From assembly GCA_025832235.1 (NCBI GenBank), contig GCA_025832235.1_3649.1: DNA of 64,000 nt; one strand, given 5' to 3'. The notes beneath the pieces were generated by a model that did no database searches, had not been told where the DNA came from, and saw only the letters and a program-made list of their open reading frames with translations. The first letter of the stretch is position 1, and each line of letters starts with the position of its first letter. Shown piece after piece: positions 1-64,000 of the stretch. This DNA comes from a phage. The position numbers were made by a program, and so were the translations under genes.

Positions 1-367
1 CACAAACACGACGAATAGCCGTGATGTCGAAAAAACCTGTGCGATACCACCCAAGAAAAAGGTTTCGTGCAGTGTCAACATCTACATTGATACCATCAAG
101 AACCTTATCTACAAGATAGCTGTCATCCTTTGGACCAGCGTCCTTAGTGCGAATGTAGTTGCCATCTTTTCCAGGCGACATCTCCTTCTCATCCCCAACC
201 TGCATGCCATCATTTGGCGGTGTTAGCCACTTATCCGGATGCTTACGATCACGAGCGTTAGAATGATTACGCTGGAAACCGGGCTTCCACTTGAAAGTTT
301 TCTCCATCTGTTCTTCATTCTGATAACGTTTTGCAATCTTTTCACGGTCATCTTTGCGTGAACCCAT
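1..367 (-). CDS. hypothetical protein, N-terminal part (C-terminus beyond window start)
   Basis: ATG at 367-365 preceded by GAGGAGG; frame open to position 1; absent from ORF track because no in-window stop. Confidence 0.5.
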   Translation of the reverse strand, partial: MGSRKDDREKIAKRYQNEEQMEKTFKWKPGFQRNHSNARDRKHPDKWLTPPNDGMQVGDEKEMSPGKDGNYIRTKDAGPKDDSYLVDKVLDGINVDVDTARNLFLGWYRTGFFDITAIRRVC

Positions 368-871
368 AGCTGCCTCCTCTTCAAGTTATAGAAAAACTCA
401 CTGTATCGCTTTGTAACGAGCTTTTCTATCAAACTGGTGCGATTGCATTACCTGGTATAGTTTATATAGCTGTGGAGCGATTTAGGGGCCTTCTTGTCAG
501 TTTCCACACATAAACTTCATCCAAGCTCGCGCGGGAGACTCTCAACCGACTCCTTACGGCGCTGGCAAGCTTTCGTCGGTGGTCCACATCAGTGCTCGGC
601 CTTTAGCCTGCGCTATCGCTTCGCTCCCACACATGTTAACAGACCTGTATGTATGAACTTCTGTTATTGTGTGCACCAAAGAGGCCCGGCATCTCGCCCC
701 TCGTAGGCGAGTGCCAATGAAGGGCCGACACTGCCCATAGTAAGTAATAAATTTAAAACATGGTACTTAGGATCTAGTATATTCTACATAAGTTAAGTAT
801 ATGTACTTAGTACCATAAGTACTAGATCTTTTATTTTTTATTATTTAGTTATTTTAGTTATATTCTTTATG

Positions 872-952
872 TGTCCGTATCACGGACAGTTAGTGTCCGT
901 ATTACGGGCAGATGTGTCCGCGTGACGGACAGTAGTGTCCGTATCACGGACA
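872..952. promoter_or_regulatory. array of four operator-like palindromes TGTCCGT-N3-ACGGACA
   Basis: copies at 872-888, 894-910, 915-931, 936-952; copies 1 and 4 identical perfect inverted repeats; 21-22 bp phasing. Confidence 0.6.
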
Positions 953-1027
953 GTTACTAACCTCTGTTCCAGAGCGAACATAAAACATACGAATCCTTAT
1001 AGTACAGATATTTAAGTTTTTACTGGT

Positions 1028-1378
1028 CTAACCAGTTGTTGACATTCGAATAACTTCTTCTGGTGGCAAAACTTTGGAAAATGTGCATCTTTTACCTCTC
1101 CCTTGTGTGGATATTTCAACCACTCCCGCACATTCTAAAGTTTTAACGCACGCTGCTGCTTTTGTTTTCTTTATTCCAACATCTGCTGCAATTTTCCTTG
1201 TGCTGGGTGTGAAGCGTGAACTTCCTCCAAGCTTATACCAGTTGTGCAGGTAGCAGTATACGATCTTGTCATACAAGTCAAGAACAACAACCTCCCCAGT
1301 TGTGTCATTCAAAACTTTTGACATAGATAGTATTTCAAGGGGGACTTTAAGATATAGCAGCTTATCCCCATCTTTCAT
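1028..1378 (-). CDS. putative winged-helix DNA-binding protein
   Basis: ORF with AGGAG RBS; helix-turn-helix-like segment STRKIAADVGIKKTKAAACVKTLECAGVV followed by basic wing; function inferred. Confidence 0.45.
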   Translation of the reverse strand: MKDGDKLLYLKVPLEILSMSKVLNDTTGEVVVLDLYDKIVYCYLHNWYKLGGSSRFTPSTRKIAADVGIKKTKAAACVKTLECAGVVEISTQGRGKRCTFSKVLPPEEVIRMSTTG

Positions 1379-1425
1379 ATCTCCTGATTCTCCTTGTGTG
1401 GCAATTTTCTTTAAAATAGCAGGGA

Positions 1426-1980
1426 TTACTCCCCGCTGTCAATAGCAAAACTCATTGCAATACGGTATGCCTCTTCTAATGGTAAGAGTCTCCCCCACAC
1501 ATCCCAACCGACATCAAACTGTCTGCCAAACAACTGTTGTGTGGTTCCGTGAGCATGACCGAACAGTTGGACTGATCCGTGAGGCTTTCTGTTCCACTTT
1601 GCAAACTGGTAATGGCTCATACAGATCAAATTCTTGTTGTGGCGAAGCTCGTAATAATCTACAACCTCATGACCGAACTCTTTCATAATTCTGACAGTCG
1701 TCCTTGTGTCATGGTTACCACGAACAAGAATAATATGTCCGTTCAACATATTTAGAACATCTGGGAGCAATTTGTTAATATTCTTATCATTAGTGCACGC
1801 AATATCTCCTAAGTGAAACACAGTGTCTGCAGGTGACACAACAGAGTTCCACTTGGTGATGATCCCCGCATTCATACTGTCAAGATTGTGATCATACTGA
1901 GATCTGTGTTTTTGACATGAGTCAAACTCCATGACCCGCTGGTGGAGAAAGTGTGTGTCGCTTGTTACAAAGTATTTCAT
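1426..1980 (-). CDS. calcineurin-like metallophosphoesterase (lambda-phosphatase/Pnkp-phosphatase type)
   Basis: motifs SDTHF, GDIA, GNHD, GHAH; start moved to ATG at 1980 (MKYFVTSDTHF) with GAGGAA RBS. Confidence 0.75.
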   Translation of the reverse strand: MKYFVTSDTHFLHQRVMEFDSCQKHRSQYDHNLDSMNAGIITKWNSVVSPADTVFHLGDIACTNDKNINKLLPDVLNMLNGHIILVRGNHDTRTTVRIMKEFGHEVVDYYELRHNKNLICMSHYQFAKWNRKPHGSVQLFGHAHGTTQQLFGRQFDVGWDVWGRLLPLEEAYRIAMSFAIDSGE

Positions 1981-1987
1981 ACATTCC

Positions 1988-2398
1988 TCATTTAAGTTTA
2001 ATGCAGTTTTTAAGCTGGCGTTCCATACGATCCACAACCCTGTCTGGAACATCATGAATGCTTTTACTACCATGGCGGTTTTCAACCACGATTACGGTAT
2101 AACTATACCCATGACTGATCGCCATGTCAATATATTCTTGCACATATTTTTCTTTTGTAAATGTATTACTTACCACGATACGGTCGTATCCCATACGCAT
2201 CATATCTTCTACGTTATCTTTGCACCATTTTGCTGCAAGTGTTACTTTACTTGCATCCCAGTTGTAATTGCCGTCATCGTCGTACCAGAACATGTCGTTC
2301 TCAAAATGTGGGTACAGACCTTCTAAAGATAGCGCATTTGCCAGTGTTGATTTGCCAGACCCTGGTAGACCACGCACGATATATAGCATTTTAGACAT
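1988..2398 (-). CDS. polynucleotide kinase-like P-loop kinase (T4 Pnk kinase-domain type)
   Basis: P-loop GLPGSGKST, later VVSNTFT resembling T4 Pnk; start moved to ATG at 2398 (MSKMLYIV) with GGAGGG RBS; stop 7 nt before phosphatase start. Confidence 0.65.
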   Translation of the reverse strand: MSKMLYIVRGLPGSGKSTLANALSLEGLYPHFENDMFWYDDDGNYNWDASKVTLAAKWCKDNVEDMMRMGYDRIVVSNTFTKEKYVQEYIDMAISHGYSYTVIVVENRHGSKSIHDVPDRVVDRMERQLKNCIKLK

Positions 2399-2498
2399 AG
2401 TAACCCTCCGTTTTAATTTCAATGATAGTATACCTAACTGTTTTGTTAATTTCAAGTGTTGACACTGGGTTATTTGTGTGGCAGGATAAAGGGACAAA

Positions 2499-3434
2499 AT
2501 GACAAATGAGGAACGTATGATGAAGTATTTTAATGCAGACGACCTAGTTGACAAAGGTCTTGTAACCAGCAGATATTACCCAGATCTTGGGTTAAAGATC
2601 TATAAATATGCCAGAAAAGTATTCTACAACAACTTATGGCATTTGTCTCCTCGATTACTGGAGTGCCGAGGCATTGTTGTCGGTAATGAAGGAAATGTTG
2701 TGGCATGGCCCTTCACAAAAGTGTTTAACTTGGGAGAAAACTCCACCAACCTGCCTGACAATAAGCTTGTGACGGCGGTAGAGAAAAAGAACGGATTCCT
2801 TGGTGTGGTGTCATCTCATAAAGGTGAACTATTGTTCTCAACAACCGGGTCTCTTGATTCCCCATATTGTAACCTTGCAAAGGAAACCATCCAGGAGCAA
2901 TGCGGTAATTTAGATCTTATCAAGAAGGTTATGGGCAATGAAAACATGACATTCATGTTTGAAATTTGTCACCCTTCAGATCCGCATATTGTTCAGGAAG
3001 ATCATGGCGCATATTTGATAGGTTGCAGATATAATGATTCTGGAATAATGCTACCAGAAGCCGCTTTAGATGGGATTGCCAAATACCTTGGTGCAAAACG
3101 TCCTCACACTGTGCGTGAAATTCCGTTCAGCTATGCAAAAGAGTTAGCTGCAGAAACAAGAGGTGAAGGATATATGATTCGTAAGCCTTACTACCCTTAT
3201 GATCTGCAGTTGAAGATCAAGTCTCCATACTATCTGGCACGAAAGGCCGTAATGAGGGGTAAAGCTTGGAAGATTTGGGATGATGATATCTTTAAACGTG
3301 TTGACGAAGAGTTTTACGGCATGGTAAACTTCATTCGTAACAACTACACAGAGGATGTATGGAACTGCCTCCTGGAGCAGGAACGCCGTGAGATACTTGA
3401 CTGCTATTTCCACAACGAGGACTATATGCAATGA
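2499..3434 (+). CDS. rnlA: RNA ligase 1 (T4 RnlA-like)
   Basis: ECRGI, KVFNLGEN and nucleotidyltransferase motif I EKKNG, motif IV EGYMIR, motif V KIK; resemblance to T4 Rnl1 from memory. Confidence 0.7.
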   Translation: MTNEERMMKYFNADDLVDKGLVTSRYYPDLGLKIYKYARKVFYNNLWHLSPRLLECRGIVVGNEGNVVAWPFTKVFNLGENSTNLPDNKLVTAVEKKNGFLGVVSSHKGELLFSTTGSLDSPYCNLAKETIQEQCGNLDLIKKVMGNENMTFMFEICHPSDPHIVQEDHGAYLIGCRYNDSGIMLPEAALDGIAKYLGAKRPHTVREIPFSYAKELAAETRGEGYMIRKPYYPYDLQLKIKSPYYLARKAVMRGKAWKIWDDDIFKRVDEEFYGMVNFIRNNYTEDVWNCLLEQERREILDCYFHNEDYMQ

Positions 3435-3781
3435 AGAAGTTGATTGTGTGGCTGGATGACTTGAGAGATCCGTCAAATTACGGGCTCCAAGACGCTGTTT
3501 GGCTAAAGAATTCCTCCGAGTTTATAGATTTTATTAACGATAATAGAAAGCTCTACAGACGCGTTTCTGAGTGGCACATGGACAACGACCTTGGAGAGTT
3601 GTTCGAAGGGTACGATTGCCTATCTATGTTGGAGGAAAAATTTGTATTTGGTAAGCCCCCTGTAGTTGACAACGTGAAGATTTTCGTGCATACTTCTAAC
3701 CCATCAGCGGCTCGTAAATTCATGCTTGCAGCTGACTCGTTTAAAAAGTTTGGAATAGAGATTAAACAAAACATCTACTGA
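3431..3781 (+). CDS. hypothetical protein, translationally coupled upstream of sirtuin
   Basis: ATGA overlap with rnlA stop; ends 9 nt before Sir2 start. Confidence 0.5.
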   Translation: MKKLIVWLDDLRDPSNYGLQDAVWLKNSSEFIDFINDNRKLYRRVSEWHMDNDLGELFEGYDCLSMLEEKFVFGKPPVVDNVKIFVHTSNPSAARKFMLAADSFKKFGIEIKQNIY

Positions 3782-3789
3782 GGACACTT

Positions 3790-4551
3790 ATGCGACGACT
3801 GATTATTATCTCCGGTGCTGGTTTGAGCGCTGAATCTGGTATTCCCACTTTCCGATCTGGTAGCACTGCAATGTGGGAGAATTTCAGCATCGATGAGGTG
3901 TGCAACATCCACACCTTTGCCAAGAACTACTACAAGGTGCATGACTTTTACAATGCACGTCGTGTAGCTCTAGGCGGTGTTGAGCCTAACCTTGCACATC
4001 TTCGGATCGCTGAGTGGTATTCCCGCTGGTCTGGTCGTGTGATCAACCTTACCACCAATGTAGATGATTTGCTGGAGCGTGCGGGTGTAAAACATGAAGA
4101 TATTTTACATGTTCACGGGTATTTGCCAGAAATAGTCTATGAGGACGATGAAGGAAGTGACGTCATTAAGGACATTGGATACTCTGAGGTAGATGCAGGA
4201 AAGTATACCTGGGTTAAACCTAATGTGGTGTTCTTCGGAGAAGTAGCTCCGAAGTATACAGACATGTATGACCTGTTGACTTCTCTTACAAGCAATGATA
4301 TGGTTATCCTTGTAGGGTGTTCCAACACAGTTATCAATTTTAACTGGGAGCTATTCCCTGCCTGCAATAAGGGAACCAAACTACTGATCGTTAATAAATA
4401 CGACTCACAGCATCTAGAGGAGAATGGCATTTCACGTAGTGATATTTACCAGTATGAGGATCGCGGCATCCCAGTTTGGTTTAACGGTGCGGTTGATGCC
4501 TTCTCTGATAAAACATTCATTGAGACCGTAGAAAACTTTATGGAACTTTAA
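3790..4551 (+). CDS. Sir2-family NAD-dependent deacylase / ADP-ribosyltransferase
   Basis: sirtuin signature GAGLSAESGIPTFRSG near N-terminus, later FFGE; GAGGA RBS. Confidence 0.8.
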   Translation: MRRLIIISGAGLSAESGIPTFRSGSTAMWENFSIDEVCNIHTFAKNYYKVHDFYNARRVALGGVEPNLAHLRIAEWYSRWSGRVINLTTNVDDLLERAGVKHEDILHVHGYLPEIVYEDDEGSDVIKDIGYSEVDAGKYTWVKPNVVFFGEVAPKYTDMYDLLTSLTSNDMVILVGCSNTVINFNWELFPACNKGTKLLIVNKYDSQHLEENGISRSDIYQYEDRGIPVWFNGAVDAFSDKTFIETVENFMEL

Positions 4552-4564
4552 AAGGAGACCTTTA

Positions 4565-5278
4565 ATGCTGAATACTAAATTAATTGACAACCTGGAAAAA
4601 CTGTCCCAACCTGAAAACTACCTTTGGTCTGCCAACTGGGTGGAAAACTGGAACCGTGTGGCAGCTAAAGTGAAAAAATCATACACACCGTTCGAATTAC
4701 AGCTTAGCTTCATTGAGGAAGAGTTCAATGAAGTTTTGGAAGAGCTGGAAAAAGGGGATGGTGGAGATCACCTGCTAAAAGAGGCCTGCGATCTTCACGT
4801 TGTCACAAGTTATGCCGCTTATCTTGTTAATGACAATCACGAAAAGTGGTCAAACCTGTTTGATAATCCACGAGGTCTTAAGTTCAAGATCGGTGAGTTC
4901 TATGATACACTGATCGCTGCGAAAAACACCTCTAAGCAAAGAGCATCCGCTTACCGCTTAGCAGAGTTGTCAACAGCTTTGCTGTTCCAGCTTCGCGGCG
5001 ATGTGTGCGGGATGATGCGTAAGGTTCTCAAATCGAATGACAGCAAGTTTGCACGGGTCAACCATCTACGGTATTCACACGGTGCCAGTGCAGATATGCC
5101 TGCTGAACAACTCATCGAGTTGGAGATTAAAGATCTTGAGCGACGCTTTGATGGTCGATATGAAGGTTTTGTTGCTAAGGAAGAATTCTACAACGGTAAT
5201 AAAGTTATCATATTCCTTGACAGTAAAGGTAAGATCATGAAGCCTTCGAGCTTCAAGGATGTAGCAGAGTATATTTAA
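4565..5278 (+). CDS. hypothetical protein, possible MazG-like NTP pyrophosphohydrolase N-domain
   Basis: EExxE...E..D pattern (IEEEFNEVLEELEKGD...LLKEACDL); followed by hairpin at about 5284-5300. Confidence 0.4.
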   Translation: MLNTKLIDNLEKLSQPENYLWSANWVENWNRVAAKVKKSYTPFELQLSFIEEEFNEVLEELEKGDGGDHLLKEACDLHVVTSYAAYLVNDNHEKWSNLFDNPRGLKFKIGEFYDTLIAAKNTSKQRASAYRLAELSTALLFQLRGDVCGMMRKVLKSNDSKFARVNHLRYSHGASADMPAEQLIELEIKDLERRFDGRYEGFVAKEEFYNGNKVIIFLDSKGKIMKPSSFKDVAEYI

Positions 5279-5341
5279 CAACATGGCCGGGATTACCCGG
5301 CTTTACTTGTTGTGGAAAGTATGCAAGTGAGGCAGATAGTT

Positions 5342-5650
5342 ATGTACAAGCACTCTAGAGATCTTGAAAACGATGCTGTGTTTGGGGATCAGATGAAAGA
5401 GTTGGTTAAACTTATAGGCAGGATAGAGGATAAGTTTGACACTAAGATCTACATCGACAGCAAAGTATTCAACCACAAAATATGGACAAATCTGTGTGTT
5501 GGACTACATGGAGATAAAGATGTGGTAAATTTAGTTGTAATTAAGTTCATAGTGTGGCAGAATAAAACTATAAATTATTACGATCCACACCTGCTTGTTT
5601 ACCCAATAAAAGATCTATTAGATAAGGAGGACTGCAATGCCGTTATTTAA
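5342..5650 (+). CDS. hypothetical protein
   Basis: ORF; start moved to ATG 5342 with GAGG RBS (ORF-track start 5312 lies inside a hairpin). Confidence 0.4.
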   Translation: MYKHSRDLENDAVFGDQMKELVKLIGRIEDKFDTKIYIDSKVFNHKIWTNLCVGLHGDKDVVNLVVIKFIVWQNKTINYYDPHLLVYPIKDLLDKEDCNAVI

Positions 5651-5906
5651 TCTTGCTAAACCTGTAGAAGCACACCAGTTTGACGGAAGCTCTTCATCAG
5701 TATCTGATCTGCAACGGTGGATTGATACAGGTGTGTTTACATCGTCACCTGTTCGGACCAGAGATCTTCGTCGCATGTGTGAGCTTGTAGAGCCGTTTGG
5801 TAACCTAGTCTTGTACCAGGGTGATTGGCTTGTTGATTTTATGGGGGACTGGTTGGTAATGAGTAAAGAAGAGATGTTTAAAATTTTTAAGGAAGAGGCC
5901 GAGTAA
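5637..5906 (+). CDS. hypothetical protein
   Basis: ORF in compact same-strand array. Confidence 0.4.
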   Translation: MPLFNLAKPVEAHQFDGSSSSVSDLQRWIDTGVFTSSPVRTRDLRRMCELVEPFGNLVLYQGDWLVDFMGDWLVMSKEEMFKIFKEEAE

Positions 5907-7189
5907 TGCATCAAATCAAAACAACACTGTACGCACTGAACAAAGATGGCAGCTACCAACAGTGGAAAGTATTCACGGATGGTGATAAGGTTATCGTAGA
6001 GTTTGGCAAGCTTGATGGTAAACTGCAATACAAAGAGACGATCTGCACACCTAAGAACGTGGGTCGCGCCAATGAAACTACAGCTGAGCAACAGGCCGAG
6101 CTGGAAGCGATCAGTAAGTGGGAAAAACAGGTCCGACTCGGGTACGTGGAGAGTATGGAAGATTGTGAGCAAGGTGTTGATCTTTTACCCATGTTGGTGC
6201 ATGACTACCTGAAGCGTGGCAAGGCACTTAAATTACCTTGCTGGATCTTGCGTAAGTTAGATGGCCTTCGTCTACTTGTTGTTTTCCAGAATGGTGAGCC
6301 TAAATTTATTTCCCGTGGTAATAAGTCCTACCCTATTCAAGGAAAGCTTCTGGAGCAACTTCGCTCTTTCCACCTAACCACCGGGATTAAACAGCTCGAC
6401 GGAGAGCTCTATATTCATGGTCTACCTCTGCAGAAAATAGTGTCTCTTGCTAAACGGTGGCGCACACAGGAAGAAATTCAGGCCGAGATCGATAAAGACT
6501 ACAAGGCAGATAAAAAACGCCGTCAGGCTGCGATTAAAGCAGGTTTAGCAACATACAAAAACTTCAACAAGGTGGACATTCCTGTTGATGTTGAGCCTGT
6601 TCGTGATGATTTGCGTTACGGAGGGTACTGCAGCTACGACTTAGAGTATCATATTTTCGATATTCCTAGCGATAAGGTGTGGTGGGATCCTGAAACAGAG
6701 TCTGGTCGCTGTAAGGATCTTATGGAGGCAAACGGTGCTATTACTTCTTTGATGCTTGATCATATTAAGGTTGTTGATGCAGAGCTTGCATATACGGTTG
6801 ATCGGTGCGAAGAGTCTGTTGGTATATTTATGTCTGAAGGATATGAAGGTACCATTATGCGTAACTTCTGTGGTAAATATGAGTATGGTCAGCGAACATC
6901 TGAAGCATTGAAATGGAAAAAGTTCAACGACGCAGAGGTGAAAGTTATTGACGTTGAGAAAGATAAGAATGATGAAGGTGTTCTTATCTGTGTTGACAAG
7001 GAAGGTGTTGTTGTTAAAATGAAGATGAAAGGCACGCACGAGGAGCGTAGCTATGACAGGATGCAGGAAATGATCGGAAAGTTCGTCACCTTCAAATATC
7101 AAGCGAGGACAGAAGACAACAACTACCAATTCCCTGTCGGTATCTGCGTCCGAAATGTTAACCCAGATACTTGGGAGGTTCTGGAATGA
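5906..7189 (+). CDS. ATP-dependent DNA ligase
   Basis: motif I KLDGLR, DGELY, motif IV EGTIMR, motif V LKWKK; AAGGAAGAGG RBS. Confidence 0.8.
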   Translation: MHQIKTTLYALNKDGSYQQWKVFTDGDKVIVEFGKLDGKLQYKETICTPKNVGRANETTAEQQAELEAISKWEKQVRLGYVESMEDCEQGVDLLPMLVHDYLKRGKALKLPCWILRKLDGLRLLVVFQNGEPKFISRGNKSYPIQGKLLEQLRSFHLTTGIKQLDGELYIHGLPLQKIVSLAKRWRTQEEIQAEIDKDYKADKKRRQAAIKAGLATYKNFNKVDIPVDVEPVRDDLRYGGYCSYDLEYHIFDIPSDKVWWDPETESGRCKDLMEANGAITSLMLDHIKVVDAELAYTVDRCEESVGIFMSEGYEGTIMRNFCGKYEYGQRTSEALKWKKFNDAEVKVIDVEKDKNDEGVLICVDKEGVVVKMKMKGTHEERSYDRMQEMIGKFVTFKYQARTEDNNYQFPVGICVRNVNPDTWEVLE

Positions 7190-7342
7190 TGTAGGGAGGT
7201 TCAGTAGATAACGGTAGCCAATTGAATAAGTGTTTTCAATTTGCACCTACATATACCCTGATGTATGCACTGTGCAACCTAGCCACACCACACAGTGGTG
7301 CTGATCGGGGCCTCGTTATGAGTAAACTGGAGAGTATGAAAA

Positions 7343-7840
7343 ATGAAACTTGATAAAAATGTTCAACGAAAAGCTTTCTTGGATCTTATTGGCTGGGCAG
7401 AGGGAACAACAACCCACCCTGCCACCAAATGTGGAGGATACGATGTTGTAGCATACGGGATGGACGGAAAACCTGAAATCTTTACAGATTTTTCCACGCA
7501 CCCTTTTGCAAACGGTCGCCCTGGTAAAGTGTTTAACTCAAAAGGGCAAAGAACTACAGCCTGCGGTAAATATCAATTTCTTGTCAAATACTGGGAACAC
7601 TACAAAAAACAGCTTAAGTTGCCGGATTTTGGACCAGATAGTCAGGATAAGTGGGCGATCCAATTGATCAGGGAACGTAAAGCACTTGAAGATATAGATA
7701 ACGGTCATATTAAATCTGCTATACGTAAGACCTCAAATATTTGGGCTTCGTTCCCATACAACAAGTACGACCAAAATCCAAAAACCATTGACAAGTTGCT
7801 TAAGAAATTTGTAGAGTTTGGAGGTGTTGTTCTGGATTAA
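7343..7840 (+). CDS. lambda R-type endolysin (lytic transglycosylase, GH104)
   Basis: near-colinear with lambda R as recalled: QRKAFLD...GW.EGT...GYDV...FTD.S.HP...TA.G.YQ...W..Y.KQL.L.DF.P.SQD..A.Q.I.ER.AL..ID.G.I..AI...SNIWAS.P. Confidence 0.85.
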   Translation: MKLDKNVQRKAFLDLIGWAEGTTTHPATKCGGYDVVAYGMDGKPEIFTDFSTHPFANGRPGKVFNSKGQRTTACGKYQFLVKYWEHYKKQLKLPDFGPDSQDKWAIQLIRERKALEDIDNGHIKSAIRKTSNIWASFPYNKYDQNPKTIDKLLKKFVEFGGVVLD

Positions 7841-7894
7841 TGATCAAAAGGTAGGCCACTCGCCTACCTTGCTACACCAGAGGTGTGTTGAGAT

Positions 7895-8656
7895 ATGACG
7901 ATACATTTCTTTTTTAATGATCACTACCCTTATTGGTACAAGGATGGTGATCTAATCTTTTGGAAACCTGGCTACAGTAGGAATGGAAATAGGGCGGGAC
8001 ACTACAACAAAAAGACTGGATATTTCCAAGTGTACAATAAGCTGACAAATGTTAAACGTGGCAGACATAGGGAAATTTTTGACATGTTTTACGGATGTGT
8101 CACAGATGCTTGGCATATTGATCATATTATCTCTAAGAAAAATTCTACTAACGGAGTGCCTGTAGACAAGATAGAAAACCTTCAAATGTTGAAGCCTTGG
8201 GATAACTACTGTAAGAGAGCCTTGGAAAATGTGCAAAGCAATAACACTTCTACAGTGACTGGTGTGGTATGGCTAAAAAGAGAGGGTAAGTGGAGGGCAA
8301 GTAGAAGGATAAATAGGGTAAATGTTAGGTTGGGAGATTTTGACACTTTCGAAGAGGCCAAGGCTAGGATTGAATGGTCAATAGCCAACCCGGAAGAGGC
8401 TTTAAAGATAGTTCCAAACCCGCACAAGAATAATATCCTGCCCGGTATTGATTGGTCTAAGAAAGATACCTGTTGGAGGGCACGAGATAATAAAGGAAGA
8501 AACTTAAGGTGCTTCAACGACAGGAAGTGGCTAAATCCATGGTGGGAGGCAGTTTGTGCAAGAAAGTCTTGGGAAGTAAACTGTCTCTACGGAGGGATGT
8601 CACTAACTGAATGGAAGTTATCCAGAGGCTATCCAAGACCTTGTGTTGAGGATTGA
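7895..8656 (+). CDS. HNH homing endonuclease with AP2-type DNA-binding domain
   Basis: HNH core WHIDHI...N...NLQML; AP2-like VTGVVWLKREGKWRASRRINRVNVRLGDFDTFEEA; free-standing between endolysin and next gene. Confidence 0.7.
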   Translation: MTIHFFFNDHYPYWYKDGDLIFWKPGYSRNGNRAGHYNKKTGYFQVYNKLTNVKRGRHREIFDMFYGCVTDAWHIDHIISKKNSTNGVPVDKIENLQMLKPWDNYCKRALENVQSNNTSTVTGVVWLKREGKWRASRRINRVNVRLGDFDTFEEAKARIEWSIANPEEALKIVPNPHKNNILPGIDWSKKDTCWRARDNKGRNLRCFNDRKWLNPWWEAVCARKSWEVNCLYGGMSLTEWKLSRGYPRPCVED

Positions 8657-8704
8657 TCATTGACATAACCACACGGACGTGGTATTGTTACCTCATAAAA
8701 TGTT

Positions 8705-8926
8705 ATGGAGTGTTTAACCATGAAAGATTTTCTGTTGGCAATTTTGTTCATGGCAGCATGTCTGGCCTGTGGTGTCGTGTTTGCAGGTGAAACAGCGTAT
8801 CTTGTCGATGTGTATCGGGACAATGGTAAACGTATTTGCCTTTATGAGACAAGCCAAGGTGAGCTCTACGAGCTTGTGAAACAAGGCGAGGCAGGTTCCT
8901 GCCCTCGCACCCATTTCTTTGAATAA
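8705..8926 (+). CDS. small protein with N-terminal signal/TM segment, possible lipoprotein
   Basis: hydrophobic LLAILFMAACLAC then soluble domain with Cys pair; lipobox match imperfect. Confidence 0.4.
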   Translation: MECLTMKDFLLAILFMAACLACGVVFAGETAYLVDVYRDNGKRICLYETSQGELYELVKQGEAGSCPRTHFFE

Positions 8927-8935
8927 GGGGGATAC

Positions 8936-9400
8936 GTGGAAGACGGACGTTTAATGAGGTCTGAACGCAGGCTTATTGTGCAACTGATCCCAGAAACAGC
9001 TTGGTATAATAACCTCCGAAACGCTGTGAAGAAGAGTGAGTGGGATAAGATCCGTAAGAAGTGCTACAGAGAGGCAAACTACACTTGCGAGGTGTGCGGC
9101 GGTAAAGGCAGCAAACATCCAGTGGAGTGTCATGAACTTTACACTTTCGAAGAGGGAGTGATCCGGCTTGTCGGACTGATAGCGTTGTGCCCAGATTGTC
9201 ACACATCGGTACATCCTGGATTAGCAAATATCCGTGGAAAGTATGCTCAGGCAGTTAATCAGTTGGCTAAGGTGAATAAGATCACCAGAGGTATGGCAGA
9301 GGCGTATTACCGAGACTGCTTTGCAGAGTGGCGCGAGCTTAGTAAAGTTCCAGAATGGAAGACTGACTTTTCGTGGATAGAGGGTTACCTTGATGGCTAA
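8936..9400 (+). CDS. zinc-binding HNH-like nuclease domain protein
   Basis: C..C...ECHE...LC..CH...H pattern (CEVCGG...ECHELY...LCPDCHTSVH); GTG start after AAGGGGG RBS. Confidence 0.45.
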   Translation: MEDGRLMRSERRLIVQLIPETAWYNNLRNAVKKSEWDKIRKKCYREANYTCEVCGGKGSKHPVECHELYTFEEGVIRLVGLIALCPDCHTSVHPGLANIRGKYAQAVNQLAKVNKITRGMAEAYYRDCFAEWRELSKVPEWKTDFSWIEGYLDG

Positions 9401-9683
9401 GAGATCTGTAAAAGAGAAATTCGATAAGACAGCTTTTGTATTCGATACACCTCTGGACGATATCATCAGGGGTATGCAAGCCTTGTATCGGAAGGCTGAA
9501 TCTGAGCAGTTGTCTGAATCAGAACTTTACTGGCTTGGTTGGTGGGAGTTAAACCTGCCTAAAGCTGAAAGCTCTTGTCTGAGAACTGTTAAAACGTGCG
9601 CCCAAGAAAACGCTGCACTTGGAATCTACCACAAAAGGAAAAGATCAACAAAAAGCTCTCCAAGAAAGACTAAAAAGTCTTGA
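9393..9683 (+). CDS. hypothetical protein
   Basis: ATG 9393 after GAGGGT RBS; basic C-terminus. Confidence 0.4.
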   Translation: MAKRSVKEKFDKTAFVFDTPLDDIIRGMQALYRKAESEQLSESELYWLGWWELNLPKAESSCLRTVKTCAQENAALGIYHKRKRSTKSSPRKTKKS

Positions 9684-9709
9684 CAAAAGTGTTATTAATC
9701 TGATATTAT
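9680..9709 (+). promoter_or_regulatory. sigma70-like promoter
   Basis: TTGACA 9680-9685, 17 bp spacer, ATATTA/TATTAT; upstream of ORF 9743. Confidence 0.5.
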
Positions 9710-9742
9710 CGGTCAGATATCTATAAACTAGGAGAACTAGGT

Positions 9743-10051
9743 ATGCTTAAAATTTTTATTGTTGAAGATAAAGATATTGTCCAGTTGTATGCAAACGAGA
9801 ATCATAAAGGTATGATTCTGAAGAAGGCAAGCAACCTTCATGAAAACACAATTCAACCTGGCGATGTAATTAAGATCTGTGGTTATATGATACCAGACTC
9901 CTTGATGAAAATAACCCACCACTGGGGGTCTAATCCGTTCCTTTTTGAAAAGTATTGGGATGTTGAGTCACTTATTGCAGAGAGTGATGATGCATTCCAT
10001 TACAGCATCCAACCATCTTGCAGAATAACTAACAGGAGGGTCTTTGAGTAG
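9743..10051 (+). CDS. hypothetical protein
   Basis: ORF downstream of promoter; AGGAGAA RBS. Confidence 0.45.
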   Translation: MLKIFIVEDKDIVQLYANENHKGMILKKASNLHENTIQPGDVIKICGYMIPDSLMKITHHWGSNPFLFEKYWDVESLIAESDDAFHYSIQPSCRITNRRVFE

Positions 10052-11183
10052 AGAATATCCACTTATTGAGTCCATAGATTGTCTGGCTAATCTTCTTGAA
10101 CCTGACGCTATAGTTTATTATGACTTCGATCAGGTTGCATATCAAGCTGCAGCAAGTTGTGAAAAAAGGACAATTGAGGTAACACACAAAGCCTCCGGAC
10201 GTAAGAAGATGTTTAAAACACGAACAGAGTTCTGGGGGCGGCAGAAGAACACCGTTGGTGGTTGGCTAAAAGCTGAGAATACCAACCGTGAAGCCGCATG
10301 TAAAAAGTCTGGTAAGGAGTTTATTCCGTGGACACGTGAAGATTTTGATGTCTTGGATATCCAAACACCTGACCCTGTAGAGAACTGCTTGCACACAATA
10401 AAATGTAAGGCAAATGCAGTTCTTAACTATCTTGGTATTCCGGAAGAGCGATGTGTCGGGGTGTTGGGAGGCACAGGTAACTTCAGACTAGATCTTCCAA
10501 TGCCGGAAAGATACAAAGCCAACCGTAACAATACTCTTCGACCACTGCTGCTTGGAGATGCAAGACAGTATCTCCAAAAGCAGTATAATGCTCAAGTGAT
10601 CAACGGTATCGAGGCTGATGACTGGTTAGCTATCCAGCAATTTGAAGGTTGGAACCACTACCAAAAAACAGGTAAGTTCAACAAGTTTATTATCTCTATT
10701 GATAAGGACCAAAGAACACTACCGGGGCTTGTGTTCGATCCCATGCGAAACGATAAGGGAGATTTTGTAAGGGAAACCCCTATGCTGATCGATAACGGTA
10801 TGGGGAACATCTTCATGAAGCCTAATGGAGAGGTTGGTGGTTACGGAATGCTGTTCTTCGGATACCAAATGCTGTGTGGTGACTCTGCTGACAACATCAA
10901 GCCGTATCAAGGACTTATCGGTAAGGGTAAGTTCGGAGATGCCTCAGCATTCTACCTACTGTCTCAGTGCAGCACTCCAAAGGAGATGTGGGTGGCTATT
11001 ATTGATCAGTACAAGAAGTGGTTCCCGAAAGGTGTTGTTAAGTATACTGACTTCAATGGTATTGATCGTAGAATCTCCGTAGGTCAATGGATGAGTATAA
11101 TTTTTGACTGTTTGTATATGAAGCGAACATTCAATGATCAAACAAAACTTGTTAACGTTCTTAGAAATGTTGGAGCAATTTGA
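10044..11183 (+). CDS. 5'-3' exonuclease / flap endonuclease (T4 RNase H-like)
   Basis: IVYYDFDQVAYQAAAS, IEADDWLAI, GDSADNIKP matching PIN/FEN family motifs. Confidence 0.7.
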   Translation: MSREYPLIESIDCLANLLEPDAIVYYDFDQVAYQAAASCEKRTIEVTHKASGRKKMFKTRTEFWGRQKNTVGGWLKAENTNREAACKKSGKEFIPWTREDFDVLDIQTPDPVENCLHTIKCKANAVLNYLGIPEERCVGVLGGTGNFRLDLPMPERYKANRNNTLRPLLLGDARQYLQKQYNAQVINGIEADDWLAIQQFEGWNHYQKTGKFNKFIISIDKDQRTLPGLVFDPMRNDKGDFVRETPMLIDNGMGNIFMKPNGEVGGYGMLFFGYQMLCGDSADNIKPYQGLIGKGKFGDASAFYLLSQCSTPKEMWVAIIDQYKKWFPKGVVKYTDFNGIDRRISVGQWMSIIFDCLYMKRTFNDQTKLVNVLRNVGAI

Positions 11184-11515
11184 TGACTAAAAATTCTGTA
11201 GATAACGCAATTATGGAAGCTGTTTTTGAGGATGATCACACAACAGGGACACTTAAAACAAAAAATACATTCGTTGTTGCCACAGGTATGTGGCGGTTGT
11301 ATGAAGATGACACCATTTCATACATCCTGTACACGGATGATTACGCAGATGACCGTGTATGGTCTGCTGTTTTAAAAGAGGATTGTGAGCTGATTGAGGG
11401 CGAGCGGTTATGCATGTTCACCAGTGTGGAAACAGATGTTAAGCTTTGCTCTCTCGTATTGTTCAAAGATAAGGCTTATGCTCCTGATGAAGGAGAGGAG
11501 GATGAGGAAGCATGA
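11180..11515 (+). CDS. hypothetical acidic protein
   Basis: ORF, overlapping stop/start with neighbours. Confidence 0.45.
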   Translation: MMTKNSVDNAIMEAVFEDDHTTGTLKTKNTFVVATGMWRLYEDDTISYILYTDDYADDRVWSAVLKEDCELIEGERLCMFTSVETDVKLCSLVLFKDKAYAPDEGEEDEEA

Positions 11516-12141
11516 GAGAGCGTCTATTATCCATAGACCAGTCGTTGACACACACAGCTTGCGTTGTATGGGACGATGGAAAGCCTGTTCATAAGGTTGT
11601 GTTACGAACTCAAAGCTCATCTGCAAAAGAGAAGAAACCAGGGACGGTTTCTTTTGCAACAGCTGCTGAGCGTATCGACTGGATCTGCAAACAGGTCAGA
11701 TATTATATCCACACGCACGGCGTTGACACTGTAGTTATGGAAGGGCTTTCCTTTGGATCACGCGGGGATGCCACACGTGAACTGGCTGGGTTGTTTTACG
11801 GTCTTGAAGTTATGCTTTGGGATGCCTTAGCTGATTGTGAAAATGACGGCCTGTTTAAGGTCCACACAGTGACACCAACAACTGCCAAAAAGTTTGCTCG
11901 TGGTCATCTTCCTGAGGAACTTGCTTTCGAGGAGAAGAAAAAGCTTGACAAAAAGACAGGTAAAGAGCATACTGTGAAGAAACCTGTTACGATGGATAAA
12001 AAGTTGATGGTTAAGGCCTGCGAAGTATCTGAACCTGGGTTCCTAGATGGGATCAATTTGGTACAAGGTAAGGCCGATCTCGCAGATGCTTATTGGATAG
12101 GCAGGGCGCATCTGGAGGGATTATCGCAAAGCGTAAAATAA
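11512..12141 (+). CDS. RuvC-like Holliday junction resolvase (RNase H fold)
   Basis: N-terminal LLSIDQSLTHTACVV, VVMEG, C-terminal DLADAYWIG consistent with RuvC-family acidic residues; inference. Confidence 0.45.
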   Translation: MRERLLSIDQSLTHTACVVWDDGKPVHKVVLRTQSSSAKEKKPGTVSFATAAERIDWICKQVRYYIHTHGVDTVVMEGLSFGSRGDATRELAGLFYGLEVMLWDALADCENDGLFKVHTVTPTTAKKFARGHLPEELAFEEKKKLDKKTGKEHTVKKPVTMDKKLMVKACEVSEPGFLDGINLVQGKADLADAYWIGRAHLEGLSQSVK

Positions 12142-12698
12142 GAAAGAAAGCTGTCAAAGCCCCCGTTCATAACGGGTGGTTAAAAGATTCTAAGGACATA
12201 GCCAACTTTCGAAAAGAATTGTCAGAGGAGCAGGATGGTCTTGATCCTATCTTGTGCGAGCCACTTCGTAAGCCTTGTTTGGATCATGACCATCTGACTG
12301 GTCGTTGCAGGGGTGTTTTGTCCCAATGCACTAATACCTTTGAGGGGTATGTGCTTAAATACTGGATGAAATACTGTAACGAGTATACAGATTGCAGTTT
12401 ATCAGAGGCGTTGCGCCGGATGGCTGACTATTTGGAGAAAGACTACAGCGACTTCCCGCTCCACAAAAACTACAGAGATGATATGACAAAGTTCTTGAGG
12501 AGATGCTCTAAAGCTACGATCATTGCACGAGCAGAATCAGATCTCAATCTTGTCATTAATCCGGAGTGCACCAAGCATGAGGCTATTGAGCTCTACATGC
12601 AGGAGTTTATAAAGAAAACTGAGGAGAGAGATTTCTATGGGGATGAAAAAGGTATTCAATCCTTGCGATTCAGTTCTGATCAGGATGAAATACCGTAA
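12093..12698 (+). CDS. recombination endonuclease VII (T4 gp49-like)
   Basis: LCEPL...CLDHDHLTGRCRGVLSQCTNTFEG = Endo VII zinc/HNH-like core; start uncertain (TTG 12093, no in-frame ATG before motif). Confidence 0.7.
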   Translation: MDRQGASGGIIAKRKIRKKAVKAPVHNGWLKDSKDIANFRKELSEEQDGLDPILCEPLRKPCLDHDHLTGRCRGVLSQCTNTFEGYVLKYWMKYCNEYTDCSLSEALRRMADYLEKDYSDFPLHKNYRDDMTKFLRRCSKATIIARAESDLNLVINPECTKHEAIELYMQEFIKKTEERDFYGDEKGIQSLRFSSDQDEIP

Positions 12699-12858
12699 CT
12701 GGAAAGGTGTTGTTGCAGATCGCTGCGTTACTGAGCCTAATTTATGGTTTGGCTCTACAGAGTATCATAAAGAAGAGCAGTGGTTGATGCGTGCCTTCGA
12801 TGTAGACAAGGGCGAATATCGTGACTTCGCTTTAAAAGACATTCTTCAGTTTTACTAA
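12637..12858 (+). CDS. hypothetical protein
   Basis: ORF overlapping 3' end of endonuclease VII gene. Confidence 0.35.
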   Translation: MGMKKVFNPCDSVLIRMKYRNWKGVVADRCVTEPNLWFGSTEYHKEEQWLMRAFDVDKGEYRDFALKDILQFY

Positions 12859-12870
12859 GGAATCTTAACG

Positions 12871-13854
12871 ATGATGACAAAGTTAACTCTTGAGCAAATT
12901 TTAACACTAAAGCAACAGGGATACACTAATAGACAAATTGCTCGTGAATTTTTAGGCCGTGAGTCACGTGAGAGCTGGATCCGACTACAGCTTAAACGTG
13001 CACAAGAGAATATGTCAGAGATTGTAGGAGAAGCAACGGAGCGCTTCCTTGAAGAGCACAAAGGTGCTAAAGTTTGGGTGTATGATACAGAGACATCTCC
13101 AACAAACGGCTGGTTCTTTGGGCACTATAAGACCAACATTCAAACCTGCGGTATTGAAATTATGCCCTACATGCTAACTTTCGCAGGTAAGTGGTTAGAC
13201 AGTCCTAGTGTGGTTGACTGCGCTCTTCCTGATTACAAAATGTGGGATGAGGATATTCACAATGATCTCGAATTGATTCAGGATTTGTGGTATTATCTGG
13301 ATAAATGTGATGTCGCAGTAGCCCACAATTCAGGTTTTGACTGTGGGTGGGCCAACCAACGATTTGCATTTCACGGATTGCCTCCAACAAGCCCCTACAA
13401 AGAGGTTGACACCCTTAAAATGATCAAGAAGGCATTCCGTTTGAATGCAAACACTTTGGAGTATGCATGCAAATACTTCCAACTTGCCCGACAGAAACTG
13501 ATTGACCACACATTTGAAATGTGGATCAAGTGTGTTCACGGTGATCTTGAGGCGTTTAAACAGATGCGGGAGTACAATGTTGGCGATATCCTATCTCTGG
13601 AAGGCCTGTATTTGCTGGCTCGCCCGTTTGCTAAGCAGCACCCCAACATGTCATTGTACTACCAGGATGAGGAGCCAAAAGTTCGTTGCCCACGCTGTGG
13701 TGGAGAACACCTTCACGAGGAAGAAGCTTTGGCGTATACTCAACTGAGTGCATTTAAAACATACCGCTGCGAAGGTTGTGGATCTGTTGTTCGTGACCGT
13801 AACAACATCCGCACCAGAGAAGAAATGAAAAATACCCTGATTCAGATAATCTAA
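12871..13854 (+). CDS. DEDD-family 3'-5' exonuclease with N-terminal HTH
   Basis: Exo I VYDTETSP, Exo II AHNSGFD, Exo III YNVGDILSLEGLY; N-terminal LKQQGYTNRQIAREF; C-terminal CxxC pairs. Confidence 0.6.
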   Translation: MMTKLTLEQILTLKQQGYTNRQIAREFLGRESRESWIRLQLKRAQENMSEIVGEATERFLEEHKGAKVWVYDTETSPTNGWFFGHYKTNIQTCGIEIMPYMLTFAGKWLDSPSVVDCALPDYKMWDEDIHNDLELIQDLWYYLDKCDVAVAHNSGFDCGWANQRFAFHGLPPTSPYKEVDTLKMIKKAFRLNANTLEYACKYFQLARQKLIDHTFEMWIKCVHGDLEAFKQMREYNVGDILSLEGLYLLARPFAKQHPNMSLYYQDEEPKVRCPRCGGEHLHEEEALAYTQLSAFKTYRCEGCGSVVRDRNNIRTREEMKNTLIQII

Positions 13855-13862
13855 CAATTATA

Positions 13863-13890
13863 GGGAGGCTTGCGCCTCCCTTTTCCTTTT
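13863..13890 (+). terminator. rho-independent terminator
   Basis: GGGAGGC-ttgc-GCCTCCC then TTTTCCTTTT, right after stop at 13854. Confidence 0.65.
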
Positions 13891-13899
13891 GGAGGCACT

Positions 13900-14718
13900 T
13901 TGAGCAAGAAAGAGTCCAACGACAAATACTACACAAACCCTGAGTATGCAGAATATCTTGTTGGTAAAGTAAAAGATAAGTATGGGAATTGTGCATACGT
14001 TGAGCCTTCTGCTGGAAGGGGTTCTTTTTCAAAACTATTTTCAGAGATACTGTCGTACGATTTAGTACCAGATCCTGAATTTGAAGGACCAACACCGTGC
14101 ATTCAGGCAAACTTCTTGGAGGTGCATCCCAAGGCAGATGTCTTCATAGGTAACCCACCATTTGGCAAGAATTCATCCTTAGCTTGCAAATTCTTTAACC
14201 ATTGTGCATCATTGCTAGAGCTTGGAGGGGCTATAGCCTTCATCTTGCCACGGACATTTGAAAAAATATTTTTTGCAAACAAACTGGACATGTCGATGCA
14301 CCTTGTCTACAGCGAAAGGTGCCCTAAGAATTCGTTTTTACTTAATGGCAAACCTTATGACGTGCCATGTGTTTTCCAAATTTGGGAGAAAAAGGCGTGC
14401 AATAGGGATCCTGTAGAGATTGGAGAGAATAAGTTATTTTCTTTTAGCACACCAGATGACTACGACTTCTGTGTAAGACGTGTTGGGTATAATGCTGGAA
14501 AAGTATTGGGGGATGATGACCCAAAATCTGAAGAATCAACATATTTCATAAAATCTTTAGTTAACGGTGTTGACAGAGTGTTTGCTGAATGCTATTCTTC
14601 TTTTCAAGAAGAAGCAGGTAAGACTGCTGGAATGAAGAGTATAGGTAAGAAAGAACTACAATACATTTTGGAGACCAGGTATGATCAAAAGCATAGACTT
14701 GACCAAAGAACTTACTGA
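13900..14718 (+). CDS. N6-adenine DNA methyltransferase (NPPF type)
   Basis: motif I EPSAGRGSF, motif IV FIGNPPFG; start set to TTG 13900 after GGAGG (ORF-track start lies inside the terminator). Confidence 0.6.
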   Translation: MSKKESNDKYYTNPEYAEYLVGKVKDKYGNCAYVEPSAGRGSFSKLFSEILSYDLVPDPEFEGPTPCIQANFLEVHPKADVFIGNPPFGKNSSLACKFFNHCASLLELGGAIAFILPRTFEKIFFANKLDMSMHLVYSERCPKNSFLLNGKPYDVPCVFQIWEKKACNRDPVEIGENKLFSFSTPDDYDFCVRRVGYNAGKVLGDDDPKSEESTYFIKSLVNGVDRVFAECYSSFQEEAGKTAGMKSIGKKELQYILETRYDQKHRLDQRTY

Positions 14719-15139
14719 TGCAAAAGCTTTTGGTGAGACAGCGGTACAAAGAGGACAGGCGATGGGACTGGCACTACCTTTCGTCTTAAAAGAGCACTTT
14801 ACAGATTTTCAACTTATCAAAGGTGATAAGGGAATGCTTATCCTGGAGCATAAGTTGAGTAAGAAACGCTATAAAGTCGTTTTTAATTCTAAAGCTCCAA
14901 CAAAACTGGGATTCAGAACTTACAATCTTAACCCATCCTACACTAAGGGTGTTGGAAGGGTAGAACAACAGCATTTCAGTGCCAGAGCTTCTTTAGCCCC
15001 TTTGATGCTAAATTTCTCAGGGGTGGCTTTAGGATACCTTGATAAGAAAAGAGTTCTTCATGTCCGTTTCACAGACTTTGTAACGCTTTTAGCTAACAAC
15101 GAGGTTGATGAAAAGGGACGTGTAAAAACAAACTTCTAA
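14681..15139 (+). CDS. hypothetical protein
   Basis: ORF. Confidence 0.4.
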   Translation: MIKSIDLTKELTDAKAFGETAVQRGQAMGLALPFVLKEHFTDFQLIKGDKGMLILEHKLSKKRYKVVFNSKAPTKLGFRTYNLNPSYTKGVGRVEQQHFSARASLAPLMLNFSGVALGYLDKKRVLHVRFTDFVTLLANNEVDEKGRVKTNF

Positions 15140-15154
15140 TAACGCATAGTATGA

Positions 15155-15358
15155 TTGGAGACCGAAATGACACTAGAGTTAACAATTCCAGACAGCTTTT
15201 CAGAAAACTTTATCCCAGAAATGATGAGTAAGATGCGATCATTGCTTGATCAGATTGAGGAGGCTGTTTGGGAAGACGACGCTGTAGTGGCTAACGAGCT
15301 GGTAGATAAGTGTAAAAGTATTATTGATGCAGTTGAAGAATACCATGGAGGTTTTTGA
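15155..15358 (+). CDS. hypothetical acidic protein
   Basis: ORF with GGAGAC RBS. Confidence 0.4.
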   Translation: METEMTLELTIPDSFSENFIPEMMSKMRSLLDQIEEAVWEDDAVVANELVDKCKSIIDAVEEYHGGF

Positions 15359-15972
15359 TGGATATTATTGTTCTTAACGCCCCACCCAGCAGTGGTAAGG
15401 ATCACATTGCAGATCTCTTGTTGGAAGCTATTCCTAACTCACACCACCGTGAGGTTAAGGAGATGCTCTTCAGTGTGGCAATTAAGGCAGCTGGTGTAAC
15501 TCCTCAACTCTGGAATGCACTTTATGACCGCCACTACAAAGAAGAGCCTTGCCCTTTCTTAATGATAGACGGCAAGCATGTTTCTCCGCGAGAATGGATG
15601 ATCCATTGTAGTGAAAATCTGATTAAACCTATCTTTGGTGAAGATGCTTTCGGTAAAGCCGCAGTCGCATCTTTGAAGAAAGATTTCCCTGAAGGTAAAG
15701 GGGTTATTGTTTACTCCGATGGGGGATTCAAAGAGGAGCTGGCATGCCTTAGCGAGTACGCATACAGCACAGGTGGAGATCTGTTGTTGTTCCGTATTCA
15801 CCGTGTAGGATATGACTGGGGAAATGATTCCAGAACCTATCTAAGTCTGGAAAAGAACGGAATAAAAGGGGTTGAGTTTGATGTTGTAAACCCTGAAGGT
15901 GCACCTTGGGAGTGTGCATCGGAGATTGTGTGCAAGTATATTGATGTTAAAGAGGCCCAAGAAGAATGTTAA
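15355..15972 (+). CDS. deoxynucleoside monophosphate kinase-like P-loop protein
   Basis: N-terminal IVLNAPPSSGKDHIADLL resembles T4 gp1 dNMP kinase P-loop. Confidence 0.5.
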   Translation: MMDIIVLNAPPSSGKDHIADLLLEAIPNSHHREVKEMLFSVAIKAAGVTPQLWNALYDRHYKEEPCPFLMIDGKHVSPREWMIHCSENLIKPIFGEDAFGKAAVASLKKDFPEGKGVIVYSDGGFKEELACLSEYAYSTGGDLLLFRIHRVGYDWGNDSRTYLSLEKNGIKGVEFDVVNPEGAPWECASEIVCKYIDVKEAQEEC

Positions 15973-16559
15973 TCGGAATTGATGTAGATCTGACACTGGT
16001 AGATTCAGGAACAGCATGGTGGGAGTGGTTGGAGCGTTTGTATGGTCCAGCCAGTAAGACAGTAGCTAAACCTTCTAATGGGCTAATGTATTACGATCTG
16101 TCAAAGTATTGGCCTGATCGTCCCAAAGAAAACATCATAGGACCTTTTGATTTCTGGAGTGATCCGTTCCTCTACGACTTCCTTAAGCCTGAAGAGGGGG
16201 CTATTGAGGTTATGAAAGATTTGGTGGCTCGTGGTCACAAGCTTGCATTTATCTCGGTATGCAAGAAAGGTCACCTTGCATCTAAATCAAGGTTCTTAAA
16301 GCGTTGGACCAGTGATTTTATGGATCTGGACGACCACACCCAGGGCCACGGCTTCTACGCCACACATTTCAAAGGGAATGTGGCTGTAGATGTTATAATT
16401 GACGACAGGCATGAATACCTGAACCAATTCGCTTCACGACCTGAAGTTATTAAAATCCTAAAAGATACGCCTTATGAGCAATTCGAGGAGTTAAAGGTCA
16501 GTGTTGACTATACCGCTAATAGCTGGTATAAAATAGGAAAATTTTTAGAAGGTATTTGA
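15966..16559 (+). CDS. HAD-superfamily hydrolase (nucleotidase-like)
   Basis: HAD motif I GIDVDLTLVDSG near N-terminus. Confidence 0.55.
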   Translation: MLIGIDVDLTLVDSGTAWWEWLERLYGPASKTVAKPSNGLMYYDLSKYWPDRPKENIIGPFDFWSDPFLYDFLKPEEGAIEVMKDLVARGHKLAFISVCKKGHLASKSRFLKRWTSDFMDLDDHTQGHGFYATHFKGNVAVDVIIDDRHEYLNQFASRPEVIKILKDTPYEQFEELKVSVDYTANSWYKIGKFLEGI

Positions 16560-16560
16560 A

Positions 16561-16761
16561 ATGGGCAGATGTTCTAAAGGTGGCGATCCTGTAGTCAGAT
16601 ATGGTGACTGGCTAGAGGTGTATGATCTAGGAGGTAAGCTAGTGTATGCCTCCAGGATCACCCAAGATATGTGCTCTGATATGTTTAACAGATACCTTGC
16701 ATTTAAGGCCAATATAAACCCAGACGAAATTTCCAAAATTAAAACAAGGAGAGCTAAATAA
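16561..16761 (+). CDS. hypothetical protein
   Basis: ORF. Confidence 0.4.
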   Translation: MGRCSKGGDPVVRYGDWLEVYDLGGKLVYASRITQDMCSDMFNRYLAFKANINPDEISKIKTRRAK

Positions 16762-17744
16762 TGCTAAAACTGTGCACTGCAAAGATCATTGCTGACAGCA
16801 TTTCCGAGAAAGGTAAGCGCATCACCACTTTTGAGCTAGAGTATCCTCGAATTATTCACTCAGAGCTTATGACGCATCGAGTATTCAGCCGAAACGCCAT
16901 GTCTTCCCGTGCAGTGCCTGTCGGCAAGATGCTGCAGCAGATTGTGGAGAATCCGGCAATGCCAGTTCGCTTCGGTGTAAATAAGCGAGGAATGGAAGAT
17001 GGTGGGGAACACGATCAAAAGATCCGTGTAGAGTACACTGACATGGAGCTAACTCCTGAAGAGTTTTGGAAAGAAGCTGCAAAAAACGCCGCTTGGCATG
17101 CAGAGAAGTTCGCCCTTGCTGGTTACCATAAGCAAGTATGTAACCGCTTAGTGGAGCCGTTCCAGCGCATGAAAACAGTTGTAACAAGCACCGAGTGGAA
17201 TAATTTTTTCCACCTCCGTTGCTGGCACGATGCGGATCCTACGATTCAGATGTTAGCTAATTGTATGTGGGAGGCTCTTGAGAATAGCACTCCTGAAATC
17301 CTTAAACCGGGTCAATGGCACACCCCATATGTAGAGCACGTTTATTTGGACGGAGAGTTTAACTACGCTGTACGTGACACAGAAGGAAAGCTCTGCATTC
17401 TCGATACTAAAGAAGCTCTGTCTATCAGTGCTAGTTGCTGTGCACAAGTATCTTATCGAAATATTGACAGCACGTTTGAAAAGGCAGATAGTGTGGCTAA
17501 AAAATTGATTGGTGGGGATCGTATTCATGCAAGCCCTTACGAGCACCAGGCAACACCTATGGATCACGATAACGCAATGGAACGTTTAAACTACTACCTG
17601 TCTTCATGTGAAATCACGCAAGACATCAGTACTTGGCAGGAAGGTGTAACCCATCAAGACCGTGATGGTAAATTCTGGTCTGCCAACTTTTGTGGGTGGG
17701 TTCAGCACAGACAACTGCTTAATAACCACTTCGTGAAAGGTTAA
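16761..17744 (+). CDS. thyX: flavin-dependent thymidylate synthase ThyX
   Basis: ThyX signature ELMTHRVFSRNAMSSRAVP (RHR...S motif); AAGGAGAG RBS. Confidence 0.85.
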   Translation: MLKLCTAKIIADSISEKGKRITTFELEYPRIIHSELMTHRVFSRNAMSSRAVPVGKMLQQIVENPAMPVRFGVNKRGMEDGGEHDQKIRVEYTDMELTPEEFWKEAAKNAAWHAEKFALAGYHKQVCNRLVEPFQRMKTVVTSTEWNNFFHLRCWHDADPTIQMLANCMWEALENSTPEILKPGQWHTPYVEHVYLDGEFNYAVRDTEGKLCILDTKEALSISASCCAQVSYRNIDSTFEKADSVAKKLIGGDRIHASPYEHQATPMDHDNAMERLNYYLSSCEITQDISTWQEGVTHQDRDGKFWSANFCGWVQHRQLLNNHFVKG

Positions 17745-17773
17745 TCCTATCACAGCGATAGGTAACTTTTGTG

Positions 17774-17802
17774 TTGACTAATAGTATTAGATAATCTATA
17801 AT
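17774..17802 (+). promoter_or_regulatory. sigma70 consensus promoter
   Basis: TTGACT 17774-17779, 17 bp spacer, TATAAT 17797-17802; preceded by hairpin CCTATC-acagc-GATAGG. Confidence 0.65.
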
Positions 17803-17830
17803 AATGGCTCACTTTGTTGGTGAGCCAGAA

Positions 17831-18304
17831 ATGGAGACAGATATGAGTAATGTTATGATTCCTAAAAAGACATTTATTTCAGTTACTTTAGATTTTCTAT
17901 CTACCGTCCCCGGGTTTAACGTTCGCACACGAAACGGTCTCCGAGCTGCACTCTTTGCCGTAGGGTTTGATTTAAAAAGTATTGATGTTCTTCGTGGAAA
18001 AAACGTTCGATGCAAAAATAAGCCAACACATTATCGAAAGGCAGATGTATTTGCTGGTGTCATGCGTGCAGACTTTAGATACCCACAAATGTATAACGGT
18101 GTAGATATTTTAGATGTAGATAAAGCACCTGGTGAGGCAATGCTTGTTCAAGATCTCCCGTATGATATCCCTGTAGAGGATCGTGTTAATGTAAGAAAGT
18201 ATACAAAACAATCTGAAAAGGCTGAAGATATTCATATTGTTGATGAACCTTTCAATTTTGAAGATCTGCATCGCCTGGAAAAATTATTCGGTATTGAAAG
18301 CTAA
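17831..18304 (+). CDS. hypothetical protein
   Basis: ATG 17804 would precede the transcript start, so start moved to ATG 17831. Confidence 0.45.
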   Translation: METDMSNVMIPKKTFISVTLDFLSTVPGFNVRTRNGLRAALFAVGFDLKSIDVLRGKNVRCKNKPTHYRKADVFAGVMRADFRYPQMYNGVDILDVDKAPGEAMLVQDLPYDIPVEDRVNVRKYTKQSEKAEDIHIVDEPFNFEDLHRLEKLFGIES

Positions 18305-18314
18305 GGTGGTGAAG

Positions 18315-18545
18315 ATGAGTCATAACTCCAAGTGGAAGGATCTTGGTTTTGCAAGTCGGGCAGAGTATGTTGGTTGGCTTTGGTTCAATGGCCTGACAAA
18401 CGATATTAAAATGTATGATGATGTCTATTATGACGAGTATACAGGTAAAATTATAAATATCTCTGTAGAAGAGGATACTTTTATCCAGCAAGATACTGAT
18501 ACCTGCCTTGATAAATACGTTAGTGAAGTGGAGGAAGCAAATTGA
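18315..18545 (+). CDS. hypothetical protein
   Basis: ATG 18315 after AAGGTGGTGAAG RBS. Confidence 0.4.
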   Translation: MSHNSKWKDLGFASRAEYVGWLWFNGLTNDIKMYDDVYYDEYTGKIINISVEEDTFIQQDTDTCLDKYVSEVEEAN

Positions 18546-20857
18546 TCACCAAGGTAATTAAAAGCAACGGATGTGAAGTGGCATTCGATCCAGAACGTTT
18601 AAATAAGGCAGCTATTTTCGGTGACGATGGTAACGGCAATTGGTCACATATTGCACTGGATGCCTACAAGCGGTTGTATGATGGATGTACAACCAAAGAA
18701 GTTAACCAAGCTATTATAGACTCTTGTGTTAGCCGTAAAGACGAAGCACATTCCCGTATGGCTGGTCGTGTTCTTATTGGTCAGATCTATAAAGAGGCTT
18801 TTGGAGGGTTTACAAAGATCCCTTCCTTACCATCATTTTACAATGACATGGTTGAGAAAGGTTATTGGGAGGATATGGGTTATAGCTTTACCGAGCTAAA
18901 CACTTTAGACGCTGTTATTGACCACAGTAAAGATCTCGGTTATGGCTATGCAGTCCTTAAACAGTTTCGCGACAAATACGGGATCAAGGATACTCTTAAA
19001 GACACCTTGTTTGAATCTCCCCAGATGATGTTTATGGGGATAGCAATGGCTGTCATGAAGAATATGCCGAAAGAACGTCGTATCAACGATGTTGTAAAAT
19101 TATACACTTATCTGTCCGACTTAAAGATCAATGCCCCAACACCGTACTTAAACGGGCTGCGCACAGGTAAGACAGGGTATGCATCTTGTTGTGTAATAAA
19201 AGCTGACGATACAGCAAAATCTATTGGTGTGGCACGTGAAGTTGCGTACACAATGACGGTTAACCAAGCAGGTATCGGCTACTACTTATCCTCAAGATCT
19301 GCAGGCGATGGTGTTCGTGGTAACACTATTAAACATATGGGTAAGATTCCATATTATCGAGGTATTGATGCTGGGGTTAAGGAGAACAGACAACAATCAC
19401 GTGGTGGTTCTGCAACAGTATCATTCCTTGCACTGGACCCGCAGATTGATGAGCTAATCCGTTTGAGAAACCCTATGACTGTTGCTTCAAAAAGAATCAA
19501 CACCATGGACTACTCCATCGGTATTAATAGGTCGTTTATCAACCGTGTGGCTAAGAATTTAGATTGGATGCTTGTTTCTTATAAGCACGCGCCTCAACTG
19601 CATGAGGGTATCTTCACCATGTCTATGGAGGAGTTTGATGCAGAGGTTGATCGTATTGCTAAAGATGACAGTATTCCTAAAACATGGATCCGAGCTAGAG
19701 ATCTTGCTGTTGAACTGATCACGCAGCGCACTGAGGTGGGAAGGCTGTACGTATACTGGACAGATGAGATGAATAGACATACACCTTTTAAAGATGTGAT
19801 CTATTCAAGCAACCTGTGTGCAGAAATAGCCCTCCCGACAAAAGGCTATTCAGATATGCGTAATATCTTCAAGTACGATGCTGATGATGGAGAGGTTGCA
19901 TTGTGCTTCCTGTCATCTCTTGTAGCTGGGAGGGTTACTCCAGAGGAGTATGAGGATGTTGCATACTATACGGTGCTTATGATTGACAATGTTATGGAAA
20001 TCATGACATATCCGTATGAAAACATGGAGAGTACTGTTAAAAAACGCAGATCCATCGGGGTTGGCCTTACCAATGTTGCACATTTTATTGCCAGCCACAA
20101 GGTTACTTACGGATCTCCTGAAAGTAAACAGCTTGTTCACGATCTTGCAGAACTTCACAGCTACAGCTTGCATAAGGCAAGTTTACGGTTGGCAAAAGAG
20201 CGTGGTGTCTGCGAGTGGATGTATAAAACAAAATATCCAGAAGGTTGGTTACCAATCGACACTTATAACAAAGAGGTCGATAGTGTGGTGAAAGATCCTT
20301 CTCTTAAACAGGATTGGGAAGGGTTACGTAAAGAAATCATTGAAAATGGTGGGCTACGTAATAGCGTTCTTGAAGCATATATGCCTAATGAAAGCTCTTC
20401 GCTGGCAACAAACACCACTAACGGGGTTTATCCTGTCCGTGAGCACATTATCTTTAAAAAGTCGCCACAAGGGCAGGTGCTGTTTATCGTTCCTGAATAC
20501 GATGAGTTGAAAGAGTATTACACTTCGGCTTGGGACGTTGATACTAACGACATGATCGATATGTATGCTGTGATTCAAAAATTCACAGGTCAGGCAATCA
20601 GCGCGGATTTATACATAGACTACACCAAGTTGAAAGATGGTAAAATTTCAATGAAGGAGCAGCTAGGGTACCTTATCCGTGCCACTAAATTCGGGATGAA
20701 GACATGGTATTATTTAAACTCTAGGGTTGGTGCTGGTGACTCCTTGGCAGAGGAACTTCATGCCAAGAAACAGGCTGAAGATGAAACCAGAAAGAACTAT
20801 CCTTTGATTGCAGATAGTTCAGTTGAAGATCCGTATTGCGAAAGCTGTGCACTATAA
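18542..20857 (+). CDS. nrdA: ribonucleotide reductase class Ia alpha subunit
   Basis: 771 aa; N-terminal ATP-cone VIKSNGCEVAFDPERL; catalytic-site SSNLCAEIALP; TTG start after GGAGGA. Confidence 0.9.
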   Translation: MITKVIKSNGCEVAFDPERLNKAAIFGDDGNGNWSHIALDAYKRLYDGCTTKEVNQAIIDSCVSRKDEAHSRMAGRVLIGQIYKEAFGGFTKIPSLPSFYNDMVEKGYWEDMGYSFTELNTLDAVIDHSKDLGYGYAVLKQFRDKYGIKDTLKDTLFESPQMMFMGIAMAVMKNMPKERRINDVVKLYTYLSDLKINAPTPYLNGLRTGKTGYASCCVIKADDTAKSIGVAREVAYTMTVNQAGIGYYLSSRSAGDGVRGNTIKHMGKIPYYRGIDAGVKENRQQSRGGSATVSFLALDPQIDELIRLRNPMTVASKRINTMDYSIGINRSFINRVAKNLDWMLVSYKHAPQLHEGIFTMSMEEFDAEVDRIAKDDSIPKTWIRARDLAVELITQRTEVGRLYVYWTDEMNRHTPFKDVIYSSNLCAEIALPTKGYSDMRNIFKYDADDGEVALCFLSSLVAGRVTPEEYEDVAYYTVLMIDNVMEIMTYPYENMESTVKKRRSIGVGLTNVAHFIASHKVTYGSPESKQLVHDLAELHSYSLHKASLRLAKERGVCEWMYKTKYPEGWLPIDTYNKEVDSVVKDPSLKQDWEGLRKEIIENGGLRNSVLEAYMPNESSSLATNTTNGVYPVREHIIFKKSPQGQVLFIVPEYDELKEYYTSAWDVDTNDMIDMYAVIQKFTGQAISADLYIDYTKLKDGKISMKEQLGYLIRATKFGMKTWYYLNSRVGAGDSLAEELHAKKQAEDETRKNYPLIADSSVEDPYCESCAL

Positions 20858-20895
20858 TTTTAAAGGGGCTTCGGCCCCATTTTAGAGGTAGAATA

Positions 20896-21984
20896 ATGGC
20901 TGTATTTAATGCTGAGAACACCGCTCATAAAACTGGTGACTATCCGCTGTTTCTGGGACAGCAAATGGGTATGTACGACTCTATCAACAAAAAATATCCA
21001 CAACTGTTTGAACTATACAAAAAACAAAAAGAGCAAGATTGGGCAGAGGATGAAGTGGATTTGTCGCAATCTATTTCAGATTTTGTAACATGCTCAAAGT
21101 CAACTTATGACGTGATGGTGCAGACCTTGATGTGGCAATGGGAGGCTGATAGCGTTGCGGCAAGATCGATCATCTGCCTCTTTTCACCATTCATCACTAA
21201 TAGTGAGCTTTTCACTCTATTGATGAAACAGTCAGAGATTGAAGTTCTTCACGCACTAACTTACTCAGAGATTGTTAGACAATGCCTCCCCAATGCCCGT
21301 GAGATTATAGAAGAGATTCAGGAAAACCAAAACGTTCTGAGCAGATCCGGTGTTATTGTCAAATACATGCAAGAGCTCGAGGTTATTGGTGCAAAATACC
21401 GACTGGATCCTTCTAGTGTTGAAGAAGATATTGTGCGGAAATGCATTCTTAGAGCGCTTTTTGCACTTTTAGCTCTGGAAAGTATTGAGTTTATTGCAAG
21501 TTTTGCATGCACTTTCGCAGTAGCTGAACAGGGTATCTTTGTTCAGGTGGCGCAGCTTGTTCAAAAAATCATGCTTGACGAAATGCTACATTCGAAAGGT
21601 GATTTTGCCATCATTGATATCCTGCTTAATGATCCAGCATGGGAGAAAAGCTTCCTTGAGATAAAGGGAGAGTTAAAAGAGATTCTTGATGAAGTACGAA
21701 CCAAGGAGTACGGTTGGAGCGACTATATTTTCAGCGAAGGGAGAGCGATTATAGGCCTTAACTCACCGTTACTTAAAGAATGGGTTGACTATAACTGTTC
21801 ACCGATTTATGATTACTACGACATCGACAAAGACTTTGTGCCGCCAACAAAGGACCCGCTACCGTTTATGCAGGTGTGGATGAAACCTTCATTGCAACAG
21901 ACGGCGAACCAAGAAATGTCGAACACTGACTACCGCGTCAACACAACTGTTAACGACGCTGAAGAAGAAATTTGGGAGTTTTAA
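20896..21984 (+). CDS. nrdB: ribonucleotide reductase class Ia beta subunit
   Basis: directly downstream of nrdA; ferritin-like helices, C-terminal EEEIWEF tail; start ATG 20896 after GAGGT. Confidence 0.85.
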   Translation: MAVFNAENTAHKTGDYPLFLGQQMGMYDSINKKYPQLFELYKKQKEQDWAEDEVDLSQSISDFVTCSKSTYDVMVQTLMWQWEADSVAARSIICLFSPFITNSELFTLLMKQSEIEVLHALTYSEIVRQCLPNAREIIEEIQENQNVLSRSGVIVKYMQELEVIGAKYRLDPSSVEEDIVRKCILRALFALLALESIEFIASFACTFAVAEQGIFVQVAQLVQKIMLDEMLHSKGDFAIIDILLNDPAWEKSFLEIKGELKEILDEVRTKEYGWSDYIFSEGRAIIGLNSPLLKEWVDYNCSPIYDYYDIDKDFVPPTKDPLPFMQVWMKPSLQQTANQEMSNTDYRVNTTVNDAEEEIWEF

Positions 21985-21987
21985 TAT

Positions 21988-22266
21988 ATGAGCTGTGAAA
22001 AATCTTTTTTCTTTATTATTTACGGTAAAGATAACTGCCCACATTGTGTAAGAGCAAAAGAATTTGCAGTCAGTAAAGGTCTGCCTTTTGTATATAAGAC
22101 ACTTGGCGAGGGTTACACAAAAGAAGAGCTTATTGAGAAGTGTAGTCCAATCGTGCCCAGAACGTTGCCGCAGATCTTCTTAGAAAGCAATCTTGAAAGT
22201 GTCCATATAGGCGGTGCCGACGATTTCATCTCTTTTGTTAAGAATGGTTTTGGAGAGAAAAAGTGA
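21988..22266 (+). CDS. glutaredoxin/NrdH-like redoxin
   Basis: CPHC active site in thioredoxin-fold-sized protein between nrdB and nrdD. Confidence 0.7.
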   Translation: MSCEKSFFFIIYGKDNCPHCVRAKEFAVSKGLPFVYKTLGEGYTKEELIEKCSPIVPRTLPQIFLESNLESVHIGGADDFISFVKNGFGEKK

Positions 22267-23123
22267 AAGTTGTAAAACGGGACGGTAGAGAAGAGTTCTA
22301 TAACGGAATTAAGGTGATCAAGGCGGCAGAGTCCGCCTTACTTGAGTCTGGACATACTGAAGAAGAAGCTCACCGGATCGCCTGCGCGGTTAATGAAGTT
22401 GTTGCTAACAATCTACCAACCGACCAGTGCACGATCTCTGTAAAAAATATCCATATCCTTGTTGAAGACGCTCTTATGGATATGGGTTTAAAATGTGCAG
22501 CCAGAGAATACATCCAGTATAGACAGACAAGAGATAATAACAGAGAGGCAGGTGGAAAACTGCTTGCAGATATTAGTGGCTTCTTGGATCGAACTTGTGA
22601 TGAATTTACAAAAGAAAACGCAAATAAGCCTACTAATCATGTACACACTCATCGTGACCTGCTTGCAGGCATCCTTAGCAAACACCTTGCATCAACACAG
22701 ATCCTGCCAGACCGTGTTTCAGAAGAGCACAATAAAGGCTTCATCCATGTGCATGATCTTGACTACTTGATCAGTCCGTTAACAAACTGTTGTTTGGTAA
22801 ATTATCCAGATATGTTGGAAAACGGATTCAACATTGGTAACGCCCATGTCAGTAAGCCGAAGTCAATAGGGGTTGCAACAACAATCCTTAGCCAAATTTC
22901 TAGTGCAGTAGCTAGTGCTCAATATGGTGGTCAGACTATGAGCCATATTGATCATTACCTAGCACAGTATGCTGAAGCAACCTATGAGAAGAACCTTAAA
23001 TTTTGCCAGGAACATTGGTTGCCAGATGCTGAGACTGTTGCAATGCAAATGACAGATAAAGACGTGTTTGACAGCATGCAGACGTTGCTTTATCAGATCA
23101 ACACACTAACCTCGGTAAACGGT
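22263..23123 (+). CDS. nrdD: anaerobic ribonucleotide reductase, exon 1
   Basis: N-terminal ATP-cone VVKRDGREEFYNGIKV; frame ends 1 codon after proposed 5' splice site (exon ends ...NTLTSVNG). Confidence 0.8.
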
Positions 23124-23371
23124 TAACAAACTGGCCGTTTTAAAACTCTGCTAACCTCAGTATGAGGGGTCAGCTGATCGCTGGCTAACGGGGAACGCTA
23201 AGGCGAAAGCTATGCCAATCCCGTGACTAGCTTCACAAGGAGTGAGGCGGTTGTAACGACTAACCTTTTGGTGTAGGGATTATGGAAGATTCCGAAACGC
23301 AGAGGTCTGATTAAGAATCACACGGTGTGATTTCAGGCAAGAGATAGTCTGGCCTTGTGGAAACATAAGGG
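23124..23371 (+). ncRNA. group I self-splicing intron in nrdD (no internal ORF)
   Basis: 5' exon AAACGGU pairs with intron GCCGUUU (G.U at splice site); P7 GACUA (23225-23229)/UAGUC (23345-23349); hairpin CCUUGUG-GAAA-CAUAAGG then G at 23371; length restores frame. Confidence 0.6.
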
Positions 23372-24643
23372 TGGGGACCGCAAACCCCTTTTATCACATT
23401 AAGTTTAGGGCTGGATACCTCGGTCTTTGGTAGAATGATTACCAAAAACTACTTGAAAGTCCACAAAATGGGTCTTGGTGAAGAACGTATCACACCTGTG
23501 TTCCCTAAAGTGCTGTTCTTCCTGGAAGAGGGTGTCAACATGAACCCCGGAGATCCTAACTATGATTTGAAACGATTAGCTCTGGAATGCTCTGCAGAGC
23601 GGATTTATCCTGACTTTGTTTCTGTTCCACTAAATCGTAAAGTGACAGGCTCGACAGATGGCAAAGTAACGAGCATGGGTTGCCGGAGTTTTCTTAGCAA
23701 ATACAATGACTTGGAAACAGGTGAGGAGAAATACCTTGGCAGATTCAACTTGGGTGTTGTTAGCCTTAACCTACCAATGATTGCGGCAAAAGCTAAGACT
23801 GAAGGTGTTGATTTCTTTGCCGTTCTTGACGAGTATCTGGATTTGGCATATGAAGCTCACCTTGTAAGGGTTAACCGTCTGAAAGGCACCAAGGCAGGGC
23901 AGAACCCTATCATGTGGTGTGAAGGCGCTCTTGCTCGCTTGGACCCTGAAGAGAGTATTGATAAACTCTTCTATGACGGGTACGCTTCCATCAGTATTGG
24001 GTATATTGGTGTGTATGAAACCTGTCAGATTTTGGGCAGGGAGGGTGACAAGGCTTTAGCTCTTGGAATACTTCAGCACATGAGAGATGCTTGTGAGAGA
24101 TACAAGAAGGAAAGTAGACTAGCGTTTAGCTTGTACGGCACCCCTTCTGAGAGTCTATGCTATAAAGCTGCAACCTGTCTGGATCGTGAATATCCTGAAG
24201 TGTTGAAGCACGAGCATGAATATCTCACCAACAGTTTCCATCAGCCAGTATGGATAAATAGCTCTCCTTTTGATAAGTGGGAGTATGAGGAAGGTTTTGC
24301 TATGATCTCCTCTGGTGGCAACATCGGATACGTAGAGACACCTAACCTGAAAAACAACTTGGATGCTTTAGAGGCTCTTGTTGACTTCGGGTATAAACAC
24401 ATTATGTATTTTGGTATTAACCAACCTGTGGATAAATGTCTCAAGTGTGGTTTCTCTGGTGAGTTCAGTGCAACAGCTAAAGGGTTCTGCTGCCCTGCGT
24501 GCGGATGCCACGATGAACAATATATCTCAGTGATCCGAAGAGTGTCTGGATACCTTTCCAGTCCTAACTCCCGTCCTTACAATAAAGGTAAGCAAGCGGA
24601 AGTTATCGAGCGAGTTAAGCACTATGAAAGTTGTAGTTGCTGA
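23372..24643 (+). CDS. nrdD: anaerobic ribonucleotide reductase, exon 2
   Basis: VFPK, GDPNYD, LALEC...RIYPD, MGCRSFL, Zn site CLKCGF...CPACGC, glycyl-radical motif RVSGYL. Confidence 0.8.
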   Translation, partial: WGPQTPFITLSLGLDTSVFGRMITKNYLKVHKMGLGEERITPVFPKVLFFLEEGVNMNPGDPNYDLKRLALECSAERIYPDFVSVPLNRKVTGSTDGKVTSMGCRSFLSKYNDLETGEEKYLGRFNLGVVSLNLPMIAAKAKTEGVDFFAVLDEYLDLAYEAHLVRVNRLKGTKAGQNPIMWCEGALARLDPEESIDKLFYDGYASISIGYIGVYETCQILGREGDKALALGILQHMRDACERYKKESRLAFSLYGTPSESLCYKAATCLDREYPEVLKHEHEYLTNSFHQPVWINSSPFDKWEYEEGFAMISSGGNIGYVETPNLKNNLDALEALVDFGYKHIMYFGINQPVDKCLKCGFSGEFSATAKGFCCPACGCHDEQYISVIRRVSGYLSSPNSRPYNKGKQAEVIERVKHYESCSC

Positions 24644-24709
24644 TACTTGACAAAAGCCACAAGGATGTGGCACACTTAGTTCAAAAATGAGAACTAAGAG
24701 GATCCAGCA

Positions 24710-25870
24710 GTGAGAAAACTTACAACCGAAGATTTTATAGAGGGGGCGAAAGCAGTTCATGGTGATAAATATGATTATTCTAAAGTCAAATATGTGGGTG
24801 CACACACCAAGGCTGTAATTATATGCCCTGAGCATGGAGAATTTAAGAAAACTCTTGGAGATCACCTCCGTAAAAAACAGGGTTGCCCAAAATGTCAGAT
24901 TGAAGCAGAAAGAGCGGCTTATGCTGAAAAATTTAAAGCAGAAGCTGGAGCTAAGTATAATTATAAATATGATTACTCTAAGGTAGAGTATGTCAATGCT
25001 AAAACTAAAGTTGTGATTGTTTGCCCTGTTCACGGTGAGTTTGAGCAAAAGCCTGATAGCCATCTCAACAGCGGTGGTTGCCGCAAGTGCGGGGGAACTG
25101 AGAGAAAGACTACTGAAGAGTGGATCGCTGAGGCAAAAGCGCTTCATGGCGATAAGTATGATTACTCTCTTGTAAATTATAAAACCTGTAATGATGAAGT
25201 GGAGATAATCTGTAATACATGTGGCGCTCACTTCCCACAAAGACCTCATGACCATGCACCAAGTGGAAAAGGTTGCCCCGAGTGCGGGAAGAAGAAGGTG
25301 GCCGAGGTTAGTAGGAAGACGCAGAGAAAGAAAGCATCTGAGGCAGCTAAAAGGTTTGAGGCAAGAGCCAGAGCTATCCATAAAGATAAATACGATTATT
25401 CCAGGGTGGAATATGTTAATAGGGAGACAGAGGTCACTATCATCTGTCCGATTCATGGGGAGTTCACACAAAAACCGTTTGTCCACATCAACCGAAAAGC
25501 TGGCTGTCAAAAATGTGCTAAAGTCGGCTTCTTATCTCATGAACATGGTAGCCTTTATATCATGGTTGACGATCTGGAAGTACCAAATATGATGAAAATT
25601 GGTGTGAGTGTCCGGGTAGATGAACGAAGAAAAGATGTGTTAAAAAGAGCTAAAAAAGCTGGTGCTAGATTCTCTGATCTACATGTTATAAAAACTTGGG
25701 AAGGAACAACAGACGACATGCAAACTTTAGAAAAAGCTATGCACCAAGCCTTGAGCCAATACAAAATCAACTTCACAGAGAAGTTTGATGGCTGTCGAGA
25801 GTTCTTCTACTACAGACCGGAGGTATTCGAGCTAGTAGAAGAACATTTGAAGAAATTTGCTAATAAATAA
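24710..25870 (+). CDS. free-standing homing-endonuclease-like protein (T5orf172 / GIY-YIG-like C-domain)
   Basis: four tandem ~50-aa modules (HGDKYDYSKVKYV...CP.HGEF...GC.KC) plus C-terminal LYIMV...KIGVS...EFFYY; GTG start after AAGAGGA. Confidence 0.6.
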   Translation: MRKLTTEDFIEGAKAVHGDKYDYSKVKYVGAHTKAVIICPEHGEFKKTLGDHLRKKQGCPKCQIEAERAAYAEKFKAEAGAKYNYKYDYSKVEYVNAKTKVVIVCPVHGEFEQKPDSHLNSGGCRKCGGTERKTTEEWIAEAKALHGDKYDYSLVNYKTCNDEVEIICNTCGAHFPQRPHDHAPSGKGCPECGKKKVAEVSRKTQRKKASEAAKRFEARARAIHKDKYDYSRVEYVNRETEVTIICPIHGEFTQKPFVHINRKAGCQKCAKVGFLSHEHGSLYIMVDDLEVPNMMKIGVSVRVDERRKDVLKRAKKAGARFSDLHVIKTWEGTTDDMQTLEKAMHQALSQYKINFTEKFDGCREFFYYRPEVFELVEEHLKKFANK

Positions 25871-25931
25871 TAACACACAAAGGGCCAGCTTTATTCTGGC
25901 ACTTCAGTCCGTCGTAAATTAAGGAGTTGTT

Positions 25932-26057
25932 ATGTCATCTGGTGGCTTTAAAGTAAAAATTTGTAAACACTGCGGTTGTAAGTGCAACCTTCGTTGGTGC
26001 AAGGCACTAGACGATTTTATTTGGCATTGCCCTAAATGTGATGCGGAGTATCTATGA
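25932..26057 (+). CDS. 41-aa zinc-ribbon microprotein
   Basis: AAGGAG RBS; two CxxC pairs; stop overlaps nrdG start (ATGA); below ORF-track size cutoff. Confidence 0.45.
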   Translation: MSSGGFKVKICKHCGCKCNLRWCKALDDFIWHCPKCDAEYL

Positions 26058-26527
26058 ACATTGCTGGATACACAGAAATATCTTACACCGAAGGCCCAGG
26101 TATTAGAACTGCCTTGTGGGTATCTGGGTGCCCACACGCTTGCCCTGGTTGCTTTAATCAGGCATTTTGGTCAAAAGATAAGGGGAGGGAGTTCACTGAA
26201 GAAGACTTGCAAAAAATCTTGTCAGATTTAGATAACCCGTCTGTGTGCGGTATCTCTCTGCTGGGTGGAGAACCCTTAGCGTACTATAATGAGCCAGATA
26301 TTATTAGCCTGATGGAGAAAATTAAGGAAAAATTTGGTGACAAGAAAACTATTCTTGTATATACTGGGTTCACATTTGACCATATCTCTAGTGATGTTCT
26401 TAAACTGGCTGATATCATCATTGACGGTAAGTATGTAAAAGATTTACCAACCAAGAAACCGTTCCGAGGTAGTGATAACCAAAGAATGTTTAAAAAAGTA
26501 TCAGGCGGTTGGGTTCAGGTAGACTAG
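26054..26527 (+). CDS. nrdG: anaerobic ribonucleotide reductase activating protein (radical SAM)
   Basis: Cys cluster GCPHACPGCFN near N-terminus. Confidence 0.85.
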   Translation: MNIAGYTEISYTEGPGIRTALWVSGCPHACPGCFNQAFWSKDKGREFTEEDLQKILSDLDNPSVCGISLLGGEPLAYYNEPDIISLMEKIKEKFGDKKTILVYTGFTFDHISSDVLKLADIIIDGKYVKDLPTKKPFRGSDNQRMFKKVSGGWVQVD

Positions 26528-26530
26528 TTG

Positions 26531-26560
26531 TTGACAAAGCTTTGTTAAGTTGGTTATAAT
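26531..26560 (+). promoter_or_regulatory. sigma70 consensus promoter
   Basis: TTGACA 26531-26536, 18 bp spacer, TATAAT 26555-26560. Confidence 0.65.
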
Positions 26561-26589
26561 TGTCGTAATGAAAGCAGAGGAGGTGCCAA

Positions 26590-26703
26590 ATGGCTAAAAA
26601 AGCCTTGAAGAAGGCGTACAAGAAAGAGATTGCGCTTGAGCTTAAGAAAAAACACAAGCGTGAAAAGAAACATCATGAAGATGAAGAGGGGGTGCAACAG
26701 TGA
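26590..26703 (+). CDS. 37-aa lysine-rich microprotein
   Basis: GAGGAGG RBS then ATG; MAKKALKKAYKKE...; below ORF-track size cutoff. Confidence 0.4.
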   Translation: MAKKALKKAYKKEIALELKKKHKREKKHHEDEEGVQQ

Positions 26704-27050
26704 CACAAGAACGTATCGATTTGGCTAATAAGTTTGTAGATCTCATTTTGCCACGGTTAGTTACTCAACATGCAGATGCTATTTCTACTAATCTTGATGG
26801 CTTACGCCTAATGCTGAATCGCACAGATGACCCTCGTATTCGGGCTGATTTAGAAGCCTCTGCCAACAAACTGGAAAAGTTCTTGCAAGTAGACACGCAA
26901 GAAGCCTTGCACAAGATTATGGTGGAAGGTTTCTCTAAAGAATTTACCATTAAAGAGCTTAAGGAGCTGATCCACCAAGAAGAGATGAATATCCGAGTTC
27001 AGGCTGTTGCAAGCAGCATGGAAGCGGCTATTGAAAAACTGTTGCAGTAA
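26700..27050 (+). CDS. hypothetical protein
   Basis: GTG start overlapping preceding stop. Confidence 0.45.
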   Translation: MTQERIDLANKFVDLILPRLVTQHADAISTNLDGLRLMLNRTDDPRIRADLEASANKLEKFLQVDTQEALHKIMVEGFSKEFTIKELKELIHQEEMNIRVQAVASSMEAAIEKLLQ

Positions 27051-27088
27051 AAGTACTTGGCACATCTCAATCTGAAAGGAGTCCCAAC

Positions 27089-27877
27089 ATGGGTCGAGCT
27101 AAAGAAACAAAACGCATGCGTGATGAAGCTAGAGAGGCTCGCAAATCTGATCGCCTGCGTAAGGCTGCTGAGAAATTTGCTGACGAAAGAGAGCACACCG
27201 CTCCAGCTCTCCGACCAATGAATAAGAAGCAGCAAAAGTATCTTGATTATCTAGGGTCACGTAAGATTATTATTGTAAACGGTGTGTTTGGATCCGGTAA
27301 GACATTCATGGCATCTGCATATGCAGGTGATCTTCTGCGTAAGAACGAGATTGATAAGATTATTGTTGCACGTCCTTACGTTCAGACAGGAAAGACTTCA
27401 GGATTTAAACCTGGAAATGCAATGCAGAAACTGTGGCCCTATCTTCGAAGCATGATGGACACGATTTGTCGTCGTGTTGGCAAAGGTGCTTTTGCCGCAA
27501 TGCTGGGAGACGGTCAGAACAGCCGTATCGAGATTTGTGAAGTTGAAAGCATTCGTGGTCGTAGTTTCGATGAGCGATGCTTTGTCCTGATTGACGAGGC
27601 ACAGCAAACTAACCCTGAAGAAATGTTGTCAATTATCACAAGGATCTCTGATCAAGCCACCCTTGTAATTATGGGTGATAATAGCCAACGTGACATCCCT
27701 GGTAAATCTGGCCTTGCATGGGTGACGGATTTCTTTACTCGTCATCCAGATCCTGAGGTTGGAATGATCAGCTTTGATAGTCCAGACGATGTCGTTCGTT
27801 CTGGGTTGGGTCGTCAGATCGCACTCAATCTTATTGAGGATCGTGCAAATCATATTTGGACCCCTGTTTCCGAGTAA
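27089..27877 (+). CDS. phoH: PhoH-like ATPase
   Basis: Walker A GVFGSGKTF and PhoH-like core; AAAGGAG RBS. Confidence 0.85.
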   Translation: MGRAKETKRMRDEAREARKSDRLRKAAEKFADEREHTAPALRPMNKKQQKYLDYLGSRKIIIVNGVFGSGKTFMASAYAGDLLRKNEIDKIIVARPYVQTGKTSGFKPGNAMQKLWPYLRSMMDTICRRVGKGAFAAMLGDGQNSRIEICEVESIRGRSFDERCFVLIDEAQQTNPEEMLSIITRISDQATLVIMGDNSQRDIPGKSGLAWVTDFFTRHPDPEVGMISFDSPDDVVRSGLGRQIALNLIEDRANHIWTPVSE

Positions 27878-27921
27878 TACAGAAGGGTGGTTATTCCACC
27901 CTTAAATATCTAAAACAGTTG

Positions 27922-27950
27922 TTGACAAATAGGTAAGCTTTAGATATTAT
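27922..27950 (+). promoter_or_regulatory. sigma70 consensus promoter
   Basis: TTGACA 27922-27927, 17 bp spacer, TATTAT 27945-27950. Confidence 0.65.
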
Positions 27951-27978
27951 TATCGGACAAAACAGAGAGAAGGACAGT

Positions 27979-28290
27979 ATGGCTACAATACAAGAGAAAC
28001 TGAATAAAATATACTGCCTGTTTGTCTATAACGGCGAGACAATTTTGGCAAATAAGGGATCCAAGAATGTGTGGACCAAGGACAGCGGTGGTAATATAAT
28101 TAACTTAGCGTTGCTACGTGAGCGCCGACACAGATTCTTTATCGAGTCTCGAATTATTGAAAGCAGCACTTGCTACAGAACAGGCGATAAAGTAATTGTT
28201 GACAATGATACGTGGTATGTGGTAGACTGGCAATCATTGAGTTGTGATGCTTCTGACAATCGTAAGTATTCCATAGTGATTGCTAAATAA
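27979..28290 (+). CDS. hypothetical protein
   Basis: ORF downstream of promoter. Confidence 0.45.
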   Translation: MATIQEKLNKIYCLFVYNGETILANKGSKNVWTKDSGGNIINLALLRERRHRFFIESRIIESSTCYRTGDKVIVDNDTWYVVDWQSLSCDASDNRKYSIVIAK

Positions 28291-28350
28291 AGGTAAATGT
28301 GAATCAGGTTTAAATAAATAGCTTTCAACTTCCAATATTAAGGATTTCTC

Positions 28351-29400
28351 ATGAATTTAACACCTCGCAGAACCATGGTACACGGCATGAAAGAAAAACA
28401 GAACGGTTTCGAACCTATGAGTAATAAAATGTTTGGTATGCCGGGCGGTATCATGGAAACATACAGCTACCCAACACCTGTTGTTGACCACGTTCTTTAT
28501 ATCGACGATTTGGAAGACTTACAAGATCATATGTCTCGTCTGCAGACGATCCGTATGGCTCAGCCGGAAGAAAGCATTCGGGTGATCATCAATAGCCCTG
28601 GGGGTTGCGTGCACATTGCAATGGCTTATCTGCAGGCATTCCGAGAGTCTCAGGCAAGCGTTGTTGCACATGCTGAAGGGATGTGCTGCTCTGCTGGAAC
28701 AATCTTATGGCTTGGTTGTAAAGAACGTACTGTGGCTCCGGACACAGAGTTTATGTTCCACTACTATCAAGGTGGCACTTATGGTAACGGTGTGAACATG
28801 AATACTCAGGTCAGCTACTGGAAAAAACGTTTTGAACGCCTGATCGAAAAATACTACGGTGGGGTGCTGACAGAAGATGAGATCGCATCCATCACAGCTG
28901 GTGGCGAAGTGTGGTTGGACGGAGAAGAGCTGGCAGCACGCACTGGAGCTATTATTCTGGATGAAGGCAACATACAACGCATCCAGAACGGACAAAAACC
29001 GAAAAAGCTTCTGGCAAAAGGTGATGAAGAAGGCGTGTTAGGTGAAGCAGGTCTTCCGGAGATTCACCAGTGCACATCTTTAGATGAGTTAGTTCATGCT
29101 GTTGAATCTGCAAAAGCGGGTGGTTCGAAAGGTGATGTTCACACTGTGTTCCTGAATCTGCAGATGGAAAGTGGCGAGACCGTCAGAATTGCCCTGAGTG
29201 AGATTACTTCAGAAGATCTGCAGAGATTCTCTGTCGTTGAACTTCAGGATATTCTGTCTCAATTGAAGACTACTCTGAACGGCGGTGAAGAGGTTAAGGT
29301 GAAAGATAAGACTCGCAAGCGTCTGGTGGACAATATTATTAAAACAGCAAAAGAGCTCAATGAAAAAATCCTGGGTGCAGGAATTGTCGAAGAAGCTTAA
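28351..29400 (+). CDS. ClpP-family (S14) serine peptidase-like protein with C-terminal extension
   Basis: INSPGG signature and GMCCSAG Ser region; TAAGGA RBS. Confidence 0.65.
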   Translation: MNLTPRRTMVHGMKEKQNGFEPMSNKMFGMPGGIMETYSYPTPVVDHVLYIDDLEDLQDHMSRLQTIRMAQPEESIRVIINSPGGCVHIAMAYLQAFRESQASVVAHAEGMCCSAGTILWLGCKERTVAPDTEFMFHYYQGGTYGNGVNMNTQVSYWKKRFERLIEKYYGGVLTEDEIASITAGGEVWLDGEELAARTGAIILDEGNIQRIQNGQKPKKLLAKGDEEGVLGEAGLPEIHQCTSLDELVHAVESAKAGGSKGDVHTVFLNLQMESGETVRIALSEITSEDLQRFSVVELQDILSQLKTTLNGGEEVKVKDKTRKRLVDNIIKTAKELNEKILGAGIVEEA

Positions 29401-29412
29401 ACATTAATTCTA

Positions 29413-29438
29413 AAGCCCTCTTCGGAGGGCTTTTATGA
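29413..29438 (+). terminator. rho-independent terminator
   Basis: AAGCCCTC-ttcg-GAGGGCTT then TTTTAT. Confidence 0.6.
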
Positions 29439-29451
29439 TCTGGAGATTTGC

Positions 29452-29985
29452 ATGACTTGTGCTAGAAAACCTGATGAACAACGTAACGCCTACGATGAGT
29501 ATGTGACACCGGAGTGGTGTGCAGAAGGGCTGTATGACCTTATTCCGTTCCCAGAAGACTGGACATACTTAGAGCCTTGCAGGAATAGTGCCTCAGGTGT
29601 GTTCTACTCCCGTATGCCGTTAGGATCTGCATGGGGAGAAATCCAAGAAGGTGTTGACTATCTGAATACAGAATACAACCATGTTGACTGTATTATCACC
29701 AACCCGCCGTACAGCCTGGCTCGTGAGTTTGTGGACAAGGCGTTGAAAGATGCCGACGTAGTTATTATGCTTTTGCGTCTTAATTTTCTGGAAAGCAAGG
29801 CCAGATTTGAATGGTGGCTTGATAATGCACCTACCACTGTGATCACAATATCTAAGCGTCCGTCATTCCAATCTAATGGTAGAACGGATGGGCAGGCATA
29901 TGCATATTTTGTATGGGACAAGAAAAACCGTCTAGACTTGCCGCCATTTATGTGGTTGGCACCACCAGAGGCAGACTTGAAATGA
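29452..29985 (+). CDS. N6-adenine DNA methyltransferase (NPPY type)
   Basis: catalytic motif ITNPPYS. Confidence 0.7.
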   Translation: MTCARKPDEQRNAYDEYVTPEWCAEGLYDLIPFPEDWTYLEPCRNSASGVFYSRMPLGSAWGEIQEGVDYLNTEYNHVDCIITNPPYSLAREFVDKALKDADVVIMLLRLNFLESKARFEWWLDNAPTTVITISKRPSFQSNGRTDGQAYAYFVWDKKNRLDLPPFMWLAPPEADLK

Positions 29986-30266
29986 AAATGAGTGCTAAGG
30001 ACAAGTTGCACCAGTTAGCGCTAAAACGTCCTGTAACGCTTCCTGACGAGCTTAACTCTATTTATGATGCGATTGTTGGGGAGATACAAAATAAAGCGTT
30101 AGCAGGCTTTCTGGGATGCGGATTTTCGATAAATCTCCCATCACACCTCTCAGACTACTTCCCACACATTGTTGGGGATTTGAGGGCAGGAGGTCTGCAG
30201 GTGGATGTTGTTGGCATCTCTCCGGAGAAAAATAACACAGTTGCCTACTTGACAGTGACCTGGTAG
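29982..30266 (+). CDS. hypothetical protein
   Basis: ATG 29982 overlapping methyltransferase stop; ORF-track start 29913 judged overextended. Confidence 0.4.
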   Translation: MKMSAKDKLHQLALKRPVTLPDELNSIYDAIVGEIQNKALAGFLGCGFSINLPSHLSDYFPHIVGDLRAGGLQVDVVGISPEKNNTVAYLTVTW

Positions 30267-30301
30267 TAGTGTATTTTGTTTTCAACAAGAGGGGGCCATT
30301 T

Positions 30302-30541
30302 ATGTACAAGTCATTCTCAATCTACTCAAGACAGGCGAAACACTACACAGAGATCCTGATCACTCAGAAAAAGTCTGTAGAAGGTGAGTGGGAGTATCAC
30401 CATAAAATGTTGCGTCCAGATTGGGTTTTTGATAGACTTATTGCTATGATCCCTCTTGGAGAAGTATACCCTCTGACAGGTCATAGGGATGCTTGGGATT
30501 TAATTGATTACATAGATTCATTTAAGGAGCCTAGATTATGA
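30302..30541 (+). CDS. hypothetical protein
   Basis: ATG after AAGAGGGGG RBS. Confidence 0.4.
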   Translation: MYKSFSIYSRQAKHYTEILITQKKSVEGEWEYHHKMLRPDWVFDRLIAMIPLGEVYPLTGHRDAWDLIDYIDSFKEPRL

Positions 30542-30939
30542 AGATTGAGATTACTAAAGAAGGTAAGAAAGTGTCCGGCAACTATGCAACAGTAATTCGG
30601 GATTTAATGTTTGAAGCCACCAAGATCGGTACATCTAAAGTTGGTCAAACTGTTAGTGTGAAAAGTAATATCGCCACAGGAGAGAAGGTATTCATTGTGG
30701 TCAAAGGGCAGGATCCCGTGGAAGGAACAGTGGGCCGAGGTGGCTACCTGTGCATTTCTGAAGAGCCTCGTATGCTAGTGGCTGACTCCGCTACTATAGG
30801 TGGGAAACGTGTGTGCGAGGCGGATGAGGTAATGATTATCCAGCCTGTTGACCCAGATGATCCAGCAACTTGGGTGGTAGGAAATGAAATCTTCTCTTTA
30901 GAAGAGTTATCCTTCCTAGCCCCGCGCTCTGTTCAGTAA
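30538..30939 (+). CDS. hypothetical protein
   Basis: ORF; AAGGAG RBS. Confidence 0.45.
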   Translation: MKIEITKEGKKVSGNYATVIRDLMFEATKIGTSKVGQTVSVKSNIATGEKVFIVVKGQDPVEGTVGRGGYLCISEEPRMLVADSATIGGKRVCEADEVMIIQPVDPDDPATWVVGNEIFSLEELSFLAPRSVQ

Positions 30940-30978
30940 TAATTTATCTTACCAGGGACGGTAGAAGCAGGAGGTAGC

Positions 30979-31212
30979 ATGAAAGTTAAATTTCTTACAG
31001 ATTTAGGGTACCCTTCCTTGGTTGACTGTGTTGGTAAAATTGTGGAAGCAAAACGGCTATCTGCAAACGAGAATGTTGTCCTGGTTAAAGGGAAGGATTT
31101 ACTAGCTGCAGGTGCAGAGTCTGGCAGGATCTCTCCTGATTATATGTATTACCTATCTTTAAGTAATCTGCCAGAGCGAGGCGGTAAAGGCCTTGAAGTT
31201 GTGGAGGAGTGA
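30979..31212 (+). CDS. small acidic protein, family A member
   Basis: MKVKFL start, VVLVKGKDLLAAGAESG core, C-terminal EVVEE. Confidence 0.5.
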   Translation: MKVKFLTDLGYPSLVDCVGKIVEAKRLSANENVVLVKGKDLLAAGAESGRISPDYMYYLSLSNLPERGGKGLEVVEE

Positions 31213-31742
31213 CAGGTATGCTTCTGATTAACTGGGAAGACCTCTATGGGGACAAAGACCCTGTTGCGTTTGTTGATCGTAGGTGGAGATACACTGAAGA
31301 ACAACTGGCGGCAAAAAATTTAACTGCAAAACGCAGAAAGATCATCCAGTGCAAGTACAAATACGCACAGTTTGCTGCAAAAGTGTCTCCACAAATCGAG
31401 AGCTTTGTGCTTAAATTGTATGACGAGTACCTCAAATTCAAATTGGATTTTGTACAGGTGTACCGTGCACAGATACGACCAGATACCAACATATGTAGAT
31501 GGAAGGTTGTTTGTGACGGTAAAGATTTGCCGCTCAGCTTGACAATTGAGTGGCGTTATGGGTATCATGAGTGTGGTCTGTATGATATTTGGGATGTCAT
31601 TGTAGATCCTGCTAAGCATCTGAACACAGAGGAGCTGGAATATATCAATAAGGTTATTCTCGATATGTTTTTCAGCTACACCCATGAAAACTCTGAGAAA
31701 GAACGGGATAATTTTCTTGACACCCTCAGTTGCCATTTGTAG
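31209..31742 (+). CDS. hypothetical protein
   Basis: ORF. Confidence 0.45.
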   Translation: MTGMLLINWEDLYGDKDPVAFVDRRWRYTEEQLAAKNLTAKRRKIIQCKYKYAQFAAKVSPQIESFVLKLYDEYLKFKLDFVQVYRAQIRPDTNICRWKVVCDGKDLPLSLTIEWRYGYHECGLYDIWDVIVDPAKHLNTEELEYINKVILDMFFSYTHENSEKERDNFLDTLSCHL

Positions 31743-31772
31743 TATACAATTTAACCTACAAAGGGAGGACCA

Positions 31773-32009
31773 ATGAGTATAAATGTTGTGCTAATAGGTT
31801 ACCTGGTAATGTCCGTTATAACAGCGGTATTCTTGACAGGTGTATGCATCGTGTCCAGACGAAGGGTGAAGTTTGATGATTTTATCACCATCATCACTGC
31901 TGCACCTTTTTGGCCTGTTGTTATCTTCATCGTGATAATGTGCCTGGTTGATTACTACAAGAATATCCGTAAGGAGAAAAAGGAGGGTAGGGATGGAGAC
32001 CGCACCTAA
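31773..32009 (+). CDS. small membrane protein (two predicted TM helices)
   Basis: hydrophobic segments VVLIGYLVMSVITAVFLTGVCIV and AAPFWPVVIFIVIMCLV. Confidence 0.45.
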   Translation: MSINVVLIGYLVMSVITAVFLTGVCIVSRRRVKFDDFITIITAAPFWPVVIFIVIMCLVDYYKNIRKEKKEGRDGDRT

Positions 32010-32145
32010 AACTGTTTATACTGTTCTTAAAGAGATTGCGTTCTACGCAGATCTTAGCCCGGCACCTTTATGGGAAAAGAGCATGTATTTAAAATGGTGC
32101 GTTAATTTAGGGAGGCCTTCCAGTGTTTCAAGCCATGTTTATTGA
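31993..32145 (+). CDS. hypothetical small protein
   Basis: ATG after AAGGAGGG RBS. Confidence 0.35.
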   Translation: METAPKTVYTVLKEIAFYADLSPAPLWEKSMYLKWCVNLGRPSSVSSHVY

Positions 32146-32228
32146 GATGCTATCTGGGGTATTGTTACTGGTAGCCATCTTAGGTGGTGCAGTTCTGATG
32201 TATAACTATCTTGAAAAAGGAGACAGCA

Positions 32229-32414
32229 ATGGTAAAAAATAAATCTTTAGAGCAGGCTGAAAACCTTCTCCACGAGCTGGTAAAGGAGTGGAAAGTTGAA
32301 TACTCAGATTTTAATGCACGAGAGGGTGAAGATTATTGGCCTACGGAGCGCTCAGAGGGCGAATGGTATCAAGATTTTATAGAGTGGTTATATCAGACGT
32401 GCGATGAGGGGTGA
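32229..32414 (+). CDS. hypothetical acidic protein
   Basis: ATG after AAGGAG RBS. Confidence 0.4.
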   Translation: MVKNKSLEQAENLLHELVKEWKVEYSDFNAREGEDYWPTERSEGEWYQDFIEWLYQTCDEG

Positions 32415-32881
32415 CGATGTTTGTTAAATATGTAAAAACGTGCCTCAACAGTCTTGGCAGAGAGCATTGGTACACCTTGCTTGAAAAAGGGGAAATTTTA
32501 ACAAAATCTGGAAAGATAACTTTGATACCTCTTGATAGTAAAGGTAAAGACCCGTCACGACTTGTTATAGATGATTACGTTACAGGTGTGACGTTCGAGG
32601 TCTCTGTGGAGAGGTTAATACGCAGAGCTGGCGGCCCTTATGACCGAAGAGAGTATGTTTTCGATTCCGTTACAGAGATGGGGGAGCATCCGTCTTTAAT
32701 GTTCAGGATGGTAATCAGAGATATGAGGTCATCTATAGATAGGATCGTAAAGGACATTAAGGAACCTTTTAGAGTAAAAGTTAAGAAGTTTTTCGATTCT
32801 AAGATTAACATACTCGCCGTTGCACTAGGTGTAGTTCAACTTCTGTTAATTTTGCACTATTTTGAACTACTATTTAAGTAG
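32411..32881 (+). CDS. hypothetical protein with C-terminal TM helix
   Basis: C-terminal ILAVALGVVQLLLILHYF. Confidence 0.45.
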   Translation: MTMFVKYVKTCLNSLGREHWYTLLEKGEILTKSGKITLIPLDSKGKDPSRLVIDDYVTGVTFEVSVERLIRRAGGPYDRREYVFDSVTEMGEHPSLMFRMVIRDMRSSIDRIVKDIKEPFRVKVKKFFDSKINILAVALGVVQLLLILHYFELLFK

Positions 32882-32943
32882 TAGTTGAGATATGGCACAA
32901 AGGATGTGCCATAGTGAAATAAACTAAGAAAGAGGTAGAGAGA

Positions 32944-33291
32944 ATGCCAAAGATTAAAACGTTATTACTGTGGGTAGCTGTTTTAGCTTTTATAGGGTAC
33001 TGGACTTGGGAAACTGAATTAAAAGATATCGGATATACCAGTCTTGAGAGCAAGGCGTGCATTGGCATAACCGATGCGTTCAGGCAAAATGCTATGGATC
33101 ACGAATGTGTTGATGCAGATATAGATGAGAAACTGTCTAAGGACAAAGATTTTTACCATGGGCATGCTTTACTTGATAGTGGTGACACTGTAGAGTTCTG
33201 GTCGTGGTTTCGTGAAGATGGAACAATAAAAACAGCAGTAAAGATTTCTAACAAAGAGTTAATGCTGTTGCAGCAAAAGGAGGCTCAATGA
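32944..33291 (+). CDS. hypothetical protein with N-terminal signal-anchor
   Basis: N-terminal LLLWVAVLAFIGYW. Confidence 0.45.
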   Translation: MPKIKTLLLWVAVLAFIGYWTWETELKDIGYTSLESKACIGITDAFRQNAMDHECVDADIDEKLSKDKDFYHGHALLDSGDTVEFWSWFREDGTIKTAVKISNKELMLLQQKEAQ

Positions 33292-33575
33292 TTTGGATAT
33301 CCTATGCTGATGGCACCATGCTGTATACTGCAGGTACCAGATATGAAGTTCAGGAGAACGATAAAAAATTTATCGTAAAAACATTTGACAAGGACGACAA
33401 CCTTTTGCTAGAATTGACTTACAAAGTTGGAGAGGTATCCAATATCCAGTTGGATTGTGGTCATAAAGATAATCCACTCAAAAAACCTGGAGTAGGTAAG
33501 GCTTCAGAAGAACGTCTGTCTCGTATTGCAGAAAGCGTTTCTCCCCAAAAATCTAAGAAGAGGACTAGAAAATGA
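33288..33575 (+). CDS. hypothetical protein
   Basis: ORF. Confidence 0.4.
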   Translation: MIWISYADGTMLYTAGTRYEVQENDKKFIVKTFDKDDNLLLELTYKVGEVSNIQLDCGHKDNPLKKPGVGKASEERLSRIAESVSPQKSKKRTRK

Positions 33576-33766
33576 AAAACTTACGTTTTAACACTTATTA
33601 CTACAACACATTGAATGATTTGTATTATATTGTTCGAAGTAAAAGTCCTGAAACAGTCCTATTCTGCCGCGAACCTTTCAAAGGGGAGGAAGTAGAGTCT
33701 GAGATGAATGTTAGCCAGATCACCTCTTTGTTGCTCTCAGGCGCAATGGAAGAAGCAATATTCTAA
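33572..33766 (+). CDS. hypothetical protein
   Basis: ORF. Confidence 0.4.
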   Translation: MKNLRFNTYYYNTLNDLYYIVRSKSPETVLFCREPFKGEEVESEMNVSQITSLLLSGAMEEAIF

Positions 33767-33784
33767 ACCAGGCGGGAGGGTTTT

Positions 33785-33970
33785 ATGAAGCACTATTGCC
33801 TGTCTGGTAGAATGGGTGCAGATTGTGATTGGGTTTTCTTAAAACTTGTCAGCATTCGAGAGTTCATCCCAGAGGAAGAGCAAGAAAGCGAGCTGATGTC
33901 ATGGATCAACCATTACGGTAACACTTTTCGGCATGTTAAGGTAGAAGAGTTGCCAAGCGAGGCTGATTGA
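33785..33970 (+). CDS. hypothetical protein
   Basis: ORF. Confidence 0.4.
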   Translation: MKHYCLSGRMGADCDWVFLKLVSIREFIPEEEQESELMSWINHYGNTFRHVKVEELPSEAD

Positions 33971-33972
33971 CT

Positions 33973-34062
33973 ATGATTGCATCAATATTAACGTTTATGG
34001 GTGGCGTGGCATTCGGATTCATTGTTTGCCTGTTTATAGTGATTATGTCTATGCGAGGCTGA
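33973..34062 (+). CDS. 29-aa hydrophobic peptide
   Basis: MIASILTFMGGVAFGFIVCLFIVIMSMRG; weak RBS. Confidence 0.3.
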   Translation: MIASILTFMGGVAFGFIVCLFIVIMSMRG

Positions 34063-34065
34063 ATT

Positions 34066-34362
34066 ATGAAACTTTTTGAGTGGTTTAAAAAGTTTAAATA
34101 TAAAGCTGTAGCCATCGTGCCGTGGTCCATTCAGTGGGTTGATGAAGGTGGTCTACCGATACCTGGTGACAAAGATACTGGGTACTGGATTATGATGGAG
34201 AACGGGTTTGGAAAGCGAAAGTATACGTGCACAAACTCTACTCGATCTGCACTTAATAGAGTGCCTGGTTACAAACTTATGGTTGTGTGGAAAATGTCAG
34301 GCGTGCCTCCAGCCAATGCTCAATTTCTTACTGACAATCCTACCACGGTAGAGGGAGATTGA
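34066..34362 (+). CDS. hypothetical protein
   Basis: ORF. Confidence 0.45.
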   Translation: MKLFEWFKKFKYKAVAIVPWSIQWVDEGGLPIPGDKDTGYWIMMENGFGKRKYTCTNSTRSALNRVPGYKLMVVWKMSGVPPANAQFLTDNPTTVEGD

Positions 34363-34646
34363 TAATGAAAAAGATTAACAGTAGTGAAGTCGAGTTTAAA
34401 CTTGTCGGAAAAGGCACTTACTGGGAAGTTCGTCAAAAGGTATATTTGTTCGGTCTTATTCCTTACTGGTCTAAATTCTACTGGGGAGCTAACGAGTGGG
34501 GAAGATACGCCACCAAATCAATGGCACTTATTGGTATAGCAGAGTACATTGCAGCCAGAGATAGGGTTGGAGACACTTATTACTATACTGCGGACGATAT
34601 TCGTAACAGTGTTTACGTCCCACAACCACCTGATGGAGACCGTTGA
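34359..34646 (+). CDS. hypothetical protein
   Basis: ORF. Confidence 0.45.
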   Translation: MIMKKINSSEVEFKLVGKGTYWEVRQKVYLFGLIPYWSKFYWGANEWGRYATKSMALIGIAEYIAARDRVGDTYYYTADDIRNSVYVPQPPDGDR

Positions 34647-34870
34647 TGAAAGTTAAAGTTTTAGATTCGAGCTTCTATATTGGTCAGGAGCCCTTAGTGG
34701 GGAAAGTGTTTACTGCTGTCCCTAACGAAGATTACCCCGACCTTTTAAAAATAAAAGGGGCAGATCTTATTGCCGCTGGTGCATCTCAGGAATGCTTTGA
34801 CAGTCAGTGGACCTACAACTTTGCCCTAGGTGAGGATGTAGAGATAGTGGAGGACAATCATGAAGGTTAA
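34643..34870 (+). CDS. small acidic protein, family A (cassette copy 1, gene 1)
   Basis: MMKVKVLD...LLKIKGADLIAAGASQ...VEIVED. Confidence 0.5.
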   Translation: MMKVKVLDSSFYIGQEPLVGKVFTAVPNEDYPDLLKIKGADLIAAGASQECFDSQWTYNFALGEDVEIVEDNHEG

Positions 34871-35114
34871 AATTCTTGATTCTAACGTCTACTTGGGACA
34901 ATCCTTCCTGAAGGGAAAGGTCGTTCCTGCGGTATACTTTGAAGGGTTGCCGTGGGATGATCCTGTTCGGCAACATCACAGTTATGTAGGCCACAACGTA
35001 GTGTTTATCTTAGGAGCAGACCTGATCACCGCTGGTGCACCTGAATATTATTTCGGGGAAGAGTCCTATTATGCCTTTGGGGTAGGGTCAGATGCAAATA
35101 TTGTAGAGCTGTGA
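34860..35114 (+). CDS. small acidic protein, family A (cassette copy 1, gene 2)
   Basis: MKVKILD...FILGADLITAGAPE...ANIVEL. Confidence 0.5.
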   Translation: MKVKILDSNVYLGQSFLKGKVVPAVYFEGLPWDDPVRQHHSYVGHNVVFILGADLITAGAPEYYFGEESYYAFGVGSDANIVEL

Positions 35115-35126
35115 TGGGTAACCGTT

Positions 35127-35525
35127 GTGAAAAATAAACTGTTTAAAGTTACAATGAAAATTCGCGGAGCTTGGAGCATAAAGCAAGGGCGTATTCCAGA
35201 ATTTGAGAAAGACTTCTACGTAGTCTCCACCTCGGAGGAGGCTGCATGCTGGCAAGCTGGCTATGCCTATGCAAGAACCTGGTACGAAGGATACCAGACT
35301 GGGGGCTATGACGGAGAAATTATCAGCAAGGGTGTAGAAGAAATTAATGTGTTGACAAGTGAAAAAGTTTTTGTTATAGTGCATCCAGATTCCAGAGTGA
35401 AGCATTACTGGAATGCCAGAACAAAAACTTGGACACCGTTTGCAGATTCTGCTACACCACTTTTAAACCAGAAAGCTCTTGACTCTGTCCCGAGCTATGG
35501 GGTTGTTGAAGAAAAGCTAAACTGA
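35127..35525 (+). CDS. family B protein (cassette copy 1, gene 3)
   Basis: KVFVIVHPDSRVKHYWNARTKTWTP matches paralogue at 37332; GTG start supported by alignment. Confidence 0.5.
   Translation: MKNKLFKVTMKIRGAWSIKQGRIPEFEKDFYVVSTSEEAACWQAGYAYARTWYEGYQTGGYDGEIISKGVEEINVLTSEKVFVIVHPDSRVKHYWNARTKTWTPFADSATPLLNQKALDSVPSYGVVEEKLN
35352..35380 (+). promoter_or_regulatory. sigma70-like promoter inside coding sequence
   Basis: TTGACA 35352-35357, 17 bp spacer, TATAGT 35375-35380. Confidence 0.45.
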
Positions 35526-35542
35526 AACAGTGGGGTACTAAC

Positions 35543-35833
35543 ATGATGGATTTAGTTCTGGACACTGATAACACCGGAGCGTTTAAAAAGGATGGTGTAA
35601 CAAGCGTTGACCAATCCTTCCCTGCCAAGATTGACTCAAAATGGACCTACAAGTTTGATGGAGAGATCTTCGCAAATGATGAGAAGGTTGTAGATGCTGC
35701 AGCCATTTTGAACGCTCTAGGGTACGACCCTGTGAATTCTTTGATCAAGGATCCTGTTGAGTTTGCAGAGTATGTTCGAAAAATGGCAGATCTTGCTGTG
35801 GATATTTTAAAAACTATCGACAACAATCTGTAA
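35543..35833 (+). CDS. hypothetical acidic protein
   Basis: ORF. Confidence 0.45.
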   Translation: MMDLVLDTDNTGAFKKDGVTSVDQSFPAKIDSKWTYKFDGEIFANDEKVVDAAAILNALGYDPVNSLIKDPVEFAEYVRKMADLAVDILKTIDNNL

Positions 35834-35839
35834 AAACTG

Positions 35840-35868
35840 TTGACACAACGCTTCAGATTTAGTATCAT
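35840..35868 (+). promoter_or_regulatory. sigma70-like promoter of hpf-like gene
   Basis: TTGACA 35840-35845, 17 bp spacer, TATCAT; followed by 5' UTR hairpin AGAGGG-tttggtt-CCCTCT and AAAAGGAA RBS. Confidence 0.55.
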
Positions 35869-35915
35869 TGTTTTCAAAGAGGGTTTGGTTCCCTCTTCTT
35901 TAAAAGGAACACGTT

Positions 35916-36233
35916 ATGCAAATTGAAATCACTGGCAACGTAGAAATCACTGAAGGTATGGTGTCTTTCATTTCCAACAAAATGTCTAAACTGGAGCGTT
36001 TGCACCCCTCTGCCAACTATGCACGTGTGAGTGTAAAAGTTGAAAATGATCACCAGGAAGTTATGGCGTTCATTTTTGACAATTCTGGAAAAGAAGTTAT
36101 TGCCAAGGCTAAAGGTAGTGATGCTTACGAGGCAACTGACCGTATGGTAGATGTTGCAGCACGTCAGCTGGCTAAATGCGGTGGAAAGAAAGGTAAGGGG
36201 AAAGGCAAAGTAAAGATTGACTTTGGAAAATGA
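35916..36233 (+). CDS. hpf: ribosome hibernation promoting factor / RaiA-family protein (short form)
   Basis: MQIEITGNVEITEGM...KLERL...VSVKVE...G.EVIAKAKGSDAYEATDRMVDVAARQLAK aligns along whole length with E. coli HPF as recalled; lysine-rich tail. Confidence 0.75.
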   Translation: MQIEITGNVEITEGMVSFISNKMSKLERLHPSANYARVSVKVENDHQEVMAFIFDNSGKEVIAKAKGSDAYEATDRMVDVAARQLAKCGGKKGKGKGKVKIDFGK

Positions 36234-36370
36234 GGTGCTACAATGGGTGTGATTAAGAAATTAGTCCCAAATGTAGAGATTGCATGCTTTGAAATTATGT
36301 TTGCAATCGCAGTTGTAGTTAATGTGTTAGGTTACGGCTATTAATATCAAATAATTGAGGAGACCTCTAA

Positions 36371-36640
36371 ATGAAAATTAAATTATTCAAAACTGAGCTG
36401 GCAGACAAAAACTGTGGACTGGTTGAAGGCATGATTGTTGAAGCACAACCAGTGGACTATATGAAGGTGGTTCGTGATGCCCTGGGTGAAGGTTTTGATC
36501 TGATGGAGCCAGCTCTGCGAGAAGATGTTATCGAGATGGCTAAAAAGCACACACCTGAAGGTTTGGTGGTGTTTGTTGCACCGGGTAACGGAGAAGAATT
36601 GATTGTAACTCCTGATGTGTATGAGATTGTAGAGGAATAA
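36371..36640 (+). CDS. small acidic protein (MKIK...EIVEE class)
   Basis: MKIKLFK...LVVFVAPGNGEELIVTPDVYEIVEE. Confidence 0.5.
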   Translation: MKIKLFKTELADKNCGLVEGMIVEAQPVDYMKVVRDALGEGFDLMEPALREDVIEMAKKHTPEGLVVFVAPGNGEELIVTPDVYEIVEE

Positions 36641-36731
36641 TCCTGCTTGGATTAGCATACTTCCTCGATAAGGAAGATTTGTAATTATTTGTGGGAAAGG
36701 AATCCCAATCTCTTACCAGAGGTGATACTAT

Positions 36732-36995
36732 ATGATTGTTTATTTTAAAACTTCAGGTGGATACCCTGATTCTCAAAGCTTGATCGGAAAAACGTGCACA
36801 GCATACTCACCTCTTGATGAGGAGGTAAGCGATATTCTACGAAATATGTATCGGATTGACCCCCAAGAAGCCTTTGATCAAAACCTTGTATTTGTCAAGG
36901 GTTCAGATATGAAGTCTTTGGGAGCATTCCCTGAAGCAGATGATGATGCCGTTTATTCGTTCATGACTCCTTTTGAAGCTATGGTTGTTGGGTGA
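36732..36995 (+). CDS. small acidic protein, family A (cassette copy 2, gene 1)
   Basis: LVFVKGSDMKSLGAFPEADDD. Confidence 0.5.
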   Translation: MIVYFKTSGGYPDSQSLIGKTCTAYSPLDEEVSDILRNMYRIDPQEAFDQNLVFVKGSDMKSLGAFPEADDDAVYSFMTPFEAMVVG

Positions 36996-36999
36996 TAAT

Positions 37000-37332
37000 A
37001 TGAAAGTACGCTTTATTGGTGAAACAATTCCTGTGCATCTCCGGTCTCCTGAGGATTCTGCAGATCTTGCATCTCAAAAGGCGAGAGGTTATGATAAGAA
37101 AGTAACCTCAACCGATGTAGTGCTTGAGGCTACCAGTCTACCTGACCCTGCTGCATTCTTTAATCATTATGGGTACTATTTCAGCAATCTGATGAATATC
37201 GGTGAGCTTGTGTTTATTAGTGGTGGAGAGATTGTTAGCAAGCTTGGCGGCGATCCAGATGTCTTTCATGAAACCTGTCCTTTTGCATTTGTGGTAGGTT
37301 CAGATGTGGAAGTTATTGAGGAGGTGCGGTAA
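37000..37332 (+). CDS. small acidic protein, family A (cassette copy 2, gene 2)
   Basis: MKVRFIGE...FVVGSDVEVIEE; ATG 37000 just after upstream stop. Confidence 0.5.
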   Translation: MKVRFIGETIPVHLRSPEDSADLASQKARGYDKKVTSTDVVLEATSLPDPAAFFNHYGYYFSNLMNIGELVFISGGEIVSKLGGDPDVFHETCPFAFVVGSDVEVIEEVR

Positions 37333-37727
37333 TGGTAAGCCTATACCGTGTTGAGTATAGCTCAGATACTGTATACAACGTAAGAAGCAAAGATCGCAGC
37401 GACAGAGTGCAAGAAATGTATGTTCTTGCCGACAGTCCGTTATCTGCAGCGTTCAAGGCAGGGGCTCTTGCATCTCGTTGGAAATTTGAAGGGGGATCTT
37501 TCTATGAAGAAACCCTTGAAGATTCTGTTGTTATTTCTTCTGTAGAGGTTTCAGACGACTACGAAGGGAAAAAGTTCGTAATGCGGCACCCACACAGCAA
37601 CATTGCGTACTACTGGGATGTTCTGAACAACGAGTGGACCCCAGATCTTCAGAAGGCTACTGTGCTAACACCGTTTTTGGCAGATAAGTTCCCACCAGAA
37701 GGTAATTTATCCGCACTGTTTCAGTAA
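37332..37727 (+). CDS. family B protein (cassette copy 2, gene 3)
   Basis: KKFVMRHPHSNIAYYWDVLNNEWTP, paralogue of 35127. Confidence 0.5.
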   Translation: MVSLYRVEYSSDTVYNVRSKDRSDRVQEMYVLADSPLSAAFKAGALASRWKFEGGSFYEETLEDSVVISSVEVSDDYEGKKFVMRHPHSNIAYYWDVLNNEWTPDLQKATVLTPFLADKFPPEGNLSALFQ

Positions 37728-37744
37728 TTTTCTTGCACACAGGT

Positions 37745-37773
37745 GTTGACAACGCCAACCCTGTGTGAAATAA
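37745..37773 (+). promoter_or_regulatory. sigma70-like promoter
   Basis: TTGACA 37745-37750, 17 bp spacer, AATAAT. Confidence 0.4.
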
Positions 37774-37806
37774 TACCTTCATCTTAACAAGACAGGAGAC
37801 CGATTG

Positions 37807-38064
37807 ATGAAGATTAAATTGAAAAACCTTGAAACGGCAGAGATTCAGGACGGTGTTGATTTCCGTTCTAAAGATGGTGACATCTTAGAGGTAAATATTC
37901 CAACCTACGAGCTGATTAAAGGTTTTGGCAACGTTCCGGAAGAGGATATTACAGAAATTCTTATGATGTTGATTCTTGACGGAACTGTGTTTGTAGGTGA
38001 AGGTGAGAACGCTATTGCAATCCCAGGCCATTTTTATGAAGTAGTTGACGAAGAGGTGCTGTAA
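37807..38064 (+). CDS. small acidic protein
   Basis: ATG after AGGAGA RBS; MKIKLKNLE...YEVVDEEVL. Confidence 0.5.
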   Translation: MKIKLKNLETAEIQDGVDFRSKDGDILEVNIPTYELIKGFGNVPEEDITEILMMLILDGTVFVGEGENAIAIPGHFYEVVDEEVL

Positions 38065-38415
38065 ATGAAAGTAGAAATTACCGGTTTTGATGTGAATGTG
38101 GTTCCGGAAGATATTTTAGCTAAACTTCCAGAAGGTTTTGGTAACGGCGTTGTGGTGGATGCTGTTCCTCCTACCAAAGACATTCTGCTGCAGTATGGTG
38201 TAGCAGAGGAAGATGTCGATAAAGTTCTTACAATGATGGCAATCGATCGTGTTGTCGTTGTTAAAGGTCTCGATAATTTTGAGAGTGATCCCCTGATTAT
38301 TCGTGGAGATGACTACAAAATCATCGATAATGAAGGCCAAGAGTTCTATGAACCTTGTGCAGAAGATATTCTTAACTTATTACTGGAAGCAGGTACCGAA
38401 GAGGAGGACGAATAA
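38065..38415 (+). CDS. small acidic protein
   Basis: MKVEITGF...; acidic tail TEEEDE. Confidence 0.5.
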   Translation: MKVEITGFDVNVVPEDILAKLPEGFGNGVVVDAVPPTKDILLQYGVAEEDVDKVLTMMAIDRVVVVKGLDNFESDPLIIRGDDYKIIDNEGQEFYEPCAEDILNLLLEAGTEEEDE

Positions 38416-38744
38416 TGAAGATTGACCCGTTACTGAAGGCTCGTGCAGAAAAAGCGTACACCATTAAGCTGACCAACCTGGTTCCTACTTGTCATCCAGA
38501 TGTAGGTTGGCCTGAAGGTCTGGTAGAGGGGACTGTAACAGCTGCATACCTCCCTAACATCAAATACCTTATGGAAATCTTGGAGCTGGATGAGGAAACG
38601 GCAGAAGAGTTCCAGTTGGACATGAAACAAAGTGGGACTCTGGTTATTCACGGGTGGTATAATACTAAAGACGCAGAAGACCCTCTGGTAACTTCTAATC
38701 TGGCATATGAAATCTTAGGGCCTTTGAACCTGGAGGAAGACTAA
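38415..38744 (+). CDS. small acidic protein
   Basis: ORF, overlapping start/stop. Confidence 0.45.
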   Translation: MKIDPLLKARAEKAYTIKLTNLVPTCHPDVGWPEGLVEGTVTAAYLPNIKYLMEILELDEETAEEFQLDMKQSGTLVIHGWYNTKDAEDPLVTSNLAYEILGPLNLEED

Positions 38745-39031
38745 TGAAAGATCTGGTTAAGATTAAGATTAAAGATACCAATGGAGAACTCAGCCATTTT
38801 GGAATTAATGATGGTGACGAGCTGATCGCACACCTGCCTACCAAGGAGGTTGTAAGCAAAGCAGTTGCCGGAGAAGAAGCTGCAATGCAGGCTGCAGGTG
38901 TGGATGAAAACTATGTAGCTATGTGCATGTGCCGAGATCAGGTTGTTCTGTATAAAGCGTATCGACCAAACGGAGCCACGGAGTGGCTTGTATTCCGACC
39001 CGAAGGATATGAAATCTTAGAGGCACTATGA
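38744..39031 (+). CDS. small acidic protein
   Basis: ORF. Confidence 0.45.
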   Translation: MKDLVKIKIKDTNGELSHFGINDGDELIAHLPTKEVVSKAVAGEEAAMQAAGVDENYVAMCMCRDQVVLYKAYRPNGATEWLVFRPEGYEILEAL

Positions 39032-39120
39032 TAAATCTTGCCAAGGTTGCAACGGCACTGTTAATTATTTGCTGGTCAGTAACCTTAACACTGTGTCTTG
39101 TATTTCAGTGAGGTGCTTGT

Positions 39121-39384
39121 ATGAACATCCTGATGTGGGTTATAGCAGTGGCGTTTGTTGCATGTTTTTGCTGCTGGGTTGCGGTGAGGATTTCTGTAGC
39201 TACCCTTCGGAAGTTGGGGTTCTCAGAATGGGATATTAATATCCTTTCTTTTCGCAATGAAACAATCTCAGCCGCCCTGCTTTGTAAGAAATTTAAGTGG
39301 GAACCTTGTGAGGTCATGAGCTATCTAAGAACAGGCGATATCCCTGAAAGATTTAAAAAAGTTCTTGACGGCAAGGATAAATGA
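39121..39384 (+). CDS. small membrane protein
   Basis: N-terminal TM ILMWVIAVAFVACFCCWVAV. Confidence 0.45.
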   Translation: MNILMWVIAVAFVACFCCWVAVRISVATLRKLGFSEWDINILSFRNETISAALLCKKFKWEPCEVMSYLRTGDIPERFKKVLDGKDK

Positions 39385-39413
39385 CAGTATAGTGACTAAC
39401 AAGAGGTGAGGGG

Positions 39414-39554
39414 GTGACTGATTTTACTGAAGCTTTAATGATGGCCTTGTCTGTTTTAGCGCTATCGGTGTGTTTTGGGGCGTTATTCACATCTCTGGTT
39501 AAAGTTTTACATACAGTATTATTACCCAAGGAGCGCAGTAATGACGAAGATTGA
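39414..39554 (+). CDS. 46-aa membrane peptide
   Basis: GTG after GAGGTGAGGGG; TM segment MMALSVLALSVCFGALF; below ORF-track cutoff. Confidence 0.35.
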   Translation: MTDFTEALMMALSVLALSVCFGALFTSLVKVLHTVLLPKERSNDED

Positions 39555-39792
39555 CTTGAATGCTGGTGATCATGTTGTTGTCAAATGCATTGGAGATTAT
39601 CTTGGATTCACAATCGGCAATACTTACGAGGCGGTAGTGGCGAAGGTTTATCATGATAAAGTCCTCAGTCTTGTATTTGACTGTGATGATGACGGAGATG
39701 ACCGTTACGTCTGTGAGGTGCTGGCTCGTGACGATAGTGAAGACCAGAAATTCCTGGTTATTGAACTGAACGGTATTTTTGTAGAACGTTAA
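39541..39792 (+). CDS. hypothetical acidic protein
   Basis: ATG 39541 after AAGGAG; ORF-track start 39475 judged overextended. Confidence 0.45.
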   Translation: MTKIDLNAGDHVVVKCIGDYLGFTIGNTYEAVVAKVYHDKVLSLVFDCDDDGDDRYVCEVLARDDSEDQKFLVIELNGIFVER

Positions 39793-39820
39793 TTTAAAAC
39801 AACATAAGGAGACTCTTACT

Positions 39821-40126
39821 ATGGCTAAATCTAAAGTTGAACTGTTCACCTCTCTTCCTTCTGACACTGCAGAACGTGATCGCCTTCGCAAAACAATTGA
39901 AGAACTGGTGGAACTCCAGCTTCAGATTAAAGATTTGAAAGATGCCATCAAGGATATCATTCTTGTTGAGAAGCAGGATCATCTGTATTCTCCTAAATTC
40001 ATCAAATCTTTGGTGGCTACAGAGTTTGATATCCGCTACGAAGCTGAAAAACGTCGCGCTAAGATTGAAGAAGAGGTTGAGCACATGTCTGAGGCAGACA
40101 TTCTGTTCAAACGCTCTGTAGAATAA
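39821..40126 (+). CDS. hypothetical coiled-coil protein
   Basis: AAGGAGA RBS; followed by terminator. Confidence 0.5.
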   Translation: MAKSKVELFTSLPSDTAERDRLRKTIEELVELQLQIKDLKDAIKDIILVEKQDHLYSPKFIKSLVATEFDIRYEAEKRRAKIEEEVEHMSEADILFKRSVE

Positions 40127-40132
40127 TATGGC

Positions 40133-40163
40133 AGAGGGGCTACGGCCCCTCTTTCACTATTTG
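40133..40163 (+). terminator. rho-independent terminator
   Basis: AGAGGGGC-tacg-GCCCCTCT then TTCACTATTT. Confidence 0.5.
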
Positions 40164-40178
40164 CAAAAGGAACCAGCT

Positions 40179-40505
40179 ATGAGAATGCCAATCACTGTGA
40201 AAGAGCTAAATGAACGTGATGCAGGTGGTCTATGGCCTGCACGAAAAATCCGCTGCGTCTATATGAAAGAGAATCTTGAACATCTTGATCAACAGATCAA
40301 GGTCGGTGATATTTTCGAGGTCTTCTATTCCAATCGTCGCAACTGGGAAACCATTCAGCCTTCTGGTTTTGTTCTTGCCAAACTTGACACTGGAGAAGTG
40401 ATTATTCCTGGGTTGGATATTGTCTTCGAAATTATCCAGGAGTGGGATCCGGATAAGATTAGATATGAAGAGTTATTCGGTGAAGGTATTATCAAACCTG
40501 TGTGA
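40179..40505 (+). CDS. hypothetical protein
   Basis: ATG 40179 after AAAAGGAA; ORF-track start 40128 lies inside the terminator hairpin. Confidence 0.45.
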   Translation: MRMPITVKELNERDAGGLWPARKIRCVYMKENLEHLDQQIKVGDIFEVFYSNRRNWETIQPSGFVLAKLDTGEVIIPGLDIVFEIIQEWDPDKIRYEELFGEGIIKPV

Positions 40506-40513
40506 GGTGGATT

Positions 40514-40813
40514 ATGTCTACAAAGGCGGCTAAATACTCCTATATGCCATCAACCTCTGCAGAGGTAGACTTTAGTTTCGATGTGTTTCCACTGTTTGAG
40601 GTGGTTCTGGCATACCCAACAATACTATCTACTCCTGAATCACTTGTGCCTGTTAAGTTGCAGAACGCTATGCATTCCATGCACTACAACAACAAATGTA
40701 GGCACAGATGGTGTCAGGACGAGGAAAAAGATTTGGATAGTTTGAGAGATTTTGACAGTCACCTTTTGACACCTTTCAGCTACTCCAACCTTGATAAGCC
40801 CTCGTGGGTATAG
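40514..40813 (+). CDS. hypothetical protein
   Basis: ATG after GAGGTGG RBS. Confidence 0.45.
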   Translation: MSTKAAKYSYMPSTSAEVDFSFDVFPLFEVVLAYPTILSTPESLVPVKLQNAMHSMHYNNKCRHRWCQDEEKDLDSLRDFDSHLLTPFSYSNLDKPSWV

Positions 40814-40838
40814 CAAAATATCAAATTTAAGACACCTA

Positions 40839-40864
40839 GGACGCTCTGTGGCGTCCTTTTCTTT
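40839..40864 (+). terminator. rho-independent terminator
   Basis: GGACGC-tctgtg-GCGTCC then TTTTCTTT. Confidence 0.65.
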
Positions 40865-41026
40865 ATCTGGTGCACGATTGCATACCTTGGGTAGTTAATC
40901 TCATTACAGAGCGTTTAAGAGCTCCCTACAAACAACTCCATATTTCGAGCGTAGCGAGAACGCACGTCCGTTTTGACCCAAATCACCATACGCTCGGATT
41001 TTAACCAAACCCTCGCGGCGTTTCTG

Positions 41027-41055
41027 TTGACACATTACCGCTCTCGTGATAGTAT
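41027..41055 (+). promoter_or_regulatory. sigma70-like promoter
   Basis: TTGACA 41027-41032, 17 bp spacer, TAGTAT 41050-41055. Confidence 0.6.
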
Positions 41056-41075
41056 CCACACATCGTTTGGAGAAT

Positions 41076-41177
41076 ATGGGATACACAATGAGAACATTGT
41101 CTGAAGTTTTAGTGGTGATCCTGATGATCATTACGTCCATAGCGGCTGTTGCCGGAATACTCACGGGTGGAACATGA
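41076..41177 (+). CDS. 33-aa membrane peptide
   Basis: GGAG RBS; LSEVLVVILMIITSIAAVAGIL; stop overlaps next ATG. Confidence 0.35.
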   Translation: MGYTMRTLSEVLVVILMIITSIAAVAGILTGGT

Positions 41178-41386
41178 TCAACACACATGCATCTGAAGAG
41201 ACATCCGAAGGAGTGACCATATGTCCCTTGGATGAGCCAGTTAAAGAGGAAAACTTCGATTCTGAAGATTCTCCATCTTCGCTCCAGGTAGATCCTGAGG
41301 CTGATGACTTGACGTGGGGAGACATCGTAGATATCTGGTTCTCTATTATGCCTGAGCACGAAGAGTTCAGAGGTGGTAGACTATGA
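41174..41386 (+). CDS. hypothetical acidic protein
   Basis: ATGA-coupled to upstream peptide. Confidence 0.4.
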   Translation: MINTHASEETSEGVTICPLDEPVKEENFDSEDSPSSLQVDPEADDLTWGDIVDIWFSIMPEHEEFRGGRL

Positions 41387-41507
41387 AGCACCGAGCCCAC
41401 ACAGGTTCCTCATGCTAAAGCATGGCCTGAAGAGGCAAACGTGCATAATTCCTGTGCATCGGAGCGTATAAAACCCTGTTCACACTCTCATTTCCAGAGG
41501 AGATTTC

Positions 41508-41723
41508 ATGAAGATAGAAATATTTGGTGGAGCTGACAACACTCGTGGCCTGATTTACCTTGAATTCGATGAATCATACCTGCCAGAGGTGTTAAATATA
41601 GACTCTGTTGCTGAGGCTTTGGGAGTAAACCCTAAAGAACTCCACTCTTGTGCTGAGATCGATGGTTGGGAAGAGACCATGAACATTGATTTCAGTGAAG
41701 TAGAGGATGAACCGCTGGACTGA
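41508..41723 (+). CDS. small acidic protein (MKIEI class)
   Basis: AGAGGAG RBS; last plus-strand gene before noncoding hub. Confidence 0.45.
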   Translation: MKIEIFGGADNTRGLIYLEFDESYLPEVLNIDSVAEALGVNPKELHSCAEIDGWEETMNIDFSEVEDEPLD

Positions 41724-42423
41724 CACACAATATTAGCTGCCCGGCTAAAGTGCTGGAAGCACCTATAACACATCTTTCAACTAAATTTCCTACCACCACA
41801 ATCACTTACCTCCCATACATGACTGTTTGCTTGTTTAGTGAGCAGTCATGCCTTGACATTCTTGCCTATCCTGATAAAATTAAGTTCTTCTCTTTTCTTT
41901 TACCGAGTAATTCGGGTTTTCTGTTCTCTTCGGTTTGAAGGGGTATGGAGATACACCTGAGTGAACAGGGTGAACAACCGAACCATTGGCTATGGCATTA
42001 GCATGGCGAAGCGGACGGGTGACGAAAGAGGGGCCGGAGGACACCAGTCACTGCCATATGATATATGGGTGATAACCTGAAGAGTCTGAATAAGTGTTTA
42101 AGTACCAGTCAGAGGAAAAGGTGAATGGTAGCCGAAGGGGGAGGGGGGTTTCTTGTATCTTTAATTTGTATATTATGTATACACTTGTAAACCAATTTCA
42201 TCTGAATCTGTTTACCACACAAAGTGGATAGAGACAAATATTACCTATTAAACTTGAATTATTTATAGAAAATACCACAACACCACTTAAGTCTTTGATT
42301 TTACACACAAATCTTACAGATATTCAACCTCCATATTTAACATACCTGTAACATATTCCATACTCTACCTGTCTGATCAATCTACCCAACCACATCCTTC
42401 ATATTTTCCCTGTCTGTACCACC

Positions 42424-42635
42424 CCTGCCCCGCCGGGAGTCCCGTCATATCTGGCTTTCCAGCAAATATCACACCCACAAATATCATTGCCTGAAGAGGG
42501 TTTCATCCCATAATACATGCCTTACCTGAAGAGCGCTTCATACACCACGTAAATTTTTTAATTGACCTGCAATTTTCCCGTCATGACCCCCTGCCCCGCC
42601 GGAGAGGTTGGCTTTTCCCACACAGACCTGAAGAG
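42424..42635. repeat. imperfect ~110-bp direct repeat pair plus four CCTGAAGAG copies
   Basis: CCTGCCCCGCCGG at 42424 and 42588; CCTGAAGAG at 42076, 42490, 42525, 42627. Confidence 0.6.
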
Positions 42636-43213
42636 TCAGCCAGAAATATCTGAACAGGCCCAATTCTACCACGATTTTGACCTGACCTACAGGAGTGCTG
42701 CCAGGCGGACGAAATGGGAATACTTCTCATTCTTATAACAATTCTCAAATATCAAGGCAGTGAGGCAAATTAATAGGCTAGGCCGTTCACACAGTGGCAC
42801 AACATTTGCAATCTATTTTGTGTGGGGGAATGAGAATACATATCATTGTGAGAACCATTATCATTACGGGCAATTTAACATAATACCCATTATGCGCACC
42901 ACTGGCGATACATACAGGGATTGATAACATGAGTTACTGTTTACGCATATAACAATTATATTTATTACTATTTGTGTGGGATATAGTTAGCAGCCGATAG
43001 ATTAGATATTGACCTGCGGACTTCTGACCGTCTAGACGTCTAAACGCCCACACAGCAAGGGTTATACATACATCGCTGAATGTAAACAGGGCCGCAAAAA
43101 TGCTACCATACCAGTTTGTAAATTTTCAATGCAGCACTTGACAAAGAGGAGAAAAACTTGTCTGACACCTTATACACTTTCGATACAATAACGACTGTTA
43201 TTATTTCATGTTT

Positions 43214-43300
43214 CACTGTTCACGTATAGATTGTTCCCGCATAGACTGTTTACGCCTGGATAGTTTACACCTTGACAGTTTACGCATAGATGATAAGCCA
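43214..43300. repeat. iteron-like tandem series of 15-16 bp repeats
   Basis: TAGAtTGTTcCCGC / TAGAcTGTTTACGC / TAGTTTACAC / GACAGTTTACGC in tandem. Confidence 0.6.
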
Positions 43301-43544
43301 TGCCATTCGTTTGCATGAAAACAATTAGCAAGTTAACAATTAACAAGTTAATAATATATGACATAATATAAAAGCAGGGCAACTATTATTAGATCTATAG
43401 TTGCCTTGCTTATTATGTCATGATTAACTGAATATAAGGCAACTATGATCTGATTAATAGATTGCAGACAAACTATCACGGGGGTGATGGTTACTGCTTT
43501 TATATTATGTCGCGACTCCGTCGCGCCATGCCATTCGTTTGCAT
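43297..43544. repeat. 20-bp perfect direct repeat GCCATGCCATTCGTTTGCAT flanking a nested palindrome cluster
   Basis: copies at 43297-43316 and 43525-43544; between them 18-bp perfect inverted repeat GACATAATATAAAAGCAG (43360-43377 / 43494-43511) enclosing GGCAACTAT/ATAGTTGCC palindromes. Confidence 0.65.
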
Positions 43545-44156
43545 AGTTGCCTTATTGTTACAGGTAAAACAATTACATTGTTAACTATTTCTTATCTTTC
43601 TCTTAGTCATCTAATGATTCCAGTCAGTATAGTTATGTGCAGTAAACATTAGACGACTAAAGATTTCTCTGATTATAGTAACCTATCGTGACAATTTCGA
43701 ACTGTTTACGAAAAATGTTGACACCTGGGCAGGTTTATGTTATGCAGTTTGTACGAATAATTATTTTGTACAGGTATTGACTATTCCGTTATTCTGTGGT
43801 TGGAATAAATACTTTGCAGGCTATAGAATGGTGATCGTACGTGGATTCTGAGATCTGTCGGCTATAGTTACACCCGATTTTTCACGTAGGACACGCTTTT
43901 TGGTTTGTGTAAGTGTATGACTTATAAGGGTTTTTAATTGTTGACAGTATACTGAAGATGTGCATCAGGTTAAATTTTGTGCAATAGCTGCATTACGTGC
44001 AATTTTGGGAGAGAAAACGGGTAAAAATAGCACCGCTACCACACAATGAAAGGTTATGCAATAGCTATTTTACATGTATATTTGTACAGTGTGCGGGATT
44101 GATGGCTCGTCAATTATTCCACTTGTCAGGTAGGGCCGTTTATGGTAGGAAAAGAG

Positions 44157-44184
44157 CAAACAAAAAGAAAGGGGCCTAAGCCCC
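44157..44184 (-). terminator. rho-independent terminator ending the minus-strand block
   Basis: minus strand GGGGC-ttag-GCCCC then TTTCTTTTTGTTTG. Confidence 0.6.
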
Positions 44185-44198
44185 TTGATAATGTTGTA

Positions 44199-44462
44199 TT
44201 ATTTGTTGCTCATCCAGTTTTCCCAAGCTGCCTGATAATCTGCCTCACTGCGGCGGATCTCTTCTTGTTCTTCAAGCCGGATCTCTTCTTCCAGGTACCC
44301 AAGGATGTCGGATTTTTTGGTCTGGCGTAACATCCAATCATCTTTTTTACGAGTAAAGATCTTGTACGCTTTCTCGCAAACCTCTTTTTTACTACCTTTT
44401 TGTACTTCAAGAACTTTGTAGGCCATGTACTGAACTAGTTTGAGCTGATCAAGACGTTTCAT
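44199..44462 (-). CDS. hypothetical protein
   Basis: AGAGGT RBS; 5' UTR hairpin GGGCC-AAAA-GGCCC upstream. Confidence 0.5.
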   Translation of the reverse strand: MKRLDQLKLVQYMAYKVLEVQKGSKKEVCEKAYKIFTRKKDDWMLRQTKKSDILGYLEEEIRLEEQEEIRRSEADYQAAWENWMSNK

Positions 44463-44522
44463 GATGTTTACCTCTTTATGCGGTTCTGATTAGTGGGCCT
44501 TTTGGCCCGTGTCATTATCTTA

Positions 44523-44795
44523 TTACTTATGGCGGCAGAATTCAAGCGTTTTTAATTGATAATCTTCCTCAGCCTGGAGTACGACCGCCTCGATCATTTC
44601 GTTGGCATTGTTAAAGCCATAACCTTTAGCGAAATCATCCGCGCCACCTTCGTGATCATGTTCTGCGTTCATCGCTTCCACAAAATGGAATTCAAGATTA
44701 TTGAGGTAAGGGCTTGATGTTCCGTCCTCTTTTTCGATGAGATTCCAAATAGCATTAAAACGTGATTCGACTTCTTGATTAATCCAGCTTGACAT
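44523..44795 (-). CDS. hypothetical acidic protein
   Basis: AGAGGAAA RBS; upstream hairpin and TTGACA-17-TAACAT promoter (44849-44877). Confidence 0.5.
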   Translation of the reverse strand: MSSWINQEVESRFNAIWNLIEKEDGTSSPYLNNLEFHFVEAMNAEHDHEGGADDFAKGYGFNNANEMIEAVVLQAEEDYQLKTLEFCRHK

Positions 44796-45005
44796 GATGT
44801 TTTCCTCTCTTCTGGTTGTTGTGTGGGCACTTTTGCCCCTTCAAGATAATGTTACCCCACCCCCTGGCAGATGTCAACGGTTTTTATAGTTCTTATATGA
44901 CAGGCAGGCCCGGTGATTGTCTCCACCCGTCGCCAGGTGCCTGCCGTGTAATAAGTATAACAAAAAACAGGACCATAGCAAGCCCTGTTTTGTAGTTTAT
45001 AAATA

Positions 45006-45197
45006 TTATATTTTTTCGCCTATGTAGTCCGGTCGGTTTTTCTCTGTCATGCGCTTTAGCAATTCTTGCATGTTACTTATGGCTTGTAGCGTATCCTCTT
45101 CCAGACTTGAATCAACATAATCAGGATCGTCTATAACCTTTCTATGATTATGATAACGCAGTACCGCCAATACCTTTCTAACTTGTTCGGTATTCAT
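45006..45197 (-). CDS. hypothetical protein
   Basis: ORF. Confidence 0.4.
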   Translation of the reverse strand: MNTEQVRKVLAVLRYHNHRKVIDDPDYVDSSLEEDTLQAISNMQELLKRMTEKNRPDYIGEKI

Positions 45198-45346
45198 TTT
45201 TATCGCTCTTTAAAACAAGGTGCCAACCGTTTCCAATAGATCACTGACTATCAGGACAATACTGATCAGCACATACCTAACCATAAAGGGAAAGATCGCC
45301 AACATTGCCGCCACGATTCCCATGGTGATAATTATCTTTCTCATGA

Positions 45347-45631
45347 TTAACGGGTCACGTAAGTTTTCCCGTTTACGGTTATCTGCAGATCCTCCAGGTC
45401 TGGATCTTCTTTAAGGTCGCGAGCAAGCTCACCGCACCGGATACCCTCGAATCCGTAGTACTCTGTTGTACCGTCATTAAAAGTTTTAGCGGCAAGGCAT
45501 AAGCGATAAGTAACCCCGATTTGATTGACGGCATGAATATCCGTTAGATTAACCTCTTTTGCCAGCTCTTTAGCCATTACAGGCGCATTAAGTCCAACAA
45601 CCAGGGCAACCACTGCGATCATCTTTTTCAT
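45347..45631 (-). CDS. secreted small protein with cleavable signal peptide
   Basis: MKKMIAVVALVVGLNAPVMA then mature domain; AGAGGA RBS. Confidence 0.5.
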   Translation of the reverse strand: MKKMIAVVALVVGLNAPVMAKELAKEVNLTDIHAVNQIGVTYRLCLAAKTFNDGTTEYYGFEGIRCGELARDLKEDPDLEDLQITVNGKTYVTR

Positions 45632-45722
45632 TGTGTCTATCCTCTTTCTGCTACGTTTAAGGCGGCGGTAACCGCCTGTTTAAGCTTTGTTGGTTAATTT
45701 TCGGGTATCGGTATAAATTAAA

Positions 45723-45938
45723 CTATGCTGTACGCTCAACTATAACAACGGTTTGGGGGATCTCCCCCTCCACCACTAGTAAGGCCTTTTTCTGCGTGAT
45801 AGATATCTTTACCCGTTGCAGCGTGGCGGTGAAGTCTTTCATTTCGTCACGCGGTGTTTTAGTGCAGTACCAGATCTCAGGCTTGCCGATCTGTAAGTTG
45901 CGTAAAAATTCTGTTTTGCCTGTTTTGTTAGTGATCAT
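45723..45938 (-). CDS. hypothetical protein
   Basis: GGTGAGG RBS. Confidence 0.45.
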   Translation of the reverse strand: MITNKTGKTEFLRNLQIGKPEIWYCTKTPRDEMKDFTATLQRVKISITQKKALLVVEGEIPQTVVIVERTA

Positions 45939-45947
45939 TTGTCAACC

Positions 45948-46052
45948 TCACCCGATACCGTTGGAAGACAAGATCACATTAGCCATGGTTGCAATCAGGC
46001 CAATACCCAGGGCAATAACCAGGATCACCGCATCAATTAATTTCTGTTTCAT
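45948..46052 (-). CDS. 34-aa membrane peptide
   Basis: AGAGGAAAACAAA then ATG; IDAVILVIALGIGLIATMANVIL; below ORF-track cutoff. Confidence 0.4.
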   Translation of the reverse strand: MKQKLIDAVILVIALGIGLIATMANVILSSNGIG

Positions 46053-46142
46053 TTTGTTTTCCTCTTCTTGTTCCAGGTGGCGGACCATTCCACCGCCTTA
46101 TGTATTATGCTTTGTAAGATGGTTGTTTGTTTTCAAACTATT

Positions 46143-46322
46143 TTAACGATAATCATCGTACGCTTTATTAACCTGGCGAATATAACATTCAAAAGCCAGA
46201 TCAATAGATTTATATTCACGGATATACTCACCATAGGAAACCACATACATTTCTATAGCTTCCTCATATGCGAGGAGAATAGAATCCAAGCCTACGATCT
46301 CAGTCTTTGCAATAATAGCCAT
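46143..46322 (-). CDS. 59-aa hypothetical protein
   Basis: AAAGAGGATAAAAATC then ATG; below ORF-track cutoff. Confidence 0.45.
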   Translation of the reverse strand: MAIIAKTEIVGLDSILLAYEEAIEMYVVSYGEYIREYKSIDLAFECYIRQVNKAYDDYR

Positions 46323-46393
46323 GATTTTTATCCTCTTTGTGGTTGGTGGGGCTTGCCCCTTTGATTTATATACTACAGTCTTATATGGTCATG

Positions 46394-46627
46394 TCAACTA
46401 TTTTCAAAAAATTTTTCTGCTGTAATATTTTTCCCGGTAGGGTTCGCTACTTTCAAAATTCTATCATGCACCGGACGCCCAAAAGAATAAGCGCCGTACA
46501 CAGTAAACCAATAATCGCCGTCAGGCTGTACTATTACCGCCGCATATGGTACGCCTTTTTCGTTTTTGCTGACAAAATAGATCACATTGCCATTAATAAC
46601 CTCAGCGCGTTTAATTTGTTCCATCAT
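46394..46627 (-). CDS. hypothetical protein
   Basis: AGAGAGGT RBS; upstream hairpin GGGGCC-GAAAA-GGCCCC. Confidence 0.5.
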   Translation of the reverse strand: MMEQIKRAEVINGNVIYFVSKNEKGVPYAAVIVQPDGDYWFTVYGAYSFGRPVHDRILKVANPTGKNITAEKFFENS

Positions 46628-46681
46628 GATGATTTACCTCTCTTTATTTTCATAATTGGGGCCTTTTCGGCCCCGCCAGGT

Positions 46682-46966
46682 TTATTTATTGATAGCGTGC
46701 AGCGGGAAAGCTACGCCAGGTTGATAGATAACCTTTACAACCTCATCAGGACAAAAGAAATTGCAGAACTCACCGCAATAGGCCTCATCCTCTTTTAATT
46801 CTTCATCAGCATACTCAAAAAAGTAGTCGATGCTTGGATAATCCTGCCCTGGGTTATAGTCAACCATTGTCAAGACCAGTTCAAGATCGTTGCGCAGGAT
46901 ATGCATACCCGCTTTTAAGTATTTTGCTTCCATTTCTACTACATCGCCAGCGGTAACAATAGCCAT
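46682..46966 (-). CDS. hypothetical acidic protein
   Basis: start moved to ATG 46966 after AGGAG. Confidence 0.45.
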   Translation of the reverse strand: MAIVTAGDVVEMEAKYLKAGMHILRNDLELVLTMVDYNPGQDYPSIDYFFEYADEELKEDEAYCGEFCNFFCPDEVVKVIYQPGVAFPLHAINK

Positions 46967-47188
46967 AGTTTTAACTCCTGTTTCTGTTAATGATTGGGGG
47001 CCGCCCCCTGACACGTACTATTATCCATATTGTAGGGCTTGATGCAAGTACTTCTTTAAAAAAATTTTTAAGCGCCTTGGAGGCCGTTGTAACGCCAAAA
47101 TAATAAAGGCCATGCGGTTGCATGGCCTTTATGTGATTATATCGCTGTAGGCCCTGCTAGGGGCCTTATTTTGCATCATTTGCCGGAA

Positions 47189-47494
47189 CTATACAGAGAA
47201 AACATCGTTCACAATAGCGATCACAATGCCGCCCACCTTGTCACGGTCAACAATGCACAAATCACCATAGATCATGTGGTAGTCTGGATGATCTTTCACG
47301 GAATAGTCAATGAGCGTTTTCTTGTCGTCCAGCTTTGTAACTTCCATTCTCATAACGATATGAGAATCATCAAAGGCATTATTCCGAAAAGTCATAGCCT
47401 GACCACCAGGGCACCCAGTGATCTCCACTTCCACACCATCTACGATCTGACCATCAAAGAAATAAAGATTATTAGCCTGGATAAACATGATCAT
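47189..47494 (-). CDS. hypothetical protein
   Basis: AAGGAG RBS; 45-bp repeat copy upstream. Confidence 0.5.
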   Translation of the reverse strand: MIMFIQANNLYFFDGQIVDGVEVEITGCPGGQAMTFRNNAFDDSHIVMRMEVTKLDDKKTLIDYSVKDHPDYHMIYGDLCIVDRDKVGGIVIAIVNDVFSV

Positions 47495-47534
47495 TACTCC
47501 TTGTTAACTGCGTGGTATTTTAACAGGGTTTAAA

Positions 47535-47579
47535 TTTACTTTATTGATGGCCCTAGAGTCAAGGCCATCTAAAAATAAA
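47535..47579 (-). repeat. 45-bp repeat copy 1 (promoter-like element with hairpin)
   Basis: minus strand TTTATTTTTAGATGGCCTTGACTCTAGGGCCATCAATAAAGTAAA; TTGACT sits in the loop of GATGGCC/GGCCATC stem. Confidence 0.55.
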
Positions 47580-47581
47580 TT

Positions 47582-47782
47582 TTACAGGCCTACAATCTCT
47601 TTGATTCGTTTAACCGCCGCCTCAGCGCCTTGGGGGTAAAAATTATGGTAACCAATCACGCGAGTGATACTAATCGCCGTTTGATGATCTTCATAGTCGC
47701 CCTTGAAGATTTCTTGACCGTCAATCAGCACGGCAATTTTTTCTTCTTTTTTGAAGTTAATAACGCGGATATTGTTGCTCAT
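47582..47782 (-). CDS. hypothetical protein
   Basis: ORF; upstream hairpin GGGGA-aaca-TCCCC. Confidence 0.45.
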   Translation of the reverse strand: MSNNIRVINFKKEEKIAVLIDGQEIFKGDYEDHQTAISITRVIGYHNFYPQGAEAAVKRIKEIVGL

Positions 47783-47884
47783 TTTTGTTTCTCCTTTCTG
47801 GTTTTTGTGTTGGTGGGGATGTTTCCCCGTTGATTGTTATTATCCATATTCAGGACCGGATTGCAACACCCCGGAAGAAAAATT

Positions 47885-47920
47885 TTTTGAAAAAAGTTAG
47901 GCCCCCAGGGATCGGGGGCC
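47885..47920 (-). terminator. rho-independent terminator
   Basis: minus strand GGCCCCC-gatccct-GGGGGCC then TAACTTTTTTC. Confidence 0.6.
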
Positions 47921-47924
47921 GTTA

Positions 47925-48044
47925 TCAGTTACTTACAGAGATAAAATACATCCCTACGCCTAACAATATTTCAAGGGCGATGATCTCAAGCCATACCATA
48001 ACACGGCGCACCTTATCGGTGCGGGGCTTATCCTTGGGTGTCAT
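47925..48044 (-). CDS. 39-aa membrane peptide
   Basis: GGAGGGAAGGGGGAGACG then ATG; MVWLEIIALEILLGVGMYFI; below ORF-track cutoff. Confidence 0.45.
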   Translation of the reverse strand: MTPKDKPRTDKVRRVMVWLEIIALEILLGVGMYFISVSN

Positions 48045-48286
48045 CGTCTCCCCCTTCCCTCCTGGTAGTAGTGACGTGGTTTACAATGGCCCCCAGGAGT
48101 ACCATCACCACGCACATCACAAGAAAAATTATCTCCGCTGTTGTTCGATCCATTGTTATAAAATTCCTCAAGATCAGGCCTGAAAATAAAGCGTTCGTTA
48201 TTGAATCCGTCACGCCAGGCGGCTGGCTTCAAATCTTCACTAAAGGGATTAATTAACGTGGCATTATTTAAACGGTTGGCCCACAT
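48041..48286 (-). CDS. hypothetical protein (frame uncertain)
   Basis: ATG after GAGAGGAA; overlaps the peptide gene; alternative frame 48028-48153 encodes a TM peptide. Confidence 0.3.
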   Translation of the reverse strand: MWANRLNNATLINPFSEDLKPAAWRDGFNNERFIFRPDLEEFYNNGSNNSGDNFSCDVRGDGTPGGHCKPRHYYQEGRGRR

Positions 48287-48635
48287 ATTTTCTATTCCTC
48301 TCAAATAGGCGATCCGCCTCAGTTAAACATATCTCATGGGCTTGATCTCTGGTTTTAGCTTCATCGAAAACTTGTTGTGCAAGGCTGCAACGCAAGGAGA
48401 CCGGAAGATCACTATAATAGGCGTTGACAAACGTTTGAGCGTCGTACAGGTCTGAAAATACTTTACCCTTTCTATTATTCCCCTTGTCAACAATTGCAAG
48501 GATAACCAATACAATAGTTGCAACCACCCCCAGGAAAATAGATATAATAAACCATAAAAAGGCGGATCTACCCATCTTGCCAGCGATCCAGGCGTTAAAC
48601 AAGGCAACCAATACAGCCAAAATAATAAATTCCAT
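48264..48635 (-). CDS. membrane protein (two TM helices)
   Basis: start moved to ATG 48635 after AGAGGT; MEFIILAVLVALFNAWIA and FLWFIISIFLGVVATIVLVILAIV. Confidence 0.5.
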   Translation of the reverse strand: MEFIILAVLVALFNAWIAGKMGRSAFLWFIISIFLGVVATIVLVILAIVDKGNNRKGKVFSDLYDAQTFVNAYYSDLPVSLRCSLAQQVFDEAKTRDQAHEICLTEADRLFERNRKYVGQPFK

Positions 48636-48699
48636 TCTATGTACCTCTTTTGCAGTTCTGTTTAACAATAAGGCGGCAAATATGCCGCCTGTTACCTGA

Positions 48700-49080
48700 T
48701 TAAAAATTATCGCCGTAAATCTTTCCGCTTTCTGCCCACACCACCACGCGGGGCATACTATCCCACACGTCTTGTTTTAGATTGAGCGCGTGCAATTCTT
48801 CGGTGGTGCCCATACCTGGCACGGGCTGATTGTATACTGCAAAACGACCACCCGCATAGTCATAGGCCAGAGTTAAATCACACTGGATCATCTTTTTGAT
48901 CATGGCATTAAGCATGGCATTAGCCGCATACTGATCACGTTTTAAAGGCAACTCTTTGATTAGTTTGCGATAGTTTTCAATGTGATCGCACACTGTTTCA
49001 CGTGGAAGATCTTTCATATCCTCGCGAAAGGTAACCAGGTTAAACATGACGGTGTCAATAGCTTTAGTAGTGTTTTTCAT
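48700..49080 (-). CDS. hypothetical protein
   Basis: start moved to ATG 49080 after AAGAGGAAAAC; upstream hairpin GGGGGCAA-gacg-TTGCCCCC. Confidence 0.5.
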   Translation of the reverse strand: MKNTTKAIDTVMFNLVTFREDMKDLPRETVCDHIENYRKLIKELPLKRDQYAANAMLNAMIKKMIQCDLTLAYDYAGGRFAVYNQPVPGMGTTEELHALNLKQDVWDSMPRVVVWAESGKIYGDNF

Positions 49081-49171
49081 GATGTTTTCCTCTTTGTTTT
49101 GTGTGGGGGGCAAACGTCTTGCCCCCTTGAGTTTTAATATAGCAGGTTTTTAGGTTATTGCAACACTTTAT

Positions 49172-49795
49172 TTATGAAAAAGTCATCTCGCCATATTCAT
49201 CCACATCAAACCGCCAATCATTGGCCTCGATAAGGCCGATCAGGTTTTCGGTAGTGAATTGTTCAAGATAGGCTTGCTCCAGGTCTACGTAAACCTTGCG
49301 GGATAGCTCCCGTACCGTCTCGGTGATCAGCTCTTCCAGCTCTTCAACTTTATCCTCTTGCTTGGTGGTCAGGTCTAGCCAATTGGTATCGATGCACCCG
49401 CCTATTGTGTTTTCGTGGTGATAATGGCTAAACGGGATACGCTCAACGCTTGCGGATAGCTCGCCATCGTGCATTGTGCCGAACAAGTGACGAATTGAGC
49501 GGAATTTAGTCAAAGACTTGACTTTACGCAAGAATTTTTCTAAGTTTACATTTTCAGCGCTAATTGACGCGCCGTCACCCTGGCACCAAAAGCCGGACCA
49601 ATGTACATCTGTATCTTCAAGCCCGTACTCTGGAAAAACATATTCTTTATAGTATTCAATTACACTTTCTGCAAAAAAGTTATCCCCGCTGTGTTCTTCT
49701 CTTTCGCGGACCATTTCAACGGCTTTTTCTTTTTGTTCGTCGGTCAGCACGTCGAAAGATAAATTGTAACCTGTGGTAATGTTAACGGTGGTCAT
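49172..49795 (-). CDS. hypothetical protein
   Basis: AGGAGA RBS; upstream hairpin and promoter. Confidence 0.5.
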   Translation of the reverse strand: MTTVNITTGYNLSFDVLTDEQKEKAVEMVREREEHSGDNFFAESVIEYYKEYVFPEYGLEDTDVHWSGFWCQGDGASISAENVNLEKFLRKVKSLTKFRSIRHLFGTMHDGELSASVERIPFSHYHHENTIGGCIDTNWLDLTTKQEDKVEELEELITETVRELSRKVYVDLEQAYLEQFTTENLIGLIEANDWRFDVDEYGEMTFS

Positions 49796-49852
49796 GATAT
49801 TTTCTCCTATTTTCTTTGTTGGTGGCGGGAAGTTTTCCCGCCTGTGTGTTTA

Positions 49853-49880
49853 AGTATACTTATCGAGATTTACTTGTCAA
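49853..49880 (-). promoter_or_regulatory. sigma70-like promoter
   Basis: minus strand TTGACA, 16 bp spacer, TATACT; followed by hairpin 49824-49842, RBS and ATG 49795. Confidence 0.55.
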
Positions 49881-50130
49881 CACTATTTTTTAAATTATTG
49901 TGGCGCAAAATGTTTAAAATCTCTTCAACGTCATCAACACGGCGGCAATTTTTAAACGCTACCAATTGCCCCATGATTTTAATCACTGGGCGGCCTTGCC
50001 AGTGCCCCTGAAGAAAGCGCGCCTTGACTTTATCGGTGGAACTATCACGCCACCAAATAGCCTTGTTGTTGCAGTAGTAAAAATTATTCAGGATAACATC
50101 AACTTTATCAAAATTTTTTAATTTACGCAT
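49870..50130 (-). CDS. hypothetical basic protein
   Basis: GGAGTAAACGCC then ATG. Confidence 0.5.
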   Translation of the reverse strand: MRKLKNFDKVDVILNNFYYCNNKAIWWRDSSTDKVKARFLQGHWQGRPVIKIMGQLVAFKNCRRVDDVEEILNILRHNNLKNSVDK

Positions 50131-50162
50131 GGCGTTTACTCCTTTCTCTCTTTGATGTGGTT

Positions 50163-50190
50163 AGTATAGCTAACCTGTTGACGATGTCAA
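50163..50190 (-). promoter_or_regulatory. sigma70-like promoter
   Basis: minus strand TTGACA, 16 bp spacer, TATACT. Confidence 0.6.
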
Positions 50191-50320
50191 TGATATTTTT
50201 AACGCCATAAAACGGCCCTGGGCGATGTTTTCAGGTTAAAGGGGGCGATTGCATAGGTGGGGGCCTTTTTGGCACTTACAGGGCCAACCAGGGGCGCTAT
50301 TCGTAGGATAGAAATAAAAA

Positions 50321-50350
50321 GCCCCGCACAATGGCGGGGCGTTGGTTGTT
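50321..50350 (-). terminator. rho-independent terminator
   Basis: minus strand GCCCCGC-cattgt-GCGGGGC then TTTTTATTTC. Confidence 0.6.
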
Positions 50351-50546
50351 ATTTGTCTTTATGGCGGTACCGTTCCGCCTGTCGTTCACGTTCCAAAAGC
50401 AGGCCCGGCAGTTTACGATCATAATGATTCCGCCAGATCTTCCCAAATCTTTTTGGCTTATTCAGTTTATTGTTCCGCTGGCGGCGTTCCGGCAGCTCTT
50501 CGGAATCATGAGATCGCTTTAAAATCTTTTCAAAATTAATCTTCAT
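50349..50546 (-). CDS. hypothetical basic protein
   Basis: start moved to ATG 50546 after AAGGGGGGAATAT. Confidence 0.45.
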   Translation of the reverse strand: MKINFEKILKRSHDSEELPERRQRNNKLNKPKRFGKIWRNHYDRKLPGLLLERERQAERYRHKDK

Positions 50547-50883
50547 ATATTCCCCCCTTGCTAACTTCAATATTGGCCTGAATAGCCCGGATACGGCGCT
50601 TTATAACTTCCTGATCTGTGTGATCGTATCCCCAAAAGTCTACAATTTTTGCGCCCCCAGCTTCCAGGCGGTACAGTGTTTCCTGCATTTTGTAAGCCGG
50701 GATCGGTCGCGGTGTTACTTGGTCACCTTCTTTATTTTTATACTTTATAATATAATCTTCATTATCGTTGAATGTCCAAAATGGATATTCTGCAAGGGCG
50801 GTACTTTCCTTTTTATCCTGGATCTTGTTTACAATTAAAGCCGTAGCAATAGCGCCAATAATAAAACTAGCCCCGCTGATCAT
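50536..50883 (-). CDS. membrane-anchored protein
   Basis: start moved to ATG 50883 after AAAGGAGAAAG; N-terminal TM ISGASFIIGAIATALIV. Confidence 0.5.
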   Translation of the reverse strand: MISGASFIIGAIATALIVNKIQDKKESTALAEYPFWTFNDNEDYIIKYKNKEGDQVTPRPIPAYKMQETLYRLEAGGAKIVDFWGYDHTDQEVIKRRIRAIQANIEVSKGGIYED

Positions 50884-50958
50884 GTACTTTCTCCTTTCAT
50901 TGTGTTGATAAACTATCTTTATAGATGGCCCTGCTACCAGGACCACCGAAAAACCAGC

Positions 50959-51204
50959 TTATTTGACGATACCGACAAAACAGATCCCGCCTTCCCCTAT
51001 ATAGGCGATATCGGTAATTTGATAATTTGTCAAGATCCGCGTGTTCAGATCATTAATAAAATCGGTCATCGCGTTGGTGTAGTTGTCTTCCGTGTCTAAG
51101 GCATAATCCCAGGTGTAAACCTTTTTACGTCCGAAGCCTTTTACCATGATACGGGCGCTTTTGGTGTTGGTAGGGGCATAATATTTGGTAATTAGTGCGG
51201 CCAT
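50959..51204 (-). CDS. hypothetical protein
   Basis: ORF; 45-bp repeat copy upstream. Confidence 0.45.
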   Translation of the reverse strand: MAALITKYYAPTNTKSARIMVKGFGRKKVYTWDYALDTEDNYTNAMTDFINDLNTRILTNYQITDIAYIGEGGICFVGIVK

Positions 51205-51247
51205 TGTTTTAACTCCTCTGTATTAGTTCAGTGTTAACAGTGTAAAG

Positions 51248-51292
51248 TTTACTTTATTGATGGCCCTGGAGTCAAGGCCATCTAAAAATAAA
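51248..51292 (-). repeat. 45-bp repeat copy 2
   Basis: identical to copy 3; one mismatch to copy 1. Confidence 0.55.
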
Positions 51293-51293
51293 T

Positions 51294-51635
51294 TTACTCG
51301 TTTTCTTCCAGTTCTGCAAGCTCTTCTTTCACTTCTTCAAGCTCTGTTTGCAATTCCTGGTATTCTTCATCGTCCTCAATATCCAGGCTGTCGATGTAGT
51401 CGCTAAATCCGCAGCGGTAAGCGATAGGATCTAACTCCTTGAGGATACGCGACGGAAGAAAAGAAATGTTTCCGATCATAATTTCGCCATAGATCTCGTC
51501 TAACCATTCATCATAGTTTTCGTCGTACTTGTCCTCGTCGATTTCAAAATTATCGATCTTGTTCTCAAGGTCTGCGATCTGTTTTTTCAGCGCGGCGATC
51601 TGCATGGCTTTTTCTGTGGCGGTCATAGTAGTCAT
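51294..51635 (-). CDS. acidic coiled-coil protein
   Basis: EE/DD-rich; promoter and hairpin upstream. Confidence 0.5.
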   Translation of the reverse strand: MTTMTATEKAMQIAALKKQIADLENKIDNFEIDEDKYDENYDEWLDEIYGEIMIGNISFLPSRILKELDPIAYRCGFSDYIDSLDIEDDEEYQELQTELEEVKEELAELEENE

Positions 51636-51686
51636 AGTGTTTTCTCCTTTTGTGTGCTTTGGGAAGTTTTCCCGTTTACGTGTTTA

Positions 51687-51714
51687 AGTATACTGATTTA
51701 AGTTAGCTTGTCAA
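51687..51714 (-). promoter_or_regulatory. sigma70-like promoter
   Basis: minus strand TTGACA, 16 bp spacer, TATACT; -10 region GTATACTTAAACAC nearly identical to promoter at 49853-49880. Confidence 0.55.
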
Positions 51715-51834
51715 TTAAAAGTTTAAGAAAAATTTTGCTACACCGTTGGCACTACCCATCAACATTTGCGCCAGGATGTAACCAATGATGCAAACGATAA
51801 TAGTTACCTTTGTGTGCTGGCGTGTAGTACTCAT
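51715..51834 (-). CDS. 39-aa membrane peptide
   Basis: AAGGGGG RBS; TIIVCIIGYILAQMLMG; below ORF-track cutoff. Confidence 0.4.
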   Translation of the reverse strand: MSTTRQHTKVTIIVCIIGYILAQMLMGSANGVAKFFLNF

Positions 51835-51867
51835 CTTTAAGCCCCCTTTCCGCTCAACTGTGGTTAG

Positions 51868-51912
51868 TTTACTTTATTGATGGCCCTGGAGTCAAGGCCA
51901 TCTAAAAATAAA
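51868..51912 (-). repeat. 45-bp repeat copy 3
   Basis: TTTACTTTATTGATGGCCCTGGAGTCAAGGCCATCTAAAAATAAA on plus strand. Confidence 0.55.
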
Positions 51913-51913
51913 C

Positions 51914-52309
51914 TCAGTAAGTTTTCAGTACTTTCCCGTCCAACCTGTCTAACTGAATCTCAATAGCTGCAGAAAACCTATTGTAAACCACATCGCCCAG
52001 GGAGTCCAGCCAATCTATGACGTTATACACCTGCTCTTTATTCTTGCAAGTCCGGATCCGTTTCATTACGTAAGACGGATCAATATTAGCGCTCTCGTTG
52101 TTGTGGTCATGCGCCTGGCCTGCTGCGCTAGTTATAGATTTTACAACCACCTGAAAGGGCTTTAAGGTGCCTTTTGCGTTCATCTCACGCGCTTTCGCGG
52201 CGCGGTTGTTGTATGTTACACAACGGCGGCAAATGTTGACCAAATGCATATCAATAATTTTTTCATCGTTTGCCAGTTCGTTCATGATGCGGCGTACGTT
52301 CTTATTCAT
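51914..52309 (-). CDS. hypothetical protein
   Basis: ORF; upstream hairpin GGCGGGAA-tgt-TTCCCGCC. Confidence 0.5.
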   Translation of the reverse strand: MNKNVRRIMNELANDEKIIDMHLVNICRRCVTYNNRAAKAREMNAKGTLKPFQVVVKSITSAAGQAHDHNNESANIDPSYVMKRIRTCKNKEQVYNVIDWLDSLGDVVYNRFSAAIEIQLDRLDGKVLKTY

Positions 52310-52405
52310 GATCTTTTTTCCTTTGTGTTGGCGGGAAACATTCCCGCCTTTTGTGTATAGTTTACTTGAATTTTGCAGCGTGTCAATAATTTTTTTTTTT
52401 TTTTT

Positions 52406-52804
52406 TTATTCGTGGGCACATGTTACAATGTGCTTTTTATATCCCAGGCGGTCAGCAAGTGCCGACAAAAACTCTTCTTCGTAGATCCAGCCGTCGGCAG
52501 TGATCCCCATAGCATTTAATGCGCTCTCAAGTGCTGCGTTAGCTTTATCATAACCGTGACCGCTCGCCTTGCCGCCAGTATAGCCGTACTTATTGTTCTT
52601 GTTGTCGTGTATCCAAAAAACGCAGTAGTGAGTGTTCCCACTGGCGGCGGCATAATACCGGATCTCAGCTACTTCGTGCAAATTATTGTCATCGTCCAGG
52701 CCCACCAGATTATAAGCCTTATAAAATCCACGATCACGGCGGCAGTTCTTGACATCAGAAAAAGAAAAGTCCGCATTGTCAAAATTAAAGGTAGTGGTTT
52801 TCAT
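52406..52804 (-). CDS. hypothetical protein
   Basis: AAGAGGA RBS; promoter TTGACA-17-TACACT (52837-52865). Confidence 0.5.
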   Translation of the reverse strand: MKTTTFNFDNADFSFSDVKNCRRDRGFYKAYNLVGLDDDNNLHEVAEIRYYAAASGNTHYCVFWIHDNKNNKYGYTGGKASGHGYDKANAALESALNAMGITADGWIYEEEFLSALADRLGYKKHIVTCAHE

Positions 52805-52868
52805 GATTTTATCCTCTTAGTGTTTTTTGTGCTTTTAGTGTATTTTGTGTCAGGCTATATGTCAATAC

Positions 52869-53066
52869 TTATTTTTTATTAAACCAGTGGTTGATCTGGC
52901 CTTTTGTCAGGGCGCAACGATTAAGCTGTTGCAGGGTATAGCTATGACCGCGACGAAATTTATAAAGGCCTTGCCCGTTGTTGATGGTTACATCCGCCCG
53001 GCAAATCACTTGATTGGTGACCACCTGGCGAGTGTTGCGACGTGCTTTGATTCCGTATGCGTTCAT
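52869..53066 (-). CDS. hypothetical basic protein
   Basis: ORF. Confidence 0.45.
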   Translation of the reverse strand: MNAYGIKARRNTRQVVTNQVICRADVTINNGQGLYKFRRGHSYTLQQLNRCALTKGQINHWFNKK

Positions 53067-53144
53067 GATTTCTTGTCCTCTCTGTTAATTAGTGGGGTGT
53101 TGTTCACCTTGCGAGAATAAGAATAACAAGAACTGTCCGAGCTG

Positions 53145-53327
53145 TCAACCATTAGTTAAAATTATTTTTTGGGTAGAATTCTCCAGCCGCCGCCCCTGCC
53201 AGGTTAACCACCGTTTTTCGTACTCTTCTTTATGTTCCAACGCTCCCGCCATAGCCTTTTCAACCAGGGCGATAGCCTCAGCGTCATTAATCGCTACATT
53301 TCCCAGGTGAGTAGCATTACCTTTCAT
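53145..53327 (-). CDS. hypothetical protein
   Basis: GAAGAGGAGG RBS; first gene of the small-gene block. Confidence 0.5.
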   Translation of the reverse strand: MKGNATHLGNVAINDAEAIALVEKAMAGALEHKEEYEKRWLTWQGRRLENSTQKIILTNG

Positions 53328-53528
53328 TTTTGTACCTCCTCTTCAATTGTTACCTATCCTATAGCATAGGCCCACCAGGTTTGCAAGCCTTCATTCTCTC
53401 CTACCTGGTCAGTTAGGCCCTGCCAGGCTGGCCCCGCCAGGTTGCAGCGGTCAGCGCATCAGGTTAGAAATTTTTTTTTTTGAAAAGTGTTGACAGCGGC
53501 CCCGCCAGGTGGCAAAATATACCTATCG

Positions 53529-53760
53529 AAAGGACGGCAGGCACCGGTGACGGGGGAGACAACCACCGGGGATGGGCGCTGCATAAAATGAGAACGGTTA
53601 TCATTATCATTTAAAAATTTATGCAAAAAAAAAAATCCTTGCTTTCTTTGTCCTGTGTGATACTATAATAACAAGCCGGGGCAACAGGGGCCGGGAGACA
53701 ATCACCGGGCCTGCCCGTTATTCTGCAAACGAGAATGATTATCATTCAAAATTCTAAATG
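53529..53760. repeat. tandemly duplicated ~90-bp noncoding unit
   Basis: both units contain GGGAGACAA(C/T)CACCGGG and GAGAA(C/T)G(G/A)TTATCATT. Confidence 0.55.
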
Positions 53761-53875
53761 AGAACTCCTCGCATTTAATAAATTTAATTAGCATGCTAAT
53801 TACCTTCCGTAACAATCTCCTATAAAATAGTGCCCCATAAAATATTCCCATATAGAAATTTTAAAAATCCATTTC

Positions 53876-54040
53876 TGAAAACGAAAAATCGATTTCGTCC
53901 CCAAAAATTTCAGGTCGAGAGCTGGAACGATTTCCAGAAAATCCGATTCAGAAAACGAAAAACAGATCGAGTACTGAGAAATTTGTCGAGAAAAATTTTC
54001 AGAAAATCAGGTCTTTGAAATGAAAAACAGATCGAGTACC
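53876..54040. repeat. three A-rich direct repeats GAAAACGAAAAA-CAGATCGAGTAC
   Basis: copies near 53876, 53946 and 54008 at irregular spacing. Confidence 0.5.
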
Positions 54041-54351
54041 GAAAGAGATGTGCCGAAACTTTCTGATAATAATGGACTTATTGTTATAAAAGGTCAGAGG
54101 TAAGCTGGGAAAGTTCTGGTAGAAGGGTGAGAGTATGTGCGGAAAATCTGGAATAGTGACTTAAAGTACGGTGCGAACGATAGAATGAGCAGCACATCTT
54201 ATCGTGCCTGTCTTGAAAAATCCATTTTAGTTTTCGATCCATTTTCTGATTTTCTAAGAATTTTAAAATATCTGGCCCGGTGAAATATCAAAAGGAGGAA
54301 ATCCATTTTAGAAATCCTCCTTACACTTGATATGCCAGGGATTTTCAAGTA

Positions 54352-54681
54352 TCAGCTGTCTTTGTTTTTAGGTTTGTACATGCGCAGAGGTATGGTCTTT
54401 GTAACATTCCATTTCCTCAACCCTTCCCAGCTCCAGTTGTGGGCGTGATACCCGGTTATGCATGCACTGCTGGCGTGATCATAAGCATAAGAGAACGCTA
54501 TGTGCACCAGGTGGGGCCAGTCCTTCCACGGCTGTGGACCGTAAGCCTTTCTCCAACACCGACACAAACTAATTGTCTCAAGAATAGGGAGAATAACAAT
54601 TCCATATACCACCACCAGAATGGTCAGTGCAATGATTGTCAGGAACACATACCCTGCAGTTGAAATGATGATCTCTGTCAT
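54352..54681 (-). CDS. membrane protein
   Basis: N-terminal TM IIISTAGYVFLTIIALTILVVVYGIVILPIL. Confidence 0.5.
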   Translation of the reverse strand: MTEIIISTAGYVFLTIIALTILVVVYGIVILPILETISLCRCWRKAYGPQPWKDWPHLVHIAFSYAYDHASSACITGYHAHNWSWEGLRKWNVTKTIPLRMYKPKNKDS

Positions 54682-54875
54682 TTGTCGTCCCCTTTCTTAC
54701 GAATATAGATGTGAGAGCCTGCCTGTATATAAATTTCTCGACCATCTTCTGCAAAGATATGAAATACACGATCACCTTCGTACTCGATACGAGATATCTT
54801 CATAATGGTCTTTCCACCTGGGATGCGGATCTCGTCCCCCACAGCGATGTTCCATGCAGATTTAAGCTTAAACAT
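54678..54875 (-). CDS. hypothetical protein
   Basis: start moved to ATG 54875 after AAGGAGGG. Confidence 0.45.
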   Translation of the reverse strand: MFKLKSAWNIAVGDEIRIPGGKTIMKISRIEYEGDRVFHIFAEDGREIYIQAGSHIYIRKKGDDK

Positions 54876-55113
54876 CCGCACCCTCCTTTGGGAGCTCGAA
54901 CTCTGGCATAGCCATATACGCCACAACAGGGTTGTAATCAAAGTAGAAATGACCGTTAATTATCCCAGTTTTGTGAGCATAGTCACCAGATCCTGCAAGA
55001 ACAACCTCGCAAGCTCCGAAATCTACATTGCCATCCTCATCAGCCATGGCTACGATATACTTTCCTAGAGGCATGTTTTTAACGCCGTCTACAAATGTCC
55101 ACCCTTTGTTCAT
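54868..55113 (-). CDS. hypothetical protein
   Basis: ORF. Confidence 0.45.
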   Translation of the reverse strand: MNKGWTFVDGVKNMPLGKYIVAMADEDGNVDFGACEVVLAGSGDYAHKTGIINGHFYFDYNPVVAYMAMPEFELPKEGADV

Positions 55114-55133
55114 ACTTTATCTCCTGCACTTTC

Positions 55134-55466
55134 TTAAGGTAACCAGTAAACAATCTCGCCTTTCAGCTTCATGTCGTTTCCAACATAAATTTCCCAGCCA
55201 TCCATCTTAGCAACTGTAGGCCCAAAGTCATCCGCACCCCTTACCTCTTTCCAGGCTCCGTAGTCAGGTTGCCAGATATAGAATCCACCTTCTTTGTCCC
55301 ATGCTCCGTACACTACGTTTAACAGGTTTCCCATTGCAACAATGGTGGGCCGTGGGAATAATACATCTACAGATGCGCCACAATTTCGGGTATCTTTTAA
55401 GTTGCAATCCCAAAAGATGTCTGCCAGTGTGGCGGCGATAGCTTTACGTCTTTCCAATGTTACCAT
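55134..55466 (-). CDS. hypothetical protein
   Basis: ORF. Confidence 0.45.
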   Translation of the reverse strand: MVTLERRKAIAATLADIFWDCNLKDTRNCGASVDVLFPRPTIVAMGNLLNVVYGAWDKEGGFYIWQPDYGAWKEVRGADDFGPTVAKMDGWEIYVGNDMKLKGEIVYWLP

Positions 55467-55476
55467 GGCACGATAC

Positions 55477-55668
55477 TCACTTGTTGTTAATAAGTTCTAA
55501 AACTTTCTGTCTTACTTTGTCAAGGTCTGTTGATTCAAAAACTGTGCGATATCCCCAACTTTGCCCATAGGAGTGACTGCAATCTCCGTAGCACCATTGC
55601 TCAATTTGATAGTATTCAAGGAAGGGGTGCTGTCTAACTATGATGCCATCCCGGTTAAAAATTACCAT
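55477..55668 (-). CDS. hypothetical protein
   Basis: ORF. Confidence 0.4.
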   Translation of the reverse strand: MVIFNRDGIIVRQHPFLEYYQIEQWCYGDCSHSYGQSWGYRTVFESTDLDKVRQKVLELINNK

Positions 55669-55731
55669 AATACGTCGCTCTCTGTTAGTCTGTGCGTATA
55701 TTATACACTGTAGTTTTCAGATGTCAATCTT

Positions 55732-55926
55732 TTACAGGTTACTCCAGTATACTCGGCATTTACATTTCGGGCAATGAGGCTCTTTTATGTAATAACCATC
55801 AGTCTTTGGAACACTTTTTGGTGCAGTTTTAAGATTGTACCGAGTAAAACACCGGAAGCAGGTTACCTCTCCAACCTGTTGATCGTTTATCCACTCGCCA
55901 GAGTAAAGCTCTCTCTTGTTTCTCAT
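55732..55926 (-). CDS. zinc-ribbon small protein
   Basis: start moved to ATG 55926 after GGGAGAG; CFRCF...CPKCKC. Confidence 0.45.
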   Translation of the reverse strand: MRNKRELYSGEWINDQQVGEVTCFRCFTRYNLKTAPKSVPKTDGYYIKEPHCPKCKCRVYWSNL

Positions 55927-55943
55927 AATTCTCTCCCAAATCC

Positions 55944-56123
55944 TCTGCAATCTTATACCAAAATCTCCAGCCAGAAAGCACACGGGAACACTTTGATGAT
56001 TGAATCTTTACCTGGTTCAGCAGTTCTTTTTCCGTAGGGTAGGTAGAAATACCCTCCTGCAGATTCGAACACAGCCCCTTCGGTTGTATCTATCACAGCC
56101 AGAATTAAGATTTTAGTCTCCAT
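55944..56123 (-). CDS. 59-aa hypothetical protein
   Basis: GAGAGAGGGAGCACT then ATG; below ORF-track cutoff. Confidence 0.4.
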
Positions 56124-56176
56124 AGTGCTCCCTCTCTCAATCGTTGTGGTGACTATACCATCTCAAAAACCCGCTG

Positions 56177-56635
56177 TCAACACTTTTTGTACTCCACCAC
56201 GATAATATTCATATCAAAAGTGGCAAGGTTAATAACGTCCTCTACGTGCTCCCACTTCAAACCGCCTATGCCGCACCCGATCTTAGGGATGTAGAATGGT
56301 AAAGTCGATCCACTGAATACCTCATTGACTAGCTCAAAGCCTTTCAGGATTGAGAAATATTCAGCATTAGGTCCTGGGTAGAACTGAGTATACAGATTGA
56401 TTCCGTAGACAATACCTCTCGGAGATAAGTGCTCCCATCGGGAGAACGCACCCAGTTTACTTAGGCAACCGTGTCTGGTCTCTTTGTCAGCTGCCAATGC
56501 TTGAGGGAACTCACGGGCAATCTGTTTTGCTATCCCCTTGCCCATTGTGTGGAAGCAGTTACAACCGTGGATCAGGTGACCAGCACCGCTCTTAAAAAGG
56601 GAGATTAAATCTCCCTCTACAGTATCAATAATCAC
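56177..56635 (-). CDS. macro-domain protein (ADP-ribose binding/processing)
   Basis: IIDTVEGDLISL...HLIHGCNCFHTMGKGIAKQIAREFP and IPKIGCGIGGL fit macro-domain motifs; start set to GTG 56635. Confidence 0.55.
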   Translation of the reverse strand: MIIDTVEGDLISLFKSGAGHLIHGCNCFHTMGKGIAKQIAREFPQALAADKETRHGCLSKLGAFSRWEHLSPRGIVYGINLYTQFYPGPNAEYFSILKGFELVNEVFSGSTLPFYIPKIGCGIGGLKWEHVEDVINLATFDMNIIVVEYKKC

Positions 56636-57050
56636 GGTATGCCAGCTCCTCTTCCGCAATTTCAAAAAACTCAGTCCAGCACTGTGGCATATTGGAGTTA
56701 CCGAAGTGGCTTTCATAGTAAAGGTTCTCACCACTTGGAAGATAGAAATCTGTTACCTCATAGAATCCACAATCGTCGCACTCGCCTTCTTCAAACTTAG
56801 CCTCAACCTTAATACCGAGGAAGGTGAAAAGTTTATGGATATCTTCAGTTTCGAACTCCCAGTGAATGTTGTTTTCCGCATCGGTGTAGAACTGGATCAG
56901 CAGACCATTGTCCAGTTTACCAAAATACTCTGTGAAGTAACTTCCTTCCCAGAAATCTTTATGACAAATAATATCCATGCGTTTGCCCATAATAATGGTG
57001 TGAGCGTTTTGGGCATCGTCACGAATCAGTTTTGGCATTTCATAGATCAT
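56625..57050 (-). CDS. hypothetical protein
   Basis: ORF. Confidence 0.45.
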   Translation of the reverse strand: MIYEMPKLIRDDAQNAHTIIMGKRMDIICHKDFWEGSYFTEYFGKLDNGLLIQFYTDAENNIHWEFETEDIHKLFTFLGIKVEAKFEEGECDDCGFYEVTDFYLPSGENLYYESHFGNSNMPQCWTEFFEIAEEELAYRDY

Positions 57051-57118
57051 CTTAGTTCTCCGGGTTCAACAGGTGGTGGTGCTACAGGAAGATCATAAAA
57101 CATGGCTATCACAGTCTC

Positions 57119-57316
57119 TTACACAGGAATTGCTTCAAACAGGCCGTTATCTATACCATCCTTCAGATAAAGATTATACTCTATGTCGGTATCTGTATAA
57201 AGGGCAGCATCCAGCATTCTATCTGTGAGTCCATCCATTGGGTGGAGAAACCACCACCCACGCCAGTCAAAGTAACAACCTGGTGCATCTTCTCTTACAC
57301 GGATTCGATAAATCAT
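57119..57316 (-). CDS. hypothetical protein
   Basis: ORF. Confidence 0.4.
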   Translation of the reverse strand: MIYRIRVREDAPGCYFDWRGWWFLHPMDGLTDRMLDAALYTDTDIEYNLYLKDGIDNGLFEAIPV

Positions 57317-57412
57317 GGGCAGTGGCCTCCTGTTAGTTATACATCCCAGTTTTCTTCGTTCATCACGTCCTCCCGTTTTATGAAGTTATAATTGCACACC
57401 TTTCAACCTGTG

Positions 57413-57829
57413 TCAACAGAAAACTTCAACAAATTCTTCCACAGTTTTAATGTCATGGGAAAAAGGTTTACGGCTATAACGGGCAATAGCACTATCAACC
57501 ACCGCCCGGTACTCCAAATCTTCAGAATATTTCATGAAGCATTGCAGCGTCTCTGGGCAGATAGCTAAATAGCTCCACCACCCCTCTTCAGATTGGTAGT
57601 CGAATCCCATACTCTCCAACCATGAAGCATACACACCTGCACCCTCAAGCCAGTGAGTATTTTCATCCAGAAACTTGTTAATAGACATGTGAGCTTCTAA
57701 GCATTTATCCAGCTCTTTTCCGTTAACCATCCACGCACTGACCGTGGCGCATCCAAGGTCTACAGATTGAGTTGACAGGTTGTATTGGTCATAGTTCTCA
57801 GGTTTAACAATGATATCTTCTAATGTCAT
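57413..57829 (-). CDS. hypothetical protein
   Basis: ORF. Confidence 0.45.
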   Translation of the reverse strand: MTLEDIIVKPENYDQYNLSTQSVDLGCATVSAWMVNGKELDKCLEAHMSINKFLDENTHWLEGAGVYASWLESMGFDYQSEEGWWSYLAICPETLQCFMKYSEDLEYRAVVDSAIARYSRKPFSHDIKTVEEFVEVFC

Positions 57830-57891
57830 TTTTCAGATCTCCTTATACAAAAATGCCCCACCCTTTCGGGCAGGGCTATGTTAGTTATGTG

Positions 57892-58470
57892 TTAAAAGTA
57901 TTCGTATAAGTATCCATCTGGAGCTGGAATTTTTTCATGAATGTAGTAACCAATATATATTCCGGTTTCTCTGCTACAAGAGTTGTGAGATACCCATTCT
58001 TCAAGAACGTTACCATTCATGTCCAACCTCCTTACATTTTTGCACCGTCTACCGCTGGTGCTTCTATGTAACAGAATATCCTCTGTCTGCTTGTCTTTAT
58101 TTTCTCCCCAAGTCGTTAAACGGATATTATCAAAAGAGTACCCTTTGAAATCATCTATCCTGTCACAAGAAGGCTTTTTCCTTTTGTCGTATCCGCTGGC
58201 TACCCACTGATCATACAACTCTTTGTAACCGTTAAGGTATAGCCACTCCTTAAACTCTTTTTTGGTGTAAGTCGGAGGAGGGTGACCTCTTTGCTTGCTG
58301 TTGCACTTTTGAGCCTTGTACAACACACGTATTACACCTTTTTCTGAAGAGTCTTTAGCAAATTGGTCAGCCTCCCTGCTGGCCTTCTTGCAACACTCTT
58401 TGCACGTTGATTTGTTACTGGTGTAGAAGTCGGAGGCCTCCTTGTCCTCTCCACAACGTTTGCATTTCAT
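57892..58470 (-). CDS. homing-endonuclease-like protein (zinc finger plus degenerate HNH-like core)
   Basis: N-terminal CKRCGEDK...CKECC; central CDRIDDFKGYSFDNIRLTTWGEN; inference. Confidence 0.4.
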   Translation of the reverse strand: MKCKRCGEDKEASDFYTSNKSTCKECCKKASREADQFAKDSSEKGVIRVLYKAQKCNSKQRGHPPPTYTKKEFKEWLYLNGYKELYDQWVASGYDKRKKPSCDRIDDFKGYSFDNIRLTTWGENKDKQTEDILLHRSTSGRRCKNVRRLDMNGNVLEEWVSHNSCSRETGIYIGYYIHEKIPAPDGYLYEYF

Positions 58471-58478
58471 AACTGACC

Positions 58479-59705
58479 TCAGAAAGGGATCGAGTCATCG
58501 AACTCATACTGCGCCGGATTCTGATCCATCGGGTCATCTTCCTCATCATTTACAGGAGGAGCGTCTACAGTGTTTTGCTGTAGAGCTGTTTCCTGTTTGG
58601 CAGCCTGAGGTTCTTGATGGTCAGTTGACCCAGCACCGTTCTTGATCCAATCGTACAACGGCTCAGCCAGATTAGTCAAGACATCTTTTGCTTCTGCAGT
58701 AATTGCCGCTGCAAAATCATCAACTTTAGTTTTCTTGTCAATACGGCGACAAGCGTTCAACACCGCATTACCGACACTGGCACCTACTTCATCTTCAGTT
58801 CGGTTGGTGGCTTGAGCATACTCTTTCTTAAGCTCAATAGTGACTACGTGCAGTGTTTTAGCCACGCCTAGTGGGTCGTCTACCTTAAACCCGCGATCCA
58901 GGATGATTTGCAACGCATTGATGCTATGTCCCGTCTCCACACCAATAGGGTCGTAAGAGGATTTACGCTTGCCACCAGAGCCTTGAGTGCCGTTCTCTGC
59001 CTTAGGTGGGTAGGCTTTGAAACCACTGATAATGTTTCCGGTGTCTTTGTCAACAATGGCTGCAACACGACCACCTACCACCAGGTCTTTAAGCTGCTCA
59101 TCAGTGACAACCATAGCACCTTCGCCAATCTTGTGGTCATTAACAGTAACCACGTTGCCAACAATCTGAGTCACATCACCATAGATGCGTAAAACGTCCT
59201 GATTGGCATTCTGCTGAGGTTTCTGCTTCTGGCCTTGTGATTGTGCACCTTGTTGCTGTTTTTGCTGCTGAGTCGCTGCTGGAGCCTCTCCTGCACCCAG
59301 CTTGACCATCTTAGCCAGTGAGCCTTTGTAATAGGTCTTACCGTTATGCTCGTTTGCCTTCAAAGGGATATTTACGATCCATCCCGGTGTTACGGTTTCC
59401 CACTTGTCATCAATTTTAACAGAGACAGAGTCTTGATGACCCGGTTTAAGCAGTTTATCACCCATACTGATCCAGACTTCTTCACCACCTTGAAGTAGGT
59501 TATCAGAGGAATCCAGTTCAGAAATCAGTAAAGAGATGGTGTGGCTGGATTCAATTTTCTTACCTTGCCACACAGTGGTTTTAATACCTGTTGTAGGATC
59601 AGCACCTTTGATAGGCTTGATGCTGACACGTTTAATCATGCCGTGAGCCAGTAAAACAGTTTCACGCGGATTCATCGGGTTAGCGAATTGTTGAATAACG
59701 CTCAT
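58479..59705 (-). CDS. single-stranded DNA-binding protein-like
   Basis: C-terminal acidic tip ...EFDDSIPF like the SSB DDDIPF tail; Gln-rich linker; AAGGAGA RBS. Confidence 0.5.
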   Translation of the reverse strand: MSVIQQFANPMNPRETVLLAHGMIKRVSIKPIKGADPTTGIKTTVWQGKKIESSHTISLLISELDSSDNLLQGGEEVWISMGDKLLKPGHQDSVSVKIDDKWETVTPGWIVNIPLKANEHNGKTYYKGSLAKMVKLGAGEAPAATQQQKQQQGAQSQGQKQKPQQNANQDVLRIYGDVTQIVGNVVTVNDHKIGEGAMVVTDEQLKDLVVGGRVAAIVDKDTGNIISGFKAYPPKAENGTQGSGGKRKSSYDPIGVETGHSINALQIILDRGFKVDDPLGVAKTLHVVTIELKKEYAQATNRTEDEVGASVGNAVLNACRRIDKKTKVDDFAAAITAEAKDVLTNLAEPLYDWIKNGAGSTDHQEPQAAKQETALQQNTVDAPPVNDEEDDPMDQNPAQYEFDDSIPF

Positions 59706-60070
59706 TATTTGTCTCCTTGTTCTTCGTTAGTGTTTGCCGTGTGTGCAAACCCTGCTTGAATTAATTTGTCCTGAACTTGAGCCAGCAGGCCCATTGCAAA
59801 ACTTGTGGTCCCAGAGAGGGCCATCAGCATATCTCGTTGTTGAGCTACCCAACCTAAGGCATAGTCCAAACGACGATATTTTTCTTCTTCACGCAAAGCT
59901 TGGAATAATTGTTCAGCCTCTGGCTGTTGTGTGAGCTCCTGAAGTCTTCCCATGAAAGAAGAAAGCACTAGCAGAAGAGACACTTGATCTTTACTTAACC
60001 CTAAGAAAAATTCTTGAGGTTGTTCTTGCTCGTTCATCGCAACCGACGCTTGATCGTTCATTTGTTCCAT
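59705..60070 (-). CDS. hypothetical protein
   Basis: ORF, stop overlaps SSB start. Confidence 0.45.
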   Translation of the reverse strand: MEQMNDQASVAMNEQEQPQEFFLGLSKDQVSLLLVLSSFMGRLQELTQQPEAEQLFQALREEEKYRRLDYALGWVAQQRDMLMALSGTTSFAMGLLAQVQDKLIQAGFAHTANTNEEQGDK

Positions 60071-60153
60071 TATGGAATCTCCGATTTTATTTGAACAACA
60101 TAGAAGGAGACACTATTTTAGCATCCCCTTCTGTAAATTACAATAGGTATTTG

Positions 60154-60399
60154 TTAGCCAATCACTTCGAAAGTTCCCCAATTCCCGTCCAGCAGGCAGG
60201 TGATCGGATCTCCATCGTCGTCAAAGATTTCAAAGTTTTCAGCATCCAGGATGTGGCCCTCGAACACAATACTCTCGTCGCCACCACCAGAAATAACAGC
60301 GTATTCCTTACCTTGAGTCAAGTTTTGACACCCTTTGCCACCAAAACCTACTTCCACACAACGTACTTTCTGTCCTGCGCGAGCAACTACTTCAGCCAT
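60154..60399 (-). CDS. small acidic protein (family C-like)
   Basis: DDDGDPITC motif. Confidence 0.4.
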   Translation of the reverse strand: MAEVVARAGQKVRCVEVGFGGKGCQNLTQGKEYAVISGGGDESIVFEGHILDAENFEIFDDDGDPITCLLDGNWGTFEVIG

Positions 60400-60416
60400 C
60401 TTAAGGTCTCCTGATA

Positions 60417-60737
60417 TTAATCGTCAAGTTCAAAATAGATTTTAACAGCTTCATCAAAGATTGGAATCCCGATGTTGTTGATAAGCTGCCAAACTACCAT
60501 ATCTTTACCTGGATCTGGGAGAATGTCAACCTTTCTCCATGCGCTGTATATCCAGTTCGGACCACCTTCTGCACTAACTGGCAGATTTTCACCAGCTTCC
60601 TGTAGATACTTATACAGCAAAAGATATTCTGGATACTCTAGAACACTGTCCTCTGTAGTATATAGCAGTTCACGGTATACTTTTAAAAACCCTGCGGGGG
60701 TGATGTTTTCAGTCTTCATTTGCTGCTTCTCCTGCAT
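60417..60737 (-). CDS. hypothetical protein
   Basis: ORF. Confidence 0.45.
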   Translation of the reverse strand: MQEKQQMKTENITPAGFLKVYRELLYTTEDSVLEYPEYLLLYKYLQEAGENLPVSAEGGPNWIYSAWRKVDILPDPGKDMVVWQLINNIGIPIFDEAVKIYFELDD

Positions 60738-61101
60738 TCATCAGATCTGCCATAGCGTCACCAACGAAGAGGACAACCACATCGTTGACAGCGTCAGCAT
60801 CATCTTTGTTGACGTTGCTGAATTTAGGACACACAGCAATGATCATATAGACACCGTTGCCCACCTGAACTGTCCGTGTGGTGCACATCATGGCGGTATT
60901 TGTGCCTTCTTTGAAGGCGAAGCCTTGAAGACGCTCCTCTAGAGTGTTACCGGTAGATTTCAGAAGCGCCAGCTCGTCCAAGGCATATATGATATCTCCG
61001 GAAGTTAGTGTTGCCTTTCCATCAGACACCATAATCACTCCATCAGCACCGTCAAGCTTAGAGGCTTCAAAGATATCAATATCCCAAATATTTTTCATCA
61101 C
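60709..61101 (-). CDS. hypothetical protein
   Basis: ORF. Confidence 0.45.
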   Translation of the reverse strand: MMKNIWDIDIFEASKLDGADGVIMVSDGKATLTSGDIIYALDELALLKSTGNTLEERLQGFAFKEGTNTAMMCTTRTVQVGNGVYMIIAVCPKFSNVNKDDADAVNDVVVLFVGDAMADLMNAGEAANED

Positions 61102-61430
61102 GCTTCCTCGTCGTCTAAGTAATCATCAAGAGAGGTGAAGATTTCACCGAAGTATTCTAAGATTTCTAGCTCACGTGTGGTGCAGCAAACATAATCTCCT
61201 TGGTCGTCCTTAATAGTGGCCTCTTTACCCAGAATATCTACTTCAAGTTCATCGTTCAACAGGACGGCCCCTGTGTAAACTTTGTCAGCTGTGCAGTCCC
61301 GAAAAGCAGAGTCCTTCTCCAGATAGTCTGGCTTAACCTTGGCTTTAATTCGTTGATATTGTTTGGTCATTGCTGTGGTCCCCTTTCGTTTTGATAGGGC
61401 CATTATAGTAGGCCCTATCACTGTTGTCAA
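61098..61430 (-). CDS. small acidic protein, family C
   Basis: SAFRDCT...KDDQGDYVCCT, paralogous to 61434-61688. Confidence 0.45.
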   Translation of the reverse strand: MTTVIGPTIMALSKRKGTTAMTKQYQRIKAKVKPDYLEKDSAFRDCTADKVYTGAVLLNDELEVDILGKEATIKDDQGDYVCCTTRELEILEYFGEIFTSLDDYLDDEEA

Positions 61431-61433
61431 GTA

Positions 61434-61688
61434 TTAATGTTCAGGTTTTACAAAAACTACTTCATTAACAGTGCACCAGACAGAGTCTCCTTCATCATCT
61501 TTAAAGGTAAGGCACTGTGCTGAGTTTTCCAGCTCATCGATCTCTTCTTGTGATAAAGGGGCCCCTTCTTCCAGGAGGGCTTTTACCAGAGGGTTCTCAC
61601 AAAACTCTGCTTCATAAATTGCACCGACTGTGCAATCTTTAAAAGCTCGGTCATTTGCAACGCATTCTGACTTCAAAGTAATTTTCAT
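61434..61688 (-). CDS. small acidic protein, family C
   Basis: RAFKDCT...KDDEGDSVWCT. Confidence 0.45.
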   Translation of the reverse strand: MKITLKSECVANDRAFKDCTVGAIYEAEFCENPLVKALLEEGAPLSQEEIDELENSAQCLTFKDDEGDSVWCTVNEVVFVKPEH

Positions 61689-61764
61689 CTTAGCAGTCTC
61701 CTTAGTTATTTAAAAATCAACGCTCTGTTTGTGTAAAGCATCTTATATCTAATCTTACTTCTTG

Positions 61765-62136
61765 TCAATGACTATTTTCAATCAGCCACACAGGGTCGAG
61801 GTAAATTTGTTGGCGTGTTGCCCAATGACAAACTTCATTGTACATCTGAACCTCTTTGTCCGTCAGTTCACGAATAGGCTCATCTATACCCTCATTTTTG
61901 TGGTAATCCCAGTCGGCATCGATTTCCCACAGCCATGACTTGTTGTCACCACGCTTACGCACACAGAAGTCACCAGGACGGCCTGCCAGTGCATTTAAGA
62001 ACTCGTTCTCCGCTCGCTCCTGAAGAATACTAAGGAGCAAAACGTTGGAGCATGACCGTAAAATATGCTTCAGCTCACAATCATCAATCTCAACTTCAAT
62101 ACGTTGTTTGACTGTGTGGGTACCTTTTACTAACAT
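61765..62136 (-). CDS. hypothetical protein
   Basis: start moved to ATG 62136 after GAGGAGG. Confidence 0.45.
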   Translation of the reverse strand: MLVKGTHTVKQRIEVEIDDCELKHILRSCSNVLLLSILQERAENEFLNALAGRPGDFCVRKRGDNKSWLWEIDADWDYHKNEGIDEPIRELTDKEVQMYNEVCHWATRQQIYLDPVWLIENSH

Positions 62137-62146
62137 ACTACCTCCT

Positions 62147-62341
62147 CTAAACGAACTCTGCAAGAGTTGTGTTGTTCACTGCACCGCAGTAAATGGAGTA
62201 TCCCAGCCCATTAGAGTGCAGAAACCACGGCGTGCCGAAATTATCTTTCACGTAGACATCACCGTTGTTTGTAAAGGGCCAATATTCTTCCCCAAGGGTA
62301 AAATACCTATTCATACCTTCAGCAAGATACTTTACTTTCAT
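62147..62341 (-). CDS. hypothetical protein
   Basis: ORF. Confidence 0.4.
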   Translation of the reverse strand: MKVKYLAEGMNRYFTLGEEYWPFTNNGDVYVKDNFGTPWFLHSNGLGYSIYCGAVNNTTLAEFV

Positions 62342-62565
62342 AGGTCCTCTTCAACAACTACAAACTTGGCAAGCAAAGTGGTTCCGTAGATATGATACTC
62401 ACCGTTTGCCAGGTGAGAGATATACCAGGCAACCCCTTCCTCGTCTTTAATCATTTTGTTTGCACGAGCTTTATCGTAATAAACCTCGTAGGTCTTTCCT
62501 TCTTTAAAGAATGACAGGTCTGTCATCTTTTCTTCTACAAAGGTAGCTTTAACCAAAGTCGTCAT
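62338..62565 (-). CDS. hypothetical protein
   Basis: ORF. Confidence 0.4.
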   Translation of the reverse strand: MTTLVKATFVEEKMTDLSFFKEGKTYEVYYDKARANKMIKDEEGVAWYISHLANGEYHIYGTTLLAKFVVVEEDL

Positions 62566-62879
62566 TGATCAGTCTCCTTCTTGTTAAGTCTGAATACTGC
62601 AATAATAGCATTCCCAAGGTGCAGTGTCAAGTCATTTCCAAGATACCACAGCATTCCACGGTCATCTTTGATGAAAGGGTAGCAATTTGGTGCCTTCTCT
62701 TTAATGAAAGGGTGACAATCTGGTGCTTTCCAGACATTGTACACTTTCCCAACCTGAAAGAAATCAGGCCCTGTTGGGATTTTAGTGCCTGGCCACACTT
62801 GAGATACCTGAACACACTCCACCTGCATAATAACAGGGATAGTCATGGATGTAAATGTTTTTGTTGGTTCTACTACCAT
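62562..62879 (-). CDS. hypothetical protein
   Basis: start moved to ATG 62879 after AAAGAGGAGAC. Confidence 0.45.
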   Translation of the reverse strand: MVVEPTKTFTSMTIPVIMQVECVQVSQVWPGTKIPTGPDFFQVGKVYNVWKAPDCHPFIKEKAPNCYPFIKDDRGMLWYLGNDLTLHLGNAIIAVFRLNKKETDQ

Positions 62880-62928
62880 AAAAGTCTCCTCTTTGCTCAA
62901 CAACACTTCCATGTGTTGATAGTTTACA

Positions 62929-63282
62929 TTAGTGACAATCACCCCAGTTACGACCACACAAGTATTCACCTGTGATCTGGAACGGGACTCCCATCATTTT
63001 AGAAGCTTGCCAGAAGCAATGCACCACCATTTCACCCACAGGGCTCCAGATAAGTTCAAGCTTTCCGTCATCGTTCAGGATAGGATCGTACACCGTGTTT
63101 CCGTCTCTGTCAACCACTTCGTTTCCGTTTTCATCCTTGCGTGCCTTTTTGTACTTATGACCGTCGAACACATGAAGTTTGGCTTCCTGCTCTGCCTTAA
63201 ATGCTTCCAGTTCTTCAATTGTGTCGAAGGTGTACACAGTCTTATACTTCGGTGTGTCAGGCACTTGAAGTTGGTACTCATC
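62929..63282 (-). CDS. family A DNA polymerase, 3' exon (C-terminal segment)
   Basis: begins DEYQLQV (completes HDE motif C); ends ...GVPFQITGEYLCGRNWGDCH like the Pol I/T7 C-terminal ...NW..H. Confidence 0.7.
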   Translation of the reverse strand, partial: DEYQLQVPDTPKYKTVYTFDTIEELEAFKAEQEAKLHVFDGHKYKKARKDENGNEVVDRDGNTVYDPILNDDGKLELIWSPVGEMVVHCFWQASKMMGVPFQITGEYLCGRNWGDCH

Positions 63283-63558
63283 CAATAGTTCAGGTAGGTC
63301 GTTAAGCTACCCCGCACCATTACGTGCATAGCCATACGTTTTCACGTAGGATCGGACCATCTCATATTCCTATGATAAGCAACCACAGGAATCCTCCCAT
63401 TTCGACCGCACTTGCTGGTCTACTTCCTTTCGGAATGGCCTCTGAGCGTTCGCTCTTTTGAGCGCTTCGTTGCGGATTACCTTGCCATAAGGTTTAGGCT
63501 TCCCGCAGTTAAAGAGGTTATTCGACATAGATTACTCTATGAAGCCACAATGTTATTT
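63283..63558 (-). ncRNA. group I self-splicing intron in DNA polymerase gene (no internal ORF)
   Basis: 5' exon ends CAU, intron ends G; elements ACUGCGGGAAGCC (P), GUAAUCCGCAACG (Q), GUAGACCAGC (R) and GAGAUGGUCCG (S); length restores frame. Confidence 0.7.
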
Positions 63559-64000
63559 ATGGTAATAAATAATACGACGAACACCTTCATCGTACCACCC
63601 ACGCTTCACCATCTGGCGGTGCATGAGTATTCCAACTAAGTCACACAGCGATGCACCACCATTTTGTTGGTATGCATTAAGTAAAGAGTGTTTAGATCTG
63701 GTCCAGATAGCATGACCATCAAAAGAGTAGATAAACTTCTTACCCGTTGCTTCCCAGAATTTCTCCAGATCTTCTTTACGCCCCTTAAGACCAGGGTTGG
63801 CATCCCAGAGTGCATCGATTACCCTTTGTCCCAACTCTGGAGAGATGTCCAGCATATCTGCAACTTTATCTTTTTGTGCCCCATACATAACCCCATACGT
63901 GATAGGTTTACCGTCGTTACGGGAAATCTCCTTGCCTGCTACAGAAGAGTAAGCTTTGGCGTTATTACAGTTACCGCACACTGCCACTTTACCATTCCTT
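63559..64000 (-). CDS. family A DNA polymerase, 5' exon (partial, continues beyond window end)
   Basis: motif B-like region ...AKAYSSV...YGVMYGAQ... and NAYQQNGGASLCDL; ends ...VRRIIYYH at the splice site. Confidence 0.7.

Follow-up and report, generated by a model that had tools for sequence, protein, structure and literature searches.

Results

Organization of the locus

The window analysed here is a 64,000-nucleotide stretch of phage DNA, and its nucleotide identities place it among the rV5-like members of Vequintavirus, phages of E. coli. Positions 400–1500 are 99.9% identical to Escherichia phages ECO111 5-P and pangalan, and about 118 further Vequintavirus (rV5-like) genomes are 98–99% identical to the window at the locus. 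Coordinates in rV5 itself (NC_011041) are roughly those of the window plus 64,280, and rV5 65,145–65,240 corresponds to window 865–960 at 100% identity. There is no annotated feature at those rV5 positions, and published annotations at the repeats described below consist of a 'repeat_region' only, or are absent. Eighteen records named 'Campylobacter phage' (MG0656xx, host C. jejuni) are 98% identical to the E. coli rV5-like phages across the locus, which suggests that they are mislabelled or contaminant genomes.

The local genes are all on the minus strand. An early operon starts with a P-loop kinase-like gene (AAA_33, about 2396–1988), continues with a metallophosphoesterase gene (Metallophos, 1980–1426), and ends with a gene encoding a 116-residue winged-helix protein (1028–1378). 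Its promoters are predicted at 2422–2455 within a divergent region (about 2400–2460), where the published table also places rV5 promoter P081. Past the operon there are 660 bp without any ORF, and a minus-strand ORF of 192 residues then starts at 370; the three frames read through 371–1027 are all closed and full of stops. Reading along the minus strand, this non-coding region consists of a 75-nt spacer between stop codon and array (953–1027), which is the most variable piece of the locus, an array of palindromes (872–952), an AT-rich tract (720–871), a GC-rich stretch (about 440–719, 52–57% GC), and the 5' leader of the next ORF. The GC-rich stretch is conserved in each of the 119 Vequintavirus records; no frame through it is open, and we found no relatives of it outside Vequintavirus. 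Folding of 430–735 was no better than that of shuffled sequences (z -1.3), and an Rfam scan of 300–1100 returned nothing credible. Far from the locus, at 63,333–63,568 on the minus strand, the window contains a Group I catalytic intron (Rfam RF00028, 64.7 bits, E 4e-14). No annotated family was found for the 192-residue downstream ORF.

A phased array of four palindromes

Four copies of TGTCCG-N5-CGGACA form the 81-bp array, with start-to-start spacings of 22, 21, and 21 bp, and the array starts 76 nt past the stop codon of the winged-helix gene, i.e. 3' of it. Site 1 (936–952, TGTCCGTATCACGGACA) is nearest to the gene and is a perfect 7+3+7 palindrome, and site 4 (872–888), which abuts the AT-rich tract, is identical to it. 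At site 2 (915–931, TGTCCGCGTGACGGACA) the innermost pair is T..A, C..G, or T..G among relatives, and site 3 (894–910, TGTCCGTATTACGGGCA) has one arm mismatch that is fixed in all of them. The window contains seven matches to the palindrome at three or fewer mismatches, compared with 1.49 ± 1.18 in shuffled sequences, none of which (0/100) reached seven. The initial annotation of this DNA had described four palindromes spaced 21–22 bp apart, two of them perfect and identical, and both the coordinates and the shuffles bear this out; it had also placed them just 3' of a small gene and next to an AT-rich region, in agreement with a minus-strand ORF that has the array past its stop, and with 720–871 following the array in the direction of the gene. 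A spacing of 21–22 bp is close to two helical turns, and the sites should thus lie on one face of the DNA, which is sound geometry.

The array is the sole locus of its kind in the phage. In a composite full genome of 138 kb, constructed from the window and the rest of phage pangalan, sites with two or fewer mismatches are confined to the array apart from one chance-level site at 15061 (two mismatches), a search that the initial annotation had proposed. Half-sites outside the array are not enriched in the composite genome either, with 14 on both strands and a simulated range of 5–16. In a separate IMG/VR contig (L087, 2303–3421) we noted three exact copies of TGTCCGTnnnACGGACA spaced 350–750 bp apart.

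Conservation of the array was assessed in an alignment of 11 relatives, including lineages in which the winged-helix protein is only 85–90% identical. All 48 arm bases are 100% identical to those of one divergent lineage (L112, L113, and L118), and the arms of site 1 are invariant in all of the aligned relatives with the exception of one T>C change in L116. The whole array is 97.5% identical to that of the L112/L118 lineage and the spacer only 79%, with the winged-helix gene at 85.5% nucleotide identity in the same divergent lineages. The AT-rich tract is 92.7–100% identical among relatives (about 93% in the divergent lineage), and the GC-rich stretch is about 88.5% identical in that lineage. 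Within the sites, variation is limited to the five central positions, and the innermost pair occurs as T..A, C..G, T..G, and C..A. Because this pair (positions 7 and 11) varies freely, the selected unit is best written as TGTCCG-N5-CGGACA; the four copies of the unit first proposed, TGTCCGT-N3-ACGGACA, are real, and the part that is conserved is 6-bp arms around a 5-bp center. The initial annotation had named absence of the motif from related genomes as part of what would count against it, and the arms are conserved across the aligned Vequintavirus relatives. Fixed arms with free centers fit the contacts that a symmetric protein dimer would make on duplex DNA.

An AT-rich tract of extreme instability

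The proposed DNA-unwinding element at 720–871 lies next to site 4. The 100 bp from 772 to 871 are the least stable in the genome of about 138 kb, with a nearest-neighbor dG of -102 kcal/mol relative to a genome mean of -133.5 (sd 5.8) and a next-lowest 100-bp window of -110.7 kcal/mol, and they begin 1 bp from site 4. The tract is also the most AT-rich in the genome at 60, 100, and 150 bp (GC 15%, 19%, and 23%, respectively). It contains GATC at 771–774 and 825–828, and an exact match to the E. coli oriC 13-mer consensus GATCTnTTnTTTT at 825–837, the only one in the window. No DnaA boxes are present in 650–1030, even with one mismatch, nor are there IHF or Fis consensus sites in the same interval. 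An origin of the DnaA-dependent oriC type was considered and rejected, since there is one exact 13-mer but no DnaA box. Between 760 and 828 there are two inverted repeats (ATGGTACTTAG / CTTAGTACCAT and GATCTAGTA / TACTAGATC) that are interleaved rather than nested, and their TGGTAC cores bear a loose resemblance to TGGTAAAATA, the late-promoter motif published for rV5, but face each other.

A scan for sigma-70-like promoters (at least 9 of 12 matches) returned none in 300–1030 and recovered the operon's own promoters at 2422–2455; these scans cover promoters of the sigma-70 type. A scan of 300–1030 for intrinsic terminators, including the spacer at 953–1027, also returned none, and the published rV5 list of 33 near-consensus TTGACA-type promoters and 20 terminators has nothing between 64,664 and 65,311. 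GC skew tracks the direction of transcription and does not mark the array.

The 116-residue winged-helix protein

The small protein had been noted to contain a segment resembling a helix-turn-helix, and an AlphaFold2 model (pLDDT 80) agrees, predicting a winged helix-turn-helix with an N-terminal beta-hairpin extension, a basic wing tip, and a short C-terminal helix. The match to Pfam HTH_36 (PF13730) scores 22.8 bits for the window protein, where the gathering cutoff is 25 bits, although the database lists PF13730 for relatives that are 97% (P0001) and 87% (P0003) identical; there is also a sub-threshold match to DUF6945. PHROGs places the protein in phrog_12838 ('replication initiation protein'), and its weak matches to phrog_8102, 428, 270, 678, and 8540 are all to families annotated as replication initiation or O-like. 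These matches are limited, with E values of 0.03–0.09 for phrog_678 and phrog_8540, and only positions 20–95 of the 337 in phrog_8102 spanned. GenBank records name the protein 'putative transcriptional regulator'. From the profile matches, the protein is related, weakly but consistently, to the DNA-binding N-terminal domain of the O-like replication initiators of phages. The family is limited to Vequintavirus, with only weak distant matches elsewhere in both word-indexed and exhaustive protein searches, and a protein-based search of IMG/VR returned no relatives. The DNA context of one distant homologue (P0014) has neither an array nor an AT-rich tract.

Two related modules in phage 4MG

A homologue of the 116-residue protein is encoded by the Seunavirus phage 4MG (gp255, 105 residues; 38% identity over 48 residues). 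Ahead of the gp255 start there are two direct repeats of 18 nt, 23 bp apart, and beyond them an AT-rich tract, and this layout recurs in phages of Cronobacter, Klebsiella, and Erwinia with proteins 68–96% identical to gp255. In the 148.6-kb 4MG genome, the AT-rich tract near gp255 has the lowest stability of any 100 bp, and the tract ranked second lies immediately 3' of a further small winged-helix gene, gp111, past an inverted repeat, an arrangement that mirrors the layout in rV5. The two 4MG proteins each match positions 9–114 of the 337-position phrog_8102 (E 6e-37 and 2e-34), and by this coverage they are relatives, only as large as the N-terminal domain, of much longer annotated initiators. 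Full-length relatives of gp255 (about 337 residues) that might carry a separate C-terminal domain were sought, and only short proteins were found. Small phrog_8102 winged-helix proteins annotated 'replication initiation protein' occur in Seunavirus, Mydovirus, and Henunavirus, which are in the same subfamily as the rV5-like phages; with 98–105 residues they are confined to the N-terminal domain and lie beside repeats and an extreme AT-rich tract, as at the rV5-like locus.

The motif ATAAAGAACTAAATAATAAA...AAGATCT is common to the rV5-like tract and both 4MG tracts (z 5.2 and 4.1), GATC pairs recur in both 4MG tracts, and the A-rich motif and the GATC sites have the same polarity relative to the binding sites in all three. 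The repeats themselves differ from the rV5-like array, being either two direct 18–20-nt repeats 23 bp apart or a single inverted pair. The gp111 module (L127, 33,620–34,096) has CGTAGGT-N19-ACCTACG, whereas the gp255 module (L004, 1,169–1,700) has two copies of AGCCTAnnCTCAAATTGA. The positions also differ: the gp255 repeats occupy a divergent promoter region ahead of the gene, and the rV5-like array is 3' of its gene. Whereas rV5-like phages have one module per genome, 4MG has two, and it may thus be a phage with two origin-like modules.

The same palindrome in uncultivated viruses

We searched IMG/VR for two adjacent copies of the palindrome and recovered 17 viral contigs. Copies at a 20–25-bp period number seven in L134, six in L130, and five in each of L136, L138, L141, and L144. 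These arrays of five to seven copies sit in the middle of genes, within ORFs for proteins of 334–387 residues with an N-terminal winged helix-turn-helix; for L130, L134, and L136 the ORFs themselves were read, the same 387-residue ORF spans the array in L138, and L141 and L144 were judged to be related from their flanking ORFs. Nine further contigs (L131 and eight relatives) have two copies at the 3' end of a gene for a 133-residue HTH_36 protein. For three of the four protein families of the array contigs the PHROG matches are to 'replication initiation (O-like)' or to a DnaD-like loader, with the L130 protein having an HTH_IclR match only. These initiator-like genes thus have the same 6+5+6 palindrome in two to seven copies, either within a winged-helix gene or ending it, and match the same PHROG families as the 116-residue protein (270, 678, 428, 8102, and 8540). 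The 133-residue form shows that proteins the size of an N-terminal domain, with terminal sites, occur in other viruses. The ORF that follows it has no similarity to the 192-residue ORF at our locus.

There are differences to consider. Pairwise similarity to the 116-residue protein is negligible and the relationship is at the profile level only, most of the array proteins (334–387 residues) have a C-terminal region that the 116-residue protein does not, and the DNA flanking the arrays is only mildly AT-enriched. A profile of the N-terminal domains of the array-contig proteins matches the rV5/4MG profile with 96% probability, although each of the two profiles holds one 4MG phrog_8102 member. Iteron families are very many, such that a shared 12-nt core can arise by chance; the common core may be a coincidence, and we make no claim that the DNA motifs share an ancestor. 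A search of IMG/VR for single palindromes gave 104 matches that are isolated and chance-like. In addition, four Burkholderiales and other beta-proteobacterial MAG contigs (L165, L167, L177, and L186) have a palindrome pair at 20-bp spacing, located at the 3' end of a gene, or overlapping it, where the encoded protein terminates in a Fis-type helix-turn-helix typical of NtrC-family sigma-54 activators. The pair probably serves as an enhancer-binding site and has no relation to the phage array.

Discussion

We have described here a locus in rV5-like phages where four phased palindromes, the least stable DNA of the genome, and a gene for a small winged-helix protein lie side by side. Its anatomy, the conservation of the arms, the stability minimum in two genera, the affinities of the protein, and the analogues in other viruses point to an origin of replication built from iterons and an unwinding element. 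The initial annotation had left the choice between a repressor, partition, or origin-binding array, and it is origin binding that is best supported, from the AT-rich tract, the initiator homology, and the arrays within initiator-like genes. We give a probability of about one half to the proposal that the array, the AT-rich tract, and the 116-residue protein gene constitute an iteron origin similar to ori-lambda, with an initiator that consists of a DNA-binding domain only. That the initiator would be of this kind is proposed because lambda O has a C-terminal domain for recruiting helicase that is missing from the protein, and because the sites are located just past the gene.

The events at such an origin can be envisaged as follows. 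The early operon, from its gene order and predicted promoters, would supply the 116-residue protein, dimers of which would occupy the four 17-bp dyad sites. Aligned on one face of the DNA at intervals of two helical turns, the dimers could wrap or bend it, and the resulting strain would open the adjacent AT-rich tract, probably with the help of read-through transcription from the early operon. The phage's own primase-helicase and polymerase, both annotated in the near-identical pangalan, would then enter the bubble.

Comparison with characterized origins shows both likenesses and departures. Ori-lambda has four or more tandem iterons, which are imperfect inverted repeats, followed by an AT-rich unwinding tract; the O initiator binds the iterons through an N-terminal winged-helix domain, transcription from an early promoter crosses the origin, and Stx lambdoid phages have six iterons (PMC7466680). 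The rV5-like locus is similar in having tandem inverted-repeat sites (four 17-bp dyads, where the lambda iterons are 17–19 bp), an AT-rich tract that flanks them directly, a physical association with the putative initiator gene, and probable read-through transcription from an early promoter upstream. It departs from ori-lambda in that the lambda origin is inside the O gene and the array here is past the stop codon, in that O has a C-terminal domain to recruit P and helicase whereas the 116-residue protein is modelled as one winged helix-turn-helix without it, and in that the iteron sequences are unrelated. The phage is also unlike lambda in being a virulent myovirus of 137 kb that encodes its own primase-helicase and polymerase. 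The G38P protein of SPP1 oriL and the RepA_N/DnaD-type initiators (PDB 4pta, 8ojj) have extra domains for contact with the helicase or loader, and show no sequence similarity to the 116-residue protein above the generic level for winged helices. Rep proteins of iteron plasmids (RepA/RepE/pi) have two tandem winged-helix domains in about 250–330 residues, compared with the single domain in 116 residues here.

Several observations weigh against an origin at this locus. The initiator would be without a recruiting domain, skew offers no support, the tracts in 4MG-like phages coincide with promoter regions, and there is a second repeat-rich non-coding region at 42–44 kb. This region (41,950–44,200) has about 2.2 kb without convincing ORFs, corresponds to the 'non-coding' box of the rV5 map where two transcription units converge, and is a candidate for a rival origin or terminus. 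It contains five copies of ACTGTTTACGCATA (three of them at 30-bp spacing, 43215–43288), three copies of a 24-nt AT-rich repeat, an exact 20-nt repeat (43297 and 43525), a perfect 18-nt inverted repeat (43360 and 43494), and three of the genome's least stable 100-bp windows (ranks 2, 4, and 8).

The strongest of the other explanations, although we consider it rather unlikely, is that the array is a transcriptional operator or roadblock, at which the 116-residue protein, made early, would bind all four sites cooperatively in a regulatory role, either blocking read-through from the early operon or repressing or activating a non-consensus promoter in the AT-rich tract. Winged-helix proteins of this fold are mostly transcription factors, and the GenBank name reflects such a role. 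The array is also suitably placed between the early operon and the downstream genes (the 192-residue ORF, the tRNAs, and the late module) with no terminator, and in 4MG-like phages the two repeats lie between the AT-rich region and the ribosome-binding site of the homologue's own gene. Moreover, inspection by eye shows TTGATC-16-TATAGT in the second 4MG tract, and the A-rich strand could perhaps serve as an UP element. Because the equivalent tracts in 4MG-like phages coincide with promoter regions, a role as operator or autoregulator stays plausible. The repressor option of the initial annotation is therefore still a rival, but one weakened by the failure of both the scan and the rV5 table to place a promoter-like site in the 660-bp non-coding region, with none of the 33 published rV5 promoters located here, whereas the OR and OL operators of lambda overlap -35 and -10 elements. 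A single locus also means that there is no regulon, and regulation leaves unexplained both the genome-extreme stability minimum beside the sites in two genera and the multi-copy arrays inside initiator-like genes elsewhere. We note that the roles of origin and regulator are compatible, since phage origins such as that of lambda depend on nearby transcription. A LexA box was rejected by eye, the half-site spacing being wrong.

It is very improbable that the palindromes act in RNA, as four transcribed stem-loops that terminate, stabilize, or process the early mRNA. The minus-strand RNA of 860–1030 does have a favorable predicted fold (-54 kcal/mol, z -4.6), read-through probably carries transcription across the region, and site 2 occurs in T..A, T..G, and C..G states, but the folding score is a trivial consequence of the palindromes, no stem is followed by a U-tract, and the 21–22-bp phasing has no rationale at the RNA level. 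The pattern of fixed arms and free centers is also a poor match to an RNA stem-loop, since the states that are not complementary, C..A at sites 3 and 4 and T..G at site 2, would be wobble pairs only on opposite strands, such that no single strand is favored; in addition the arm sequence is the same in all four copies while the loops vary, which is the reverse of a constraint on structure alone. Intrinsic terminators and REP-like hairpins were also rejected, there being no terminator-like site and a single locus in the genome.

Equally improbable is a packaging array (similar to pac or cos) or a partition centromere bound by the winged-helix protein, even though small terminase subunits and centromere-binding proteins can be winged-helix proteins that act on phased repeats, as lambda gpNu1 does at cosB, and the terminase genes are on the same strand, about 4.3 kb onward. 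The winged-helix gene is not a neighbor of terminase but part of an early operon for nucleotide metabolism, the homology of the protein is to the N-terminal domains of initiators and not to TerS or ParB/ParR, and the partition option of the initial annotation has little to recommend it in a virulent myovirus where the neighboring genes are the AAA_33 kinase-like and Metallophos genes and no gene of the ParA/ParM type is adjacent.

Returning to the origin proposal, the original rV5 genome paper attempted skew analysis and could not define an origin, and we found nothing in the literature on Vequintavirus origins, iterons, or maps of transcription start sites. The rV5-like group is large; its members serve in the typing of E. 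coli O157, feature in the BASEL collection, and have been considered for biocontrol. The locus provides these phages with a precise origin candidate consisting of an 81-bp array, a 150-bp AT-rich tract, and one small protein. If it is instead regulatory, it marks a boundary control between the early operon and the tRNA/late region. A more specific proposal, which we offer tentatively and with less confidence than the origin itself, is that rV5-like phages have a minimal lambda-like origin at which an initiator with only the iteron-binding domain melts the AT-rich tract and a self-loading primase-helicase enters, and that 4MG-like phages have two such origins, each with its own specificity; if so, small 'HTH_36' genes beside extreme AT-rich tracts would mark origins across the subfamily. 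Confirmation of the origin would show that a relative of the O-type initiators with only a DNA-binding domain can serve a large virulent phage, and would provide a simple rule by which origins could be located in related genera, as well as a defined cis element for phage engineering and studies of replication timing.

Follow-up and report, generated by a model that had tools for sequence, protein, structure and literature searches.

The window, the whole 64,000-nucleotide stretch of DNA analysed here, comes from an rV5-like Vequintavirus and encodes a predicted RNA-repair module that consists of three separate polypeptides: a P-loop kinase of the polynucleotide kinase (Pnk) clade, a calcineurin-like metallophosphoesterase and a divergently transcribed Rnl1-type RNA ligase. 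The module is genuine and ordinary, has been described before, and probably constitutes a phage-encoded heal-and-seal RNA repair system directed at host-cut tRNAs. The conserved core of the neighbourhood is this trio, and in some phages and bacteria its members are fused to one another.

Organization of the locus

The phage is 98.7% identical to phage slur16, and 123 related phage genomes share 90-99% DNA identity with the window. The locus contains the following features:

1426-1980, minus strand: metallophosphoesterase, 184 aa (ATG at 1980-1978, stop at 1426)
1988-2398, minus strand: putative Pnk-clade kinase, 136 aa, without a fused phosphatase domain (Pfam, PHROG, profile and fold)
2399-2516, no strand: divergent intergenic control region with predicted promoter elements
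2517-3434, plus strand: Rnl1-type ATP-dependent RNA ligase, about 305 aa (the ORF opens at 2499)
3431-3781, plus strand: cREC (cyclic-phosphate-processing receiver-like) protein (Pfam PF20274, 3.1e-15)
3790-4551, plus strand: Sir2-family protein without zinc-ribbon cysteines (Pfam SIR2, 5.5e-27)
4565-5278, plus strand: MazG-like all-alpha NTP pyrophosphohydrolase homologue (phrog_671, 5e-22)
5285-5302, no strand: GC-rich hairpin, a terminator-like site on both strands
5906-7189: separate ATP-dependent DNA ligase (Pfam search of the window)

The initial annotation described a kinase ORF with the motif GLPGSGKST, a 7-nt gap, a phosphoesterase and a divergent ligase with the motifs ECRGI and EKKNG, and all of these elements are present where they had been placed. 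The three ORFs are evidently not chance reading frames, given the Pfam matches above the gathering score, the PHROG matches and the 123 relatives. The gap between the kinase and phosphoesterase genes is exactly 7 nt (1981-1987), with the kinase stop codon TGA at 1990-1988. A GGAGG Shine-Dalgarno sequence lies upstream of the kinase start, and that of the phosphoesterase, GAGGA, shares nucleotides with the kinase stop codon, an arrangement suggestive of translational coupling of the phosphoesterase to the kinase. The true start of the ligase is more likely at 2517 or 2520 than at 2499, given the GAGGAA at 2508-2513, the family consensus start MKF/YN and the equivalent of 2517 used in the GenBank records of the relatives; the divergent intergenic region would then span about 100-120 nt. 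This region contains a sigma-70-like minus-strand promoter (TTGAAA-17-TATACT, 2455-2427), at the same site as a predicted promoter in the annotation of phage Gotham, and a TTGACA on the plus strand at 2459-2464. The same annotation places a terminator at the site matching the 5285-5302 hairpin, which is predicted to close a ligase-cREC-Sir2-MazG transcription unit. The original boundaries of the module, 1426-3434, thus include the trio and are too narrow, because the ligase is predicted to be co-transcribed with the genes for cREC, the zinc-less Sir2 and the MazG-like protein.

The cREC gene overlaps the ligase stop codon by 4 nt, and its product contains the invariant residues D9, D10, D51-N52-D53, S89 and K96. 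The Sir2 protein has invariant GAGxS, R22, N90, D92 and H109-G110 with no conserved CxxC pair, and scores under every NCBIfam deacylase cut-off. The MazG-like protein, annotated in slur16 as a 'nucleotide pyrophosphohydrolase', has no Pfam or NCBIfam match. The window contains no tRNA genes; the sole Rfam match, a group I intron at a distance of 60 kb, is unrelated, and PADLOC defence models gave weak P-loop matches only.

Gene neighbourhoods of this kind were reportedly first described, in all likelihood, by Burroughs and Aravind in 2016 (NAR). The Sir2, T4-like ligase, cREC, kinase, MazG and phosphoesterase genes, all located within 1426-5278, make up the type 2 sirtuin-centred phage RNA-repair neighbourhood, with Escherichia phage V5 and Proteus phage Mydo as prototypes, for which Sir2, cREC and MazG have been predicted to mediate NAD+-dependent 2'-phosphate removal and clearance of the ADP-ribose by-product (Iyer, Burroughs, Anantharaman & Aravind 2022, Viruses 14:1977; PMC9503650). 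In that work, the kinase is termed a 'nucleotide kinase' and the phosphoesterase 'occasional' (PMC9503650). The module is therefore already known, having been annotated and predicted in print for phage V5 (PMC9503650), and the value of the present analysis lies in consolidation, to which it adds the firm placement of the kinase in the Pnk clade, the trio as the core, and fusions that make the pathway directly testable.

Identity of the kinase, phosphoesterase and ligase

The kinase matches the Pfam family AAA_33 (3.4e-10, above the gathering score) and, among the PHROGs, phrog_2071 (1e-57) and phrog_505, 'polynucleotide kinase' (3.8e-10). Its Walker A motif (residues 10-18) conforms to GxxGxGK[ST]; the invariants of the family are G15, K16, S17, T18, D35, N78, T79, E106, N107, H109 and H115, and R108 is kept in at least 90% of the members. 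Single-sequence phmmer searches of the PDB with the kinase or the ligase retrieved no T4 proteins, and family profiles were needed. The kinase profile showed full-length matches to Pnkp1, PSTK, T4 Pnk and CthPnk (5e-5 to 4e-4), whereas adenylate, shikimate and gluconate kinases matched it in the P-loop only. In the hhalign comparison with T4 PseT (95.4% probability), the invariant D35 is aligned to D35 of T4 Pnk, the general-base aspartate after strand 2. S84-D85-T86 of T4 Pnk, an S-x-T motif in contact with the 5' nucleotide, aligns to S77-N78-T79, where N78 and T79 are invariant. The position of R38, which is essential in T4 Pnk and binds the phosphate 3' of the terminal nucleoside, is occupied by W38 and is aromatic across the kinase family (hhalign). 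Foldseek searches with the AF2 model (pLDDT 86) yielded CthPnk and T4 Pnk as the best matches (TM 0.72-0.78), compared with 0.46-0.60 for small-molecule kinases. Sequence and model together support the placement of the kinase nearest to the T4 and Clostridium polynucleotide kinases, not the nucleotide kinases.

The phosphoesterase matches Metallophos_2 (1.7e-6) and Metallophos (4.1e-6), both above the Pfam gathering score, as well as phrog_547 (5e-51). The binuclear metal motifs D8-x-H10, G58-D59, G88-N89-H90, H123 and G141-H142-x-H144 are invariant in 36 homologues. The best PDB match of the profile is aq_1665 (1XM7; 4.5e-28), followed by weaker matches to GpdQ, YfcE, MJ0936 and Rv0805, and there are sub-threshold matches to the ligase-associated PdeM/MPE (2.4e-4; 6nvo in the PDB, 0.003). 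Neither lambda-phosphatase nor the Pnkp phosphatase appears among the PDB matches at E<=0.01. By these profile matches, the protein belongs to the aq_1665 subfamily and not to the lambda-phosphatase/PrpE/Pnkp subfamily; it is the lambda-phosphatase/CthPnkp type that has proven RNA 2',3'-phosphatase activity. Solely on gene context, we propose that the phosphoesterase is an end-healing enzyme that acts on 2',3'-cyclic phosphate or 3'-phosphate. Searches of all ORFs of the window with T4 PseT, its HAD domain, RnlA and the RnlA C-domain returned nothing at E<=1, so that, at the low sensitivity of phmmer, the window apparently encodes no T4-type HAD phosphatase elsewhere.

The ligase matches RNA_lig_T4_1 (PF09511) over positions 1-227 of 227 (6.4e-15; 56 bits against a cut-off of 28.3) and a PHROG at 1e-66. 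Its family profile matches T4 Rnl1 (2c5u) at 8.8e-13, hhalign aligns the two at 97.5% probability (6.5e-12), and T4 Rnl1 is the top Foldseek match (E 4e-12) of the AF2 model (pLDDT 91), with 19-21% identity in the structural alignment. Numbered from the ATG at 2499, ECRGI corresponds to residues 55-59 and EKKNG to residues 95-99. The invariant residues R57, K74, F76, K96, G99, E155, E223, G224, K239 and K241 correspond, in this order, to R54, K75, F77, K99, G102, E159, E227, G228, K240 and K242 of T4 Rnl1. These are 10 of the 12 residues of T4 Rnl1 that mutational work has established as catalytic or essential (positions checked against the T4 sequence); the other two, D101 and K119, are replaced by invariant N98 and T116. 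The C-terminal part is different. Motif V is followed by no more than about 65 helical residues, a T4-type all-helical tRNA-specificity C-domain of about 120 aa was not found in the ligase, and the hhalign alignment ends at ligase residue 247 (T4 residue 248), with no detectable kinship to T4 Rnl1 beyond the nucleotidyltransferase domain. The score against the T4 RnlA equivalog model (NCBIfam TIGR02308) is 39.3 bits, under the cut-off of 242, which indicates a related subfamily rather than an equivalog.

Two checks had been set beforehand, namely, that the kinase might profile as a nucleotide kinase and the ligase as a DNA ligase. In the first case, profile, hhalign and fold all point to polynucleotide kinases as the nearest relatives; in the second, profile, hhalign and Foldseek all give T4 Rnl1, and a distinct DNA ligase is encoded at 5906-7189. 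Neither check spoke against the reading given in the initial annotation, which is supported. The calcineurin-like phosphoesterase gene, described there in place of the HAD domain fused in T4 Pnk, is likewise present, and the binuclear metallophosphoesterase motifs of its product are conserved.

Synteny and domain fusions

The kinase-phosphoesterase-ligase trio, rather than Sir2, is the conserved core of these neighbourhoods. Of 83 viral loci with a member of the ligase family (35-89% identity), 76 have the kinase and 65 the phosphoesterase, in most cases in the adjacent, co-directional order MPE-LIG-KIN. Clustering of the ligases at 70% identity yields 41 non-redundant lineages; within 2 kb of the ligase, 33 of these carry the kinase, 34 the phosphoesterase and 28 both. 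Sir2, cREC and MazG accompany the ligase in only 3-5 of the 41 lineages.

Single KIN-LIG proteins of 421-432 aa, which combine the Pfam domains AAA_33 and RNA_lig_T4_1, are encoded at 13 phage loci, which fall into 2 of the 41 lineages. A conserved ORF of 229-236 aa upstream of these fusions was tested as a cryptic phosphoesterase and rejected. In Cardiobacteriaceae, a KIN-LIG fusion is followed by a phosphoesterase gene, and Leptolyngbyaceae cyanobacteria encode proteins of 712-763 aa with the domain order kinase-Metallophos-RNA_lig_T4_1. The N-terminal 425 aa of the cyanobacterial fusion match the bacterial Pnkp model TIGR04075 (4e-53), and its phosphatase matches Pnkp/PrpE, unlike the phosphoesterase of the window. 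A Hen1 methyltransferase gene was found neither in the window nor beside the cyanobacterial trifunctional gene. Together, the synteny and the fusions back the functional linkage of the three proteins that the initial annotation had assumed.

Phages without the ligase nearby also conserve the kinase and phosphoesterase genes as a paired cassette. Six kinase homologues were sampled in other phage lineages: in three, a phosphoesterase of the same family comes directly next (E ~1e-49) and the ligase is absent within 4 kb, and a further two adjoin the ligase. An ORF of about 410 aa that follows the cassette in other phages was considered as a cryptic ligase and rejected, having no Pfam or PDB match and showing HExxH rather than ligase motifs. 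The phosphoesterase family is large (8084 representatives at E<=1e-30), and all four of its distant members that were sampled have neither kinase nor ligase nearby. A search for phosphoesterase fusions in 1.84 billion representatives produced few long matches (429-498 aa), all without a ligase or kinase domain.

Predicted repair pathway, alternatives and known systems

The activities, substrate and trigger that we infer for the module can be outlined as follows. A host metal-independent endoribonuclease would cut RNA, most plausibly in the tRNA anticodon loop, leaving 2',3'-cyclic-phosphate and 5'-OH ends; such cleavage is established for T4 and PrrC. The 136-aa kinase would phosphorylate the 5'-OH via K16/S17 of the P-loop, with D35 as the general base, and the coupled metallophosphoesterase would strip the 2',3'-cyclic phosphate in the manner of the corresponding domain of bacterial Pnkp. 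The Rnl1-type ligase, adenylylated on K96, would then seal the 3'-OH and 5'-PO4 ends. The kinase and phosphoesterase genes would thus form a 'split Pnkp' cassette with its own promoter, divergent from the ligase operon. The assignment of anticodon-nuclease-cut tRNA as the presumed target is by analogy to T4; we know of no anticodon nuclease that restricts rV5-like phages. In phage Bas54, which has the same layout, transposon insertions are tolerated at most TA sites of the ligase (56/60), kinase (33/36) and phosphoesterase (26/27), and the mutants show no fitness change on one clinical isolate (log2FC +0.3 to +0.4, q>=0.75; 10.1101/2025.11.20.689424). The three Bas54 genes are dispensable on laboratory E. 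coli, which fits an accessory counter-defence role like that of T4 pseT. Points that weigh against the heal-and-seal reading are the aq_1665 affinity and the large, often unlinked family of the phosphoesterase, W38 in the kinase, N98, T116, the short C-terminal part and the low equivalog score of the ligase, and the unchanged fitness of the Bas54 mutants on the clinical isolate.

The separate DNA ligase raises a different, quite unlikely possibility, that the kinase and phosphoesterase heal 5'-OH and 3'-phosphate nicks in DNA for this enzyme, encoded 2.5 kb downstream. Of the 83 RNA ligase loci, 45 also encode an ATP-dependent DNA ligase, as a rule at a distance of 1-2.5 kb and in the same orientation; DNA is a further substrate of T4 Pnk, and the phosphoesterase shows the sub-threshold similarity to the DNA-damage nuclease PdeM/MPE. 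However, the PdeM/MPE matches span the generic GD/GNH motifs only, a terminator and two further ORFs precede the DNA ligase gene, and the fusions and the tightest adjacency involve the Rnl1-type RNA ligase, never the DNA ligase. The cREC and Sir2 neighbours, furthermore, point to cyclic-phosphate and NAD chemistry.

It also seems distinctly improbable that the cassette acts on small molecules, be they nucleotides, 2',3'- or 3',5'-cyclic nucleotides or cyclic-oligonucleotide immune signals, with the ligase close by merely through clustering of early accessory genes. Over its full length and by fold, the kinase is closest to polynucleotide and tRNA kinases, with nucleotide kinases matching through the P-loop only or at TM<=0.6; the general base D35 of T4 Pnk is conserved, its S-x-T motif has a counterpart, and covalent kinase-ligase and kinase-phosphoesterase-ligase fusions exist. 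These observations have to be set against the 3 of 6 kinase contexts that have no Rnl1 ligase within 4 kb, a phosphoesterase family far larger than that of the ligase and often unlinked to it, the weak similarity of the phosphoesterase to the phosphodiesterases GpdQ, YfcE, MJ0936 and Rv0805, and the name 'nucleotide kinase' (PMC9503650). It is extremely unlikely that the ligase homologue serves mainly to catalyse tail-fibre attachment, as T4 gp63 does in its second function. GenBank and PHROG do use the name 'RNA ligase and tail fiber protein attachment catalyst', and rnlA is needed for growth on K-12 in T4 and Bas37, but the name has been passed on through homology alone, the Bas54 orthologue, unlike rnlA of T4 and Bas37, is non-essential (56/60 TA sites disrupted), and the ligase gene belongs to an early-type operon whose other members encode RNA- and NAD-processing enzymes and is not found among tail genes, its product having a C-terminal region without detectable relation to that of T4.

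A further reading, to which we assign a low probability, is that repair in the rV5 lineage follows the logic of the eukaryotic Trl1 and Tpt1 rather than that of T4. In this scheme, opening of the 2',3'-cyclic phosphate by the phosphoesterase or cREC would yield a 2'-phosphate end, which the short Rnl1-type ligase would join; the zinc-less Sir2 would take off the 2'-phosphate with NAD+, and the ADP-ribose cyclic phosphate formed as a by-product would be cleared by cREC and MazG. To our knowledge, NAD+-dependent 2'-phosphate removal has never been demonstrated for any sirtuin. The fungal residues H227, R334 and R337 have no assignable counterparts in the phage ligase, since the C-terminal regions of the two enzymes resist alignment; in Trl1, this His-Arg-Arg triad, located partly in the C-domain of the enzyme itself, enforces the 2'-PO4 end (PMC11404444). 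A related, similarly doubtful possibility is that the aq_1665-type phosphoesterase and the 130-aa kinase may form a widespread 'split Pnkp' end-healing cassette in many phages, even those without the ligase.

Returning to the heal-and-seal reading, tRNA-cleaving defences are now recognised as common and, as far as we know, T4 Pnkp/Rnl1 is the only phage countermeasure based on RNA repair that has been proven by experiment. The module of the rV5 type would add a second one of different construction, in which kinase and metallophosphoesterase are split, the Rnl1 is minimal and the NAD+-linked accessories are optional; since phages of this group are employed in therapy and biocontrol, it could affect the range of hosts that they overcome.

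Compared with T4 Pnkp (PseT) and Rnl1 (RnlA), the rV5-type module has the same predicted activity set and a kinase of the same P-loop clade; the ligase shares the catalytic R, K-x-F, the motif I lysine, E, EG and KxK, and, as with the Bas54 genes, T4 pseT is non-essential on laboratory hosts. The kinase differs in being a stand-alone 136-aa protein without R38, the fused HAD (DxDxT) phosphatase of T4 is replaced by a separate binuclear metallophosphoesterase, and the ligase, shorter by about 70 aa, carries N and T at the positions of D101 and K119, respectively, and is without the tRNA-specificity C-domain. Clostridium thermocellum Pnkp, of the Pnkp-Hen1 system, likewise brings together a kinase of the Pnk clade, a metallophosphoesterase of calcineurin type and an adenylyltransferase/ligase; the phage kinase has its best fold match in CthPnk, and cyanobacteria fuse a Pnkp-like kinase-phosphatase (TIGR04075) to the ligase family found here. 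In the window, by contrast, the activities would reside on three polypeptides, the ligase is Rnl1-type (PF09511), the phosphoesterase belongs by profile to the aq_1665 subfamily and not to the lambda-phosphatase/PrpE-like one, and Hen1 is absent. The type 2 neighbourhood of Iyer et al. comprises the same six genes in the same phage group; their account centres on Sir2, whereas our ligase-based census gives weight to the kinase and phosphoesterase, and we place the kinase in the polynucleotide-kinase clade. Fungal and plant Trl1 (LIG-KIN-CPD) with Tpt1 share the heal-and-seal logic and the association with an NAD+-using enzyme, and the Trl1 LIG domain is a strong Foldseek match to the phage ligase (E ~1e-11); unlike in the phage module, the 3' end is healed by a 2H cyclic phosphodiesterase, not a metallophosphoesterase, and the NAD+ enzyme is Tpt1, not a sirtuin. 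In Mucorales, a small stand-alone RNA 5'-OH kinase acts in trans with a separate, sealing-only ligase, which provides a precedent for the division of labour predicted here (PMC11571804, PMC10946435).

Layout and families of the three putative repair genes

The window belongs to an rV5-like myovirus of the genus Vequintavirus; its bases 1000-7200 show 98.7% identity to Escherichia phages slur16 and slur12 and match 123 phage records at 90-99%. The three ORFs that the initial annotation assigned to a split Pnk-type RNA repair module, with the P-loop, the 7-nt gap, the ECRGI and EKKNG motifs and the ligase on the opposite strand, all lie where they were placed. Together with a separate DNA ligase found by domain search, they are:

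1988-2398, minus strand: P-loop kinase, 136 aa, GLPGSGKST at residues 10-18
1426-1980, minus strand, as the kinase: phosphoesterase, 184 aa, ATG at 1980-1978, starting exactly 7 nt past the kinase stop
2499-3434, plus strand, opposite to the kinase: RNA ligase ORF, ECRGI at residues 55-59, EKKNG at 95-99
5906-7189, plus strand: ATP-dependent DNA ligase

The GAGGA Shine-Dalgarno sequence of the phosphoesterase overlaps the kinase stop codon. The ligase more probably starts at 2517 or 2520 than at 2499, as indicated by a GAGGAA at 2508-2513, by the consensus N-terminus of the family and by how relatives are annotated. Close relatives carry the GenBank labels 'RNA ligase', 'polynucleotide kinase' or 'ATPase', and 'phosphoesterase'; the module is thus already annotated in public records, and a publication has described it as an RNA-repair system predicted for these phages.

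The ligase matches Pfam RNA_lig_T4_1 (6.4e-15) over all 227 profile positions. A search of the PDB with the single sequence did not reach T4 Rnl1, whereas the profile of the 37-member family did (8.8e-13), and hhalign aligns residues 50-247 with T4 Rnl1 47-248 at 97.5% probability. The first structural matches of the AlphaFold model (pLDDT 91) are to T4 Rnl1 (E 4e-12, TM about 0.6), followed by the Rnl3 and fungal Trl1 ligase domains, with DNA ligases far lower. The family invariants R57, K74, F76, K96, G99, E155, E223, G224, K239 and K241 align with T4 R54, K75, F77, K99, G102, E159, E227, G228, K240 and K242, respectively. However, T4 D101 and K119 are replaced by an invariant Asn and an invariant Thr, and motif V is followed by about 65 helical residues in place of the 120-aa tRNA-specificity domain of T4 Rnl1. 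These differences, along with a score of 39 bits against a cut-off of 242 for the NCBIfam T4-RnlA equivalog model, mark the protein as a member of a short, distinct Rnl1-type subfamily (1681 clusters at E<=0.001) and not an RnlA orthologue.

The kinase is recognized in Pfam only as a generic AAA_33 and in PHROGs as 'ATPase' (1e-57) and 'polynucleotide kinase' (3.8e-10). Its 38-member profile produces full-length matches to Capnocytophaga Pnkp1, the tRNA(Sec) kinase PSTK, T4 Pnk and Clostridium thermocellum Pnk, whereas adenylate, shikimate and gluconate kinases match the P-loop alone. In the hhalign alignment with T4 PseT (95.4% probability), D35 corresponds to the general base D35, S77-N78-T79 to S84-D85-T86, and R108 to a lid arginine; the position of T4 R38 is occupied by W38. 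The AlphaFold model (pLDDT 86) reaches TM 0.72-0.78 to CthPnk and T4 Pnk, compared with 0.46-0.60 to small-molecule kinases. Profile, alignment and predicted fold thus speak against a nucleotide kinase and place the protein in the polynucleotide kinase clade, an assignment added by the present analysis.

Conservation and fusions of the trio

We examined 83 loci, namely, 80 viral loci with ligase relatives (35-89% identity) and three metagenome loci, searching their ORFs with profiles of the window proteins. Of these, 76 contain the kinase and 65 the phosphoesterase, typically in the order phosphoesterase-ligase-kinase, directly adjacent and co-directional; the window's divergent layout reflects a local inversion that is particular to the rV5 lineage. 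Clustered at 70% identity, the ligases fall into 41 lineages, of which 33 have the kinase and 34 the phosphoesterase within 2 kb of the ligase; in 28 of them, both genes are that close.

Naturally fused proteins of two or three domains are a further addition of this analysis. The kinase and ligase form a single protein in 13 loci (2 of the 41 lineages). In a scan of bacterial genomes, such a fusion, followed by the phosphoesterase, was found in Cardiobacteriaceae, and Leptolyngbyaceae cyanobacteria encode chromosomal proteins of 712-763 aa in the order kinase-metallophosphoesterase-Rnl1-type ligase. In the latter, the N-terminal 425 residues match bacterial Pnkp at 4e-53, and the domains are arranged as in the characterised Clostridium Pnkp, here joined to the same ligase family as in the window; no Hen1 neighbours this gene. 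Among the loci encoding the trifunctional protein (L094, L101, L115), that of Leptolyngbya sp. PCC 7375 (L101, 3726-5864) has an RtcB ligase gene (7466-8647) 1.6 kb downstream.

Six kinase homologues were sampled from other phages: in three, a phosphoesterase of the same family comes directly after the kinase and no ligase lies within 4 kb, and two more adjoin the ligase. Thus, the kinase-phosphoesterase pair behaves as a unit, a 'split Pnkp', that is joined by the ligase. This role does not cover the whole phosphoesterase family: all four sampled distant homologues have neither a kinase nor a ligase nearby. In three loci of another phage lineage (L125 4001-6326, L126 4001-6374, L127 4001-6320), the cassette precedes a conserved ORF of 403-417 aa with an HExxH-like motif (IAHEIKHKFDKQ) and no Pfam or PDB match; NUDIX and DUF192 genes lie upstream in L125 and L126.

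Neighbouring genes and transposon data

At its start, a cREC gene (PF20274, 3e-15) overlaps the stop of the ligase; it is followed after 8 nt by a Sir2 homologue (5.5e-27; 3790-4551, plus strand), after another 13 nt by a MazG-like gene, and by a hairpin terminator at 5285-5302. Only 3-5 of the 41 lineages have these genes alongside the ligase; the trio, not the sirtuin, is the conserved core, a point also added here. This neighbourhood has been described by Iyer, Burroughs, Anantharaman and Aravind (Viruses 2022; PMC9503650), with Escherichia phage V5 as the prototype, and the sirtuin was predicted to remove RNA 2'-phosphates as KptA/Tpt1 does. We found no published biochemical or genetic test of this prediction, which, if true, would be the only surprise for specialists. 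The phage Sir2 retains the NAD-binding GAGxS, R22, N90/D92 and the catalytic H109-G110, falls far under every NCBIfam deacylase cut-off and lacks a conserved CxxC...CxxC zinc ribbon, since only C38 and C177 are invariant among the cysteines of 12 homologues. In several phages, ligase-kinase genes lie beside genes for NAD+/PRPP salvage (PRPP synthetase, NAPRTase) and a Macro domain (L129 3187-7768, L130 2684-8396, L040 12509-14433, the last with a second, Rnl2/DraRnl-like RNA ligase), a sirtuin-independent link between RNA repair and NAD+.

Elsewhere in the surroundings, an HTH/DUF6945 protein (1028-1378, minus strand, 116 aa) with its own predicted promoter is encoded just downstream of the phosphoesterase, and a group I catalytic intron lies at 63333-63568, minus strand (Rfam RF00028, full-length model, 64.7 bits against a gathering threshold of 50, E 4e-14). 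It has been proposed that phages counter tRNA-targeting defences both with tRNAs of their own and with RNA repair. The tRNA genes of slur16 (Arg-TCT, Tyr-GTA, Ser-TGA and others; L001 1-486, slur16 95309-95876) are clustered on the strand of the phosphoesterase gene, about 3 kb away from it, which corresponds to a place about 1.5-2 kb to the left of window position 1; none of them is inside the window.

Essentiality data come from a transposon-sequencing preprint on Vequintavirus Bas54, in which the lengths of the orthologous genes and the spacers are identical to those in the window.

Transposon disruption of Bas54 orthologues (gene: disrupted TA sites, class)
RNA ligase: 56/60, non-essential
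Polynucleotide kinase: 33/36, non-essential
Phosphoesterase: 26/27, non-essential
Sirtuin: 48/51, non-essential
MazG-like: 35/40, non-essential
cREC: 16/21, intermediate

None of the six changed significantly on one clinical isolate (supplementary table of the preprint). The data fit an accessory counter-defence role, the screened hosts being ones without a cyclic-phosphate-generating RNase. The DNA ligase orthologue is non-essential (69/73), and that of the HTH/DUF6945 protein has 'intermediate' fitness, in contrast to the dispensable repair genes.

Probable function of the module and comparison with T4

The phosphoesterase is very probably an active enzyme because all binuclear metal motifs are invariant in 36 homologues. 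Its proposed removal of 2',3'-phosphates from RNA ends is suggested by genomic context alone and is, as a further point added here, the weakest link: the uncharacterised Aquifex protein aq_1665 is the nearest relative with a solved structure (4.5e-28), lambda phosphatase and the Pnkp phosphatase are absent among the PDB matches, and the family, almost always stand-alone, is very large, with 8084 representatives at E<=1e-30. The next PDB matches are weak, to the phosphodiesterases GpdQ, YfcE, MJ0936 and Rv0805. Action of the kinase-phosphoesterase cassette on small molecules or cyclic nucleotides appears unlikely, and we give a similarly low probability to healing of DNA ends by the same two enzymes for the nearby DNA ligase. 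A role of the RNA ligase in tail-fibre attachment is highly improbable: the Bas54 ligase is dispensable, contrary to an essential role like that of T4 gp63.

Heal-and-seal RNA repair is the best-supported reading and, in our assessment, a likely one: the kinase would phosphorylate the RNA 5'-OH, the metallophosphoesterase would clear the 2',3'-cyclic phosphate, and the ligase would seal the ends through K96-AMP. The interpretation in the initial annotation stands. The analysis establishes what the genes are, together with their catalytic residues, their folds, their synteny and their fusions. The predicted activities, the putative substrate, tRNA, and the putative trigger, an anticodon nuclease, are taken by analogy from T4.

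Follow-up and report, generated by a model that had tools for sequence, protein, structure and literature searches.

What does an Escherichia coli phage do with a sirtuin encoded directly behind a small protein, and does the enzyme work with a macro-domain protein of the same genome or with its immediate neighbors? A sequence-only reading of the 64,000-nt stretch of DNA analyzed here (the window) had ascribed it to a phage. It had paired the sirtuin with the distant macro-domain gene as writer and eraser of ADP-ribosylation, possibly as a defense against NAD-depleting immunity. The phage origin was borne out: the window comes from a Vequintavirus, an rV5-like E. coli phage with 98.6% identity to phage slur16 (97.6–98.6% across the rV5-group genomes). 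The proposed pairing fared less well. The sirtuin gene sits in a cassette of nucleic-acid-processing genes, which is likely an RNA-end repair system (table 1). We hold the domain identities and the operon structure given below to be close to certain.

Table 1. Features of the sirtuin cassette and the separate macro-domain gene (positions in the window)
Feature	Coordinates	Strand	Family or basis
Calcineurin-like metallophosphoesterase, 184 aa, ATG at 1980	1426..1980	-	Pfam Metallophos
P-loop kinase, polynucleotide-kinase type, 136 aa, ATG at 2398	1988..2398	-	Pfam AAA_33
Divergent intergenic region, kinase operon (-) versus ligase operon (+)	2399..2498	.	
T4 Rnl1-family ATP-dependent RNA ligase, 311 aa	2499..3434	+	Pfam RNA_lig_T4_1
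cREC (cyclic-phosphate-processing receiver) domain protein, 116 aa, ATG at 3431, TGA stop 3779-3781	3431..3781	+	Pfam PF20274
Sirtuin, phage-specific CobB-like clade, 253 aa, catalytic His109, ATG at 3790, TAA stop 4549-4551	3790..4551	+	Pfam SIR2
MazG-superfamily-like nucleotide pyrophosphohydrolase, 237 aa, last operon gene	4565..5278	+	phrog_671
Terminator-like GC-rich hairpin GGCCGGG-ATTA-CCCGGCT	5285..5302	+	Pattern match only; weak T-run
Macro-domain protein, 152 aa, GTG start at 56635	56177..56635	-	Pfam Macro

Four genes form a plus-strand operon in the order T4-type RNA ligase, cREC, sirtuin, and MazG-like, and the genes for the polynucleotide-kinase-like protein and the metallophosphoesterase are transcribed divergently from it. 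The TGA of the ligase gene and the ATG of the cREC gene overlap in an ATGA at 3431–3434. The spacer between cREC and sirtuin is 8 nt (ggacactt), the sirtuin ATG beginning 9 nt past the last base of the stop codon, as had been read from the sequence, and a GAGGA Shine–Dalgarno motif at 3780–3784 overlaps that stop codon. The earlier view that the small ORF is cotranscribed with the sirtuin gene is correct. It did not include the ATGA coupling of this ORF to the upstream ligase gene, and it missed both the cREC identity and the ligase, kinase, phosphoesterase, and MazG-like context. The 13-nt spacer between the sirtuin and MazG-like genes contains AAGGAG, and the hairpin directly 3′ of the MazG-like stop codon probably marks the end of the operon. 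On the other side, the kinase stop codon lies 7 nt ahead of the phosphoesterase start, and the divergent intergenic region contains minus-strand promoter-like sites at 2455–2427 and 2449–2422 (consensus matches only). The RefSeq relatives place the start of the ligase at window position 2517. The window contains no tRNA gene; in slur16 a tRNA cluster lies about 2.5 kb past the phosphoesterase gene, just outside the left end of the window.

The sirtuin assignment is firm. The protein matches Pfam SIR2 (PF02146) with an E value of 5.5e-27 and 95.3 bits (cut-off 24) over model positions 1–178 of 180, and phrog_2162 with an E value of 3e-109. Alignment to E. coli CobB (1s5p) recovers GAGLSAESGIPTFR, TTNVDD, and the catalytic histidine in HVH(109)GY; the matched CobB motifs comprise G9-A-G-L-S13, F21, R22, N90, D92, and H109. 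The NAD-binding motifs and the catalytic His109 are thus intact, in agreement with the earlier call of a Sir2-family enzyme. Among the 29 members of the clade alignment, F21, R22, Y54, R57, N90, D92, and H109 are invariant. CobB 1s5p and SIRT5 are the closest solved structures by sequence, and CobB gave the best Foldseek matches (TM 0.75/0.83) to the AlphaFold2 model (pLDDT 89.8). The defense-type SIR2 NADases (ThsA, DSR, and SIR2-HerA) were considered as relatives and rejected: the best 50 Foldseek matches are all classical sirtuins, and the Pfam family is PF02146.

The resemblance to CobB raises the possibility that the protein is a lysine deacylase like CobB and SIRT5, using NAD in the ordinary way to remodel acyl marks on host or phage proteins. 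Its position in an RNA-repair operon would then reflect the timing of coexpression or the regulation of the enzymes, not RNA chemistry. Databases annotate the protein in this way, and CobB and SIRT5, its nearest neighbors in sequence and fold, share with it the NAD pocket, the catalytic histidine, and Y-x-x-R. The phage sirtuin indeed retains the class III Y-x-x-R motif (Y54, R57; succinyl/malonyl binding) and an FGE substrate loop, typical of protein deacylases; Y54-x-x-R57, His109, and the FFGE loop do not vary among clade members. Phage T5 and phi92-like phages also carry orthologs without an adjacent RNA ligase. However, the four zinc-binding cysteines are missing from all 29 clade members, which have no conserved cysteine pair; the window sirtuin has no cysteine between H109 and K143, although the β-hairpin scaffold of the small domain is still modeled. 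Identity to CobB/SIRT5 in structural alignment is only about 26%. All seven NCBIfam CobB-family equivalog models (cut-offs 221–395 bits) scored under their cut-offs, the best with 122 bits against 243, which suggests divergence from ordinary deacylases. The host, moreover, already has CobB, and linkage to RNA-end-processing enzymes recurs in separate phage lineages. We consider a plain deacylase unlikely.

A profile search identified the 116-aa protein preceding the sirtuin as a cREC domain protein (PF20274, 57.1 bits, cut-off 27). Its structure model shows the CheY-like receiver fold, and conserved acidic residues sit where strands 1 and 3 end on their C-terminal side. A match to CD58 in the solved-structure library (E 0.037) was dismissed as noise, and that search returned nothing usable. 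Receiver domains act, as far as is known, as phospho-acceptor switches and not as phosphodiesterases. RNA-repair or ADP-ribose-processing genes, and no histidine kinase, accompany cREC in the window and at about 20 phage loci. Searching viral contigs with a single cREC sequence recovered only one near-identical phage, and an alignment-based search was needed to go further. Distant homologs were examined in IMG/VR loci L019–L023 (28–33% identity) and in seven bacterial genomes or metagenome-assembled genomes. The neighborhoods of these five phage and seven bacterial loci consist mostly of genes that are housekeeping or defy annotation, with no histidine kinase seen. A metallophosphoesterase recurs in L022, L023, and L040, and MazG is present in one locus; apart from these, the distant neighborhoods speak neither for nor against a link to RNA repair.

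The association of cREC with the sirtuin is itself variable. Some phages keep cREC beside the phosphoesterase, a DNA ligase, and the MazG-like gene at a locus from which the sirtuin, RNA ligase, and kinase are missing, which makes the cREC–sirtuin adjacency a peculiarity of the rV5 arrangement. We considered whether small ORFs ahead of other sirtuin genes are diverged cREC genes, but those of Erwinia phage KEY (118 aa) and phage UP17 (168 aa) have no cREC motifs and no Pfam match. The pairing of a sirtuin with a coupled small protein is thus not conserved as a two-gene unit.

Among the remaining genes of the cassette, the RNA_lig_T4_1, AAA_33, and Metallophos matches are, like those to cREC and SIR2, each above their Pfam cut-offs, and PHROG matches are concordant. 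The ligase covers the whole RNA_lig_T4_1 model (E 6.4e-15) and matches phrog_562 (E 1.3e-66), with a match to the NCBIfam model of the same name under its cut-off (E 4e-10); we take this Pfam family, PF09511, to include the Trl1 ligase domain as well. The kinase (AAA_33, E 1.1e-9; phrog_2071) has the Walker A motif GLPGSGKST and matches phrog_505, polynucleotide kinase (E 1.1e-9); its position adjoining the ligase and cREC is kept in arrangements A, B, and C of the related loci. A sequence search of the solved-structure library with the ligase and the kinase gave no usable match. The metallophosphoesterase (Metallophos, E 5e-6; phrog_547 phosphoesterase, E 5.5e-52; closest solved structure 1xm7) has homologs adjoining cREC at nearly every related locus and is a candidate enzyme for healing RNA 3′ ends or cyclic phosphates. 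The MazG-like protein matches phrog_671, nucleotide pyrophosphohydrolase (E 5e-22), and nothing in a Pfam search. Its homologs lie near cREC in arrangements A to D, and the one in locus L002 has a weak PRA-PH match.

This neighborhood has been described and interpreted before. Iyer, Burroughs, Anantharaman, and Aravind (Viruses 14:1977, PMC9503650, section 3.7.3; hereafter Iyer et al. 2022) named it for Escherichia phage V5. In their configuration 2, with Escherichia phage V5 and Proteus phage Mydo as prototypes, a sirtuin is combined with a T4-like RNA ligase, cREC, a nucleotide kinase, a MazG-family pyrophosphatase, and sometimes a calcineurin-like phosphoesterase. They predicted NAD-dependent RNA repair in which the sirtuin takes the role of Tpt1/KptA. 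All six genes of this set lie inside 1426–5278 of the window, itself of the rV5 lineage; we see no substantive difference, and the finding made by genome scanning is a rediscovery. To that description we add the operon boundaries, models of the protein structures, the finding that the zinc-binding cysteines are lost throughout the clade, a gene order that varies among relatives, and the unlinked cREC of T5. Whether the cassette is in its entirety the sirtuin-centered, NAD-dependent repair system of Iyer et al. (2022), with the macro-domain gene separate, we judge to be evenly balanced.

The proposed mechanism would start when a host enzyme such as an anticodon nuclease cuts tRNA or another RNA and leaves 2′,3′-cyclic phosphate and 5′-OH ends. 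The 5′-OH would be phosphorylated by the kinase, the cyclic phosphate opened by cREC and/or the metallophosphoesterase, and the break sealed by the ligase. The sirtuin, in the Tpt1/KptA role, would remove an RNA 2′-phosphate with consumption of NAD, and cREC would perhaps linearize the by-product of this step. For the sirtuin step we argue from chemistry: sirtuins and Tpt1 proceed through two parallel steps, an oxygen nucleophile attacking C1″ of NAD+ and a His-activated 2″-OH then attacking an acyl or a phosphoryl center. We infer this whole mechanism, from nuclease cut to clean-up by cREC, as the likely one. The 2′-phosphotransferase step in particular is put forward tentatively, at somewhat less than an even chance. 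Repair in the manner of T4, for which a kinase, a phosphoesterase, and an Rnl1-type ligase suffice, leaves no 2′-phosphate, so that the need for a Tpt1-like step is not obvious. The cyclic phosphodiesterase activity of cREC is a prediction, in the literature as here. Searches of the literature for biochemical or genetic work on phage sirtuins or cREC turned up comparative genomics only.

Known systems frame this proposal. In heal-and-seal repair, the cyclic phosphate is opened, the 5′-OH phosphorylated, and the break sealed by an Rnl1-family ligase; the 2′-phosphate is then removed with NAD+, and the ADP-ribose cyclic phosphate is cleaned up. The logic proposed for the phage cassette is the same as in the fungal and plant systems (Trl1 CPDase-kinase-ligase, Tpt1, Cpd1, and Poa1p), and the differences lie in the folds. 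The 2′-phosphotransferase Tpt1 has an ADP-ribosyltransferase fold, whereas the phage protein predicted for this role is a Rossmann-fold sirtuin; the cyclic phosphodiesterase is a 2H enzyme, whereas its predicted phage counterpart is a receiver-fold protein. With T4 Pnkp and Rnl1, which counter the PrrC anticodon nuclease, the phage shares a polynucleotide-kinase-type kinase, a 3′-end phosphoesterase, an Rnl1-family ligase, and phage tRNAs of its own. In T4, however, kinase and HAD phosphatase are fused and neither NAD+, sirtuin, nor cREC is needed, whereas the window encodes its kinase separately and has a calcineurin-like phosphoesterase. Tpt1/KptA is characterized by its fold and an R-H-R-R catalytic tetrad (PMC8120803), and any relation of the phage protein to it is one of functional analogy and not of family membership.

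Related phages show how far the linkage extends. PVP-SE1/KNP2/Ro1-like phages, with a cREC about 60% identical to that of the window, have the same genes arranged differently, as phosphoesterase .. ligase, cREC, kinase, sirtuin, DNA ligase. In T5-like phages, an orthologous sirtuin (58% identity between T5 and the window) shares an operon with a HAD_SAK_2 "RNA repair" phosphatase. Together, this reordering and the T5-like operon tie the sirtuin clade to RNA-end phosphoesterases in separate lineages. Much of the conserved linkage is nevertheless found among related phages with a common genome architecture, so that inherited gene order inflates it. Orthologous sirtuins (50–58% identity) also occur without any RNA ligase. 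In the phi92-like phage UP17, no Rnl1-type RNA ligase lies within 7 kb on either side of the sirtuin. T5 itself encodes cREC (T5.084; PF20274, E 3.4e-15), the sirtuin (T5.102), and HAD_SAK_2 (T5.105), with no Rnl1 homolog anywhere in its genome, and the cREC–sirtuin pair may therefore be a self-standing module. Such a pair may act in end healing or in the clean-up of ADP-ribose cyclic phosphate, with host ligases or with no ligation. T5.084 is unannotated and is not linked to the T5 sirtuin.

A further possibility is that sirtuin and cREC work together independently of any ligase, as a module whose substrates are soluble molecules derived from NAD+ or ADP-ribose; this would be a counter-defense that might destroy or recycle an immune signal based on ADP-ribose or a cyclic phosphate, or a toxic metabolite. 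This comes near the original suggestion about host NAD or ADP-ribose signaling, and the T5 gene set fits it. In phage UP17, an Acb2/Tad1-hairpin protein is encoded about 4 kb from the sirtuin. In related phages, a NAPRTase and PRPP-synthetase-like pair lies 3–5 kb from cREC. Iyer et al. (2022) themselves propose that cREC acts on ADP-ribose cyclic phosphate and report Nudix–cREC fusions. No known signal fits, however, and the tightest links in the window are to the RNA ligase, through the ATGA overlap, and to the kinase. With the proteins of relatives as queries, we found no NAD-salvage gene (NAPRTase or PRPP-synthetase-like), NADAR, Band-7, or HAD_SAK homolog in the window, and nothing pointed to the defense against NAD-depleting immunity that had been suggested. 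A module of this kind appears quite improbable to us.

The macro-domain gene was found on the minus strand where the earlier reading had placed it, and slur16 has the same 459-nt gene in its RefSeq annotation. The domain call stands: the protein scores 27.5 bits against Pfam Macro (cut-off 22) and matches phrog_335 (E 1.3e-58). Its best solved-structure match is DarG of Mycobacterium tuberculosis (5m3i, E 4e-7), with Poa1p (6lfu, E 2e-6) and TARG1 among the others; the match to NCBIfam antitoxin_DarG (E 1.6e-12) is under the cut-off. Over its full length it is homologous to T4 Tk.4 (BLASTP, 39% identity across 153 aligned positions, E 4e-40). A 2025 preprint (bioRxiv 10.1101/2025.11.20.689424) names Tk.4 AdfM and describes it as an anti-DarTG2 factor from a knock-out phenotype, in T4 only. 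The window protein is most likely an AdfM-type glycohydrolase protecting the phage from DarT2, an anti-DarT2 role that we regard as reasonably probable. Both it and Tk.4 have Gln at the position of the catalytic Lys of DarG, and the chemistry may therefore differ from that of DarG.

The original proposal, that the sirtuin ADP-ribosylates a target and the macro-domain protein erases the mark, has a milder form, in which the macro-domain protein takes the phosphate off ADP-ribose 1″-phosphate arising downstream of the sirtuin, like yeast Poa1p, the phosphatase for this compound that it matches. Both genes are present in one genome, and macro homologs are also found in other sirtuin-carrying Vequintavirinae-like phages such as Ro1 and pEp_SNUABM_01. 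Yet 52 kb separates the two genes, which lie on opposite strands and in different gene blocks, the macro-domain gene among small early genes. The macro family is also far more common (2723 phage records against 1010 for the sirtuin family) and occurs in phages without a sirtuin, T4 and T4-like phages among them, whereas T5 has the sirtuin and no detectable macro homolog. The demonstrated phenotype of the T4 homolog points elsewhere, and Iyer et al. (2022) state that sirtuins of this clade have no coupled macro gene. In the SirTM–macro operons of Staphylococcus aureus and Streptococcus pyogenes, the defining features are a change of the catalytic His to Gln, an operonic MacroD-type hydrolase, and GcvH-L with a lipoate ligase in the operon (PMC8120803). 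The phage sirtuin keeps its catalytic histidine and resembles CobB, and is therefore without the change that defines the SirTM class. The macro-domain protein is of the DarG/Tk.4 type, and no GcvH or LplA is found among the sirtuin neighbors; the only likeness is the co-occurrence of a sirtuin and a macro domain in one genome. A sirtuin/macro pair is thus very improbable, and the macro-domain gene most likely stands outside the sirtuin system.

These results correct two annotations: the ORF listed as "hypothetical protein" ahead of the sirtuin gene encodes cREC, and the one listed as "phosphatase" at 56177–56635 encodes an AdfM-like macrodomain. The sirtuin clade is present in more than 1000 sequenced phage genomes, including T5 and many therapeutic-candidate phages of E. 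coli, Salmonella, and Klebsiella. The known activities of sirtuins are protein deacylation, ADP-ribosyl transfer, and NAD hydrolysis; no sirtuin is known to act on a nucleic-acid phosphate. That the phage sirtuin is an NAD-dependent RNA 2′-phosphotransferase and cREC a receiver-fold cyclic phosphodiesterase is a possibility that we hold with more doubt than conviction. If true, it would give two of the best-studied protein superfamilies activities never demonstrated for them; these are published as predictions, and their demonstration would be new. Defense systems that cleave tRNA are turning up fast, and if it were clear whether the cassette mends such cuts, phage host range would be easier to predict.

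By its sequence, the window is a segment of a Vequintavirus genome, 98.6% identical over positions 1000–7300 to Escherichia phage slur16 and 97.6–98.4% to rV5-group phages. The three ORFs first picked out in a sequence-only reading, encoding a 116-aa protein, a sirtuin, and a macrodomain protein, were all confirmed with their start codons checked (see table). The spacer between the first two is 8 nt long, and the stop codon of the first is overlapped by the sequence GAGGA. At the right end of the window, the group I intron maps to the DNA polymerase gene region or immediately downstream of it; in some relatives, such as phage 241Ecol014PP, an additional HNH endonuclease is present there. According to coordinate mapping, a 2.5-kb stretch of slur16 without annotated genes (record positions 684–3232) should correspond to about 40.2–42.7 kb of the window.

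Features of the window, and the T5 cREC gene
Feature	Position	Strand	Remarks
Calcineurin-like phosphoesterase	1426-1980		divergent from ligase
Polynucleotide-kinase-like P-loop kinase	1988-2398		divergent from ligase
T4 Rnl1-family RNA ligase	2499-3434		stop overlaps cREC ATG (ATGA overlap)
cREC	3431-3781		116 aa; ATG start, TGA stop
Sirtuin	3790-4551		253 aa
MazG-like pyrophosphohydrolase	4565-5278		downstream of sirtuin; phrog_671
Terminator-like hairpin	5285-5302		after MazG-like gene
Tandem arrays	43215-43355		three short 15-bp arrays, 2.4-2.8 copies each
Macro ORF	56177-56635	-	GTG start; equal-length gene annotated by RefSeq in slur16
Group I intron	63333-63568	-	Rfam RF00028, 64.7 bits (gathering score 50), full model length
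T5.084 (cREC)	L031 (T5):42745-43062	-	13 kb from T5 sirtuin

The 116-aa protein had been left to a profile search, which assigned it to Pfam PF20274 (cREC_REC; E 3e-15, well over the cut-off), a family described as "cyclic-phosphate processing receiver domain." The 28 aligned homologs, with identity down to 35%, have in common W7, D9, and D10 past strand 1, D51-N-D53-L-G past strand 3, and H87-T-S-N-P91 and K96 past strand 4. The AlphaFold2 model built from this alignment is confident (pLDDT 91.4). The cREC domain was named in a 2021 jumbo-phage paper by the authors of PMC9503650.

The 253-aa protein matches Pfam SIR2 (E 5.5e-27). By sequence and predicted fold, its nearest solved relatives are Escherichia coli CobB and human SIRT5; its scores against the NCBIfam CobB models are far under their cut-offs. 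The sequence-only reading had made the sirtuin call contingent on catalytic residues, and the call holds because the NAD loop (G9-A-G-x-S, F21, R22), the N90-x-D92 motif, and the catalytic His109 are retained. The class III motif Y54-x-x-R57 is also present. The four zinc-binding cysteines are absent from this protein and from all 28 related phage sirtuins in the alignment.

The macrodomain assignment likewise withstood profile search: the protein passes the Pfam cut-off, with DarG, Poa1p, and TARG1 macrodomains as matches, and its match to NCBIfam antitoxin_DarG is under the cut-off. Over its full length, it is homologous to T4 Tk.4 (39% identity, E 4e-40). On a host with DarTG2, tk.4 was found to be the only conditionally required gene of T4, a requirement confirmed by a clean knock-out, and it was renamed adfM (anti-DarT factor macrodomain); T5 is the DarTG2-sensitive control in the same figure (2025 preprint, bioRxiv 10.1101/2025.11.20.689424). 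The motif NLYTQF.PGPN is common to the window protein and Tk.4/AdfM (T4 locus L028:1501–1968); the corresponding sequence in DarG of Mycobacterium tuberculosis is NFPTKKHWRAPS. At the site of the essential Lys of DarG, mutation of which inactivates that protein, each of the two phage proteins thus has Gln. The proposal that sirtuin and macro protein form an ADP-ribosylation writer/eraser pair is unsupported. The macro gene belongs to an extended series of small early genes on the opposite strand, 52 kb away from the sirtuin gene. Their distributions also differ: macro homologs occur in 2723 phage records, including T4-like, Felixounavirus-like, and PAK_P4-like phages without this sirtuin, and the sirtuin in 1010, many of them T5-like, with T5 having no macro homolog. 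The Tk.4/AdfM homology argues against the pairing as well, and the sirtuin does not show the His-to-Gln change that marks the SirTM sirtuins coupled to macrodomains. A Poa1p-like clean-up by the macro protein downstream of the sirtuin is conceivable, but nothing requires it.

The sirtuin, its small partner, and the macrodomain of the sequence-only reading are real, and its interpretation is supported in part; what it missed is the ligase, kinase, and esterase context. This neighborhood is already described, as a computational prediction for the same phage group, with Escherichia phage V5 as prototype (Iyer et al. 2022; PMC9503650). There, cyclic phosphates on RNA or ADP-ribose cyclic phosphate are proposed to be opened by cREC and other esterases, and the sirtuin to act on 2'-phosphates like the RNA 2'-phosphotransferase KptA/Tpt1. 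We found no experimental follow-up of this prediction in the literature. In slur16, a tRNA cluster lies about 2.5 kb farther left of the kinase and phosphoesterase genes, about 1.5–2.3 kb past the left edge of the window and on the strand of the kinase–phosphoesterase operon. It comprises seven tRNA genes (95063–95876), six of them assigned (Pro, Met, Thr, Ser, Tyr, and Arg); no tRNA gene was found inside the window.

Loci around cREC and sirtuin homologs were fetched and searched with the window proteins. Among Vequintavirinae-like phages, four arrangements are distinguishable. Arrangement A (rV5 type) has the gene order of the window. In B (PVP-SE1, KNP2, and Ro1 types), the phosphoesterase gene is followed at a distance by ligase, cREC, kinase, sirtuin, and DNA ligase and, farther on, the MazG-like gene; cREC again overlaps the ligase. 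C (PD06 type) reads cREC, phosphoesterase, ligase, kinase, DNA ligase, MazG-like, with no sirtuin within 8 kb, and D (phi92/05F01 type) reads cREC, phosphoesterase, DNA ligase, MazG-like, its locus lacking both RNA ligase and kinase. UP17 and similar phi92-like phages have their sirtuin among unknown genes, not adjoining cREC. In this set of loci, the sirtuin therefore goes with the ligase and kinase, but these do not always come with the sirtuin; cREC is tied more faithfully to the phosphoesterase and MazG-like genes than to the sirtuin, and the stable tight junction is ligase–cREC rather than cREC–sirtuin.

Pairing of cREC with a calcineurin-like phosphoesterase, which persists more than that with the sirtuin, was also observed within about 1 kb in a Clostridia MAG (L040:5018–6663) and a distant IMG/VR phage contig (L022:5043–7272). 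In vB_EcoM_UP17, an Acb2/Tad1-hairpin protein (anti-CBASS/anti-Thoeris sponge family) is encoded (L025:2918–3193) about 4 kb upstream of the sirtuin, with cREC far off. Three related phages of about 146–152 kb carry NAPRTase-family and PRPP-synthetase-like genes on the strand opposite to the cREC region and 2–5 kb upstream of it (L003:380–2949, L002:2376–5107, L004:1068–4165). The pair is similar to the NARP1 pathway of NAD+ reconstitution; in L003, genes for Band_7 and NADAR proteins follow downstream. Comparison with these genes revealed no homolog of any of the four in the window.

T5-like phages encode an orthologous sirtuin (57–59% identity) in the same operon as a HAD_SAK_2 "RNA repair" phosphatase, as seen in Erwinia phage KEY and T5 (T5.102 with T5.105). 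RefSeq wrongly labels T5.105, the HAD_SAK_2 protein, "Sir2." T5.084, annotated "hypothetical protein," is a cREC (PF20274, E 3.4e-15; motifs DD, FDNDL, and TSNP), and T5.034 is a metallophosphoesterase. A search of positions 1 to 113,000 of T5, beyond which the genome only duplicates its left terminal repeat, revealed no Rnl1, kinase, or macro homolog. T5 therefore has cREC, sirtuin, HAD_SAK_2, and metallophosphoesterase without RNA ligase or macrodomain.

Repeated linkage of this sirtuin clade with RNA-end phosphoesterases in separate lineages, clade-wide loss of the zinc module, and the position of the window sirtuin inside a ligase operon argue for a role in RNA-end processing. Against this role, synteny may largely be inherited, and kinase, phosphoesterase, and Rnl1 ligase could already mend breaks in the T4 manner, leaving no 2'-phosphate. 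The sirtuin also keeps substrate-loop features of protein deacylases, and in T5 and phi92-like phages it is encoded with no ligase alongside, T5 being devoid of RNA ligase altogether. That the sirtuin is a plain deacylase seems unlikely, and action on soluble NAD or ADP-ribose derivatives independently of a ligase is less probable still. A chemical rationale for the RNA-end role would be that sirtuin and Tpt1 reactions have two steps in common: attack of a substrate oxygen on C1'' of NAD+, then attack of the 2''-OH on an acyl or phosphoryl center, via or to a 1'',2''-cyclic species. The phosphate could sit at the Y-x-x-R pair, which binds carboxylate in SIRT5. A specifically Tpt1-like activity of the sirtuin is a tentative proposal, to which we give somewhat less than an even chance; the cassette as a whole probably serves RNA-end repair.
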